NCBI RefSeq assembly: GCF_030028105.1
Contig: NC_092379.1
Span: 45,618,150 to 45,682,149, forward strand
Length of the DNA: 64,000 nt
Direction of reading: 5' to 3'
DNA from: Mobula birostris
Taxonomy: Eukaryota
Positions 1 through 64,000 of this stretch are shown piece by piece. The notes under the pieces are model-generated. The model ran no database searches. It was not told where the DNA came from and saw only the letters and a program-made list of their open reading frames with translations. The position numbers and the translations under genes are program-made. The number at the start of each line of letters is the position of its first letter. Position 1 is the stretch's first letter.

Positions 1-2870
1 CTGTACTTAAATGCACGCAGCATAAGGAGTAAGGTGGATGATCTTGTCGTACAGCTACAGATTGGCAGATATGATATTGTGGCCATCACTGAGACCTGGC
101 TAAAGGATGCATGTCTCTGGGAGCTGAACGTCCAAGGATACACGGTGTATCGGAAGGATAGGAAGGTAGGCAGAGGGGGAGGCGTGGCTTTATTGGTAAG
201 AATTGATATTAAATTATTAGAAAGAGGATATAGGATCAGAAGTTGCAGAATCTTTATGGGTTGAGCTAAGAAATAGCAGGGGTAAAAGGACCCTGATGGC
301 AGTTATTTATAGGCCTCCAAACAGCTGCAGGGATGTGGACTACAAATTACAACTGGAAATAGAAAAGGCTTGTCAGAAGGGCAGTGTTATGATAATTGTG
401 GGGAATTTTAACATGCGTGTGGATTGGGAAAATCAGGTCGGCACTGGATCTCAAGAGAGAGAATTTGTAGAATGTCTGCGAGATGGCTTTTTAGAACAGC
501 TTGTTGTTGAGCCCACTAGGGGATCGGCTGTACTGGATTGGGTATTGTGTAATGAACCGGAGGTGATTAGAGAGATTGAGGTGAAGGAACACTTAGGAGG
601 CAGTGATCATAACATGATTGAGTTCACTGTGAAATTTGAAAAAGAGAAGCCGAAATCTGATGTGTCGGTATTTCAGTGGAGTAAAGGAAATTACAGCGGC
701 GTGAGAGAAGAACTGGCCAAAGTCGAATGGAAAGGGACACTGGTGGGAAAGACAGCAGAGCAGCAGTGACTGGAGTTTAGGCGAGAAATGAGGAAGGTGC
801 AAGACAGGTATATTCCAAAAAAGAAGAAATTTTCGAGTGGAAAAAGGATGCAACCGTGGTTGACAAGAGAAGTCAAAGCCAAAGTTAAAGCAAAGGAGAG
901 AGCATACGAGGAAGCAAAAATTTGTGGGAAGACAGAGGATTGGGAAGTTTTTAAAACCTTACAAAAGGAAACCAAGAAGATCATTAAGAGGGAAAAGATC
1001 AACTATGATATTATTTGCTAGCTTCCTTTCAAAGAGGATACTAAAAGCCTTTTCAAGTATATAAAGAGTGAAAGACAGATGAGAGTAGATATAGGACTGA
1101 TAGAAAATGATGCTGGAGAAATTGTAATGGGAGATAAGGAGATGGCAGAGGAAGTGAACGAGTATTTTGCATCAGTCTTCACTGAGGAGGACATCAGCAG
1201 TATACCGGATACTCAAGGGTGGCAGGGAAGAGAAGTGTGCGCAGTCACAATTACGACAGAGAAAGTACTCAGGAAGCTGAATAGTCTAATGGTAGATAAA
1301 TCTCCTGGACCAGGTGGAATGCACCCGCGTGTTCTGAAGGAAGTAGCTGTGGAGATTGCGGAGGCATTAGCGATGATCTTTCAAAAGTCAATAGATTCTG
1401 GCATGGTTCCAGAGGACTGGAAGATTGTAAATGTGACTCCGCTATTTAAGAAGGGGGCAAGGAAGCAAAAAGGAAATTATAGATCTGGTAGATTGACATT
1501 GGTGGTTGGGAAGTTGTTGGAGTCGATTGTCAAGGATGAGGTTACAGAGTACCTGGAGGCATATGACAAGATAGGCAGAACTCAGCATGGATTCCTTAAA
1601 GGAAAATGCTGCCTGACAAACCTATTACAATTTTTTGAGGAAATTACCAGTAGGCTACACAAGGGAGCTGCAGTGGATGTTGTATATTTGGATTTTCAGA
1701 AGGCATGACAAGGTGCCACACATGAGGCTACTTAACAAGATAAGAGCCCATGGAATTACGGGAAAGTTACATACGTGGATAGAGAGTTGGCTGATTGGCA
1801 GGAAACAGAGAGTGGGAATAAAGGGATCCTATTCTGGTTGGCTGCCGGTTACCAGTGGTGTTCCGCAGGGCTCCGTGTTGGGGCCGTTTCTTTTTACATT
1901 GTACATCAACGATTTGGATTATGGAATAGATGGCTTTGTGGCTGAGTTTGCTGATGATATGAAGATAGGTGGAGGGGCCGGTAGTGCTGAGAAAACGGAG
2001 AGTCTGCAGAGAGACTTGATAGATTGGAAGAATGGGCAGAGAAGTGGCAAATGAAGTATAATGTTGGAAAGTGTATGGTTATGCACTTCGGCAGAAAAAA
2101 TAAACGGGCAGACTATTATTTAAATGGGGATAGAATTCAAAGTTCTGAGATGCAACGGGACTTGGGAGTCCTCATACAGGATACCCTTAAAGTTAACCTC
2201 CAGGTTGAGTCAGTAGTGAAGAAGGCAATGTTGGCATTCATTTCTAGAGGAATAGAGTATAGGAGCAGGGATGTGATGTTGAGGCTTTATAAGACGCTGT
2301 TGAGACCTCACTTGGAGTACCGTGGGCAGTTTTGGGCTTCTTATTTAAGAAAGGACATGCTGACTTTGGAGAGGGTACAGAGAAGATTCACTAGAATGAT
2401 TCCGAGAATGAGAGGGTTAACATATGAGGAACGTTTGTCCGCTCTTGGACTGTATTCCTTGGAGTTTAGAAGAATGAGGGGAGACCTCATAGAAACATTT
2501 TGAATGTTGAAAGGCATGGGCAGAGTGGATGTGGCAAAGTTGTTTCCCATGATGGGGGAGGCTAGTACGAGAGGGCATTACTTAAGGATTGAAGGGCGCC
2601 CATTCAGAACAGAAATGCAAAGAAATTTTTTTAGTCAGAGGGTGGTGAATCTATGGAATTTGTTGCCATGGGCAGCAGTGGAGGCCAAGTCAGTGGGTGT
2701 ATTTAAGGCAGAGATTGATAGGTATCTGAGTAGCCAGGGCATCAAAGGTTATGGTGAGAAGGCGGGGGAGTGGGACTAAATGGGAGAATGGATCAGCTCA
2801 GAATAAAATGACGGAGCAGACTCGATGGGCCAAATGGCTGACTTCTGCTCCTTTGTCTTATGGTCTATAA
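1..2870 (+). mobile_element. CR1-type LINE, ORF2 (APE endonuclease + reverse transcriptase) and 3' end; disrupted by stops/frameshifts; 5' part runs off the window
   Basis: Consecutive ORF pieces with endonuclease motifs (IVAITETWL, VIYRPP, IVGNFN, SDHN) and RT motifs (QHGFLKG, VYLDFQKA, SGVPQGSVLGP, FADDMK), followed by the CR1 C-terminus LERVQRRFTRMI...RRMRGDLIE. Confidence 0.93.
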
Positions 2871-2874
2871 TCTA

Positions 2875-2876
<2 letters not shown>

Positions 2877-2904
<28 letters not shown>
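2877..2904. repeat. (AG)14 microsatellite
   Basis: Read directly; abuts the CR1 3' end. Confidence 0.95.
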
Positions 2905-2909
<5 letters not shown>

Positions 2910-4080
2910 TAATAATAAATAAACAAATAAATCAATTACGTATGTTGAATAGATTACTAAAAAAACTGCAAAAAACAGAAATACTGTATATTAAAAATAG
3001 TGAGGTAGTGTCCAAAGCTCCAAAGTCCATTTAGTAAACGGATGGCAGAGGGCACAAAGCTGTTCATGAAACACTGAGTGTGTGCCTTCGGGCTTCTGCA
3101 TCTCCTACCTGATGGTAACAGTGAGAAAAGGGCATGCCCTGGGTGTTGGAGGTCTTTCGTAATGGACGCTACCTTTCTGAGACACCACTCCCTAAAGATA
3201 TTTTGGGTATTTTGTGGGCTGGTGCCCAAGATGGAGCTGACTAGATTTATAACCTTCTGCAGCTTCCTTTGGTCCTGTGCAGTAGCCCCTCCATACCAGA
3301 CAGTGATGCAGCCTGTCTGAATGCTGTCCATGGTACAACTACAGAAGTTTTTGAGTGTATTTGTTGACATGCCAAATCGCTTCAAACTTCTAACAAAGTA
3401 TAGCCCCTGTCTTGCCTTTTTTATGACTGCATCAACGTGTTGGGCCCAGGTTAGATCCTCATAGATCTTGACACCCAGGAACTTGAAGATGCACACTCTC
3501 TCCACTTCTGATCACTCTATGAGGATTGGTATGTGTTCCTTTGTCTTACCCTTCCTGAAGTCCACAATCAGCTCTTTCGTCTTACTGATGTTGAATGCCA
3601 GGTTGTTCCTGCAGCACCATTCCACTAGTTGGCATATCTCACTCCTGTATGCCCTCTCGTCACCACCTGAAATTCTACCAACAATGGTTGTATAGTCAGC
3701 AAATTTGTAGATGATATTTGAGCTATGCCTAGCGACACAATCACATGTATACAGACAGTAGAGCAGTGGGATAAGAACACACCCCTGAGGTGCGCCAGTG
3801 TTGATCATCAGTGAGGAGGATATGTTATCATCAATCCACACAGATTGTAGTCATCTAGTTAGGAAGTCAACGATACAATTACAGAGGGAGGTACAGAGGC
3901 CTAGGTTCCTGCAACTTCTCAATCAGGATTGTGGGAATGATGGGATTAAATGCTGAGCTATAGTCGACGAACAGCATCCTGATGTAGGTGTCTGTGTTGT
4001 CTGGGTGGTCTAAAGCTGTGTGAAGAGCCATGGAGAATGCATCTGCTATTGACCTATTGTGACTATAGGCAAATTCCAAT
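2905..4080 (-). mobile_element. Rex1/Babar-type LINE, 3' RT and C-terminal region (degenerate)
   Basis: Minus ORFs with MLFVDYSSAFNPIIP, NTGAPQGCVLIPLLY, YKFADYTTIVG, KARQGLYFVRSLKRFG, HPGHALFSLLPSGRR. Confidence 0.88.
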
Positions 4081-4689
4081 GGGCCCAGGTCCTTTTGGTA
4101 TGCATTTTCTATCTCCATTTGTAATTTAGAGACCACATCTTTCCTACTGTTTGGGAGCCTGAATATAACTCTCACCAGGGTAATTTTCTTTATCTTTGCA
4201 GTTCTTTAGTTCTACTCACAACAATTTAATACCTTCTGACCTGATGTAACCTCTTTCTAAAGATTTGGTTTCATTTTTTACCAACCCTCTCTGCCTACCT
4301 GCCTGTTATTAAGAGACAATGTGTGTCCTTGCAGGTTAAGCTCCCAGTTATAATCTTCTTTCAACCATGATCCAGTGACACCCACAACATCATATTTCCT
4401 AACCTGTAACTGTGTACAAATTCACTTGCCTTATTCTGTTTGCAGCACACATTCAAATATTACACCTTCAGCCCAGTATTCATGTTTTTTTGATTTTGTC
4501 CATCTTTTACATTTCAATTCATCTAGTCAACTCAAATTTGCCAAATCATCAGTTTTCCCTTGCTAGTAGTCTCACTACACACTGCCTACCAACTACCTCA
4601 TCTTCAATACTATCACTCTATTTCCTATGGCGCTGCCAAACTAATTTAAACCCTCCTGAACGGCTCTAAGAAAACCATCCCACAAGGAT

Positions 4690-6080
4690 ATAGGTTTCCC
4701 TTGGGTCCAGGTGAAACCCATCCCTTTTCTACAGGCTGTACATTCCCCAGAAAATATCCCAATGATCCAAAAATCTGAATCCCCGCCCCCTGCACCAGTT
4801 CCTCAGTCATGCATTCATCTGCTAAGTCATCCTAATCCTACCCTCACTGGTACATGGCATAGGCAGCAACCCAGATATTACATGTGGCCTCCTGGTAAGC
4901 CTAATACTCGCTCAGTTCACTTTTGTCAAATAACAGACAGTACACCATATGCGATTAAATGATTACACTTTATAAGTATTTCTTGGTGATGGGTTAGTAG
5001 AAACAAATACAATAAAGGTGCCAAGTCAGTAACTCTATCAGCTCTGTGCACAGATAATTCGTTGGAGCTCTTACAGAACCAGGTCTCCCTTTCCTCCAGT
5101 TGATGTCCTCCGAGCTCTGCCGACCTCGAATAGGACCACCCTTGGTGGTCGACCAGATGCTCTACACGAGCCTGTCCTCATCTTCTCTCCTCGCTGAAGA
5201 CCATGGGCCTCGGACTCCCGGTCGGTGTCCATTCCGTCGCCCAGCTTACAGCATCGCGTCTCCTCTCTCTGTCCCCATCGAGCCTTCTGCCCAAAGCCCA
5301 CGAAAACAATAGCTTACAGACACACAAGAAAGAATAACATCTCTCCCAATTGGTTAGCAAATGAATACAATTCTCATTACAGTAACTATAACCCAAACAC
5401 GCTCTACCGTTAACTCAGCAGTTAATATTACAGAGAAGCCATTTTATTAGCCTTAGCAGTAACATAAAAGAAGAAACCCCTTACATAAAAACTGAAGATC
5501 TTTACTTTCCCCTTCTACCTACCTTCCTAAAATCTTTCTTCAGGACCTCATTACCATTCCTACCTATGTCATTGGTGTCAATGTATACCCAAGTCTTCTG
5601 GCTACCCCCAATTCGAGACACCCTGGAGCCTGGCACTTGTGAGACAACTTACCATCCAGGTGTCTATCACGTTCACAGAATCTCATCTCTGCTTGCCTAA
5701 GAGTGGTATCTACTATCAACACAGAAGTCCTCTTCACCTCTCTTCTGAGCCCACAGCACCCAGAGCCATGATCACTGCAGCTCCCCCAGGCAGGTCATCA
5801 CGCTCAAGAGTTTCCAAAGTGAATTCATTATTGAGGGATATGGCCAAAGTTGTACTCTGTACTGATCGCCCATTTCCATTTCTTCTCCTGATAGTCACCC
5901 ACTTATCAGACCTGCCTCCTGCATCCTAGGGGTAATTAACTACCTGTAGCTCTTATCTATCACCTCCTCATTTTCCGTATGAGCCAAAGGTCACCAAGCT
6001 GCAGCTCCAGTTCCTTAATATGTTCCCTGAGGAGCTGACGCTCAGTGAGCCTGCTGAAATGTGGTTATTTTTGAGGCTGG
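4690..6080 (-). mobile_element. Scattered, decayed CR1 ORF1 (esterase-region) fragments
   Basis: Stretches at about 4.7-4.9 kb and 5.5-6.08 kb resemble the ORF1 region of the element at 14.1-15.0 kb. Confidence 0.55.
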
Positions 6081-6454
6081 AGGTCTCCTAAAATTCCCAC
6101 ATTCCGCACACAAAACAAAACATGACTGCTAGAGGCATTCTCACTGCACTAACTGTGACCTAACAGGCAAAGAATGAAGAACTAAGAAGAAATAGAGAAC
6201 CGTACATCACCCAAGCCTGATAAGGCAAAGGCACTCCAAACACTGGTCCACTCACAACAAAGATACCTCCGCTTGTGCCTGCATTACTTTTATTTGCCCT
6301 TTCTAAAGAGTCCTGCCCAGTGATTGGTCACAGTCCAACTCCAAAAAACTGCCACAAAGTTCTGTCTTTTTAATCCTCAGTGTAAACCTTAGTGAAAAGG
6401 TAACGCTCTTCTCATGCTCCCGTGTAGTGATCAGTCACTGTCCAATTCATTGAA

Positions 6455-6800
6455 ACCTATCGAATGTTGAAAGGCCTTGATAGATTGGAAGTGGAGAGGA
6501 CGTTTCCTATGGTGGGAGAGTCTGAGACCAGAGGACACTGCCTCAGAACAGTAGACCGTCCTTTTAGAATGGAGTTGAGAAAGAATTTCTTTAGCCAGAG
6601 TGTGACAAATCTGTGGAATTCATTACCAAAGGTGGCTATAGAGATCAAGTTATTGGTTATATTTAAGGCAGAGGTTAAGATATTCTTGATTAGTGAGGGC
6701 ATAAAGGGATACTGGGGAATGGTGGAGATGGGGGCTGAGAGCTGGAGCGGACTTGATGGGCCAAATGGACTAATTCTGCTCCTATATCTTACCGGCTTAT
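6455..6800 (+). mobile_element. CR1 3' end fragment
   Basis: MLKGLDRLEVERTFPMVGESETRGH...FFSQSVTNLWNSLP plus a CR1-like 3' UTR. Confidence 0.85.
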
Positions 6801-7214
6801 GCTCATATCTTCCCGCTTACTCGTGTCACTGAATCAGCATTCACAATAACTGTCTAATAGAGGGCATTGCCTGGAGTGGTAATATTGCCATATGATCTTA
6901 CACTTATCTCACTGTTGGTGATGAATTTTCTAAAATATAGTTAGGAAGAAGACTCCAATAAAGTTACATCACCTACAACTTTTCTGCTCATTGCCTTTAT
7001 CCAGAGGCAGAATAACAGGTTGCCATACGCCAGATGGGCCAAAGGACCTGTTTCTGTGCTGTAGTGTTCTATAACTCTATCACCTTATTTTACTGTCATC
7101 TGTGAACTAACTAACAGCTATATCAAAGATTACCAGTCAGGGTTATACAGACTTGACTAAAACAGCTCTAGATGAGAGTGTTCCCATGAAATTGTTCAGA
7201 GTCTTCTCCATTTA

Positions 7215-8240
7215 GAAGCCCTGGATGAACCATGAAATCCAAAATTTGCTGAGGGCCAGATCAGAGGCATTCAAGTCAGGAAACCAAGAACGCTACACGA
7301 AGTGCAGGTATAATCTGTGGAAAGCCATCGTAGGGGTGAAGAGGGGATTCTGGACCAACCTGGAAACAATGAAGGATGCTCGACAAATGTGGCAGGCTTT
7401 GAATGTTGTAATCTTCTACAAAGTTAAATCAAGTGACGTGGGGGACAGCAGGGGTTTGCTTCCAGATGAGCTCAATCCCTTCTATGCACATTTTGATCAT
7501 CAGAACAAGGAGGAACAATTGCATACCCCCACATCTCCTGATGATCCTTTGGTCACAGCTTCTGAAAATAATGTGTGGGCTGCCGTCAGGAGGGTGAATT
7601 CATTGAAAGCATTCGAGTTCTATGACCTGTGCTGACCAACTGGCCGGTGTGTTCAATGATATCTTTGGCCTCTCACTTTGGTAGTGTGTGGTACCCACCT
7701 GCTTGAAGCAGGCTTCAATCATACCAGTGCCCAAGAAGAGCCTGGTAACCCTCCTCAATGACTGTTGCCCAGTTGCACTTACATCCATGGTGATTATTTG
7801 TTTTGAGAGGCTGGTGATGAAACATATCAGCTCCTACCTGATTGGCGACGAATCCACTCCAATTTGTGTACCGGACCAATAGGTCCACAGCAGATGCCAT
7901 CTCATTGGCTCTTCACATAACCCTGGAACATCTGGACAACAAAGATGCATCCACCAGAATGTTACTTATTGATTACAGATCAGCTTTTATTACCATCACC
8001 CCTCAAAACTAAAGAATAAACTCAAAGACCTAGGCCACAATACCTACTTGTGCAATTGGATCCTGGGTTCCCTCACTTGCAGACCCCAGTCAGTTCAGGT
8101 TGACAAAAACATCTCCTCCATGATCTCCATCAGTATAGATGCACCACATGGCTGTGTGCTTAGCCCCGCACTCTACTTGCTTTACACCTGACTGTTTGGC
8201 TAATCACAGCTCAAAAAACATATTCAAATGTTCCAGTGAC
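7215..8240 (+). mobile_element. Rex1/Babar-type LINE RT fragment
   Basis: [45 protein letters not shown]. Confidence 0.82.
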
Positions 8241-8279
8241 AGCTCTGGGCTTCAATTACCTGTTGATGTGAACATTTAA

Positions 8280-8960
8280 GAGCTTGTGTTAGTGTTATAT
8301 CACAGTTCACTCGTAGTATGGATGCCCATCTGTTTAATTAGGGGGATCAAAAAGGTGAGGAAAGAGTACCAGGTCGAGACAACAGAGACTTATGGAGAAG
8401 AGAAGTTTGGTGGGTAATAAAATGGACGAGTTGACGGCGCTAGACAGGAGTCAGAGAACATTTCAGGAGAGCAGTGTTATGTGTTTTACTGAAACATACC
8501 CAACCAAAACTTTTCCATGGAGGGCCTCCAGACCGTTCATGCTGACCAGAAGTGCACCGAGAGCGGTAATCGTAAAGGAGTTGGGGGCTTGCTGTTCTGG
8601 TTAACATCGCATGGTGCAATCCTGGTCATATTACGATCGAGGAATGCGTTTGTAGACCGGATATTGAACTTTTTGCTGTTGGACTCCGGCCATGTTCCAC
8701 CGAGATACAACACTGGGCGTCATAGGAGCTTGTTCCTGCCTGTGGCCATCGAACTTGCAGCTCCTCCCATGAAGGGTCAGACACCCTGAGCCAATAGGCT
8801 GGTCCTCGACTTATTTCAAGCTGACATAGTTTGCATGTTGTTGTTTGATTGTTTGTGATTTTTGTATTGCTATATTTATGCTCTATTCTTGGTTGGTGCA
8901 GCTGTAACGAAACCTAATTTCCCTTGGGATCAATAAAGTATGTCTATCTATCTATCTATC
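8280..8960 (+). mobile_element. Short Rex1/Babar-type element joining endonuclease N-terminus directly to the 3' end (internal deletion)
   Basis: SLVGNKMDEL...SSVMCFTET, followed within about 300 bp by the terminal motif YNTGRHRSLFLPVAI, then AATAAA and a (CTAT)n tail. Confidence 0.65.
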
Positions 8961-9843
8961 TAATTAAAAAAAAAGATAGATGACTAGCAAGCACATGGCA
9001 CCTCCCAAAACTATTTCATGTACAGATAAGCCTGTTATGTATTTTGAAGTGCAGCACATTGGCATAAAGGCTACGGGAAGCACCTCTGACCGCTTCAGCT
9101 CAGTCTCATCAGACAATTTAGTAAACCTGCATTTCATGACCCATTCAGTCTTTTAGCTGCTCCGTAAGTTCTAAGGGTGGTAGGGGCTGGTGAAATTATT
9201 CTTACACTACAAGGCTTTCAGCATCTCAAATAAGTTTACACATAAGGTGAGGACAGTTGTCACTTAAAATTTTCTTGGGGATACAAAACCAAGGAATAAA
9301 TTCTCATAACAAAAATTATCACCAGTTATGCCATAATTTCTCTGAGTTGGAAAAGCTTTTAACTATGAAGATAACCAAGCATAATAACAAGTGTATTGTA
9401 GGTTTCACAACTAAAAACAGAGTTACTTTATGTTTAAGAAAAGCCATAGCAACTCTTTCATTGTACTCCAAACACTGAACACAGTGCAGCAAAAACTTAA
9501 TGTGACGACACCATCCCTTAATGTGAAGCCCCAACTCAATGCAAGTCGTTCCAAATTATGTATACTTCCACATTTATGTTACCCTACACAGGTGACCCCC
9601 CCCACCCCCACCGCAGAATTCACTGAAACCAGCATTGTGTGTCAGTCTGGTGCTCGGGCAAGCTGCCTGGCTTGGGTCCTGTGTTCCATGCGTGGAGTAA
9701 CAGAAGCTGCCTCTGGCTTGTCCAGAGGTGCATTGACATGCTCATCGTCATGTAGTGACAACAGGGGCATGGTAGCAGAATCCTCCAAATTTTGTTGGCC
9801 TGGTTTAAGACAATCTACCAAAATATGTTCATGTTTACTCCTC

Positions 9844-10360
9844 TTATCTATTCTCTCTGTTTTCTCCCTGTTTCAAAATGCAGAACAGACCATCGTAAGG
9901 GGTCCTAAGGGGTTGTTGGCATGCATTATGCCAGACAAAAGCAAGCAAGGTGGAATGTAGGTCAACAGGAACCCAAGAGTGCTGTACGCCGTGATGGGAG
10001 ATAGGAATATGTGAAAAGGAATTGAATTTAATAAGTTGGGTAGAATGTTGTTGAGATGCCAAGATAGTCATGGCATCAGGAATGAAATCACCTGGCACTT
10101 GTAATGGCTGCCCAAATACTAACTCAACCGCGGATGACTGGAGGTTCTTTTTTGGAACTGTTCTGAGCTCCAGCAGGACCCACAGGAGACAATCATGCTG
10201 ACACTCATCAGTCAGGGAAGCCCTCAGAGCAGCCTTAAAGTAGTCGTGAAACCACTTGCATAGGCCATTGGACTGTGGGTGATGTGCTGCAGAGTGTTGT
10301 AGCCTAATTCCAAGGTTCTGGACCATGGCAGCCCGGAGAGAAAGAGTGCCTGACACCTCC
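9844..10360 (-). mobile_element. Ty3/Gypsy integrase fragment
   Basis: HSAAHHPQSNGLCKWFH, WVLLELRTVPK, SAVELVFGQPLQVPGDF (degenerate TTAYHPQSNGLVERFH...LRLPGEF). Confidence 0.82.
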
Positions 10361-11164
10361 ACACCTCCACCCATAATTGTATTAGTTCATGAAAAGAAAT
10401 TGTAAGTATTGGCAGCCTGATCACACCAGAATGTGACCTGGGCTTAAAGATCTGCCTTCGCCTTAGTAAAGTAGCTATCTCTTTTATTCCCTTTAGTTAT
10501 TTCATCCACCCAGTTAGTAATTGGACTGTGTTTAATTGGAGCTCTGGAGGTGGGAAACCCATGTAGATTCCATAATTACCCTTTATCATGAACTACTCCA
10601 AAGGCATACTGAAATTCAGCGCACCGGCTGCAAAGATGCAGGCTTTTGTTTAGGCAAAAAGGTTTCATCTGCTTGAGCAAACAGGAGTGAAGGTAACTGT
10701 GCTACTTAAGATATTATATGATGTCCACTAGAAGCTTTCACTGTTTTTCACTATCATATCGGGAAGAAAAACCATCAAAGAAAAAAATTACAGGCAGGCT
10801 TTGTCAGGTGGCATTTCACAACGGTCAGAATTAAAATAATATAAAATCTTAAGTACAGTTCGGGAATGGATATTTAAAGTAAATACAGAAATGTTACAAC
10901 TACCCATTTACCTCCTCCCTTATCTCCATTCATGGCCCCAAACAGTCCTTCCAGGTGAGGCAACATTTCACCTAACGAATTTGTTGTGGCCTGCGCTGAT
11001 GAGGCCGAACGTAAATTGGTGGACCAGTTTTTTGATCACCTGCACTCCATCAGCCAAAAGCAGAATTTACCAGTGGAAACATAGTAACCATAGAAAAACT
11101 AAAGCACAGAAACAGGCCTTTTGGCCCTTCTTGGCTGTGCCGAACCATTTTCTGCCTAGTCACA

Positions 11165-14083
11165 CTAACCTGCACACGGACCATATCCCTCCATACACCT
11201 CCCGTCCTTGTATCTGTCCAATTTATTCTTAAATGTTAAAAAAGAACTCACATTTACCACTTCGCCTGGCAGCTCATTCCATACTCTCACCACTGTCTGT
11301 GTGAAGAAGCTCCCCCCAATGTTCCCTTTAAACTTTTCCCCCCTCACCCTTAACCCATGTCCTCTGGTTTTTTTTCTCCCCTTGCCTCAGTGGAAAAAGC
11401 CTGCTTGCATTCACTCTATCTATACCCATCATAATTTTATATACCGCTATCAAATCTCCCCTCATTCTTCTACGCTCCAGGGAATAAAGTCCTAACCTAT
11501 TCAACCTTTCTCTGTAACTGAGTTTCTCAAGTCCCAGCAACATCCTTGTAAACCTTCTCTGCACTCTTTCAACCTTACTTATATCCTTCCTGTAATTTGG
11601 TGACCAAAAGTGAACACAATACTCCAGATTCGGCCTCACCAATGCCTTATACAACCTCACCATAACATTCCAGCTCTTATACTCAATACTTTGATTCATA
11701 AAGGCAAATGTACCAAAAGCTCTCTTTATGACCCTATCTACCTGTGACGCCACTTTCAGGGAATTTTGTATCTGTATTCCCAGATCCCTCTGTTCTACTG
11801 CACTCCTTAGTGCCTTACCATTAACCCTGTATGTTCTACCTTGGTTTGTCCTTCCAACGTGCAATACCTCACACTTGTCAGTATTAAGCTCCATCTGCCA
11901 TTTTTCAGCCCATTTTTCCAGCTGGTCCAAGTCCTTCTGCAGGCTCTGAAAACCTTCCTCACTGTCTACTACACCTCTAATCTTTGTATCATCAGCAAAT
12001 TTGCTGATCCCATTTACCGCATTATCATCCAGATCATTGATATCGATGACAAATAACAATGGACCCAGCACTGATCCCTGTGGCACACCACTAGTCACAG
12101 GCCTCCACTCGGAGAAGCAATTCTCTACTACCACTCTTTGGCTTCTTCCATTGAGCCAATGTCTTATCCAATTTACCACCTCTCCATTTATACCTAGCGA
12201 ATGAATATTCCTAACTAACCTCCCAAGTGTGACCTTGTCAAAGGCCTTACTGAAGTCCATGTAGACAATATCCACTGCCTTCCCTTCATCTACTTTCCTG
12301 GTAACCTCCTGGAAAAACTCCAATAGATTGTTCAAACATGACCTACTGCGCACAAAGCCATGTTGACTCTCCCTAATAAGTCCCTGTCTATTCAAATGCT
12401 TGTAGATTCTGTCTCTTAGTACTCCCTCTAATAACTTACCTACAATCGACGTCAAACTTACTGGCCTATAATTTCCTGGATTACTTTTTGATCCTTTTTT
12501 AAAGAAAGGAACATCATGAGCCACTCTCCAATCCTCCGGCACCTCACCTGTAGACAGCGACATTTTAAATATTTCTGCCAGGGCCCCTGAAATTTCACAC
12601 TAGTCTCCTTCAAGTTCCGAGGGAACAACCTGTCAGGTCCCGGGGATTTATCCACTTTAATTTTCCTCAAGACAGCAAGCACCTCCTCCTTTTCAATCTG
12701 TACAGTTTCCATGACATCACGACTTGTTTCCCCTAATTCCACAGACTTTATGCCAGTTTCCTTAGTAAATACAGACACAAAAAAACTATTTAAGATCTCC
12801 CCCATTTCCTTTGTTTCCGCACATAGCCGACCACTTTGATCTTCAAGAGGACCAATTTTATCCCTTACAATCCTTTTGCTCTTAATATACCTGTAAAAGC
12901 TCTTTGCATTATCCTTCACTTTGACTGCCAAGGCAACCTCATGTCTTCTTTTAGCCCTCCTGATTACTCTCTTGTGTATTTTCTTGCACTTCTTATACTC
13001 CTCAAGCACCTTATTTACTCCCTGTTTCCTATACATGTCATACAACTTGCTCTTCTTCTTTATCAGAGTTGCAATGTCCCTTGAGAGCCAAGTTTCCTTA
13101 TTCCTATTCACTTTGCCTTTAATCCTGACAGGAACATACAAACTCTGTACTCTCAAAATTTCTCCTTTGAAGGCTTCCCACCTATCGATCACACCTTTGC
13201 CAGAGAACAACCTGTCCCAATCCACGCTTTTTAGATCCTTTCTCATTTCTTCAAATTTGGCCTTCTTCCAGTTCAGAACTCCAACCCGAGGACCAGATCT
13301 ATCCTTGTCCATGATCAAGTTGAAACTAATGGTGTTATGATCACTGGAACCAAAGTGCTCCCCTACACAGACTTCCGTCACTTGTCCTAACTCGTTTCCT
13401 AACAGGAGATCCAATATTGCACCCCCTCTAGTTGGTCCCTCTATATATTGATTTAGAAAACTTTCCTGAACACATTTGACAAACTCTAAACCATCTAGAC
13501 CCCCAACAGTATGGGAGTCCCAATCAATATATGGAATATTAAAATCCCCTACCACCACAACTTTATGTTTCCTGCAGTTGCCTGCTATATCTCTGCAGAT
13601 TTACTCTTCCAATTCTTGTTAACTATTGGGTGGTCTGTAATACAATGCCACTAATGTGGCCATACCTTTCCTGTTTCTCAGCTCCACCCATAAGGACTCA
13701 GTAGACAAGCCCTCTAATCTGTCCTGCCTGAGCACTGCTGTAATATTTTCCCTAACAAGCAATGCTACTCCCCCACCTTTCATTCCTCTGCCTCGATCAC
13801 ATCTGAAACATCGGAACCCTGGAATGTTAAGCTGCCAGTCCTGCCCCTCCTGTAGCCAAGTTTCATTAATTGCTATAACGTCATAATTTCACGTGTCAAT
13901 CCATGCCCTCAACTCATCCGCCTTCCCCGCAATACTCCTAGCATTGAAATATATACACCTCAGAAGATTTTTACAACCACTCACAACCTTTCTATTAGTG
14001 GATTTGCTTGAACTTTTAACATCATTTATTTTCGCCCCAGCCACACTGTCAGCTCTGGCACTCTGGTTCCCATCACCCTGCAA
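11165..14083 (-). pseudogene. CR1 ORF2 (endonuclease-RT) broken into several reading-frame pieces
   Basis: YFNARSI, VVGDFN, GSSDHN, NYRPVSLTS, YMDFSKAFDKV, GVPQGSVLGP, FADDTK. Confidence 0.9.
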
Positions 14084-14085
14084 AT

Positions 14086-15048
14086 CTAGTTTAAAGCCTC
14101 CCTAATAGCACTAACAAACCTCCCTGAAAGGATATTTGTCCCTTTGTAGCTCAAGTGTAACCTGTCTCTCTTGTACAGGTCCCATCTGCCCCAGAAGAGG
14201 TCCCAATGATCCTGAAATCTGAAACCCTGCCCCCTACACCAGTTCCTCAGCCACTTGTTCGTCCTCCAGCGCATCCTATTCTTACCCTCACTGGCACGTA
14301 GCACAGGTAGCAATCCTGAGATTACCACCGTCGAGGTCCTGCTTTTCAACTTCCTACCAAACTCTCTATACTCACTCTCCAGGACCTCCTCACTCTTCCT
14401 TGCTATGTCATTGGTACCGATGTGCATCACGACATCAGGCTGATCACCCTTCCACTTCAGAATGTCATGCAAGTGATCAGAGACATCCTTGACCCTGGCA
14501 CCCGGGAGGCAACAAGCCATCCTGGATTCTCTGTCACAACCACAGAACCTCCTATCTGCACCTCTAACTATCCAGTCCCCTATCAATACCGCTCTCCTCT
14601 TTTCCCACCCTCCCTTCTGCACTGCAGAGCCAGACTCAGTGCTAGAGATCCGGCTACTGCAGCCTGTCCCAGGTAAGTCATCCCCCGCAACAGTATCCAA
14701 TGCGGTATACTTGTTGTTGAGGGGAATGGCCACAGGGGAACCCTGCTCTACCTGCCCTTTCCTCTTCCCTCGCCTGACAGTGACCCAGTTTCCTGTCCTC
14801 TGCTCCTTTGGCGTAACTACCTCCCTGTAGCTACTATCTATAATCTCCTCATTCTCCCGAATGATCCGCAGGTCATCCAGCTCCTGCTCCAGTTCCCTAA
14901 CGCGGTTTGTTAGGAGCTGCAGCTGGATGCAATTCTTGCAGGCGTCATTGTCAGGGACACTGGAGGGCTCCCTGACTTCCCACATCCTGCAAGAGGAACA
15001 TTCCAACATCCTGCCTGGCATTCTCTCTGCTCTAAATAATCTGAACAA
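14086..15048 (-). CDS. CR1 ORF1 protein: N-terminal CxxC, coiled-coil, SGNH/GDSL esterase-like domain
   Basis: ECSSCRMW...CKNC, LTNRVRELEQELDDLR, LIGDWIVRG (GDS motif altered to GDW), HIGTNDI, DRLHL. Confidence 0.88.
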   Translation of the reverse strand: MFRLFRAERMPGRMLECSSCRMWEVREPSSVPDNDACKNCIQLQLLTNRVRELEQELDDLRIIRENEEIIDSSYREVVTPKEQRTGNWVTVRRGKRKGQVEQGSPVAIPLNNKYTALDTVAGDDLPGTGCSSRISSTESGSAVQKGGWEKRRAVLIGDWIVRGADRRFCGCDRESRMACCLPGARVKDVSDHLHDILKWKGDQPDVVMHIGTNDIARKSEEVLESEYREFGRKLKSRTSTVVISGLLPVLRASEGKNRMRWRTNKWLRNWCRGQGFRFQDHWDLFWGRWDLYKRDRLHLSYKGTNILSGRFVSAIREALN

Positions 15049-15299
15049 AAAACTTACCGGAACCTACCCTGGCCTCTGCCTGTTCTCGCCGAAGCCTGTT
15101 GAGCCAAAGCCGTCCTGCTCTGACTCAGTTCACTCCGACGATATCGGCTGTATATGGTGGTCTGCATTTTAAACCTTGGCGCGCTACGTCATGCGCCTGC
15201 ACAGTGCAGACCTTTCTCCCCATGCGGTTTAAAAAAAATGACTTTCTACCCAATTTCTTCACTCCCTTCTTCTTTGCAGCCTGCTTCGACTGAAACCTA

Positions 15300-15830
15300 A
15301 TCATTTTAATTCTTATCCCCATTTCCGTACAGACATGTCAGCACCAGGCCTCCTCTTTTTCCATGAGCAGTCCACTCTCTGGGTGGAGGGGCAACACTTT
15401 ATATTTCATCCAGCTGGCCTCCAACCTGATTGCCTTTATATCAGTTTCTCCTTATTGTACTTTTCCCACCCCCTATCCTTCTATTCCTTCTAAGAGGATA
15501 TTTACCTCTTCTCCTCCCCCGAGTGCTCTTCCTTGTCCCCTTTCTTCCTTGGTTCACTCTCCTCTCCTGTCAGATTTCTTCTCCAGTGCTTTACTTTTCC
15601 CATCCACCTTGCTTCACATACCACCTTACAGCTAGTTCACCTTTCCCTCCCCCTCCACACTTTTTTTTATTATTCTGGTGTCTTCCTCCTTCCTTTACAG
15701 TCCTGAAAAGGGTTTTGGCTGAAAATATCAACTGTTTATTCATTTTCATAAATGCTGCCTGACCAGCTGAGTTTTTCCAGCATTTTCTGTGTGTTCCTTT
15801 GGGTTTCCAGCATCTGTAGAATCTCTTGTG
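15300..15830 (+). mobile_element. Penelope-like element 3' fragment
   Basis: Similar to the GIY-YIG C-terminal coding region (LxxEEQHLIFRLGSLQP) and pyrimidine-rich UTR of the other copies in the window. Confidence 0.6.
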
Positions 15831-16139
15831 TTTTTATTTACAGTAAACTACATTGTCCATGGTGCTGGTGGCGGTGGAGGCGGGAGCTGTTACCAAAGTT
15901 GCCTTGGCCAGACGGCATCTTCAATACCAGTGGGCAGGCTCTTCGCAAATAAATACATACATTCCATCCCCATGTTTACTCCTGCTATGTCCATCATGCC
16001 ATTCCCATATCTGTGAATCAAAGAACTGCAAACCCCATATATTGAGAATGGTATTATCTAAACAGCTACGCTGTTCAAAACAAAAAAAATACAAGTTTCC
16101 GGTGTGTCACATGAGCCATACTCGAGGTGGATTGGACCA

Positions 16140-17010
16140 TAAAACATAGGAGCAGACTTGGGCCATTAGGCCCATCGAGTCTGCTCCACCATGCAATGAT
16201 GGCTGATCCTTTCTTTCGACCTCTTCTTCAACCCCAGTTCCCGGCCTTGTCCCCGTATCCTTTGATGCCATGTCCAATCAAGAACTTATCAATCTCTGCC
16301 TTAAATACACTCAACAACCCAGCCTCCACAGTTGCATGTGGCAACAAATTCCACAAATTCTCCACCCTTTGGCTAAATAAATTTCTCCACATTTCTGTTT
16401 TGAAAGGATGCCCCTCTATCCTGAGGCTGTGCCCTCTTGTCCTAGAGTCTCCCACCATGGGAAACATTGTTTCCACACCTACTCTGGCTAGGCCTTTCAA
16501 CATTTGAAAGCTTTCAATGAGATTCCCCTCATCATTCTGAATTCCAGCAAATACAGACCCAGAGCCATCAAATGTTCCTCGTAAGATAACCCTTTCATTC
16601 CTGGAATTATCCTTGTGAATCTCCTCTGGACCCTCTCCAATGGCAGCCCATCTTTTCTAAGATAAGGGGACAAAAACCGTTCACAATACTCAAGATTCCT
16701 GGATTTTCTCCCTGTGTAGAAAATAGTGCGCACATTTATTTCTACTACCACAGTACATGACCATGGATTTTCCAGCATTGTATTTCATTTGCCACTTTCT
16801 TGCTCATTCTCCTAATCTGTAAAAAATCCTTCTGCATCCTACCTGTTTCCTCAACACTACCTGCCCCTCCACCGATCTTCATATCATCTGCAAACTTGGC
16901 AACAAAGCCATTCATTCCATCATCTAAATCATTTATATACTGCACAGCATAAAAATAAATGGTTCCCACATTGACCCCTGCAGAACACCACTAGTCACTG
17001 GTAGCCAACC
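16140..17010 (-). mobile_element. CR1 3' fragment
   Basis: YINDLDDGM...FADDMK, LERVQRRFTRIIPG, RTRGHSLRIEG. Confidence 0.87.
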
Positions 17011-18099
17011 AGAAAAGAGAGACAGCATCTAGTTCATTCTCAGATTCTGGTGCTAAATATTTCTTTTGAAACACTGAGGTAGACATTATTATCTTTTGTC
17101 TGTTTTTTCTCTGCCTTTCCCTTCTTTAACTTTTGCTCACTTTACTTTCTTACATGATTCATCTAACGTCTTTAGCATTTCACATCGACATTAAACAATG
17201 ACAGGCCACCCGATAGTCTCACATTTCCCGTTCTCTAACGGAGTCTGTAGGGTCACTTAGTCCATTCCACCAACATAATACACTTCGGAACATACCTAAT
17301 GGCTTCTGGTACAAACATGCACCGAGTCCTTCAGAGGTCCGGAAAAACGGGATTTTCATGCTACCATTCACGCACACACAATCGAGACGCGCGTTTCGGA
17401 ATTTAACCACATACTCACCGAGTTTCCCTCTGCTTCATGCAGGGCACAACCCGGACCAGTGCAACTTAATGTGGGACAATATCCAGACCATGGAAATCTT
17501 TTTTTTTTAACGCTGTAGTCTATGTATGTTGGTTTGACTTGACTGTTTCACACTGGAGGAAAATGTACGTTTCAGCAATAGACTCAGCCCTCTGTTTAAA
17601 TACAAGCAGCCTAGGATTTAAGACTGTTCGTCTACCGGGGTTGACTTACTTTCTCCCGTAGAATTAGCCTCCTCGGTGGAACCTCCAAGTAACTGTCGCC
17701 GCTGATAATAAAATAACGCACATCACTGGGCCTAGGCAGAACACACGCAGCCTTCCGACTCAAATTATTTAGTTTACTTATACACGAATAGAACAGCATG
17801 ACCCCTGTCCCCACAGTGTCTGAACAGAAAAAAATGCTGTTACTTTACAGATGGGCTTGTCAGTTAACGACATTGACCATTTGGTAAATTACATATTTTT
17901 GAGTTCCTTACAATCGCCAGGTGTGAAAAGCAAATCGCAACTTGAAGCTTGCAGCCGATGAAGTTAGTAAAGCAATTGTCCCTTAGTTGTTGGGTGTATT
18001 TTACATCCTTTTATCTCTATCTCGTCTGTCTCCAGCACTACTTACTCTGTAAAGGGACGCTATGTTCTTTTAATGAAACACTATCACAGTCATTCTCAC

Positions 18100-18590
18100 C
18101 GATCTGTCCGCAATGGCTAATTTGGTCCCCAGCGATCTCCCTTCTCTCATCTGACAACACAAGCCGCAGTCATCCTTTCCGGCTTGTGGTCTTCCATCCT
18201 TACCTCACCGCAATCTTTACAGTATGCCCAGGCTACAACACGTAATGTGATCCCGCATAGATTCTCTATCTTCCTCTGGTGCTCCCCTCCCCCTTTCTTT
18301 CTTCCAAGGCCCTCGGTCCTATGATACTCGCCCTTCTCCAGCCTTATCTCTTTTGCCAATCAACTTCCCAGCTCTTGGCTTCATCCCTCCCCTTCCTGTC
18401 TTCTCCTATCATTTCGGGTCTCCCCCTTCCCCGCCCACTTTCAAATCTTTTACACACTTTTTTTCCGTAAGAAGTGTCTCGACCCGAAACATCGACTGTA
18501 TTTCTTCCTAAAGTTGCTGCTTGGCCTGCTGCCTTCCACCAGCATATTATGTGTGTTGCTTGAATTTCCAGCATCTGCAGATTTTCTCAT
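18100..18590 (+). mobile_element. Penelope-like element 3' UTR fragment
   Basis: Pyrimidine-rich block ending gtctcgacccgaaacatcgactgt...cctgctg...ccagca, shared with the 27.6-27.97 kb copy. Confidence 0.6.
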
Positions 18591-18969
18591 GGTCCCGCAT
18601 AGACTGTTGAGTCTATTATCTTGCTATCATTGAGAATTGTAAAAGAAGGAGTCTATTATGTTTCTCGGCTGTAAACAAAGTCTCCAATCTTCCCTGTTGA
18701 GCTATCATCACAGTCAGTACTTACGGAGTGGCCAGATGATATTGCATTCGCGGTGGGCAGAAAAATGCATTACCATAACTGGAAAGCTGCCTGTCTGCTC
18801 ACATTGGAAGAACAATGTAGCTGTAAATGTATACAGTTCTTGGTTATTTATTTACTTTGGAAGTCCAATTTTATGTGGAAAGTTTCTGCATTTCTCATGG
18901 AACCGTGATGGCCTTCAGCCCGATCAAATACCCGTGAAAGGAGACCCTGTGAAGCCCATCGGTCTGTTA

Positions 18970-19436
18970 AAATAAGAGCATCTGACGGAACACAGCGCCT
19001 TGGTCGTGAGAGGACAGTAACGCAGAGCCTTGGTTGTGAGAGGACAAGAACATGGAACACAGAGACAGTTCCCAATTCAAGGTAGCGGCAAACGGCCAGA
19101 CCTACCTAGCGAAGGCGTGGACACAGAGACAGTTCCCAACACAAGGAAGCGGTAAATGGCCGGACCTACCTGGTGGAGGCGTGGACACAAGTGAGGTAGT
19201 AGGCAAGGCTTCAGGCGAAGGTAGCAGGCGAGGGCTACAGAACGAAAGGAAGGGACGGGAACAGTCCAGCAAATGAAGCTGAACCCAGGAGATATTTATG
19301 TATCCAGCCCAAAATCAGAGTTATATGCCTCAACTAAGGCACACAACAGGGAAAGGGAAAACCGAAAAACCTGGAATATGGATCGATGGACCGGACTATG
19401 AACCGGAATGCGGACTTCACGAACCGGACCATGACA
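18970..19436 (-). mobile_element. LTR-like repeat, same family as 45280-47190
   Basis: Reverse complement begins TGTCA and matches gaagtccgcattccggttca...ggtccatcgatcc, ctcctgggttca and ccttcgctaggtaggtctggccgtttg in the 45 kb copy. Confidence 0.75.
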
Positions 19437-19799
19437 TCACCGCGGTAACAGGAGTAACATTCCAATTCTTTAATATTAGGATCGAAACCTTTCATCCTAT
19501 TAGAAACCCAGGGGATGCCAAAATCTAATACTGTGGACCGTCAAGTGAGAACTTGCCCTAAATCACGAGAAAAATAAATTATCTCGGCAATAGATCATAT
19601 GCTTATCGTTGCAACACACACACAATGCTGGAGCGATCCCAGCAGGGCAGGCAGCATCTATGGAATAGAGTATGGTCGATGTTTCGGCCCGAAAGCCTTC
19701 GGCAGGACCGAAAAACAAAGCTGAGGAGTAGATTCAAAAGGTGAGGGGAGGGGAGAGAGAAACACAAGGACAGAGGTGAAACCTGAAGGGGGAGGGATG

Positions 19800-22365
19800 A
19801 AGTCATCATCATAACTTGTCATACAAAAACAGCCAGCCACCCTAGTGTTGTTTGGTTCATGTTGAGCAGGTCAGTGTCAGCTAAATCAGGTGAGAGTGGG
19901 TAGTTGCTCAGAACGTGTTCAATTTTCTGCACCCTTTCGCCACGCTCACAGGATTCACTGGTCTTTAAACCCCACTTCACCATATTGTCTCCTGTCCTAT
20001 AAACTCCCGCTCTCGCTCTGTTGAGAGTGCATCACTTCCGTCTGTCAAGCAGTTCCCCGTCTGGTAACATTTCTGTGCGGTCTTGCACTGTATTGTTTGG
20101 TGGGGATCTGGCTTCTGTTTGTTGCCAGAGGTCAATCCTGTGTGTTTGGGGATGTTCCGTGCGGTAGTTCCTCCACTGTAGCAAAGCTTTTCCTCAATTT
20201 TAGGCGGTTGGAAACTGGCACATGATGATGTAGTGTGTGCGTGGATCCGAGTTCTGTTTACCTTTTTCAATTTTTGTTGTAGTGTGTCTTCAGATCTCGG
20301 GGGGGGGGGGGAGGGCGGATGTCTGCAAGTCTGTAAATGACGTTAGTGGGTGTGGGGCGTAGTGTGTCCGTGATTATTCGGCGGGCTTCGTTAAGCAACG
20401 GGTCTATTTTCTTCGCATGGGTTGATCTACCCCACACAGGTGCACAGTATTCTGCAGGTGCAGAGCAGACTGCTAGGGCAGTTGATCTAAGTGTGTGAGC
20501 ATTAGCTCCCCATTTCGTGCCTGCAATTTTTTTTTTCAAGAGAGAATTGCGAGAGCCAACATTCCCTCGGAGTTTTTGGATGTGGGTGGCAAATGCAAGC
20601 GTCCTATCCAGTCTTACGCCCAGGTAAATTCGAATCAAATGGTGCTCGAGCTCCTTCCCACACCAGAAGATCTTCAGTTTCCGAGCTGCTCCATTGCTTC
20701 GAGAACTGCTGTTAAGTCGTATTTGATCTTCTTGGAGTGATTTAGCTTGTGTTGCTATTAATAGGTCGTCTGCATACATAAACCTGCGTGTGTTAGGAAA
20801 GGTTGGTTGGTCGTTTGTGTAGACATTATATAGTAGAGGTGCCTGGACTGATCCCTGTGGTAGTCGTTCTTTTGTGGACACCACCTACTCCTAATTCCAT
20901 TCATTTCTACATAAAATCTGCGATTTTCTAGGAGGCTTCTTATTACTTTGACTGTAGTTTAGTTCTTTTAGATAATTTCAGCAGAAGACCTCTGTGATTT
21001 ACAATGTCGTATGCTGCTATTAAGTCAACGAATACTGCCCCTGTAATTTGTCGCATTTCAAAGCCATCCTCAAGATACTGGGTTCGGGATGGTATGGAGC
21101 AAGTCCGGCCTGTCTTGAACCCGGATTGGTTGGTGTTAGAAGATCTTCGACTAAGGGCGATATTATTTTCAGTATGAGTCTCTCGTAGAGTTTATAGAGG
21201 GTGCAGAGCAAGGAAATCGTTCTGTATTTTTTTGGAATGTTGGGGTATTTATTAAGTTTTAGGAGAGCAACAACTCAGACTCTTCTCCACTTTTAAGTAT
21301 TTTTAATGATCTTAGGCAACAGTTAAAAAGGAACAGAAGCCAGTGGAGTGCTTTAGGTCCAAGATGTTTAAGGAATTCATTTAGAATCCCATCTATGCCA
21401 GTAGCTTTGTTGAATTTTAGCTATGATACTTCCATCCTTTGATTTTTCTAGGGTGAGAGGTAGAATGTTGTTATTCCCGTTTGACAGAGCTGACTCCATT
21501 TCCTGATGTTGCTTTTCCTTTTGCCTCCGTTCATTGTTATTTAGTCAACTCTTTAGTATTCGTTGGTGGACAACCTGATTGGGTGTTATGGCAGCAATTC
21601 TCTGTGGTGGTCTATTGTCTGAGTTGAGTTTCCAAACAGTTGCCCATGCCTTCTTACTGTTCTTGGTCATGTCTGTGTTTTCTATCAGTTCCTTCCAACG
21701 CTGTTGTGTCTCTTGGCTCAGTATGGACAGAACTGACTCTTCCACTTCAATTGTGTCTTGATCAAACGGGTCTTGGCCATATAAGTTGACATACTCATCA
21801 TAACTTGGTTGATATCACTGGTCAATCCCAGAATATATTTGGTTCTGCAGCCTCTAGGTATGTTCTGCTGCGCTACTTTCCAGATTAGTCGGACAAATTC
21901 ATCATACTGATCAGGTTCTGGTGGTATAGTATCGATAAGTTCATTAAGGTATACTGCGAAAGATGTCTAATTCGCATTTCTCACGTTAAATCTTAGTTGG
22001 TACTTTGATGGTACAGGTCTCAGAACTGGAAGGGATTCTACCTGGAGTGGGCGGTGTTGGGATTTGGGTATCCCCTCTTTGGGAAGAGGTTGGAGCTTGC
22101 GAAGGTAACAAAGGCAAGGTCTGGCTTGTATCCTTTTCCCCATCTGGCACTTGTGAAGGCAGGGGTGTCCTTTGACTCGTATAGTAGCTCAAGACAGTTG
22201 TTTAGAGCCCATGATACAACTTCTTCTCCATTTGCATCGTCATCTTCGTATCCACAGTTGGTGCTATGGCTATTAAAGTCACCAATAATGAGGTACATTT
22301 TGACCTGGAGATTTAGGTTAGCTGGCCACATGAATGGTTCATTAGGGGGATTGTAGACCGAGATG
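19800..22365 (-). mobile_element. Vingi/Ingi-like LINE (single ORF: endonuclease + RT), degenerate and 5' truncated
   Basis: SVYNPP, IGDFNSHST.CGY...SARWGKGYKPDLAF; LPQGSVQAPLLYNVYTND, YADD, GTKWGANAHTLRSTALAVCSAPAEYCAPVW; ends in a short (TGA)n-like tail. Confidence 0.75.
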
Positions 22366-24140
22366 AGTCAGAAGGCCATGGAAAAAAGTAAAAGGGGGTG
22401 GGGGGAGGAGCACCAAAGGGAGTCAATGGGCGGGCAAGGAGATAAGGTGAGAGAGGGGAAAGGGGATGGAAAATGGTGAAGGAGAGGAGGGTTGGAGAGC
22501 ATTACTGGAAGTTCGAGAAATCGATGTTCATGCTATCAGGTTGGAGGCTACCCAAACGGAATATAAGGTGTTGTTCCTTCAACCTAAGTGTAGCCTCACC
22601 ACAACAGTGGAGGAGGTCATGGATAGACATATTAGAATGGGAATGGGAAGTGGAACTAAATGGGTGGCCTCTGGGAGATCCCACTTTTTTCCAACGTAGG
22701 TACTCGGCGAAGCGGTCTCAAAATTTACATCGGGTCTCACGGATATACAGGGTGTAGCACTTGTTCCGCTTGCAAGGATAAGTGCCATGATGGAGATCAA
22801 TGGGGAGGGATGACCAGACAAGGGAGTCGCATAGGGAGCTGTTTCTGCGGAAAGCAGAGAGTCGGGGAGCGGGGTGGGGGAAAAGATGTGCTTGGCAGTG
22901 GGATCTTGTTGGAGATGGTGGAAGTTTCACTGAATTATGTGCTGGACACGGAGGCTAGTGGGGTGCAGGTGAAGTCTAAAGGAACCCAATCCCTGGTAGG
23001 GTGGCGGGAGGATGGGGTAAGAGCAGATGTATGTGAATTGGAAGAAATGCGGTTGAGTGCAGCGTTGCTGGTGGAGGAAGGGAAACCTATTTCTATGAAA
23101 AAAGGAGGACATTTCCTTCGTTCGAGAATGAAAAGCATCATCCTGGGAGCAGATGCGGTGCAGACGGAGGAATTAAGAAAAGGGAATGGTGTTTTTGCAA
23201 GTAACAGTGTGGGAAGAGGTATAGTCTAGGTAGCTGTGAGAGTCCATAGGTTTAAAATAGACATCAGGGGATAAGCTGTTTCCAAAGATAGAGAGAGCGA
23301 GATAGAGAAAGGGGAGAGAGATGTCAGAAATGGACAAGGTCAATTTGAGGGCAGATTGAGTAAAGTGCGTGAAGTCGACGAGTTCAGCATGGGTGTAGGA
23401 AGCAGCACCAATGCAATCTTCGCTGAGGTTGGTGACGGTGGATGGGAGATAATCAGAGTCAATGAGATTGGTGATGATGTGGCAGATAATGGCCTGATAT
23501 TCCTTAATGGGGTCCATTTCGAGAAGTAAGTAACAGGAAGTGTCTGAGATTTGGCGTTGGGCCTCAGCAGGGTAGAGGTAGTATGACAGACTTTTGCAGC
23601 ACCTCCTTTATCTGCGGGCTTGATGATGACGTTCGGGTTGTTATGGAGCGAGTGGAAAGCCTAGCGTTCGGAAGTAGTGAGATTATAATTGGAGAGACGA
23701 GTGTTGAAGTCTAGATGGTTGATGTCCGTCAGCAGTTGGCAAAGGAAAGGTCCAGAGCAGACAGAAGACCAGGGCGGGGTATCCGGGAAAAGTAGGAGAG
23801 TTGAAAACGGAAGAAGTAGTCATCGCTATGGGGTGGAGAGTCCTTGCCAAAGAAATAGGCTCAGAAACGGAGGCAGCGGAAGAAGAGCTCAGCGTCGTGG
23901 CGGGTGCAGAATTCACAGAGGTGTGGGTGCTGGAGGATAAAGGTGAGGCCTTTACTGAGAACAGGACGTTCTGACTCAAAGAGGGGATGGTCAAAGGAAA
24001 TGGTGAAGACCCGACATGGATGAGAGCTGGAATCAGAGGGGGTAAGTGGGTTGGTTGTGTATGAGGAAAAGGAGGGTTTGGGGTGTTCAGAGATGGTGGA
24101 GTGAGAGGAAGATAGAGTCTCCGAAGACCCAAGTGCTGGT
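22366..24140 (-). mobile_element. Penelope-like element (RT + GIY-YIG), degenerate
   Basis: LPFLYL...DVYFKPMDSHSYLDYTSSH, HGTYPCKRNKCYT, LYIRETR, LKEQHLIFRLGSLQPDSMNIDFSNF. Confidence 0.85.
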
Positions 24141-24729
24141 GGTGCTTATCGCTGTTTTGACTGACGCTATTTGCCTCCTACTTGTGACATATTACTGTCA
24201 GAATGTCAACAAAGAGAATGCAATAAAATGCTCATTGACTTTTTTTTTTTGCAACTGGAAATTCTCGGCTCAATTTCTCATGCCGTGAAATACTTTTTCA
24301 TATAGCTTTTACTCTTCAGTGAGAATGATAAAACTGAACCAGAATGCTAATTAAACCTACATGTTGAGTAAAGGAAATAAGTTAGGGAATTAACTCAGAC
24401 AACCAATGCTCGTTGAGGCTGACGATCAATCAAATAACCTTTTGTAGAATGTGACATGTTCCAAAGGAACTGAAACTATTACATGAATAATTAATTTTAT
24501 TCATGACTATTACAGAAGGATTTTAATCATTCAGCCTTAGCAATAACGTTTATAAAAAATAATTTATTCACATCACTGTCGAAGAAATTTAATCAGTAAC
24601 TTTTCCAACAAATGTTTTAAACCAATTCAAGAGCATTAAATAGATTGTAACTTTATTTAAAATAGAATTAGGAGTAGCAATCAGATGCTCAGTTATGCAA
24701 ATAGTTGATTTTGATGCGCTTCGTCATAT

Positions 24730-25330
24730 TGAATTGAATTGACTTCATTTCTTACATCCTTCACATACATGAGGAGTAAAAATCTCTACGTTACATCTCT
24801 GTCTAAATGTGCAATTTGCAATCATAGTAATTTATAATAATTTATAATAAATATAAAAGTCAATGGAATATAGAGTACACTCAAATCAGCGTGAGTTCAT
24901 CAGTCTGATGACCTGGTGAAAGAAGCTGTCCCGGAGCCTGTTGGTCTGGCTTTTATGCTGCGGTGCCACTCCCCGGATGGTAGCAGCTGGACTAGATTGT
25001 GGTTGGGGTGACTCGGGTCCCTAATGATCCTAAGGGACCTTTTTACAAACCTGTCCTTGTAAATGTCCTGAATCATGGGAAGTTCGCAATTATTGATGAG
25101 CTGGGGTGTCCGCAGCACTCTCTGCACAGCCCTGAGATTAAGGGAAGCACAGTTTCCATACCATGCAGTGATGTAGCGGGTGCGGATGCTCTCAATTGTA
25201 CCCCTGTAGAAAGTTCTTACGATTTGGGGGCCCATAGCAAATTTCCTCAACCGTCTGATGTGAAAGAGGCACTGTTGTGCCTTTTTCACCACACAGCTGG
25301 TGTGTACAGACCACGTGAGGTCCTCGGTGA
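24730..25330 (-). mobile_element. Rex1/Babar-type LINE 3' fragment
   Basis: VKKAQQCLFHIRRLRKF...FYRGTIESI...DPSHPNHNLVQLLPSG. Confidence 0.85.
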
Positions 25331-26139
25331 TTATTTAATATTTGAAGACATTAGTCAAATGTCTTTCATTGAATCAAAATCTGTTTTATTGAATCAATTT
25401 TGCTGGTCTATGGCGAACCGTTCCATGTTTCATGTTCTATGCTTACTGTGCTACGCAGAATCGGAATCAATTGATACTGAACCTCATCAGGCGATATTAA
25501 AATAAACTAGGACAAAGAGGAAGTTTTTAAAGGATAACAGGAATGTTAAGAGACCGGAACATTTACCAAAGGATTTCAAGGTCCTCAATAATTAAAAGCT
25601 AACTGTAACGTGTTAAAATATGGGGATGCTCAGTAGGGGAAAATTAGGGATCTGAGCTTGGTTAGGAAGCTGAAAGAGACAGATTACAGAGATCGGAGGG
25701 GTAAATGGAGAAAGACGTGAATTTTAAGACTGCTTAATTTGGATGCAAGTAAAGGACGAATAATATTCGAACTATTAAGCACTCAGCAAAACGAACTTAA
25801 AGATGAGGCTGATTTCTTGGTTGTCGAAGATACCTGAAGGAACATACGCGACGTTTGTGTTTCAACAATGCCACCAAAAGGAAAAAAATAAACAATAATC
25901 TGTCCTTTCAACGACAGATGCGCTGACACAGAAAATCGTGCTTGTTAACAATATGGGAATTAATGTCATAGAATCATATAGTATAGAAATAGGGTATTCA
26001 ACTCAGCATGCCTACTCTGACCAGTGATCAACAATCAGTATTAACCCAACCTTCCAGCACTCGGCTCAAAGCCACAAACGTGATTCCTGTGCTCCCACGA
26101 TTCATTTCAAATGCTGTCAATGACTCTGTTTCACTCGTT

Positions 26140-26970
26140 TTCGGCACTGTATGATTTTAGAGGTATTAATAGTGATCTACAAGGAATCGCTTGATTATGC
26201 AATGGTTTCAGAGGACTGGAAAATTGCAAAGGCCACTCCACTCTTTCAAAAGGAAGGGAGGCAAAAGGCAGGACATTACAGGCCAGGTACACTAACTTCA
26301 GTGCTGTAGTGCATTACTAAGGATGAAGTTTTGGGGTACTTGGAGGCACATGATAAAATAAAATGGTCTCCTGAAGATGCAGTCTTGCCTGACAAATCTG
26401 TTGTAATGTTTTAGAGAAATAAATACAGGACAGACCAAGTAGAGTCAGTAGATTTTGTCTACATGGATCTCTAGAAGGCCCGTTGATGTTAAGAAGCTAG
26501 TGCAGGAGTAGGAAGTGTTGATGAAGTAGCAAGTCCACGGAAAGACATAGATGGATTAGAAGAATGGCCAAATAAGTGGCAGATGGAATATACTGTAGGG
26601 AAGTGCATGGTAATGCACTTTGGTCAGAGGAATAAAGGCGTGGGATATTTTCCACACGGAGAATATTATCCCTCTCCACCCCATTCTCCTGCCTTCTCCC
26701 AGTAATCAATGACTCTCTTACAAAATCAAGAACATATCAACCTCCACTGGAGTATTGTGAGCAATTTTGTCACGTTGTCTAAGAAAGAATATGCTGACAT
26801 TTGAGATGATCCGAAAGTGGTTCACAAGAATGATCCCGAAATTAAATGGTTTTCATAGGAGGTGCATTTGATGGCCCTGTGTCTGATCTCGCTGGAGTTC
26901 ACAATAATGCGGTGGTGGTGGGCGGCGGGGGGGGAGGGGGGGATCTCATTGAAGCATATTGAGTATTGAA
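26140..26970 (+). mobile_element. Highly decayed CR1 RT fragments
   Basis: Nucleotide similarity to the RT region at 1.4-2.5 kb (gttccagaggactgg, gggaagtgcatggtaatgcactttgg). Confidence 0.65.
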
Positions 26971-26999
26971 TGACCTAGATAGAGCGGAGGTGGGGAAGG

Positions 27000-27975
27000 T
27001 GCTTCATATAGTGGATAAGTCTGATCAGAGGGTAAAGCCTCAGAACACAAAGAACCCACGAACCTATATCTGCATACCTTGTCTCTATCTTGCCCCGCTT
27101 AGTTCATTCCTATCCCTAACAACAACTCTACCTTCCTACATCCGTGACACTTCACATGTTCTCCATCACTTCAGCAACTTTCGGTTTCATAATTGCCTTA
27201 TTTTCACCATGGACATCCTGTTCCTATCCACATCTATCCCTCACTGTGAAGAACTTATGAAGCTGCAGGTGACGGCCTGCTACCCTGGCATTCTTGATAC
27301 AAATTTGAATTCATTGCTCCCTCGACGATTGCAAACTATCCAGGCCCTGAGAAAGCAAACAGCCAGAGAAAGCAGGATCTCCCAGTAGCGCCAGGGAAAG
27401 CAGGATCTCCCAGTGGCCACACATTTCAATTCCACATCCCATTCCCATTCTGACATGTCTATCCACGGCCTCCTCTACTGTAAAGATGAGGCCACACTCA
27501 GGTTGGAGGAGCAACACCTTATATCCCGTCTGGGTAGCCTCCAACCTGATGGCATGAACATCGACTTCTCTAACTTCCGCTAATGCCCCACCTCCCCCTC
27601 GTACCCCACCCGTTATTTATTTTTATACACACATTCTTTCTCTCACTCTCCTTTTTCTCCCTCTGTCCCTCTGACTATACCCCTTGCCCATCCTCTGGTT
27701 CCCCCCCCCCCCTCCCCCTTGTCTTTCTTCCCGGACCGCCTGTTCCATGATCTCATATCTGCTTTGCCAATCACCTGTCCAACTCCTGGCTCCATCCCTC
27801 CCCCACCTGTTTTCTTCTATCATTTTGGATCTCCCCCTCCCCCTCCCACTTTCAAATCTCTCACTAACTCTTCCTTCAGTTAGTCCTGACGAACAGTCTC
27901 GCCTGAAACGTCGACTGTACCACTTCCTAGAGATGCTGCCTGGCCTGCTGCGTTCACCAGCAACTTTGATGTGCG
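27000..27975 (+). mobile_element. Penelope-like element 3' part
   Basis: ctcaggttggaggagcaacaccttata...ctccaacctgatggcatgaacatcgacttctc (EEQHL...QPDGMNIDFS) plus the typical UTR. Confidence 0.8.
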
Positions 27976-28680
27976 TTGCAAAAATCATGGTTCACAGTTT
28001 GGGTGAAGTTTTGGTGTTGGTGTGCAGTGCCCTTTTCTCTCCAAACATAGCGACATGCATTTCTGCCAAAAAGCTCAACTTTTGTCTCAGCTGTCCAAAG
28101 GGCTTTGTCCCTGAAGTGTTGTAGAACATCCAGGTGGGCGTTTTCAAACGTCAGACATACAGCAATGTGTTTTTTTTTGGACAGCAACTGTTTCCTTCGT
28201 GGTGTCCTTCCAAGAACACCTTTCTTGCTCAGTGTTTTCTGATAGTGGACACATGTGCAGAGACTTTAACAAGTTCTAGAGATTTCGGCAGGTCTTGTAC
28301 TGTTACCATTGGGTTATTTTTCACCTCCCTCAGCACTGCACGATGTGCTCTTGTTGTGATCTTTGCAGGATGCGCACTCCTAGGGAAAGTAGCAACAGCA
28401 CTTAGTTTCCTCCAATATCTCTTTCTGTGGAATGATGAACACTCTTGTCTTTAGAAAGGCTTTAGTTGCCTTTTCCATTTTCAAACATCTCCACAATTCT
28501 TCTTCAAAGATCCTCTGAAAGATGTTCTGATTGAGGCTTGGTGCCTCTTTCTTGAGACAGCAGACTCTGTCATAACATGAATCTGTGTGCCATTTTTTAT
28601 AGGGTAGGACACCTCTATAACCCACACCTCAAATCTCATCTCATAGATTGGAACACCTGACTCCAAATAGCTTTTTATGT
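27975..28680 (-). mobile_element. Tc1-like DNA transposon fragment (transposase)
   Basis: LSKKKHIAVCLTF...LWTAETKVELFGRN...VWREKGTAHQHQN (Tc1 WTDETKVELFG motif). Confidence 0.85.
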
Positions 28681-29290
28681 GCGACCCCAGACTATCTCGT
28701 CTATGACTATCTGTAGACGCCTGGGAAAACCATGGCACTTCCGTTCAGATGCTCTGAAGACTGCTTGGATACGGCCCAGTCCACTGACTCAAAGCAATCC
28801 CGTAGCCGTTCTTCTACTTCCCGGGACCAGCTCATTGTCGGCCGTACCTCTGAAGCCTTGTGCTTTCGCCTCTGCTTGTATGCACATTGGAAGAGAACAG
28901 CCAGATGATCAGATTTCGCAAAATGCGGAGTAGAGATCGAATGGTAGGCATTCCTAATCGTAGTCTGACAGTGGCCACGTGTGTTGAGACCTCTTGTACT
29001 TCAGGTGATATGGTGATGATAACTGGACAAAGATTTCTCCAAATAAGCCTAAATGAAGTACCCTACAATGATTTCCATGATGTTGTGGTGCACAGTTTCT
29101 TCCTTCTTCATCGTGGCACTCAATACCTCGAGTGCTTGCTTTTGTCAGCTTGTGAACTGCAGCCAGGCTCACTAAGGATACTCGCTCAGTACGTAGAACA
29201 TACGGCACATAATCATGGATGTTCCAGGTCAGGTGAACAAGATGTTCCAGGTACGTCCGAACACCGCAAGTAGCTTCTTCATGAAACACA
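28680..29290 (-). mobile_element. Rex1/Babar-type endonuclease-region fragment
   Basis: Across frames: IIVGYFI*AYLEKSLSSYHHHIT*STRGLNT, KSDHLAVL, SWSREVEERLRDCFESVDW. Confidence 0.7.
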
Positions 29291-29329
29291 GTGCTCCAGT
29301 TCTTGCCCTTTCTGACTCAGCATTTTGGT

Positions 29330-29930
29330 CCATCCGGTGTTTCAAAAAGCCCTCGGGCTAATCCACTACAATCAACTTCTCTGGAGTGAGCCATGTCCAC
29401 TGCAGCGGACAATGCAAAAATTCCTCACTTCCCTGGCGATGTACCTTCGTGGCGCAGGAGCAGGCATAAACAATAGACCTACAGGGAGAGTCAGCTTTGT
29501 GGATCTTGGGTAGGAAGTAGACATGTGAAGTGCGGGGTAAATAAACAATGAGTTTGTTGACAGTGTATTGGAAATCTTCAGAGTTGATGAGGTTGATGAT
29601 AGTATTGGAGATAATCTCTTGATTGTCCTGAGTGAGGTCCTTTTCAAGGGGCAAGTAAGGGGAGGTGCTGAGAGTTGTCAACAGGCCTCATCAAGGTTGA
29701 TCTAAGTCCGCCACACCACAACAGCACCCCTTTATCTGCGGGTTTGATGGTAAGGCTTGGATTGCTGGGGAGAGAGTGGATGGCAGTACGTTCAGAAGGT
29801 CTGAGGTTCGACGAGGAGAATGGAGTGCTGAATCTGAGCCGAATGATGTCTCGTCAATAATGAAAACATTCAGGATAGTCAGAAAACCAGAAGAGGGTGT
29901 CAAAGAAGAGGAGGACGGCTAGAGACTGTT
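29330..29930 (-). mobile_element. Penelope-like RT fragment
   Basis: YFLPKIHKADSPCRSIVYACSC (YxLPKIHK...RPIVS motif). Confidence 0.78.
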
Positions 29931-29999
29931 GAAGTGGTGATCATTGCGGGGTCGGGGTTCCTTGCCGACTAACTGGGGAGCCCACATTGTTGAGTCTCT

Positions 30000-30500
30000 C
30001 TGCTTCATTTGCAATCCGGAATTTCCCAGTGACCATCAATATTCATTTTTTATCCACATTCTCGTTCTGACTTGTCAGTCCATGGCCACCTCTTCTTCAT
30101 TGATGAGGACACTCTAAAATTGAAGGAGCATCAGCTCATATTCCATCTAGGTAGCTTCCAACCTGATGGCATGAGCATCGATTTCTCCAAATTCCGATAC
30201 TTCTGCTCCCCTTTCCCTCTTCTTCAATTCACCTCTCTTGCTTCTTAAGCCTCTCACCTCCCACTGGTGCCCCTCCTCCTTCCCGTTCTACTTTGATGCA
30301 ACTTCGTATCCTACTAGATTAAGCTTCTAACCTCATTGCTCTTCCTCTACCCACCGCTCACCTTCTAGCTTGTTTGCTTTCTTATTCTGGCATCCTCTCC
30401 TTCCTTTCCAGTCCCGATGAAGGGTCTCGGGCCGAAATGTTTCCATAGATGCTGCCTGGTCTGCTGAGTTCCTCCAGCATTTTGTCTGTGTGTTGCTCGG
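30000..30500 (+). mobile_element. Penelope-like 3' fragment
   Basis: LKLKEHQLIFHLGSFQPDGMSIDFS plus UTR ending cctgctgagttcctccagca. Confidence 0.75.
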
Positions 30501-30529
30501 GAGTGATGGCAGAAGTTAATTAGTTGCTA

Positions 30530-30900
30530 TGGGGATCCCCAAAAATACAAACGGGTAATGGGTTTCATTTTGACGGACAACCAGTAAAGTACTGGGCTTC
30601 CAGGAAAAGCACTTATTTGGCATATCAGGGACCATATTACCCCTAAGCATCAGACTGAGTAAGAGGATGAATGAACTTCCGAAACAGCAGATTAATTTAT
30701 GGATATCAAACCACACCTTACAGGGGTGGCTGACTGCACTACTCCAAGCCCTGTACAACCTGAATGAGAGGCCGTTTTCCAAAGGTCATCGATTACAAGA
30801 ATGTACTTTGGAACCGGAGGAAGAGGCGTGCACTGTGGAAGGATTTCCCAGGGGAAGGCAAGTACGGGTGTACATTCCAAATGATCTCGATTACAATGGG
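30530..30900 (+). mobile_element. Endogenous retrovirus-type integrase core relic
   Basis: Across frameshifts: IQTGNGFHFDGQPVKYWA...IWHI..PYYP*AS...RMNELPKQQI...GWLTALLQALYNLNERP. Confidence 0.55.
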
Positions 30901-33900
30901 GAGGCTGTTTCAGACGGAGATGGTAATGTTTGTCAGTACAATGGGCAGAACACCTCGTATTTAAACAAGAGGAAATCGAATGAGAGTGATTTAAGACAAA
31001 TAATAAACAAACGTTTTGCTTATTTTAGGGGAAATTAGGACGCTAAATGTAATCCGATCAACAACATGGACCATGCTCCAGTGAGAATGCGATCTGAATG
31101 CGTGGGAAAGACTCACGAAAGTCGTACCTCTACAGAAATTTTCCTCGCTTCAATGGGTTTAACCTCGACTGACTAAGCACACTATGGAATAAAACCGCAT
31201 GCTGTCAAAGCAAATGTGTGATCCCGATTTTAGGAATAGGTTTTGGAATTGTAGATCATTGTCCAGATAAACCCTTAATTTAGAATCCTTTCAAATCGGT
31301 CCATAGCTGTGATACTAGTCCTGCTTGTAGTGCAGTTTCTCTTAGCTTCCTGCCTGAAGGGAGATATTAGTCGATTGTAGCATCAAGTCCCAACTATACA
31401 GTATGATTTATTACCCATATGGAACTTTAATTATAATATTCCTGTTGAAATTAAGTTTGTACTTACTGTAGTTCAGTTTTTGCAATGTATTATTTTGCTT
31501 TTTGGTATAATATATCATGAAGTGAAGCATAAGAAAAGAATAAAATGTGATCCGTCTTCGATAAATGCCGAGATCTGTAACACAAAATGCAAGATTGTAC
31601 AACAAAATGGTGTCAGATTTGAATGTGGTGACAGTCGGGAGAGAGAGAGATTATTCTTTACATAATTCGAATAAAGTAATTTCTTAAATTATTGAAAATG
31701 CTTTTTTTTTGTTTTCTCATGCATCTTGCTGTTGAATAAGAAAGATAAAGGAGCGGATTTTAAATTATTTTCAGTAGACGAGGCTCTAAGAATATCCCTA
31801 TCTTCAATGATGGTGGGACATAATATGATTGTACACGATTGTGACATCGGTGAGCATGTTTAACCTTAAGTGCTGAACAATTGATTAATCTCCACTTCCT
31901 CCTGGTATCTCCACCTTCAGGAAAGACACTCTACAGCCTACTGGATTCAGTCCACACCATATCAAGAAAAGTCTGAAAGGACTGGATACAACAAACGTTA
32001 TTGCATTCACCTAAGCCCCAGCAATGGCCAGTTGGGCTTGCAGATTACCGAGAAGGCAATGCGTATCAACACACAGACCTAACGTGGGATAATAGGATTA
32101 ATTTGTATGGACAAAGAGTCAGATTGGATGTGGTAGACAAAAGGGCGTCATCTATGTGGTATGATTCTATGCCTCTCTGGCCTGAAGTAGCTGCGCCTCC
32201 AGCCAGGCTCGTCTGGTACACGCGCATCGTAATGGCAATTTGAAACAAATGCCCAAAGAAAGTCCCGTGTCTGAAAAGCAGAACAACTGCAATTCAACAA
32301 ATTATAAACCGCACAGCTCACTCTTAATCATTATTAAAATAACAGGTGTAATCAATTAAGAGTTGTGAAATGACACCTGATTATCAGCGTCCAGCTTGAG
32401 AGTTGCCAGCTTTTATGGTTTCCAGGCATCATCAAAACTGTGTTCTAAACCTTAGCTAAATGATTTATAAATAAAAATCATAATTTCTCTGGATGAATTT
32501 TGTGGCGGGGTGGTTATAGTACCAGATTGTTCAGCGTCCACATATTTGCCGGTGCTGTTTTCCTTTCGAATAAAAATTAATAACTCTTGAACCAAGTGCA
32601 AGCAAAGCATAGATATCGTTCATGCACATCATTCTGGACTCTATTTTTACATGTTGCGATTTATTGCATTCATAGAAATCTGGAATGAGTCAACATACTG
32701 TATGGCCAATCTGCCTTATTAGAAATCTATAGTGCTGTTTCAACTAGCACCCTCTCCCCTCGTCTGTACTGACGAACATTTAATTTCAAACTGTAGAATA
32801 ATTAAAAATAGTTGTTGAATATCTTGTCACTTGCCAGAATATAAGAACTCGCGGAGTAAATACAGTACTCCCACTGGTTTACTGTCATATATTTAACATT
32901 ATTGCCCGCTGGTCTTCAGCTTTTCAAAATTTCAAATATGATTCTTCAGTTTTTTTTTCTATCAAATAACCAAATAACATCGAATACGTCCATGAAATGT
33001 CTCGTTAATCTCCATTATCCTTGGAAGAAAAGTTCAGGCATCTCTTGGTTCCACCCCGACTATGAAAATTCTGGTGATCAAGCAACAAAATGCAAAGTCA
33101 AGTGCAGATCACTCAGTATCTCAGGAATGACTGAGCAGTCTTGAAGGGAACCACGTTTCCACGACATATGCTTATGTTCTCATTTAGCACTCCGTATCAC
33201 CGAAGGAATTAATATCCTTTCAGATCTGTTCTAGTTTGATTTGTAAGCTAAGGCCTAATCACTATACAGTAAAAATTTGATCAAAATTCAGGATTCATGA
33301 TTCAAGATTGCTTCATGTAATCCCCTGTATACAATGTATAGGAGAACGAAATAATTGTTATTTGGAATCCAATGCAGTAAAAAACACAACAAGGTGAAAT
33401 CGTAACACTGTAATAATAATAATGAGCGTGCTTGGTTATGCCCGTACCTCAGGTTTTACCGACTTGAGCTGAGAAAATATAGAACATAGAACATAGAATA
33501 GTATAGCGCAGTACAGGCCCTTCGGCCCACAATGTTGTGCCGACCCTCAAACCCTGCCTCCCATATAAGCCCCCACCTTAAATTCCTCCATATACCTGTC
33601 TAGTAGTCTCTTATAAATAGTGACAACATATTAAATTTAGGTATAGAAGATAGCGCTGTATACATGAAGTGACGCCAAGCGCAGGATTGTCTGAGTGTAA
33701 GATGACTGACAGGAAATTTTAAAGTAGTTGTGGTTGGGGGTGTGGACGGGTGGCTTGTGGGTGCATGTGTTGGTCGACCTTACTACTTCTGGAAACTAAC
33801 TGTTTTTGATTCTGGTGGTCCTCGTATAAATGCTACATATCGTCCTCCCTAATGGGAGAGGGGAAGACAATCCATGAACAGGGTGGGAAGATCTTTCATG

Positions 33901-35689
33901 ATTTTACTGGCCCTTTTATGACACCTCCCTGCATATATCTCTTTGATGGCGACTCGGGTGGAAACTGCACTCTGACGAAGAGGACGGCCCTATAATGGGT
34001 ATTCAAAACTGCCCAACGCATTACGGGCAAACCTGCATAATTTAAATTCGATGCATAAATTAAGAAAGTCTATTTATCTCCACATCACAGGAACAAATCC
34101 TGACAGATTAATGCATTCTTGCTGTTCCGCACCTCTAAAATCTGTCCACTAGGTTACTGACTTGTGTCATTACATCTGCAGAACTACAGCCTAATCTCAC
34201 AAGATGGTGTTGAAATTATTTGATTATTTTGCCATTCTTACTCACAAGGAAGTTAATGGTAATTTTACCCTTGTTATCACTGCCTTACACCTCTTGGTGT
34301 TTCCTGCTCCTATTCCGGTTTGCATAGCTCAGTCATATTCCGAATAGCTATTTTAGTTTCATTGCGGTTATGGAAATGCGTGCATGGCGTGGGTTCGCCC
34401 CTGATTTACATAATAATGTTTTTGCACCTGCAGAATCTTAGAATCTAGAATTTAGTCATACAGTGTTTCCCAGTTAGTAAAAATACTGAAGAGATTTAGT
34501 ACAATAATTAATTTACTTAAACTGTGCTTGGTCTGTAAATAGAAAGCAAGCATTGTTGGTATGTAATGCACGTAGGTCCCTGTGATTTGAAATAAAGTTT
34601 GCAAAAATGTTCATCTTAGATAATATGCTTTTATATTGCAGGAAACTAGTGCCCAGCTTCCTGAGTGGTAGCTGGCGGCCCGTAATTGAGCATTGGAGCC
34701 ATGCAGCCGCCTGTCCTTGCACATTAATACCTAGGGCCTAATACTAAAAGCATACTAGCTCTCTGGACGTTATGATGAATGCCTTATTTCAAAGTCATGT
34801 GTTGATCATCTGTGACTGTGATTGACGAGTCTTATCCTTAAAAAGGATTCATCCACACTTAAAACATTAGTCAATTTATCATCAAAGTCTATTGTACCCA
34901 TTTGCCAGGAAGAAATTCAGATCTGGTTTGTTTGGTAAAGGTATATACTAACTTCTCTCCAAGTATACCTGACATCATAGTCAGATAAATTATCACGAGA
35001 AACGTTTCTGACTGAAGGGCTTTCGGAAGGGTTGGAACACCCAAAATTTAGGCTGTGATCCTTCGTTCTCAATTGTATGAAAGATCTACAAGTTCACTAA
35101 CTTGAAACAAACACATATTGGAATATAGAATAACTGTGAGAATCATATCATTCTCTGTCAATGGCAAGATAACACACCTTGTTCTGGACCAATTGTTGAG
35201 GTTTTTTGAAAAAGATGCCATAATAACTTTCTGCGAAAATACCAGTTCCTTGTTTTAGTTCCTTTACAATTTGGAAGCTTTAAGCTATATATGCCCTCGG
35301 GGCAGACGCTAGGATTTAATTTTGCAACGAAAGTAATCAGAATCAAAATGGCTGTATAACTGTCAATAGTTAGCTTCTTGAAATTATACGGAGAGGATCG
35401 AAATTGAGGTTCTGAAAATATTTATTTATTTTGTAATTTGATGTAAATTCTGATGATTTGTTTTGCACGTTTTGCTTTTCAGAGTTAAACCACGATTTGT
35501 TCTATAAAATGGGTTACGTTCCTTTACAGAAAGTAGTGAAAAACGCAGATGAGTGGGGACATTAGAAACACGAACTATAATATCTTATATAATACTTATA
35601 AGTAAAAAAAAGACACCTCTGGAAGCTTTGCGCTCCTGCTTATGGAGCCTTCAGGCAAGGTGAAGTAGGCATTTAGTAAGAAAATGCAA

Positions 35690-36930
35690 CAAAAGTTACA
35701 GAAGGAACTCAGAAGTTCAGGTGGCATCTACGGCAGGAGGTGAACAGTAGATATTTCCTCCACCATTGATGCTGCTCTCACCCACATGTACTCCATTTCC
35801 TGGACATACGCGCTCACCCTATCTTTCCGCCACCTTGACAGGGTAATAATGCCTCTTTTCCTATCTGCCACCCCCGAGTCTTCGTATTCAGAACATCATT
35901 CTCTGCAACTTTAGCCATCTTCAACGGGACTCTACCACTAAACACAACTGTACTTTCCCCGGCCCTACTTCCACTTTCCATAGGGATCACTCCCTTCGTG
36001 ATTCCCTTGTGCGTTCATTCCTCCCCCCTCATCACCATCCTGGCACTTACACTGCAAACGGCAGAAGTGAAACACTTGGCCATTGAACTCCTCCATCACC
36101 TCCAATGAGGGCAATAAGCAGCCCTTCCAGTTGAGGGAACACCTCACCTGCAAATCGGTGTTTAATGTGTCCAATACTCTGGGCGTGGTCTCTTCTGCAC
36201 TGGTGAGATCTGACGTACAATATATTGAGGGGCCGCTTTGTGAGCCCTTCAGCTGCATCGCTAAAAGGGGAATTCCTGGGTGGCCAATCATTTCAATTCT
36301 GATCCCCATTTCTGTTCCAACATGTTGGTCATGGTCTGCTCTTCTACCATGATGAGGCCATTCTCATGTTGTAAGAGCAACACGTACTCCCTCTAGGTAG
36401 CTTCCAACCTAATGGCATGAACTTCAATGTTTGGAATTTCTGGTAATTCTGTCCTTCCCTCTTCCTTCTTCTTCAATTCCCCACTCTGGCCTCCTCCCTC
36501 TTTTCTCCAGCAACCTATTACCGCCATGGTGACCATCCTCCTTCCATTTCTCCCGTAATCCACTCTTCTCTCCCATCAACATTCTTCTGCTCCAGCTCTT
36601 TTCCTATTGTACGTATCACTTCCCATCTTCTCAGTCATCCCCACCCAGCTGCCTTCACCTTTTATTGTTCTCCTCCCCTCCCTCCAGCTTCATGTTCAGT
36701 ACCTTCCCTCTTCCTTTCCAGTCCTGGTGAATGATCTCAGCCTGAGATGTCAACTGTTCATTAATTTCCCTAGATGCCGCCTGACTTGCTGAGTTCCTCC
36801 AGTATTTTTTGTGTGCTGCAGTCGAAATTTCAGGCCGAGGCCCTTTATCAAGACTGAAAAGGAGGAGGGCAGAAGCCGCATGAAACAGTGTGGAGAGGGT
36901 AGAAGCACAAACAGGCGTGTGGCTGGTGAA
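35690..36930 (+). mobile_element. Penelope-like element fragments
   Basis: FQLREHLTCKS, QYIEGP, ctaggtagcttccaacctaatggcatgaac, terminal cctgacttgctgagttcctccag; short opposite-orientation UTR pieces at both edges. Confidence 0.7.
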
Positions 36931-37079
36931 CCCAGATGGGAGACGGAAAGGAAGTAACAGCGGGGAGGATGGGAGAGTGACAATGATGTGTTAAGATGGG
37001 ACACGATAGGTGGAAGCGCCATAGGATTGAAGGGGAAAGTATATGGTCGAAAAGAGCAATTTCTCTCCACTGTTACACA

Positions 37080-38083
37080 TACCTTTTGGCTATCGAGACA
37101 GCTTCGAATAGGTTCAAAATCTGTGTCAGTATTTGTGTCTTTTTCCATACCTGGTGCGTGCATCGTGGCAGCTTCGTTTCCTTTCGCTAGACTCCATACC
37201 TCTGGTGGCTTCGGTACTGGAAGACATTTTTCATACGGCACATGGCTGAAGGGAGATTGAAGTATTCAATAGATTTCCTATTATTAGCAGAGACACACTG
37301 GTCAGACAGAAGTAGTAGTCTGTCATATGATCGTTCTGCTCTCGCCATTTCATCGGGACAACGAATGCCAATGACTTCTGAGCGCCTCTGAGCCAAGCTC
37401 TTAAAAAGTACAGCGCGTGTTGCGCAACAAATGTGAGGAGCCAAGGCTCTGTCTTGATCACGAACTTTGCACCCAAAGTAGCCTATATGTCTTATTAACT
37501 AGCGGAGTCCTGCTCCGTCTTTGACATTTAAGTATACTTGCCACAAATACAACAGAAAATATCACGGCTGTTGCAACATTGACGAGACATCTTGCTATCA
37601 CAAATACTCCTGAAAATACAATTACTTTATCATAATGAGTACATACAATATGCTACGCGCTTAGAGCAAGCGTGTCAACGTGATGGCAAACCGATATACA
37701 AGTAAATGCAATGCATAGAATAGTGTGTGCGTGATGCTTTTATCGCTTTTCCAAAACAAGTCCTGCCGAGCAGCATCCGTCCTGCTGAGCTTATGGTCCG
37801 TGATGGGGATATTTCCCGGTGATTTGCATCATCAGCAGCGAAGCATCCATGAGATATGCTTAAAGGTATTCACGAAGCAATATCTTCGTTGTCCAGTGTA
37901 ACTTGGATGAGAATATCGGTGACTTGATTTGCAAACTTGTGGTTAACAGGAAAATTAGCATATAACGGAAAATAAAGACATTTATCCAAGTTCGTTCTCC
38001 AGATTTCCTGGGAAACTGAACATATCTCAAAATTGAATAGGTTGAATAATCTGAGACACGTGCGAAATAATACATTTTGAGTG
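37080..38083 (-). mobile_element. Chapaev3-like (CMC) DNA transposon, 5' end and N-terminal transposase fragment
   Basis: ATG at 37590: MSRQCCNSRDIFCCICGKYT...YFGCKVRDQDRALAPHICCAT...VVPMKWREQNDHMTDYYFCL...LPVPKPP...DTDFEP, read across frameshifts; possible CAC terminus at 38083. Confidence 0.72.
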
Positions 38084-38579
38084 CATAGTTGCCTGAAGGC
38101 TATGACAGGTAGCCAGCTTGTTGAAGAAAGTGTAGGACATGAAAGCTTTCCTCGGTCAGAAGACTAAACACGGGTGCTGGGTGCCATGTCACAACTGCAC
38201 AAGAGGTTTCATTAAATTTTGTCATTTTTGTGTTATCCAATTGCATCCTTTATAACTCCATTAATTTTTTTACTTAACAGTTTATGCAAGATTCAGCATT
38301 TGGCAATAACCAGAATCTGTCTATCATGTTCCAAATTTCCCACAACGTTTGGTCTATAAATCGGAGCTCTTCATTTTATCTTACTCAGTACATATATGCC
38401 CTGACTTCTCACTACTCCTTCGTTGAATTCTTCCGAACTTCAGGACCACATCTTCAGATCACTCCGATAAATTACAACTGTGCCTTGTAAAACTATCATG
38501 TCTGTCTAAGACAGAAACAGACAACATATTTTCTGCACACCAGCATGTAACTTAAGGCTCCGTTCGAGGGATTTCAATT

Positions 38580-39110
38580 CCACTCTGCTTGAAATTGGAA
38601 TCAGAATGTAAGTCAGTTTTATTATGAATAACATATAGTATGTCGTGAAATGTATTTCTTCACAACAAAGGTACAGTGCAAGACATAACGTTAACATAAA
38701 TTGCAATAAATAGGCACATAGAATTGGAATCGCAAAGTCGTACTTATAGGTTCAAGGACCGTTCCCAGAAATATGATAGCTGAAGGTGGGTGTTCAGGTT
38801 ATTTTACTTTATCCTCGGTGGCAATAATAAAGAGGGTACATCTCGGCTGGTGAGAGTGCTTAATAATGGATCCCTCCTTTTTGAGACACAGCCTTTTGCA
38901 ATGTTCATGATGGTGGTATGTTTACGTCTGTGAAGCAGATGACTAAGTCTTCCTTCAACCCTTTGCAACCTCTTTTGATACTACACTGGAACCTCTGCAC
39001 AAGGCGGTGAAATAACCATTCTGAATACTCTCCAGCGTACATCTGAAGAATTTTGCTAGTGCATTTGGTGATATCGCTAATCTTATCAAATTCCTAATTC
39101 GTGATTCCAT
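38580..39110 (-). mobile_element. Decayed Rex1/Babar-type 3' fragment
   Basis: Nucleotide similarity to the 2.9-3.5 kb and 56.2-57.0 kb copies. Confidence 0.5.
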
Positions 39111-41639
39111 CAATGTTTCCCGTCAGGTATGCGTGTGTGCGTTCACATGTATGTTTTGCTATGAGTGTACAAAGGAATTTAAACTGCGCACAAAAGGTTG
39201 TTACCCTTTATCTCGTTGGCATTTTAAGTATATTCCACGAACGTTTCCTTTTCCGGTTTCTGAATCAATGGTGTCGCTAACGTGGTGTACGTGATACTTT
39301 GTCTACAGATTTTAGGACTGGGTTAGTTATACTGTTTTTACTGAAGAAATTATTCAGTGTGCACATGTGGTCACTGGGCAAACAATTGCACAACACACGA
39401 TTTTTGAGAATAGTGGTCATTACAAATGAGAGGAAACATTGGTATTCGGCCCAAGATAGTTCCTCTGAGATGACGACACTCAGGAACTTGAATCTGTTTA
39501 TCTGTTTCACCACTGACCCATCAATTACCGTAGGACCAGGGACTCATTTCAAAGACTTGAAGATACAGCAGCAAGGTTGATTGGCTTAGGACAACACTTA
39601 TAGTAATTTTACCATATAGAAATCAGAAAGGCTGAACAAATTGGAAGACCTCCTTCCAAACACGTGATAAATTGAATTGCAATCCATTATTGAACTTCAG
39701 GCCCATTCACTAAAATCACAGCGACAATCTAATGTTGTTCGGAAAGTCAAAAACCATCTTAGCAGCCACCACTTTTCAAACTCTTGGATGAATCTATCAA
39801 ACGCGTGCTCCAACAATTGGATCTGTACTATTAACCTGCCGATTGTAATAGAATTGAATACCCTTCTTTTTTGCAATTTTTGACTTCTGACTCATTCTGG
39901 AATGTAACCTCTGACGGAATATGGCACAAAATATCTTTTAGAATACCATCTGATGTCTTGCTGTTTCCCATTATTGATTCCAAAATGACTTAGAGAAACA
40001 GAGTTTTAATGTTTTCATCAGCGTATGCTTGAAGCGCACACGCCATATTGGGCATCTGTATATATTAATCGTACTGGTGATCGGTTCTAAAATCTTATCT
40101 GAAGAGTTTCTGAGGCTAGCGAGTTTCTGAGGCCACTGTTCAAAACACATGTATTGGAAAATCGTAGGTTAAAGACACAATTGAATCAGATGTTCACTTT
40201 CGTCCAACATCACCAATGAATATGCTTGTGGCTTTGATTTTTCAACGCAGTGCAGGTGGCAGCTCCGCTCACTGAAACAGTTGTACAAAACTACTGCCGC
40301 CTCCACCCACCTATTCTATCTGTCAATAATTGTATTCAGTGACTCATCCCGTAGTTTTACTTCTTGAAATTAAACTAATGCCTCCTTCTAAAAGCAGCAC
40401 GGGGCAAACCCGACCCCAGATGTTGCGGTTTTCAATGAACAACAGATGGACAATAACGTATGGCAACTTAAGATAAGGATGCAACAGTCAATTACTGGTC
40501 GTTCAGCACGTTACATTCTTTTGTTGGGCTATTCTTTCACAACAGAATGGAGCAACGAAGAGAGGAATTGATTTTCAAAGCTCCATCAGCTAATTTTAAG
40601 CACCAACCTCCTTACATCCAGACATGGTACCAGGAATCAAGAATCACCCTAAGCTGTCAGTATGAATGCACATGCATAAAATCACAGCAATATCATTATA
40701 TGTTCTCTTGTTAGGCTGACGAAATTTTGAATATCGATTTCAATGTCAAACTTTTTCTGCGCCTTGGTTACTGCTCTGACATGGGTAGCACATTAATTTC
40801 AAAAGATAATAAAGTATTTTGTTGGAATACTCGGCCACCTCAAATGGTGTCACTGAACAGGCATGGCTCTCTCAGAGAAACTTGGTCTCTGATCTTGGTT
40901 CCCTTGTCTATCCAATTTATTCATTCGATTGCTATTAACAGGAAATAACATTTCATAATGAAGTAAAAACTGAGGATGCCAGTGACGAGTCCAAACCCAC
41001 ATCAGTCTCTATGTAAAATGCATGGCATTTCAAATTTTCAATTTCAAATTTTCAAATTTCCCTCTTTTCAAATTTCCCTCTCACCATCAATGCATGCTCT
41101 CTGGTACTACACATTTCAATCCTGTTGAAAATATTTCGGTTTCCTGCACTTTATATGCTTCCCGTAATTTTCTAACGTGCTCTCAGTTCTCTCCTTCGTA
41201 GGCCACTCAAGTACAAACAACCCTAGTTTCCCCAAGCTCTCCTTATACGGACGTTACCTCTAATCCGGACAGAATCCTTATAAACCTCTTCTGCACATAT
41301 CAAATTGCAACTTTACTTCGTGAGGCTTGAACACATATCTCTGACTAATAAAATCAAACATGCGATTCGCTTTCTTTACCACACTATCAAATTGTGCTGC
41401 CACTCTGAATGAGCTGTCGACATGGACCCCCAAGATCGCTGTCTACCTGAAAGGCGCACAGACATATGACATGCTCGCCTGGGGTCTCCCAACTTCTCTG
41501 AAAACGCGCCCCACTCCCCCGTTTGTCGAGCTTATCAGAGAATTAAGCGAGGAGGAGAATGCGACAGAGGCGCGTCACACCTCCGTCAGCAGGGTACAGT
41601 CCTTGGTAGTAGCCTCCGTTGCTAGTGATCCCTGATAGC

Positions 41640-44290
41640 CCTCATTTGGGGGTGATAAGGGAACTCGTGGCAGAGTTTAGAAGTGAGATATCCACGTTGT
41701 TATCTGCGGGTGCGACCATCCCGCATGACAAAGCCGACTAGCAGTCCAACCCTCTGACGGGACGGACTAAGCGGAGGGGTGCGAGTGAACGGGGTCCAGC
41801 GAGAAGGGGAGCGACCGGTATTGTCTGCGATAACTGTGGGGTAGAGAAACACTTCAGGCGGGTTCGTCAGGGCCGGGAAATCTTCGGAGAGTGAGCCCCC
41901 AGCTACCTAAGTGGAGAAAGACATCCGAAATTTGGAACCCAGTGAGGGAACGGCCTGGCTTCTCGGGGGGGGGGGGGAATACGTTCCAATCAATGTATCA
42001 ACGAAGACCCTAAAGCAAAAAAAAAAAAAATCCTATCCTGAAGGCCTAGTGGCCCCAGGCTCCAATGTATCGCTACGGATCGAGGGTATTTGTGCCAGAG
42101 CCACATTTGACACAGGCTCTCAGATTACTCTGCTGCACCGTATGTTTTACAACCGGTATTTGACGCATTTACCATTGACGCAGTTCAATGCGCTAAAGGT
42201 CTGGAGTCTTAGTACGGATGGCGGCTCGTATGCTGGTCACTTGTCCTTGAATCTGGAGTTTTCGGAGGAAGATGAAGGAGTAGCTGAGGTCCTTGATACA
42301 TTTGTGTTAGTTTGTCCGGACCCGGTCGAAAAGGGTGAAACTTCAGTTCTTGTGGGGACGAATACCCCTATTGTGAGGAGGCTAATGGGAGCCTGCAAGG
42401 AAAAAGTTGGAGCGAGTTTTCAGAGAACATTGTCTCCGAACTGCTTCTGAGGAAGTTTGTGGCCGCACTGGGCTGGATGATGAGCATAAACGAGGGACTG
42501 TGTGGTAAACCCAGTCCAACCAGTCGTGTTACGGCCTGAGGAAGTAGCTAAAGTGACGGGAAACTCCAGATTTCCCGGAATGCCTGATGTCAAGGACCTC
42601 TTGGTGGATGCTCCGGAAGACCACGAAGAGAAGTCATCCTGACCTGCGGGGGTATTGGTGAGACTCGAGCTGCAGAAGCCCTCGGTTACGCAAGTGAACG
42701 GGATGACATTCATTGTCACGAACACCTCGGGGCTGGAGCGCACCCTTAGCCGGCGTATGCCAATGGCATACCGCTTTCCGGCGACAGTAAAATCTAGTGT
42801 CCCTGTGAAACAATTCGGGAAGAAACTCTCTCCAAAAAAGGGAAATCTGACTTCTGAGTCATCCAACTTCGGGGACTCCCCGGTACCTGGAAGTTGGAAG
42901 GGAAGGTTGACAGAGAAGATGTTGAAGCTGGAAGATGTCTTTTCCACTGACGAGTTTGATGTGGGTTGTTCCAAGAGCACTCGCTACACCATTCAGGAGA
43001 CAGAGAACACCCCGTTCAGAGACAGGTAGCGGCGACTAGCGTTTGCAGAGCTGTGGACGTTCTGCAGTATCTGTGGAAGCTGAAGGAAGCTGGGATCATC
43101 ACTGGGTCGAGAAGTCCTTATCCGTCTGTAAACATGGTGGCCAGGAAGAAGAATGGGAAGGTACGGATGTTTGTGGACTATGGGGCTCTGAACAGGCGTA
43201 CAGTCGCCGACCAGTATACTGTTCCCAGAATGGTGGACACGTCGGCCTGCCTGAGTGGTGCGAAGTGGTTTAGTGTGCTGGAAGTAAGGAGTGAATATAT
43301 CGGATACTCATGAGTGTGGCTGACAAAGAAAAGACGGCTACTGAGATTCTTCCAGTTTGTATAGCCCAGGGCATATCAGGAGCCCCTGGCGACTTTCCAG
43401 TGTGTCATGCAAAAAGCTGTGGGGGATATGAACGTGCTTAAGGTGTTGCTGTACCTGGATGATCTGACAGTATTCCCGTACACCTTGAAGAAATATGAGG
43501 CTAGGCTACTGAAAGATGCTGGGCTGCCTGAAAGCTGCAGGATAAAACTTTCCCTGGACAAGTATCAGGACGTCTGTCAACTATGTGGCGTACATAGGCT
43601 CACGGTATGGAGTAGCTACTGATCCGTCAAAGATAGAGGCAGTGACCACATGGCCAAGGCCCCAGTCTGTGAGCGGGCTGCCTCGTTCCTTGAATTCTGT
43701 GAGAACTATCAGAGGTTCGTGAGGGACAATTCTAAAGTGAGTTACCACTTAAATCAGCTTCTGTGCTTTTAAGCTCCCATGGGGAAGAAAAGGAGGAGGA
43801 CGGGAAGAAAGCTAGTAAAGATTATTTCAGCCCTTCGGATGTTTTTAGAGCGAGATGGGATCCAAAATCTGACGAGGCCTATCAGTTGCTAAAGGAGCTG
43901 TTGACGAAAAAGCCTGTGCTGGGTTTCGCAGACCCCCGATTTCCGTAGGTACTGCATAGTGATGCCAGCAGACAGGGCTCAGGGGAGTTCTGTATCGGGA
44001 TCAGGGCACAGGGTTGACACCTGTCGCTTTCGTCAGCTGCAGTCAGTCACCCTCTGAGCGAAACTACCCACCACACAAGTTAGAGTTCCTGGCATTGAAA
44101 TGAGCTGTGGAGGATAAACGAAGTGACTATATGTATGGTGTCTAGTTCGAGGTCAGGACGGACAGCAACCCATTTACTTATATCCTGACCTCGGCGAAAT
44201 TGGATGCCACAGGCCATCGGTGGTTGGCGGCATTGTCTGCTAATGAGATCTTCCTGAAATGCCGGCCGGGGAGTCGGTACATTGATAGCA
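41640..44290 (+). mobile_element. Ty3/Gypsy element A: gag zinc knuckle, protease, RT, RNase H (degenerate)
   Basis: VCDNCGVEKHF, ATFDTGSQITL, KKNGKVRMFVDYGALN, LLYLDDL, LHSDAS, SERNYPPHKLEFLALK, AKLDATGHRWLAAL. Confidence 0.88.
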
Positions 44291-45279
44291 ACTGGAGCCT
44301 TACCTGACAGGTCAAATTTGCCGCATGGCACAACGTTGAGCCCCACCAAAACGGCGATGGACCTTGTCCTAGCACCGGAGGGAGCTGCCCTGCGGGCCCT
44401 GCTTGACCTAACGCCGGCTGAGAAGCATGACTATAGGGCTATCCAAGCGGCGCAGGAGCTGCGTTTCTGGCAGAGGCCATTGGAGGAAACAATGAGAGAA
44501 GAATTGGGCAGCAGGTGTCGCCGTGTAGGAGAAAGCCTGGAGGGCGTTCGCAGCAGATCTCCGCCACTATGCTCGTCATGGCTTACCCCAGTTCCTTTCC
44601 GCGGTCCAAGAAGAGCTTGCCCTGCACGGCTTTGGAAAGGCGCTCACGCCGGAGCGTCTTCGGCAGCATGTTCCCCTAACATTACCATCATCTCTGGCAG
44701 AGGCAGAAGGGCGAAGCAACTTCACTCTCCCAAGCCATTCTAGTGTTATTCGGCACGCCGCGAGGCTGGGCTTATGTCAACGAGGTGGAGGATGAAACTG
44801 ACGAAGAGGAGCCCGTGAGACAATTCCAATCAGCACCGCTCAGACCCCATGGCGTGCCACGGACTGGTCTCTGCTATCAGTATGGCAAGGCAAGCCATCT
44901 GGCTTGGAATTGTTCTGCAAGAGTGCCACGCCATAGCCCAGCGCAGCCAGCCGGCGCCGCTCGACACCTCCAGCAGAATCCTTCGGTTGTCGCCTCTCCG
45001 GGTGCGACGTTTGGGTGAAGAACAAGGCTTTTGCGTGGACTGCGCGGTACAGGGCATCAGAGGTCTTGCGTTGCTGGACACGGTGTCAATCCTCACCATT
45101 ACCTATCCGGCTTTCCTCGCAAGACGGCCCATCCACACTGCCTGGGTGGATAACCACGCCGATCCAGCGGGCTACGGTTACTGGCAACTGTGCAGCGCTG
45201 AGAGGGAAGAGGTGGCTACACATCGCAGTGGGGAAAACATAGTAGAATACGAGGTGCGTATGGCTGACATCCGTGCCGT
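44290..45279 (+). mobile_element. Ty3/Gypsy element B: gag and protease region (degenerate)
   Basis: LVLAPEGAALRALLDLTPAEKHDY..., degenerate zinc knuckle CYQYGKASHLAWNC, protease-like GLALLDTVSILT. Confidence 0.65.
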
Positions 45280-45469
45280 TGTCTGGTCCATGAAGTCCGC
45301 ATTCCGGTTCACGGACCGGTCCATCGATCCTTATTCCAGGTTTTCCGGTTTCCCTTGTTCTGTTGGGTGCCTAAATTGGAGCAGGTGATTCTCATTTTGA
45401 GCTGGCTACATAAATAGCTCCTGGGTTCATCTTCAGTTGCTGGACTGTTCCCTTCCCTTCCCTTCCTTT

Positions 45470-45650
45470 TGAAGCCTTGCCTAAAGCCTTACCTGAAGCC
45501 TAGCCTGAAACTTTTGCCTGAAGCCTTTGCCTGAAGCCTTTGCCTGCAATCTTTGCCTGAAGCCTTGCCTACAACCTTTGTCTGAAGCCTTGCCTGCAAC
45601 CTTTGTCTGAAGCCTTGCCTGCAACCCTTGCCTGAAGTCTTGTCTGCGTC
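45470..45650. repeat. Degenerate 12-13 bp tandem repeat (gaagccttgcct-like)
   Basis: Read directly; roughly 14-15 imperfect copies. Confidence 0.85.
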
Positions 45651-46080
45651 CTTGCCCGTATTGCTGTCAAATCCTGCTGCCGGACCAAGACCGGAGCCTT
45701 GTTGTGTCTAGATAAGGTAATGTATTTCGTTGTTTGGAACTGTCGCTTTGTATCCTCGCCTTCGCTAGGTAAGTCCGGCCGTTTGCCACTACCTTGAGTT
45801 CGGAACTGTCTCTGTGTTCACTCCTTCGCTAGGTAGGTCTGGCCGTTTGTCTCTGCCTTGTGTTGAGAATCGCCTCTTTGTGCCCTCCCCTCGCTGGGTA
45901 GGTCCAGCAGTATGCCGCTACCTTGAGTGGATATCTGTCTCTCAGTGTTCTGTGTATGAGTCCCGGCCCTACGTTCTGCTCCCTAGGAGGGGTGCTGATT
46001 CTGTGTAGAGCCCCGGCCCCAAGTCCTGTTCCCAAGGAGGGGCCCCGACTCTGTGCTCCATGTTTCTGTTCTCCCAAGAC

Positions 46081-46896
46081 CAAGTCCCTGTGTTCCAGTT
46101 CTGCCAAGACCAAGACCCTGTGTTCCAGTTCTGCCAAGACCAAGACCCTGTGTTCCAGTTCTGCCAAGACCAAGACCCTGTGTTCCAGTTCTGCCAAGAC
46201 CAAGACCCTGTGTTCCAGTTCTGCCAAGACCAAGACCCTGTGTTCCAGTTCTGCCAAGACCAAGACCCTGTGTTCCAGTTCTGCCAAGACCAAGTCTCTG
46301 TGTTCCAGTTCTGCCAAGACCAAGTCTCTGTGTTCCAGTTCTGCCAAGACCAAGTCTCTGTGTTCCAGTTCTGCCAAGACCAAGTCTCTGTGTTCCAGTT
46401 CTGCCAAGACCAAGTCTCTGTGTTCCAGTTCTGCCAAGACCAAGTCTCTGTGTTCCAGTTCTGCCAAGACCAAGTCTCTGTGTTCCAGTTCTGCCAAGAC
46501 CAAGTCTCTGTGTTCCAGTTCTGCCAAGACCAAGTCTCTGTGTTCCAGTTCTGCCAAGACCAAGTCTCTGTGTTCCAGTTCTGCCAAGACCAAGTCTCTG
46601 TGTTCCAGTTCTGCCAAGACCAAGTCTCTGTGTTCCAGTTCTGCCAAGACCAAGTCTCTGTGTTCCAGTTCTGCCAAGACCAAGTCTCTGTGTTCCAGTT
46701 CTGCCAAGACCAAGTCTCTGTGTTCCAGTTCTGCCAAGACCAAGTCTCTGTGTTCCAGTTCTGCCAAGACCAAGTCTCTGTGTTCCAGTTCTGCCAAGAC
46801 CAAGTCTCTGTGTTCCAGTTCTGCCAAGACCAAGTCTCTGTGTTCCAGTTCTCTCAAGACCAAGTCTCTGTGTTCCAGTTCTCTCAAGACCAAGTC
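46081..46896. repeat. 30-bp minisatellite, 27 full units (caagtctctgtgttccagttctgccaagac)
   Basis: Counted directly: 1 tcc unit, 6 acc units, 18 tct units, 2 terminal ctctc units. Confidence 0.97.
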
Positions 46897-47229
46897 AAGG
46901 CATCGTGTTCTCGTCCTTTCCATGTGCCTCGTCCTGCGCAGGAGTTCCTCGTCCAGTCCCGTAGACACGCCACGTCCTGTAGCCACGCCTTGTCCTCGCC
47001 TGGATCCGGAGTCCGAGCCCGAGTCAAGACCCAGATTCCGGATCCCTGTCCAGTCTCTGGCTAGGAGTCCTTCTCCAGGTTCCAAGTTCCTAATTCCTCG
47101 TCCAGGTCCAGCTTTCTTAACCCTGTTCCTAGTACTTCAGTGTTTGTGTCATGCATTTGGGACCGCCACCAGCAAGTCCTGCCTCATTGTCCTGAACCTG
47201 CTATCCCGCTGGGGGTGGGGGGGGGGGGG

Positions 47230-48203
47230 GAGGTGGCGAGGCCTGGATGTACTGTGGACAATACTCTACTCCGGCATGGAACCTTCAGAAAGCGGACCTG
47301 GCGGGGGCAGCAAAATGCACCACGGTCTCACAGCGACCCGCGACAGTGCAGGACACCGTGAGGTGGCCCAACGCAACACAGCGACACTAGGGGCAAGCGC
47401 TTATGGCGGCGCTTCAGATGGCAGCTGGCGGCGATGTAGACTTCCCCACCATTGACCAGCAGCTGCACAGCGGACAGGTGAGTGATCCTCTGCTGGTCTG
47501 AGTAAAGGGATTGCTGAGCGTGGGACGATGGCCAGAGTGGGCAGAGGTCTCCGCCCTAGACCCTATTCTCTCAGTGGGCACGCTGGAGAAGCGAGACGGG
47601 TTGCTGTTCTGGCCGTGGCCATGGGGTTACGGTCCGTGCACGGTCTGGTGGGGCAGATTGTTTCGGGGTCGCAAAGACGTTGGGCAAGTTGCGCGAACGC
47701 TTCTATTGGCCAGGGGACAGGCAGGACGTGGAGGTGTTCGTTCACTACAAAGATGCTTGCACGTCCCAGAAAGAGCCGGAGTACCAGGTGGAGGCCCCGG
47801 TATGGGTCTACTACCGCAGCCGGAAGAAGAGACTATCCCCTAGTTTGTAATCCATTAGAAGGGGCCGGGAGAGCTGCTCGACAGCATCTCCGATGTGGTA
47901 TACCGAGTGTGGTTGCCTGAGTGGCCGAAGCCAGTCGTGCCGAACTGGGACCGGCTGGCACTATTTGCTCCTGTATTTGTGCGTCACAGTGATTGTAACC
48001 AGGGTATGTAGTAATCACCTCCCCGTCTACATGTGACTGAGTGGGTTTCTCCTCGGGACATAGCGCCCGGTGCTTGTCCCAATAAAATCGGCTGTTGAAT
48101 TAAACGAGCTTAACGAGCTTTTTTTTTCGTCTGTCATCATGGACTAAATGCACGCCACTGTGTATCTCATCACTAACGTCGGAGGTTCTGGTACGGAACA
48201 ACA
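47230..48203 (+). mobile_element. Gypsy integrase C-terminal relic and putative 3' LTR (48007-48203)
   Basis: WVYYRSRKKRLSP...ISDVVYRVWL (typical Gypsy IN tail); TGTAG...ACAACA block containing AATAAA. Confidence 0.6.
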
Positions 48204-48224
48204 TTAGTGACGTACTTGCAACCA

Positions 48225-48610
48225 GAACCATCAATCAAGTTCTACACTCTGTCTTCGGTAGGTAATACAGTCATGAATCCAAACGGCCAAGTCACCATGG
48301 ATAGCATGCTTCTTAATCTTCTGTACGAGTCTCCCATGAGTGGCTTTCTCGCATATCTCCCTAAAGTCCACGTAGACATATTCTAACTCTCTACCTTCAT
48401 CAATCATCTCCATCACCTTCTCGAAACCTTCAGTACTGATACTAAGAGATGACCTGCCTCGTACAAAGCTAGGCTGATGATCCCTAATTAGGCTATGCTT
48501 TTCCAAATGCTCGTAAACACTATTTCTAAGAATCCTCTACATTAGTTTCCCTACCACCGACAATAAGATCCACCAATATATTATTTCCAGATTAACACCA
48601 TTTCCATTCC
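48225..48610 (-). mobile_element. CR1 RT fragment
   Basis: SLIRDHQPSFVRGRS...VYVDFREICEKATHGRLV. Confidence 0.75.
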
Positions 48611-50250
48611 TGAATAAAGGACCAACATTCCTCCCCCACGCCCCCGGCACCCAACAGCATCTTCCCTCAGGGTGTGAGAATAATGAATACCCAACCAACA
48701 CCTATGTATCGTCTCTAGGACAGCGTACTGCTTACTGTACTGTTTACTATTTATCTGTGCTCTGCATTACTACATACATTTATAATTATAATTTGCTAAC
48801 TTATTTATAGTATACTTTGGTGTTTTGTATGTGTGTGATATATGTTGTGTAGATGCAACGTCGTCCGGAGGAACGTTGTTTCGTTTGGTTGTCTATATGT
48901 GCACTCAAATGACAAGAAACGAACTTCAAGTTGAACTTGTACAAATATGTTGGTCATGGCGCCAGCAATCACCGTTCTCGCCTTTCTCTAGAATACTTCA
49001 ATAGGCCCTGCAAACACTTCAAGACGAATGATTTTAAAGATATTCCTAATCTCAAAATGTCCTGGCAAATTAGCATGCTCCACTCTGGTCTCACTACCCT
49101 CTAATTCTCTCCCCTTGGTAAAACATATGCAAAGTACACCTTAGGACTGAACGCTCATAATCGCTCTCCAAAAGCATGCTTCCTACTTTATCCATGAATG
49201 GTTCTATCCTCCACCGAGTAATCTTTGTTTCTTAATGTATGTATCCGACTTGCCAAAATATGGCTCGTTCTCTCGTTCTCTCGTTCTCTCCCCCCACCTC
49301 TCTCTCTCTCTCTCTCTCTCACTCGCTCTTCTAATTTTCTTATTCAATTCTTTTCTGTCTTATTTATATTTTTTCAGTATCACTGTTCGATTTTATCTCC
49401 CTAAACCTTAAGCATGCTTTCTTTATCTTCTTGACGAAATTTGCCACGTATGCCGCTATCCACTCTTCCCAAGAAGTTATATATTCCATTAAAATTATGT
49501 ATTTTATGCATATCGGCTACCCTCAGAAGTTAATCATTTATCATATTCACTGCCCATCTTCTCCCTTTGACATCCTTATGGAATGTCGTCCGTAGTTTGC
49601 CATGTTGTTCGAATTTGACAAATCCCTACACAATGAACAATCTGATAGAATCTTCGTCCCTAAATCCATCTCCTTTCTGTCTTCGGATCAGAAATAACTC
49701 CGATTACTACCCTAAATTAGGCAGATCTGAGTTTTTTCATCTCAATGCTTTCTGTCTGGTCGAGTTCCTCCAGTATCTTGTGTGTTGCTTCGTTACTATC
49801 CACGCACATTGCAGGCGAAGTCACTAAACCACAATTGATAATAAATTTCGGCTCAGATTTTGTTACTAGGGCTGGCATCAGATTCATGTTGACTACCATT
49901 GGTGAATAGAGGAAGCAAATTAGAGAGACAAGGATGTGCTCAGTTTGTCTGCATCAATAGGAATAATCTTTAGTTATTCGTGGTGATGAACTGAATTGGT
50001 TTAGAGTATTTCCTGTGTCATAATGAACATTAGACTTTTAACGTCTACTTGCGAAGCTCTCTCCATATAACAGAGCAAAGAGAAATACATTCAGTGCGAT
50101 GGAAGGAAGCAATGAAGATCTTTCTCTAAATTTCTATCCATACATTCAAGTTAATGCGTCATATATTTTACCGATGTAATTATCGGATACGGTATAATGC
50201 ATATCATTATCCAAGCTATAATCGTAGTAAATGTGCAGTCATTCTGCATT

Positions 50251-50285
50251 ATGCAAATGAGGCCAGACTCTCGAGGCTTATAAAG
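50251..50285 (+). promoter_or_regulatory. IgNAR promoter: octamer ATGCAAAT (50251-50258) and TATA-like TTATAAAG (50278-50285)
   Basis: Exact Ig octamer about 20 bp upstream of a TATA-like box and about 120 bp upstream of the leader ATG. Confidence 0.8.
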
Positions 50286-50374
50286 TCTTTGCTTCTCCAC
50301 AAGGTTTCACAGACAGCCTGCGCTGATGTCTGGAACCTTCTCTGTTTAGCAGGCTTTCAGGTCGTGAAGGAACG

Positions 50375-50417
50375 ATGAATATTTTATGTGTTTCGATATT
50401 TTTAACCTGGTTGCCGA
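50375..50417 (+). CDS. IgNAR: IgNAR leader (signal peptide) exon: MNILCVSIFLTWLP
   Basis: Hydrophobic peptide resembling known IgNAR leaders (MNIF...WLP); phase-1 donor GTAAGT at 50418; 111-nt intron to ccttcAG at 50528. Confidence 0.92.
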
Positions 50418-50528
50418 GTAAGTGCAGTTAAGTTTTAAAGAGAATAATGGTTACTATATTGCCGTTGCGTTGTTAAATCCTGTGCTGCTTCAGATATGCG
50501 ATGATTAAGTATGTTTTCCTCCCTTCAG

Positions 50529-50800
50529 ATGCCTTCAGTGTATCGGTAGAACAGACACCAAGAGAAGCAACAAAACAACCAGGCGAAACTCTGACCATCA
50601 ACTGTGTTTTAAGAGATGCTTACTGTGGCCTGTATGACACATCATGGTTCATCCAACGACCGGGTCGATCGGATTGGGAGAGGCTATCTATTGGAGGACG
50701 ATATACGGAATCAGTCAACAAGCCAACGAAGTCCTTTTCCCTGCAAATCAGAAACCTAATCGCTGAAGACACGGCCACGTATTTTTGCAAAGCTAAAGAC
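50529..50800 (+). CDS. IgNAR: IgNAR variable segment (VNAR), germline, open frame, type II-like (extra Cys in CDR1)
   Basis: NAFS-VSVEQTPREATKQPGETLTINCVLRDAYCGLYDTSWF...SFSLQIRNLIAEDTATYFCKAKD; short FR2-CDR2 region (CDR2 deleted) characteristic of VNAR. Confidence 0.97.
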
Positions 50801-50838
50801 CACAGTAACGAAGCTGAGCACACGCCAATTCAAAAAGT
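50801..50838 (+). other. V 3' RSS: CACAGTA - 22 bp - TCAAAAAGT (23-type)
   Basis: Counted directly. Confidence 0.93.
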
Positions 50839-51033
50839 TTGAAAATCTTTCACGCGAGAATCTCTGACTGCTTCGCCCTTATGGAAAATAAAATTACTGA
50901 GCAGCAGTTGATTCCGCTGTAGAGCGAGCGTACATTAGTACTAAGTTGGCGACAGTCACAATGCCGCTTATATCCAAGTGGACGCAGTTGGAGGTGCAGC
51001 GTCAGTATTCTCCCAGAGTTATGTAAATGGAGA

Positions 51034-51114
51034 CCTTATTGCTATTGAATCAACCACTGTGCCAGTATATACTGTCACAGTGATCCAAAACACGGACTCT
51101 GCAATTCAAAAACC
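51034..51114 (+). other. IgNAR: D1 (51062-51075, CCAGTATATACTGT) with 5' 12-RSS (CCTTATTGC-12-CACTGTG) and 3' 23-RSS (CACAGTG-23-TCAAAAACC)
   Basis: Both heptamers consensus; spacers counted; 5' nonamer weak (5/9). Confidence 0.93.
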
Positions 51115-51312
51115 ACCAATGCATTTGGTAATTGGAGAAAAGTCAATGTTAACCCGCTCATGAACTGTACAATGCAGATATACAATGTATAAAACCGTAC
51201 ACTATTTTCGAAGGATTATTGGTTATAAAATAAGTTGTATAGAATAATGCGAAATTAAGCTAGAGTGTAATTTGCGCCGTGACCTCGGTTTCTTGTATTA
51301 ATGTAGAAGGAA

Positions 51313-51392
51313 CCTTTCAGTACTAGTATCAATGACTGTGTGGATGGGTGTTGTCACAGTGATGAATCTTCAGTCCCGGTCATGCATAAATC
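51313..51392 (+). other. IgNAR: D2 (51341-51354, TGGATGGGTGTTGT) with 5' 12-RSS (CCTTTCAGT-12-GACTGTG) and 3' 22/23-RSS (CACAGTG-22-GCATAAATC)
   Basis: Flanking heptamers; spacers counted; both nonamers degenerate. Confidence 0.88.
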
Positions 51393-51704
51393 GTCTCGGC
51401 GGTTATTAATGCAAAATTAATGCAAGGTATTCCTTTAGGGACTAAAACTGCTTTCATACAAACATTCTTTATCTCTGCCAGAGAATGGTATACAAAGCGC
51501 AGCCTTGCTCTATATGTTTGTGTAATTGCAGTACATATGTGATCATCATATTAATAACAACGTCTTGATATTATCTACCTGGCTGAGAGCTATTATCGAC
51601 GGGATTTAAACAGACCAGTGCAACGATTTCATTCATGACCCCTACCGTCGTATCATGGACGTATGGGATTATCTGACGGATTTATGCGCCATTTCCAACA
51701 AGGA

Positions 51705-51772
51705 GGTTATTGTACTCATGTGAACTGATGTGCCAGTACTGTGCCACAGTAGTCTAAGCCATAGCGCAAACC
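51705..51772 (+). other. IgNAR: D3 (51733-51744, CCAGTACTGTGC) with 5' 12-RSS (GGTTATTGT-12-TGATGTG) and 3' 12-RSS (CACAGTA-12-GCGCAAACC)
   Basis: Spacers counted; a 12/12 arrangement is what the 12/23 rule requires to link 23-type upstream segments to the 23-type J. Confidence 0.85.
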
Positions 51773-52074
51773 TCCGAGACAGTTTTATTTTTTAAGCTCA
51801 TCTATTTGTAAAAGGGATTACAAAATATGCCTTTACGTGCATGGATGTTACTCAACATAGTTTTTCATACAATTTTACTTCTCCTTTAGGTTGAATTCTA
51901 CTTACAGTCCCTGATACTCAAACAGCGAAATTCCAGTTTTATTATCACATGCGTTTACAGTGCACTGAATAAATACAAGGGCAAGTGAAACTGAAGGAAA
52001 TGGAATATATTGGTCAACACTTTGTTCCTGTATTATTGTGGAAAGCCTCCGTCTACATTTCAGCTATAATGCTT

Positions 52075-52160
52075 ACTTTTTGAATTGCGCTGAATAGGAA
52101 GTTAATCATTGTGTTGTAATTACTATGACGGAGCTGGCACAAAGCTGATTGTGTTACCTG
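52075..52160 (+). CDS. IgNAR: IgNAR J segment (52114-52160, CNYYDGAGTKLIVLP) with 5' 23-RSS (ACTTTTTGA-23-CATTGTG)
   Basis: YYDGAGT motif typical of IgNAR J; phase-1 donor GTAAGT at 52161. Confidence 0.95.
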
Positions 52161-54019
52161 GTAAGTAACATTTTTTAAAATTACATTTTGAGAAAGCACG
52201 TACTTTTCCCCGAGGTGAAGTATAAATATATTCTCGTTTAAATGATGCAAACTGAAAAAGGCAATAGGATAATGTTATTTTGGAGTATAAGCATTTCATT
52301 AGAAACACGTTTATTGACTAAGAACCCCAAAAGAATTGAAGTACACGCCTCTATCCTCCCAAGATAATACTTTCGCTCGTTTTAAAAAAAAAAAAAAACG
52401 AAAATTGAACTTGGAGTATTTTTACGAATTGAAGCGCACAAATTCCCCTCGACCTGCTGCACCCTACCCCGGTCCGACGGTTACTTTAAAGTATTACCTG
52501 CTGTATTGATATAAGTGCCATGTCTTCATATCTTGGCATATTTGCGTGTTGATTTACTCTGCAATGGTCGTAGACCCAAGCAGAAAGAACTTTGAAGATG
52601 AAATAGGTTTCCGTTCAGAAAGGGATCAATAGATTAATAACTTGATACTTCGAGGGGTTGTTAAAACATATACTCGTTGCGAAAAAACTTGTCATTTAGC
52701 TGGAATAGAAGAGAAAATGTCCTCTATTTAGAAACGCATAACAGGCTTTAACAAATCTATACATCTGGAAGACCAGGATTAAACATATTTTTACGTTGTC
52801 AGAATCGTTGGACTCTATAACTTTGGTTATATTTTAGTGTCAATCGTCAGGATGTTCAGGGAGGGCAGAAGTAGGCGAAAGGTCTGTGCGCAAGGCCAGA
52901 ATAGATACTGAATGAATTTCAACATAATTAATGTCGTCTTTGAAAGCAGGGCACAATAGTATCAAGACTCTAACTTCTCGCTGAATACTTTTGTCAATTG
53001 CCACGGTGCTACATGTAATTAAAAATTACACTCCAGATCTAAGTGAATGACATTCTAAATGTGTTAGTGTCGCTCAAGACACCAATTATAAAGGTGTACA
53101 GTGTTAAACAGACTGTGTTGTGGTACAAACGATAAAACTGTCGTCATTGAAGCAGTCTGCTAAAATATAGGTTGCAGTGGAAACATTGCTGAGAAACGGG
53201 TTTTACTTTTCATCAGTCAATTGAATGAGAGCATTTACAAGTAGTTCCTCCCCAAAACAAACACAAATGAAAGCAAACCTCTGACACTACTATGGGACCC
53301 ACAAATGTCAGGGAAGCAATTTGAAAAAAAAATCTATCATTCGTCCAGTTTACTTGACCTTATTGCTGATTGCTTGCTTCATCTTTCCTAATTTTAAACA
53401 TGCTGTGAAGCTCATTTGTCCGAGCTTAGTCGTGTTTAGAAGTCCGCTGAGTTTCGTTGTTTATGGAGTTTTGTGGGAACCCAGTACAATTCCCGTGTTT
53501 TTTTTTGTTAAATAGGCAAGTAAACAAATCGTCTTTGTTCGTATACAGCGCTGTGGTGTATTACTCCGTCTGCCCGGCCCGATGCAGTCCTTGCCCTTGG
53601 TTTTTGATCCTATTGGGGAAGGAACTTCTCATACATCAGGCACAACCCATTCCATGCACTTAACTGAGAAACTGGGAAGGAATCGGCATTTGAGAAGAGT
53701 ACCAGAGGGTGAATGTATTAAATACGTAGAAACACCAACAACACCCCTTCTATTTTTCAATGGAATGGAACCTGTTTCTCAGTCCAATAAAGTGTATTGG
53801 ACTGTTCTTTCACTTCACTGTCCTCAGTCTTATTATAAGCTCTGTATCTCCCCTCCTTCTGTAATATGCGATTACCTTTTGCTTTGCATGTCCGCAAGGA
53901 TCTTTGCTTTAAAAGGTATTCCAATTTTCTCATTCTGCATTTGAATAATTTCAATATTTGGAATACATTGTGAAAGAAAAGAAATCTTTACCTAATCTCT
54001 GCCCTAAACGGGGAATCCC

Positions 54020-54400
54020 ATATTTATGCTCCATTTTCCTCCCACATCCGAAACACGTTCAGTTGGTTAGCTAATTGGCAAATGAATATTGTCCACAGTG
54101 CTTAGAACAACGATAGAATTTGGTGGGATTGATGTTGGTCTGGGGACGAATAAACCAAAATGAATTAATGTAGGATTATTGCAACTCAATTATGTAACCC
54201 TAGCCTAATCATAGGACGATTTGCTAACCGTTATGACTTTGGACTATAGAGTTAAATGACAGTACGTGGGAATCCCACACGGTCATGGGGAGAACAAGCA
54301 CGCTACTTAGAGAAGGCATCAGAATTGAACTTTGTACGCTGAAACTTCGAGTTGTGACGGTGTTGCGCTAACGGCTAAGCTACTGTGGGTCTTGCACTTC
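54020..54400. mobile_element. SINE-like fragments in the J-C1 intron
   Basis: Similar to the SINE-like copies at 61.6-62.5 kb (aaccctagcctaatc...cccacacggtcatggggagaac). Confidence 0.5.
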
Positions 54401-54659
54401 TCCATAACTCTTATTAAGTATCCATGTTGCCTTAGTCCATATCATTGAGACTTATTATAAATATTCTGAACCCAAACACCTATCCTTGTCATTCTAGTGA
54501 GCAGTTAGCATTGCCCTATTACAATGTCAGCCATATTCCAAAGATGTCTGCTATGGTTTAGTGAATGTGGGCATGCGCTGGAAACGTAGCGACAATTACG
54601 GGCAGTCCAGCACCTTCCTGACTAAATGGATTTGACGCAAACTACTCATTTCATGAGTT

Positions 54660-55810
54660 TGCTTCAGTTTCATTCCATAAAGCCATAAGACCATAAGAGA
54701 TAGGAACAGAATTAGGCCATTTGGCCCATCGCGTCTGCTCCGCCATTTCATCATGACTGATCCAATTTTCCTCTCCTACCCAATCTCCTGTCCTCTCCCC
54801 ATACCTCTTCGTATCCTGACCAATCAACAATCTATCAACCTCAGCTGTAAATATACATAAACACCTGGTCTCCACAGCTTCATGTGGCAAAGAATTCCAC
54901 AGATTCACCACTCTTTGTCTAAAGAAATTCCTCCTCATATCCATTCTAAAATGGCGCCTGTCTCCTTTGAGGTTGTGTCCTCTGGTCGTAGACTCTCCCA
55001 CTATAGGAAAAATGCTCCCCAGATCCACTCTATCAAGGCCGTTCGCCATTCGGTATGTTTCAATAAGGTCACGCCTCATTCTTCTGAATTCCAGCGAATA
55101 CTGGCCCAGAACTATTAAACACTCTTTATGCGAGAAGCCAATAAATCCTGGAATCATTTTCGTCAGCCTCCTATGAACCTTCTCCAGTTTCAACACATCC
55201 TTTCGAAGATACGGGGCTCAGAACTGCTCACAATACTCCATCTGAGGGCTCAACAATATTTTATAAAGTTTCAGGATTACATCCTTGTTTTATATTCTAG
55301 CCCCCTAGACATGAATGCTAACATTGCATTTTCTTCCTTCAACCTTGAAATTAATCTTTAGGGAATCCTAAACAGGCACTTCCAAGTCACTTGGCGCCAA
55401 CATTTCTCCCCATTTATTTCTTCTATCAAGGTGTATGACCATGCACTTCTCGACACTGTGTTCTAACTGCCATTTATTTTTCTGCCGATTCTCCAAATAT
55501 ATCAAGGGCCGCTCTGTGGCCTTTCTATTTCCTCAAAACTACCTGCCCCTCTACCTATCTTCTTATCATCTGCAAACATTTCAACAATCCTATCAATTAC
55601 ATCATTCAAATCATTGACATATAACGTACAAAAGAATCGGTCCCAACACAGATCCCTGTGGAACACCACTAGTCACCGGCAGCCAACCAGAAAAGGCTCG
55701 CTTTGCTTCCTGCTAAGCGGCCACTGCTTCCATGCTAGAATTTACCTGCAGTTCCATGGGCTCGTAGCATATTCAGCAGACTCATGTGTGCCACCTCGTC
55801 AAAGGCCTTC
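54660..55810 (-). mobile_element. CR1 3' fragment in the J-C1 intron
   Basis: LEKVHRRLTKMIPG...RRMRRDLIETY...NLWNSLP plus 3' UTR. Confidence 0.87.
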
Positions 55811-56199
55811 TGAAAATTCAAGTACATAACATCAATCCGTCATCGAACCGGGCACTGCAAATTGTCTCCCGGAGTGTAAAAATGGATCCTTAATTGGTTG
55901 GGTGGACTCGGAGATTTAAAGTGGCATTATGATCAATGTTATCTGTTGCCAGCTCTATCTCAGCTCTGTCAACTTGCCATTGTTGATTTCCACATTCAGT
56001 GCGCCTCAACAATCATCAACAGCAACTTGCAGTTTGAGAAAAATAGAAACGTGCTGAGGTTGAAAGATAACTTTTGTCCCGTTCAGGTAAACCTAGTCGA
56101 AAATTGTGCAGACTATAAAATACAATATTCTGTAATATGGACAGACTGGTGACGTTTCAGATGCGATTACCATTTAACAAGCCTATATTACTCATGTTT

Positions 56200-57100
56200 T
56201 TGCTGCGACTAATACATATCATCATCATTATCATCATCAAATTTCAACGTACGTATACGTCATCATACACAACCCTGAAATTAATTTTCTTGCGGACATT
56301 CACAGCAAATACCACGAAACACAACAGAATCAACGAAAGCCCACGCACATTAAGACGGACAACCAAAGGGCAAAAGACAAACTGTGTAAATCAAACAGAA
56401 AAAAAACAAATAAAATAAATAAACAATAAATATCATAAACATGAGATGAACATTTTTTAAAAACTGAGACCATATGTTCTGGGAACAGTTCAATGTCAGG
56501 GGGAACGAAATTGAGTAATGTATTCCTTCTGTTGAAGAACCTGATGTTGAAGGTGTAATATTTGTTTCAGAACCAATTAGTTTGGGTACCCAGGCTTTTG
56601 TACCTCTTTCCTGATGGCGGCAGCGAGAAGAGAGCGTGGCCGGAAACCTAAGGGTACTTGAAGATAAATGCTGTAATCCTGCGACAGCGCAGCGTATAGA
56701 TGCTCTTAATGGCGGGGAAGGTTGCATTCGTCATGAACTGTGCTGTATTCACGACCACTTTTTGTAGACTGTCCGTTCAGGGCATTGATATTTCCATATC
56801 AGACCTTAATGCAACCAGTCAGTATACACTCCACCGCACATCTACCTAAGTTTGTCAAAGTTTTCGATGACATACGGGATCTTTTCAAACTTTTAAGAGA
56901 GTAGTGCTTTCTTTCTAAGTGCACTTACCAGCTGGACTCTGGATAGATCCTCTGAAATGATTACGCAGAGGAATCTGTAGTTGCTAACTCTCTCCACCTC
57001 TGACAACTATATGAGGACCTGCAGATGGACCCGCGGTTTTCTCCTCCTGTAGTCAATAATCAACTCCTTGGTCTTGCTGACTTTGAGTGAGAGATGTTAT
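56200..57100 (-). mobile_element. Rex1/Babar-type 3' fragment in the J-C1 intron
   Basis: Nucleotide similarity to the 2.9-3.9 kb copy (cctttcctgatggcggcagcgagaagagagc, ggtcttgctgactttgagtgagag). Confidence 0.7.
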
Positions 57101-57422
57101 TCTGACAGTTAGATTTTCAATCTCTCTCCTCTAGTTGATTTGTACGGCTAACAACAGTTTTGATACGACGAAGAGTAATCAGGCGAAATTTCAAAGTACC
57201 ATTCAAGGTATATAAAAAAAAATCACCATAAGCTGTGATACCATTATGTTGAAGGAAATATCTCGGCTTCAGTCATCCCTTCAGCCAAAAGGTAGCTCTT
57301 GACATGTAGAGATTCCTATGATGCAAAGAATATTGTAGCTGTCTTATGCCTTACAGGTTGTCAGAAGAACAACGTAAAATTGATCCAATCATCTCAAAGA
57401 CTTTTGTTTTTGTTAATTTTAG

Positions 57423-57743
57423 CACAACAACCGTCCCCACCAAACATCAATCTTGTCTATTCTGCAACTGCCGAACAAAAAGCACAAGGTTTTGTGGAAT
57501 TGATTTGTCTCATGAGCGAATACCTACCTGAAAACATCGCAGTGACCTGGCAGAAAAACGGACAAGCCGTACAGTCCGGCTTTACCACCACTTCTTCCAC
57601 TGAAAGTTCAAGCGAAACGTTTACCTCAGCAAGTGTTCTCAAAGTGCCTGTAAACGAATGGGCCAGTGGTGCTGTGTACTCGTGCCAAGTATCCCACTCT
57701 GCAACCAGCAGCAACATCCGCAAAGAAATACGAGCTGAGTCAG
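57423..57743 (+). CDS. IgNAR: IgNAR constant domain C1 exon (321 nt)
   Basis: Acceptor ttttAG, donor GTAAGA, phase 1/1; PSPPNINLVYSATAEQKAQGFVELICLMSEYLPENIAVTW...VYSCQVSHSATSSNIRKEIR matches recalled IgNAR C1. Confidence 0.95.
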
Positions 57744-58761
57744 GTAAGAAGCAGTTCCCAGTCCATAGGTGCAGTATTTCCACTTTCGTCCTCAGTATTT
57801 CATTTAGTGGGCTGTAATCATCTACGGACAAGATTTTAAAATAACTAGACTACTAAAGTTCATCATCAAGTTGGGATAAGGGACAGATAAGAGTGTGATT
57901 CGGAATGTTTAGGCAGCAAACATCAAATATCAGAGGTAAGAATTGCAAGGAAATCTTGCGAAGTATAGTCAGAAGACGTCAGGGCACATCACCGAATATT
58001 GATTTCTGATGATGTTAATGCATCTAATAGAATTTGGATATCTGAAATGGTTCTAAGGAATCCGGACATCTTAAAAGATAAGTACAGGAAAGGGGCGGTA
58101 AAAAAAAAAAAAAAAATCTTCCGTGATCGCCTTTAACTTTCTATTTTAACAGCACATTAATTTTCACTGGTGTGTTATATCTGTAGCTGGTATCAGCATG
58201 CAATAGTGAAAGTTTTGGAAAATAAATAAATGAAAGGAAGAAAGTAGTCGAGGCAGCCACTCGACTTATCAGACAGTTAAACCTCGTGGTAAACTGGTCC
58301 TTCATTCTTGCATAAATAGATCGAACATTGCATATGTATTTAGCACTTCTTTCCATCTAACGTTCACTTACATCTTCTAGCTTTCTGTGTTCTGTCCTCC
58401 TTCAGTCAATCTCTCTGTCTCGCTGCATCCCATTGACCGTTCTGCAACAAGCCACTGCCCCTTCCCCACGCCGGTGTTTCATCACTGTCGTACTTTCCGG
58501 GGATGTCCGGCTGTATCTCTCCCTCTATCCTTCGCCACACTTATTTATGAATGACGATATGTTATTCATTTTCAACCATTTCCTTTCTTTTCAATATAGA
58601 AGAGTAGCATCTGACTCACGGGGTCCCGAAAAGACGACTTACGCATGATTAAAAATGAACAAATTCCACTTTAAGCTCTTAACGTGTAGCAGGTTATTAT
58701 TAAATTGAAATCTTTTCTAAACTTCAGATTCCTCATGAGTCCTATCAATTATCTCTTCTAG

Positions 58762-59064
58762 AATTCGCATTATTTCTCAGAGATCCTACCGTTGAAGAAA
58801 TATGGATAAACAAAACCGCCACACTGGTGTGTGAAGTGATCGCCACAACTCCAGCTGAGGTTTCCATCTCTTGGACAGTGGATGGAAAGGAAAGGGCTGA
58901 TGGCGTTCAAACAGAACAAGCAGCAAAGATCGGGAGTCAGTACGTGACAGTCGGCCGTTTGACCAGCAGCGTGGCCGAGTGGGACAGCGGGGTAGAATAC
59001 TCCTGCTCGGTGCAGGACAATCAATCAGCTGCTCCCCAATCAAAAAGGACACGAAACGCAAAAG
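58762..59064 (+). CDS. IgNAR: IgNAR constant domain C2 exon (303 nt)
   Basis: Acceptor cttctAG, donor GTGGGT, phase 1/1; EFALFLRDPTVEEIWINKTATLVCEV...SWTVDG...EWDSGVEYSCS. Confidence 0.94.
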
Positions 59065-60786
59065 GTGGGTGCAATAACAACAATCGAAATGCAAAGCAGT
59101 GTAGGTGCAGAAAGAAGAACAAAAACTGCTGGATACCGGGCAGCAGTATTCAGAGGAAAACAGGCATGATGGTGAACGGGTTGCCCTCTGCTAGAGTCAT
59201 AATGCATTATCTTATTCAAGGGAAGACAGGTTTTCTGACAAGTGGTACACCGATAGCGTTCCACCCAAGATTTCGTCGCATGATTTGTTGAAGTCATAGG
59301 ACCCGACAGCATTGGAACAGACCCTTCGGTCGACAGAAACCAAGCCCGCTTCAGCACTCATTCAGCGAATTCCACTTTGGTCTATTTTATTGTTTCATAG
59401 CTTCAACAACTCTTTGCAGATTCTACTCTATATTAAGAGTAGGTTTTGGTGGTCGACGTGGCTAGCACTGGCATGATGTTCGATATGGAAATCGGAGAAC
59501 TTAAAACAAAACTCTCACCGGTATAAATCGTATAAACTCCAGTAGAGCAGGTGATGATCGAAATCAAAGTTTCTGGAGACTTGCAGCAGGCATTCTAATA
59601 GTTGTATCCTTGTACTACCCCTCTAAAAAGTTGTAGTCATAAAACACTGCACAGAAATACAGTTGGCCCTCCGACCCCAATGTTCAAAGATGTTTCACGT
59701 CTACCTCAATCCAATTTTCAGCAACAGAAAAAGAAATTCTTTCAATGTCTTTCCTATTTCAGTGAACGACTAAATGTTTGCCAAATGCATTGACGTTAAG
59801 GTACCCTTTAAAGCTCCTTCCACTCAACTTAAACACATACTCTGTTTGGATTTCATAGTCTACACATACGAATGCTGTTGTCTACTTAGTTTACCCGCGT
59901 TGCTGATAATTTTGCGTGGCGTTATCGGGTCACTACTCGGTTTCTTTCACTCCAGAAAATAACAAGCCCAACGATTCTAATTACTCCCCATAACTGACGT
60001 TCTCCAATCCAGTTAACATACGGTTAAATCTCTTATGCATTCTTTCCAGCGCAATGCCATTCACCTTACAACGAGGCGACTAGACATTACAAAATCGAGT
60101 ACACTAGTGTTTAGTAAAGTTGAAACAGAGCGACCTAAATTTCATATGCTAATCCTAACCTGTGAAAGCAAGTATACCGTCTTCTTTTGTCAACCCACCA
60201 ACTACTGTTGCTGCCACTTTCAGGGAACTATGGACTTAAATCCATGTATCTCTCTGTTCATAAATATTCCTTAATAACGAGCAATTTTTTTCAATTCACG
60301 GGATACCCCCTTCTTCAGTTGCCAAACTGCATCGACACGCATTTGTCCATCTGCTGCCGCACAATCTAACATTGTATTTGATCAGTATTGAAGCAGCTTT
60401 GGGCACCCGTCATGACGATTCAAAACACCACCAAGTGTTGTCTTATGCATGAGCACAGAAATCTTATTTTCTATATGCACATACAAATTGTTATATCACA
60501 AACAACAAAGCTCTTAGGACAGTGGTTCGCGCTCGTGATACACTCCAAAACAGAAAGTTATCATCACCATTACCCTTAGCGGCTCACTAACAATAAGACC
60601 GCTCACCACGGAACGTTAAACAACTTGACCAGCGCATAGTTAGGAAACTTGCCAAATGCAAAAAGAGCCACTGTTTCCTTCATCGCAGGTACTACAATTC
60701 TTGCTGTGTATTTGCACCGTTTCGCTTCAACCACATTTCGGAAAAACAGTTTTTGGAGATTAACACTGGTTGACCTTCTCTTGCAG

Positions 60787-61104
60787 CCAAAGCAGTGGAA
60801 CCAAGGGTAGGCCTCATGCCCTCGTCTGCAGAGGAGATTCAGACTGCGGGTATCGTTACGCTCACATGCATGATAACGGGATTCTACCCCGATGACATAA
60901 CCGTTTTGTGGCAGAAGGACGGAGCCGCATTCTACGCTAACGCTACCAGCTTCCCCACTGCACTTCAACAGGATATGACCTTCAACACCAGAAGCCTCCT
61001 TTACTTGACTTCAGCCGATTGGAAGAAGGACGCAACATACTCCTGTGTCGTCACGCACCCACCTTCACAATCTACTGTGAAAGCAAACATCAGCACCTCG
61101 AAAA
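60787..61104 (+). CDS. IgNAR: IgNAR constant domain C3 exon (318 nt)
   Basis: Acceptor ctcttgcAG, donor GTAAGT, phase 1/1; EEIQTAGIVTLTCMITGFYPDDITVLWQKD...FPTALQQDMTFNTRSLL...YSCVVTHPPSQSTVK. Confidence 0.94.
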
Positions 61105-61619
61105 GTAAGTACAATTTGCCAAAAGGCTCACATCCATTCCGTGCTTTACATCCTAGTCAAGAGATAAAAATACAACAAAGCTCGGCAATGAGCAGATTGA
61201 AACGATCATTACTGTAGTACTGTATTAGTAATCAGACCTCTCCGACGGTCCGATACAATAACATATGTGAGTGTCAACTAAAATTAGTGTTATATAATCG
61301 GATCCCTGTTGAACCTGCGGAGACAAACTGAACTATGATGTGAAAATGCCTCACCAATACGATCTTAATAGGGCAAAGCTGGAAGAACGTGGAAAAATAT
61401 TATTTGATGAATGACACGGGAAACGGAGCCATTCTTGGCCGTTCTAATTATACTCTAAGATCATACACCAATCGACCACACTTGTAAACAAACTTATTTA
61501 AGGTCGAGTGCAATATGATCAATAGATAAGAATTAGCATACTAATAACTTGCAAGTGATAGAGTGGTGCTTTAGTGATGAATCTCCGACATGACCGGCGT
61601 GAATAATTGGTGAGAAACA

Positions 61620-61830
61620 TTCTCTGTAAGAAGTTGTACATTCTCCCGTGGAATACGTGGGTTTCCTCGTGGTACTCCGGTTTCCTTCCACAGTCTAATG
61701 ACGTACCGGGCAGTAGATTTGTTGTTCATTCTGAATTGTCCAGTGATTAGGCCAGGGTTATATCGGGTGTTGCTGGCGGTGCGGCCCGAATGGCCGGAAG
61801 GGCCTATTCTGCGTATATCTCAAAATCAGT
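61620..61830 (+). mobile_element. SINE-like fragment (V-SINE/HE1-like core)
   Basis: gtgggtttcctcgtggtactccggtttccttccacagtc resembles the conserved V-SINE core. Confidence 0.6.
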
Positions 61831-61840
61831 AAGTAATTAA

Positions 61841-61872
<32 letters not shown>

Positions 61873-61879
61873 GTAGATA
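61841..61879. repeat. (GATA)n microsatellite
   Basis: Read directly. Confidence 0.93.
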
Positions 61880-62184
61880 CATCTTCGATGGAACAGGAAA
61901 ATAGATATGCTTCTCGGTGTGGAGAGTGAATCCACATTTATGGCCAGTTTATTTTCATCTCGCATGGTGTTGATGATGCTCGGCCCTGATCTCACAACAG
62001 CGCACAATGCCATCCACGAATATCTACAAGGACTGTTCATTCCACGCTGTACGGAGTTCAGACCATAGCCGTTTTTACGGAAAAACTGACATGTAGTTGA
62101 CAGGAACATGCAAAGCAAAACTAGTTGCGTGAATCGTTTGGACAATTAGATCTTATTATACAGTGAAATACAATACATTTATTT

Positions 62185-62470
62185 AGCGATACAACGCGGA
62201 GTAGGCCATTCCAGCCGTTCGAGGCACAACGCCCCAGCAGCTGCACAACCCCGCTTAACCCTATCCTAATCCAAGACAATTTACAATGACTAATTAACCT
62301 ACCCAGTCGGTATTTTGACTGTGTTAGGAAAGCGGAGCATCCGGGAAAACCAATGCATTCCACCGGGAGGACTTACAGACCTCTTGCAGAATGGTACAGG
62401 CATTGAACTCCGAACTCCAGAACGCTCCGACCTGTAATAACGTCGCTCTGCCTCTGCGCTACCTTGGCGT
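62185..62470 (-). mobile_element. SINE-like element
   Basis: Reverse complement contains ggttttcccggatgctccgctttcctaacacagtc, the same core as above. Confidence 0.6.
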
Positions 62471-64000
62471 TGTGTTGTCGGTTGGCAATGGTTGGAGCCA
62501 TAAATTGCCCCAAAGGAAATGATGAAAATCATTGTACAGGCGCAATAACATCATCGTATTAGATTCTCAGGGCAGGTTTTAAATACCCTTTCGGAATTTC
62601 ATGAATGTTAACTTCTTCCCGTGATAATGGCAGATGGTTGCTTATGTATGCATATTGCTCAACTCAAATCACAACTCCTTATCAAATGAAGCTGTCCACG
62701 TATTGCTGCGGAAAGATCTATGTGGCAAGTGGAAGTGAAATTGCTATGACATTAGTTCCAGACAATATTTAAAAGAAACTGTAACAACCTGCGCTAGATA
62801 TTCAATGCATTACGTAAAAGAACATGCTGACAACTACGAACCCCAACATTCTTCAGTCTCCGACTATTTATAGAATACACTATCGTTCTATTCATTTGTC
62901 CTAAGTTAGTACCCTCACGTTTTCCACCAATTAGCTAAGTATTAGCAAATTATTTTCTTGTCCATATCCCACCAAATTTTCCAGGAATCCTTCTCAGAGA
63001 TCTCAGCTTGTTTTCCCAGCAAATATACATATTACAGTATATCCAACCGTAATATCATGGAAATAGATTAAGAGCAGCTGAGGCCCCAGTACCGGTCGCT
63101 GCTTTTACGACCGTAAACCCTTATTTCATTCGCTTCTGGTAAATGGTTGCTGTAAGGTTTAACATGTACAAAATAGACTGCTTTTATTCACCTGAGCTAC
63201 TCAGACAGTACTTCCCAAACACAAGATATCGTTATGACCAGGGGCGTCAAATACACGGGTAGTTTTCTTCTTCCATGCACACCACATCCTGACTTGGAAA
63301 TGCCGTATAGCGCCTTCACTTCAGTTTCGATGGGTTACATCCTGTACTACTCAAAATGAGTGCACATCACGCTACACCAGAAGCATTAAAATAGTTCAAG
63401 AAAGTAGCTCACATTCTCAAGGCTAAGCATGCCTGACAGGTAAATCATGAACTTGCCAGCTGCATCGAAACGACATTAAAATATTAAAACAAAAATACTA
63501 AAGGCCTGTACACATTTGAAAGTGAATTATTCTGCCAAATTTTTTACTGTATTTTAATAGCTCTGTTTAATTCTGTTTCTGGAATGCGTTGGGAAATAAA
63601 TATTGCAGTTGTCGGTTCATACATTGCAGTAGACTTCTGTAATTTTCAGGATCAATTATGCGGCAAGAGATCGCTGCGAATACATGGTTCTATTATATTT
63701 TGTGACACGTGGTAGCCTACAGAGACAGTGTTTCACTTTACTGCCAAGTTTTCCTATTTCTAGTGGAGTCGTTCCAACAAAATATGATGGAAGGTATTGA
63801 GGACATAGCAGTCAGTCCTGGGTTCATAAATTGTTGGTTGTATTGAATGCTAACCACACAGCAGCGCTCTCGTTAGAATTCCTTATTTTGAACAGCATTC
63901 TACTCCGTTCGTAATGGGAAAAAACAGTCAAACTTGGTAGTTTTTACTGAGTATAGCTCTACGCTTATTTACCCTATTCAGTCAATTTGTTTCGACATCA

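Follow-up and report, generated by a model that had tools for sequence, protein, structure and literature searches.

IgNAR is a light-chain-free antibody of sharks and rays. Published IgNAR clusters contain one V, three D, one J and five C segments, followed by Sec and Tm exons (PMC8692893; PMC4622739). In the nurse shark (Ginglymostoma cirratum), rearrangement takes place within the cluster by four joins, and type II VNARs are defined by a non-canonical cysteine in CDR1 that is paired with one in CDR3, with no cysteine in FR2 or FR4 (PMC4622739). The white-spotted bamboo shark carries several well-separated IgNAR clusters on one chromosome, some of which are incomplete or have germline-joined D segments, and IgNAR is expressed in its lymphoid tissues (PMC8692893). 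Skates and rays, too, are known to have IgNAR genes and to express VNARs; batoid cases include the ocellate spot skate IgNAR WLO97390, freshwater stingray VNAR libraries and Atlantic stingray IgH clusters (PMC12227049; PMC11817625).

The front end of an IgNAR gene lies at positions 50251–61104, on the + strand, of the 64-kb stretch of Mobula birostris DNA that was analysed (the window). The locus very probably represents the first two-thirds, from the 5′ end, of an IgNAR heavy-chain gene that is functional, still unrearranged and built as a mini-cluster, the format of cartilaginous fish. An octamer and a TATA box lead into a split leader and a VNAR exon; three short D segments, one J segment and three C1-set exons follow, and every exon is open, has GT donor and AG acceptor sites and is in phase 1. 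A preliminary description of this DNA had reported the octamer, open phase 1 exons and intact splice sites, all of which were confirmed in the sequence. Its reading of the locus as a germline, potentially functional V-D1-D2-D3-J-C cluster is borne out by PDB identities of the VNAR and of C1, C2 and C3, by the RSS layout and by RNA. The same description called the cluster complete, which holds from the leader to C3 but not for C4, C5, the secretory tail and the TM exons, which would lie beyond the window. The features are as follows, with RSS scores given as heptamer (x/7) and nonamer (x/9) matches to consensus.

50251–50258, + strand: immunoglobulin promoter octamer ATGCAAAT, 21 nt before the TATA box
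50279–50285, + strand: TATA box TATAAAG; the first RNA contig starts about 35 nt downstream, at 50320
50375–50417, + strand: leader exon, MNILCVSIFLTWLP plus 1 nt, phase 1, with an RNA joint to V
50529–50800, + strand: VNAR exon of type II pattern with an extra Cys in CDR1 (PDB match, Pfam V-set, many RNA contigs)
50801–50838, + strand: V 3′ RSS, CACAGTA, 22-nt spacer and TCAAAAAGT (6/7 and 6/9)
51034–51114, + strand: D1, coding part 51062–51075, with a 12-RSS 5′ and a 23-RSS 3′
51313–51392, + strand: D2, coding part 51341–51354, with a 12-RSS 5′ and a 22-RSS 3′
51705–51772, + strand: D3, coding part 51733–51744, with a 12-RSS on both sides
52075–52113, + strand: J 5′ RSS, nonamer, 23-nt spacer and CATTGTG (6/7 and 6/9)
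52114–52160, + strand: J segment, CNYYDGAGTKLIVLP plus 1 nt, phase 1, with an RNA splice to C1
57423–57743, + strand: C1 exon, best PDB match IgNAR 4Q97 (E 2.7e-40, ~63% identity; C1-set E 5e-21)
58762–59064, + strand: C2 exon, best PDB match IgNAR 4Q9B (E 7.7e-36, ~61% identity)
60787–61104, + strand: C3 exon, IgNAR 4Q9C match (E 9.3e-37; C1-set E 1e-20)

Like the nurse shark type II cluster, the ray cluster has one V, three D, one J and one set of C exons, and it combines a CDR1 cysteine with cysteines on offer from the D segments. Differences from the nurse shark include the ray V, only ~65% identical to solved VNARs, the ray J, which carries an in-frame Cys codon at its 5′ start, and the J–C1 intron, which is 5.3 kb long and contains repeats. 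The germline V-3D-J-5C-Sec-Tm order of bamboo shark IgNAR1–7 (PMC8692893) is also matched, with only C1–C3 inside the ray window. Unlike in some bamboo shark clusters, all three D segments are unjoined in the ray, a batoid.

Pfam assigns the V exon to the V-set (E 2e-10) and the C exons to the C1-set (E 1e-14 to 5e-21). In a PDB search, residues 5–88 of V aligned ungapped to residues 2–85 of solved VNARs (E 3e-33), and almost all of the top ~30 matches were VNARs. Because of this ungapped fit, the V exon is regarded as the short, CDR2-less form that is devoid of C′–C″ strands. It contains the canonical Cys pair and a further cysteine in CDR1 (...DAYCGLY...), and has none in FR2; together with the CDR3 cysteine of a rearranged example, this fits a type II VNAR, in which a CDR1–CDR3 disulfide would be expected. 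The suggestion that V may be an uncatalogued VNAR scaffold is weaker: the exon is ~64–65% identical to solved VNARs and has the standard type II Cys pattern. An SV-QTP N-terminus is already present in a solved VNAR, 7SPO chain C, and IgNAR and VNARs of skates and stingrays have been published (PMC12227049; PMC11817625). A search of V against a large protein collection returned no match, which says nothing on novelty, since the collection is evidently poor in vertebrate immunoglobulin fragments so short.

The recombination signals follow the layout V-22/23, 12-D1-23, 12-D2-22, 12-D3-12, 23-J. This order is 12/23-compatible, as had been described, and would allow V-D1-D2-D3-J joining; the 23-nt spacers previously given for the 3′ sides of V and D2 are better fitted by 22 nt. 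Bamboo shark RSSs are likewise drawn with 12-, 22- and 23-nt spacers (PMC8692893). D1 is flanked by signals scoring 7/7 and 5/9 (5′, spacer 12) and 7/7 and 8/9 (3′, spacer 23), D2 by signals scoring 6/7 and 5/9 (5′, spacer 12) and 7/7 and 6/9 (3′, spacer 22), and D3 by signals scoring 4/7 and 8/9 (5′, spacer 12) and 6/7 and 6/9 (3′, spacer 12). D2 and D3 have degenerate 5′ heptamers in which the coding-proximal bases are kept (CAC in D3). All three D segments are able to encode cysteine: one reading frame of D1 encodes Cys and one of D2 encodes Cys-Cys. D3 has the look of a D1 duplicate that became shorter. Within its coding part, at 51737–43, there is another heptamer, with 23-nt spacing; it was rejected as a working signal, as it has no correctly oriented 12-RSS partner. 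The Cys codon of J could add a further cysteine, unless it is trimmed.

For each of C1, C2 and C3, the best, or best single-domain, PDB match is a nurse-shark IgNAR entry, with no IgW structure in the comparison for contrast. The solved nurse shark C1, C2 and C3 domains are ~61–63% identical to the ray exons. 4Q97 and 4Q9B are presumably IgNAR C1 and C2, respectively; 2MKL, another IgNAR entry, matched the ray C2 with a much lower score (E 6e-19). 4Q9C is named as the IgNAR C3 domain (PMC12227049). The three exons are predicted from these matches to encode IgNAR C1, C2 and C3, in that order. Together they contain six cysteines only, all of them intradomain, as would fit a chain that forms no bridge to a light chain. 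The preliminary description had suggested comparing V and C1–C3 with chondrichthyan immunoglobulins; the PDB matches are indeed VNARs and the nurse-shark IgNAR entries 4Q97, 4Q9B and 4Q9C.

Transcription was followed in contigs from four publicly available Mobula birostris runs (X1–X4). These were taken to be RNA from their cover pattern, splice joints and run size, the run label itself being a guess, and the exact removal of GT..AG introns argues against DNA. Depth was zero over 49800–50267 in all four runs, upstream of the first contig. The octamer ATGCAAAT occurs only twice on the + strand of the 64 kb, one copy being that before the TATA box. The leader is joined to V (50417 to 50529, with GT..AG ends) in contigs of X1 and X3, and in all four runs the letters that follow the end of J at 52160 are the first letters of C1. 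The C1–C2 and C2–C3 splices are predicted from consensus sites, from the reading phase and from the word share at exon level: exons make up a share of 0.256 of the C1–C3 stretch, and runs X2–X4 contain 0.28–0.29 of its words. Transcripts spliced from L to V and from J to C1, as well as V-to-J rearranged contigs, were found in public runs, contrary to the outcome that the preliminary description had named as refuting its reading.

Short contigs, with possible paralogue cross-mapping, show expression of rearranged V(D)J and its splicing to C1. V-to-J joints were listed in one of the four runs (X4) and are of five kinds, extending from 50791–50797, just before the V RSS, to 52114–52126. It might instead be argued that this cluster is transcribed only in unrearranged, sterile form and is unused for antibodies, the V-to-J contigs being derived from an almost identical IgNAR cluster, paralogous or allelic. 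Germline read-through contigs abound in X1–X4; at 0–4 differences, contigs span unrearranged V to D1 as well as D1 to J, the latter going on into C1. The shorter side of the X4 joints measures only 21–38 nt, and some contigs with a different leader reach V at 50529 and 50545, from which it follows that paralogues share parts of V; a near-identical sister IgNAR cluster could thus be the source of some of the short-sided joints. Against purely sterile transcription, however, each joint agrees by at least 95% with the end of this V on one side and with this J on the other, and the segments, signals and frames are all intact. The sole fully read joint, with a known insert of 33 nt, is in frame (...YFCKANPSFRTLCPLSGDGAGTKLIVLP); its CDR3 has exactly one cysteine and contains the D3 core ACTGTGC. 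V-exon word depth also far exceeds that of the V–D spacer in X1 and X4, as expected if most V RNA is rearranged, contig depth being a poor measure. Exclusively sterile use of the cluster is considered improbable.

It is less probable still that the locus is a decaying or truncated IgNAR copy with an intact front, whose C4 to TM exons are missing or broken so that no full antibody is made. A tblastn search of V and C1–C3 against the whole 64 kb found no other immunoglobulin exon, and so neither a second cluster nor a C4 in the window, and no further such exon was found in the last 2.9 kb past C3 (61105–64000). But C3 ends in a consensus GTAAGT donor, on which account it is not the last exon; spliced transcripts are abundant and the RNA runs contain C1–C3 exon words. 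The bamboo shark membrane form, moreover, needs only V-C1-C2-C3 plus Tm (PMC8692893). Assignment to a locus other than IgNAR, either an IgW cluster with a NAR-like V or a NAR-TCR V(D)J unit of the TCR delta locus, is barely conceivable. The constant domains of IgNAR are related to those of IgW, and NAR V(D)J has been proposed to have passed between an IgW-like cluster and the TCR delta locus (PMC12227049). GTKLIVLP, the framework of the ray J, has a TCR-J-like look, and a peptide of J plus the start of C1 had a TCR alpha J as its sole PDB match, at a non-significant E of 1.6 that is a hint only. In RNA, however, J is spliced directly to a C1 that is ~63% identical to nurse-shark IgNAR C1, and C2 and C3 match the nurse-shark IgNAR entries 4Q9B and 4Q9C in order. 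Within the window, neither a supporting TCR delta V nor a TCR C exon after J was found.

As a functional, unrearranged IgNAR gene, the locus would be rearranged in developing B cells, where RAG would join V, D1, D2, D3 and J within the cluster. The 12/23-compatible signals would permit the four joins. Such joining would build a long CDR3, in which a D-encoded cysteine could pair with that of CDR1, as in a type II VNAR. Transcription would start ~35 nt past the TATA box, under the immunoglobulin octamer; splicing would link the leader with V, and J with C1, C2 and C3. It would then continue to putative exons past the window, namely C4 and C5 with a secretory tail, or TM. The product, whose function is predicted from the sequence, would be a heavy-chain-only homodimer.

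The ray cluster is real and of a well-known kind, and it leaves knowledge of IgNAR genes unchanged. It supplies a fully mapped germline V-D1-D2-D3-J reference, with transcription shown, for the IgNAR of a ray. Repertoire reads could be assigned to their germline with its help, primers for batoid VNAR libraries could be designed, and sharks could be compared with rays in their recombination signals and in the cysteines that D segments encode. FR4 of shark VNARs reads GT(V/A)(L/V)TVN; that of the ray reads GTKLIVLP. A bolder proposal, which seems rather unlikely, is that the cluster belongs to a batoid-specific VNAR germline family with a TCR-J-like FR4 (GTKLIVLP) and a J opening with an in-frame Cys codon. 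If true, FR4 could retain a trace of the proposed passage of NAR V(D)J between an IgW-like cluster and TCR delta, and disulfide patterns beyond types I–IV could arise through the J cysteine. The V would then be an uncatalogued scaffold of some use in single-domain antibody engineering.

A uniform RSS scan gave 10 matches in the 50–52 kb bin, and 0–3 in the other 2-kb bins except at 46–47 kb, where the exception is a tandem array. The open reading frames upstream of the cluster are parts of LINEs, unrelated to IgNAR.

The stretch 50251-61104 is a real, intact and expressed front end of a germline IgNAR cluster, and all of its features, from octamer to C3, lie on the + strand:

50251-58, +: immunoglobulin octamer ATGCAAAT, one of only two + strand copies within 64 kb
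50279-85, +: TATA box TATAAAG, 21 nt 3′ of the octamer
50375-50417, +: leader exon, phase 1 end, GTAAGT donor
111 nt, +: intron between leader and V exon
50529-50800, +: V exon
51062-75, +: D1 coding stretch, heptamer/nonamer signals on either side
51341-54, +: D2 coding stretch, heptamer/nonamer signals on either side
51733-44, +: D3 coding stretch, heptamer/nonamer signals on either side
52114-52160, +: J segment, phase 1 end, GTAAGT donor
5.3 kb, +: J–C1 intron
57423-57743, +: C1 exon, 321 nt, open, AG acceptor, GT donor, phase 1
58762-59064, +: C2 exon, 303 nt, open, AG acceptor, GT donor, phase 1
60787-61104, +: C3 exon, 318 nt, open, AG acceptor, GT donor, phase 1

The preliminary description called the cluster complete, which holds from leader to C3; the C4, C5, secretory tail and TM exons lie beyond the window end, and no further immunoglobulin exon was found 3′ of C3 in 61105-64000. 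The cluster belongs to a well-known kind. Published IgNAR clusters comprise one V, three D, one J and five C segments followed by Sec and Tm (PMC8692893, PMC4622739), and the present cluster has the same layout as far as C3. In published cases a genome carries several clusters lying well apart, and some of these are incomplete or have germline-joined Ds (PMC8692893, PMC4622739). Among batoids, a skate IgNAR protein is cited in PMC12227049, stingray IgH clusters have been mapped near the TCR alpha/delta locus (PMC12227049), and VNAR libraries from stingray have already been panned (PMC11817625).

The C1, C2 and C3 exons encode C1-set domains (Pfam, E 5e-21, 1e-13 and 1e-20, respectively). The top PDB match of C1 is nurse-shark IgNAR 4Q97 (E 2.7e-40, about 63% identity) and that of C2 is 4Q9B (E 7.7e-36, about 61% identity), these entries being IgNAR C1 and C2, respectively. 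Another IgNAR entry, 2MKL, matches C2 far more weakly (E 6e-19). C3 matches 4Q9C (E 9.3e-37), named IgNAR C3 in PMC12227049. Together, C1–C3 carry four N-X-S/T sites, and their only cysteines are six intradomain ones.

The V exon encodes a V-set domain (Pfam, E 2e-10). Its residues 5-88 align gap-free to residues 2-85 of solved VNARs; the top PDB matches are 7SPO chain C (E 3e-33) and 8HT3 (E 4e-33), both at about 64-65% identity, and almost all of the about 30 top matches are VNARs. The V exon is thus of the short, CDR2-less VNAR length. The V N-terminus had been thought unusual, which it is not: an SV-QTP start is already present in 7SPO chain C. At approximately 35% divergence from solved VNARs, the V is mildly distinctive. 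It encodes two canonical cysteines and one in CDR1, and D1, D2 and D3 can each encode a cysteine in at least one frame. By the definitions of PMC4622739 the pattern is type II.

In the reading frame that continues into C1 after splicing, the J segment opens with an in-frame TGT (Cys) codon at 52115-17 and encodes framework 4 as GAGTKLIVLP. GTKLIVLP looks closer to TCR J segments than to shark VNAR framework 4. A PDB search with the J peptide gave a single match, to a TCR alpha J, which is not significant (E 1.6). Both this framework 4, with its likeness to TCR J, and the cysteine encoded by J are mildly distinctive.

Recombination signals, with heptamer and nonamer matches counted against consensus, are as follows:

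V 3′: heptamer CACAGTA 6/7, spacer 22 (23 fits worse), nonamer TCAAAAAGT 6/9
D1 5′: heptamer 7/7, spacer 12, nonamer 5/9
D1 3′: heptamer 7/7, spacer 23, nonamer 8/9
D2 5′: heptamer 6/7, spacer 12, nonamer 5/9
D2 3′: heptamer 7/7, spacer 22, nonamer 6/9
D3 5′: heptamer 4/7 with the coding-proximal CAC retained, spacer 12, nonamer 8/9
D3 3′: heptamer 6/7, spacer 12, nonamer 6/9
J 5′: heptamer 6/7, spacer 23, nonamer 6/9

This recovers the arrangement first described, with spacers of 22 at V and D2 3′, and allows V–D1, D1–D2, D2–D3 and D3–J joins. In a uniform scan of the whole window in 2-kb bins, the 50-52 kb bin holds 10 RSS matches and the remaining bins 0-3 each, except at the array of 30-nt tandem repeats around 46-47 kb.

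Within 51705-51751, the D3 nonamer is common to two heptamers, one at 12 nt (weak, 4/7) and one at 23 nt (6/7). The latter, TACTGTG at 51737-43, was rejected as a working signal and is read as a relic: it falls within the D3 coding sequence, it lacks a 12-RSS partner in the correct orientation, and D3 resembles a shortened duplicate of D1.

Expression was followed in X1–X4, four public runs that come from a single study of this species; they are stored as contigs and bear no label beyond "RNA?". The contigs were mapped to 49800-53300, from 5′ of the octamer into the J–C1 intron, and there the runs behave as RNA, which we infer them to be. Of the sampled words of 50300-52400, 54-84% are present in these runs. 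Depth is zero across 49800-50267 in all four runs, and contigs begin at 50320 at the earliest, about 35 nt 3′ of the TATA box. The joint 50417→50529, with GT..AG ends, occurs in X1 and X3, and after 52160 all four runs continue with CACAACAACCGTCCCCACC..., the opening letters of the C1 exon (57423). Contigs span the unrearranged V-to-D1 stretch with 0-4 differences and others span D1 to J and continue into C1; the germline cluster is therefore transcribed through and spliced from J.

Some X4 contigs break off from V at 50791-50797 and resume in J at 52114-52126; these are V-to-J joints with trimmed ends. In one, 33 intervening letters are given, including the D3 core ACTGTGC, and the in-frame product ...YFCKANPSFRTLCPLSGDGAGTKLIVLP has one CDR3 cysteine. 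The contigs are short, the joint sides being only 21-38 nt, and V-to-J joints are listed in one run of the four. At 50529 and 50545, V is joined in some contigs to leaders of different sequence; paralogous clusters therefore share parts of V and could supply some of the joints. The preliminary description had named a lack of spliced or rearranged transcripts as the finding that would tell against it; leader–V and J–C1 splices and V-to-J joints were all found.

Over 57423-61104, X2–X4 contain 0.28-0.29 of the words, the exon share of the stretch being 0.256. X1 contains 0.80, presumably from pre-mRNA, and genome-sized runs from the same sample as X3 contain 0.66-0.78. In runs of genome size from another species, organism B, the value is 0.22-0.23, about the exon share, which suggests that the C exons are near-identical in a close relative.

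D1 and its two heptamers form a near-perfect 28-nt palindrome. Around it (51055-51083), contigs stop at 51065 in X1, X3 and X4 and start at 51083 in X1, X2 and X4; one X2 contig passes through. This pattern suggests that D1 is affected by a variant, an allelic difference or partial joining.

One X4 contig (depth about 9), at 52385-52400 and 52391-52973, carries 30 letters resembling a VH framework 3 end (TATYYCATVD), which directly abut the J–C1 intron at 52391, just within an A-run; the contig continues for 583 nt of that intron with 3 differences. The contig could be chimeric; alternatively, it could record a genuine join between clusters, aberrant or switch-like.

No other immunoglobulin exon lies in the 50 kb upstream. 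Features there are:

11328-12563, −: LINE reverse transcriptase ORF
12458-13558, −: ORF for part of a LINE endonuclease
14086-15048, −: LINE GDSL-esterase ORF1
46061-46896: 30-nt tandem array, 28 copies, 99% identity

The array lies within a GC-rich stretch at 42-48 kb and yields spurious long ORFs on both strands, as well as spurious RSS-like matches.
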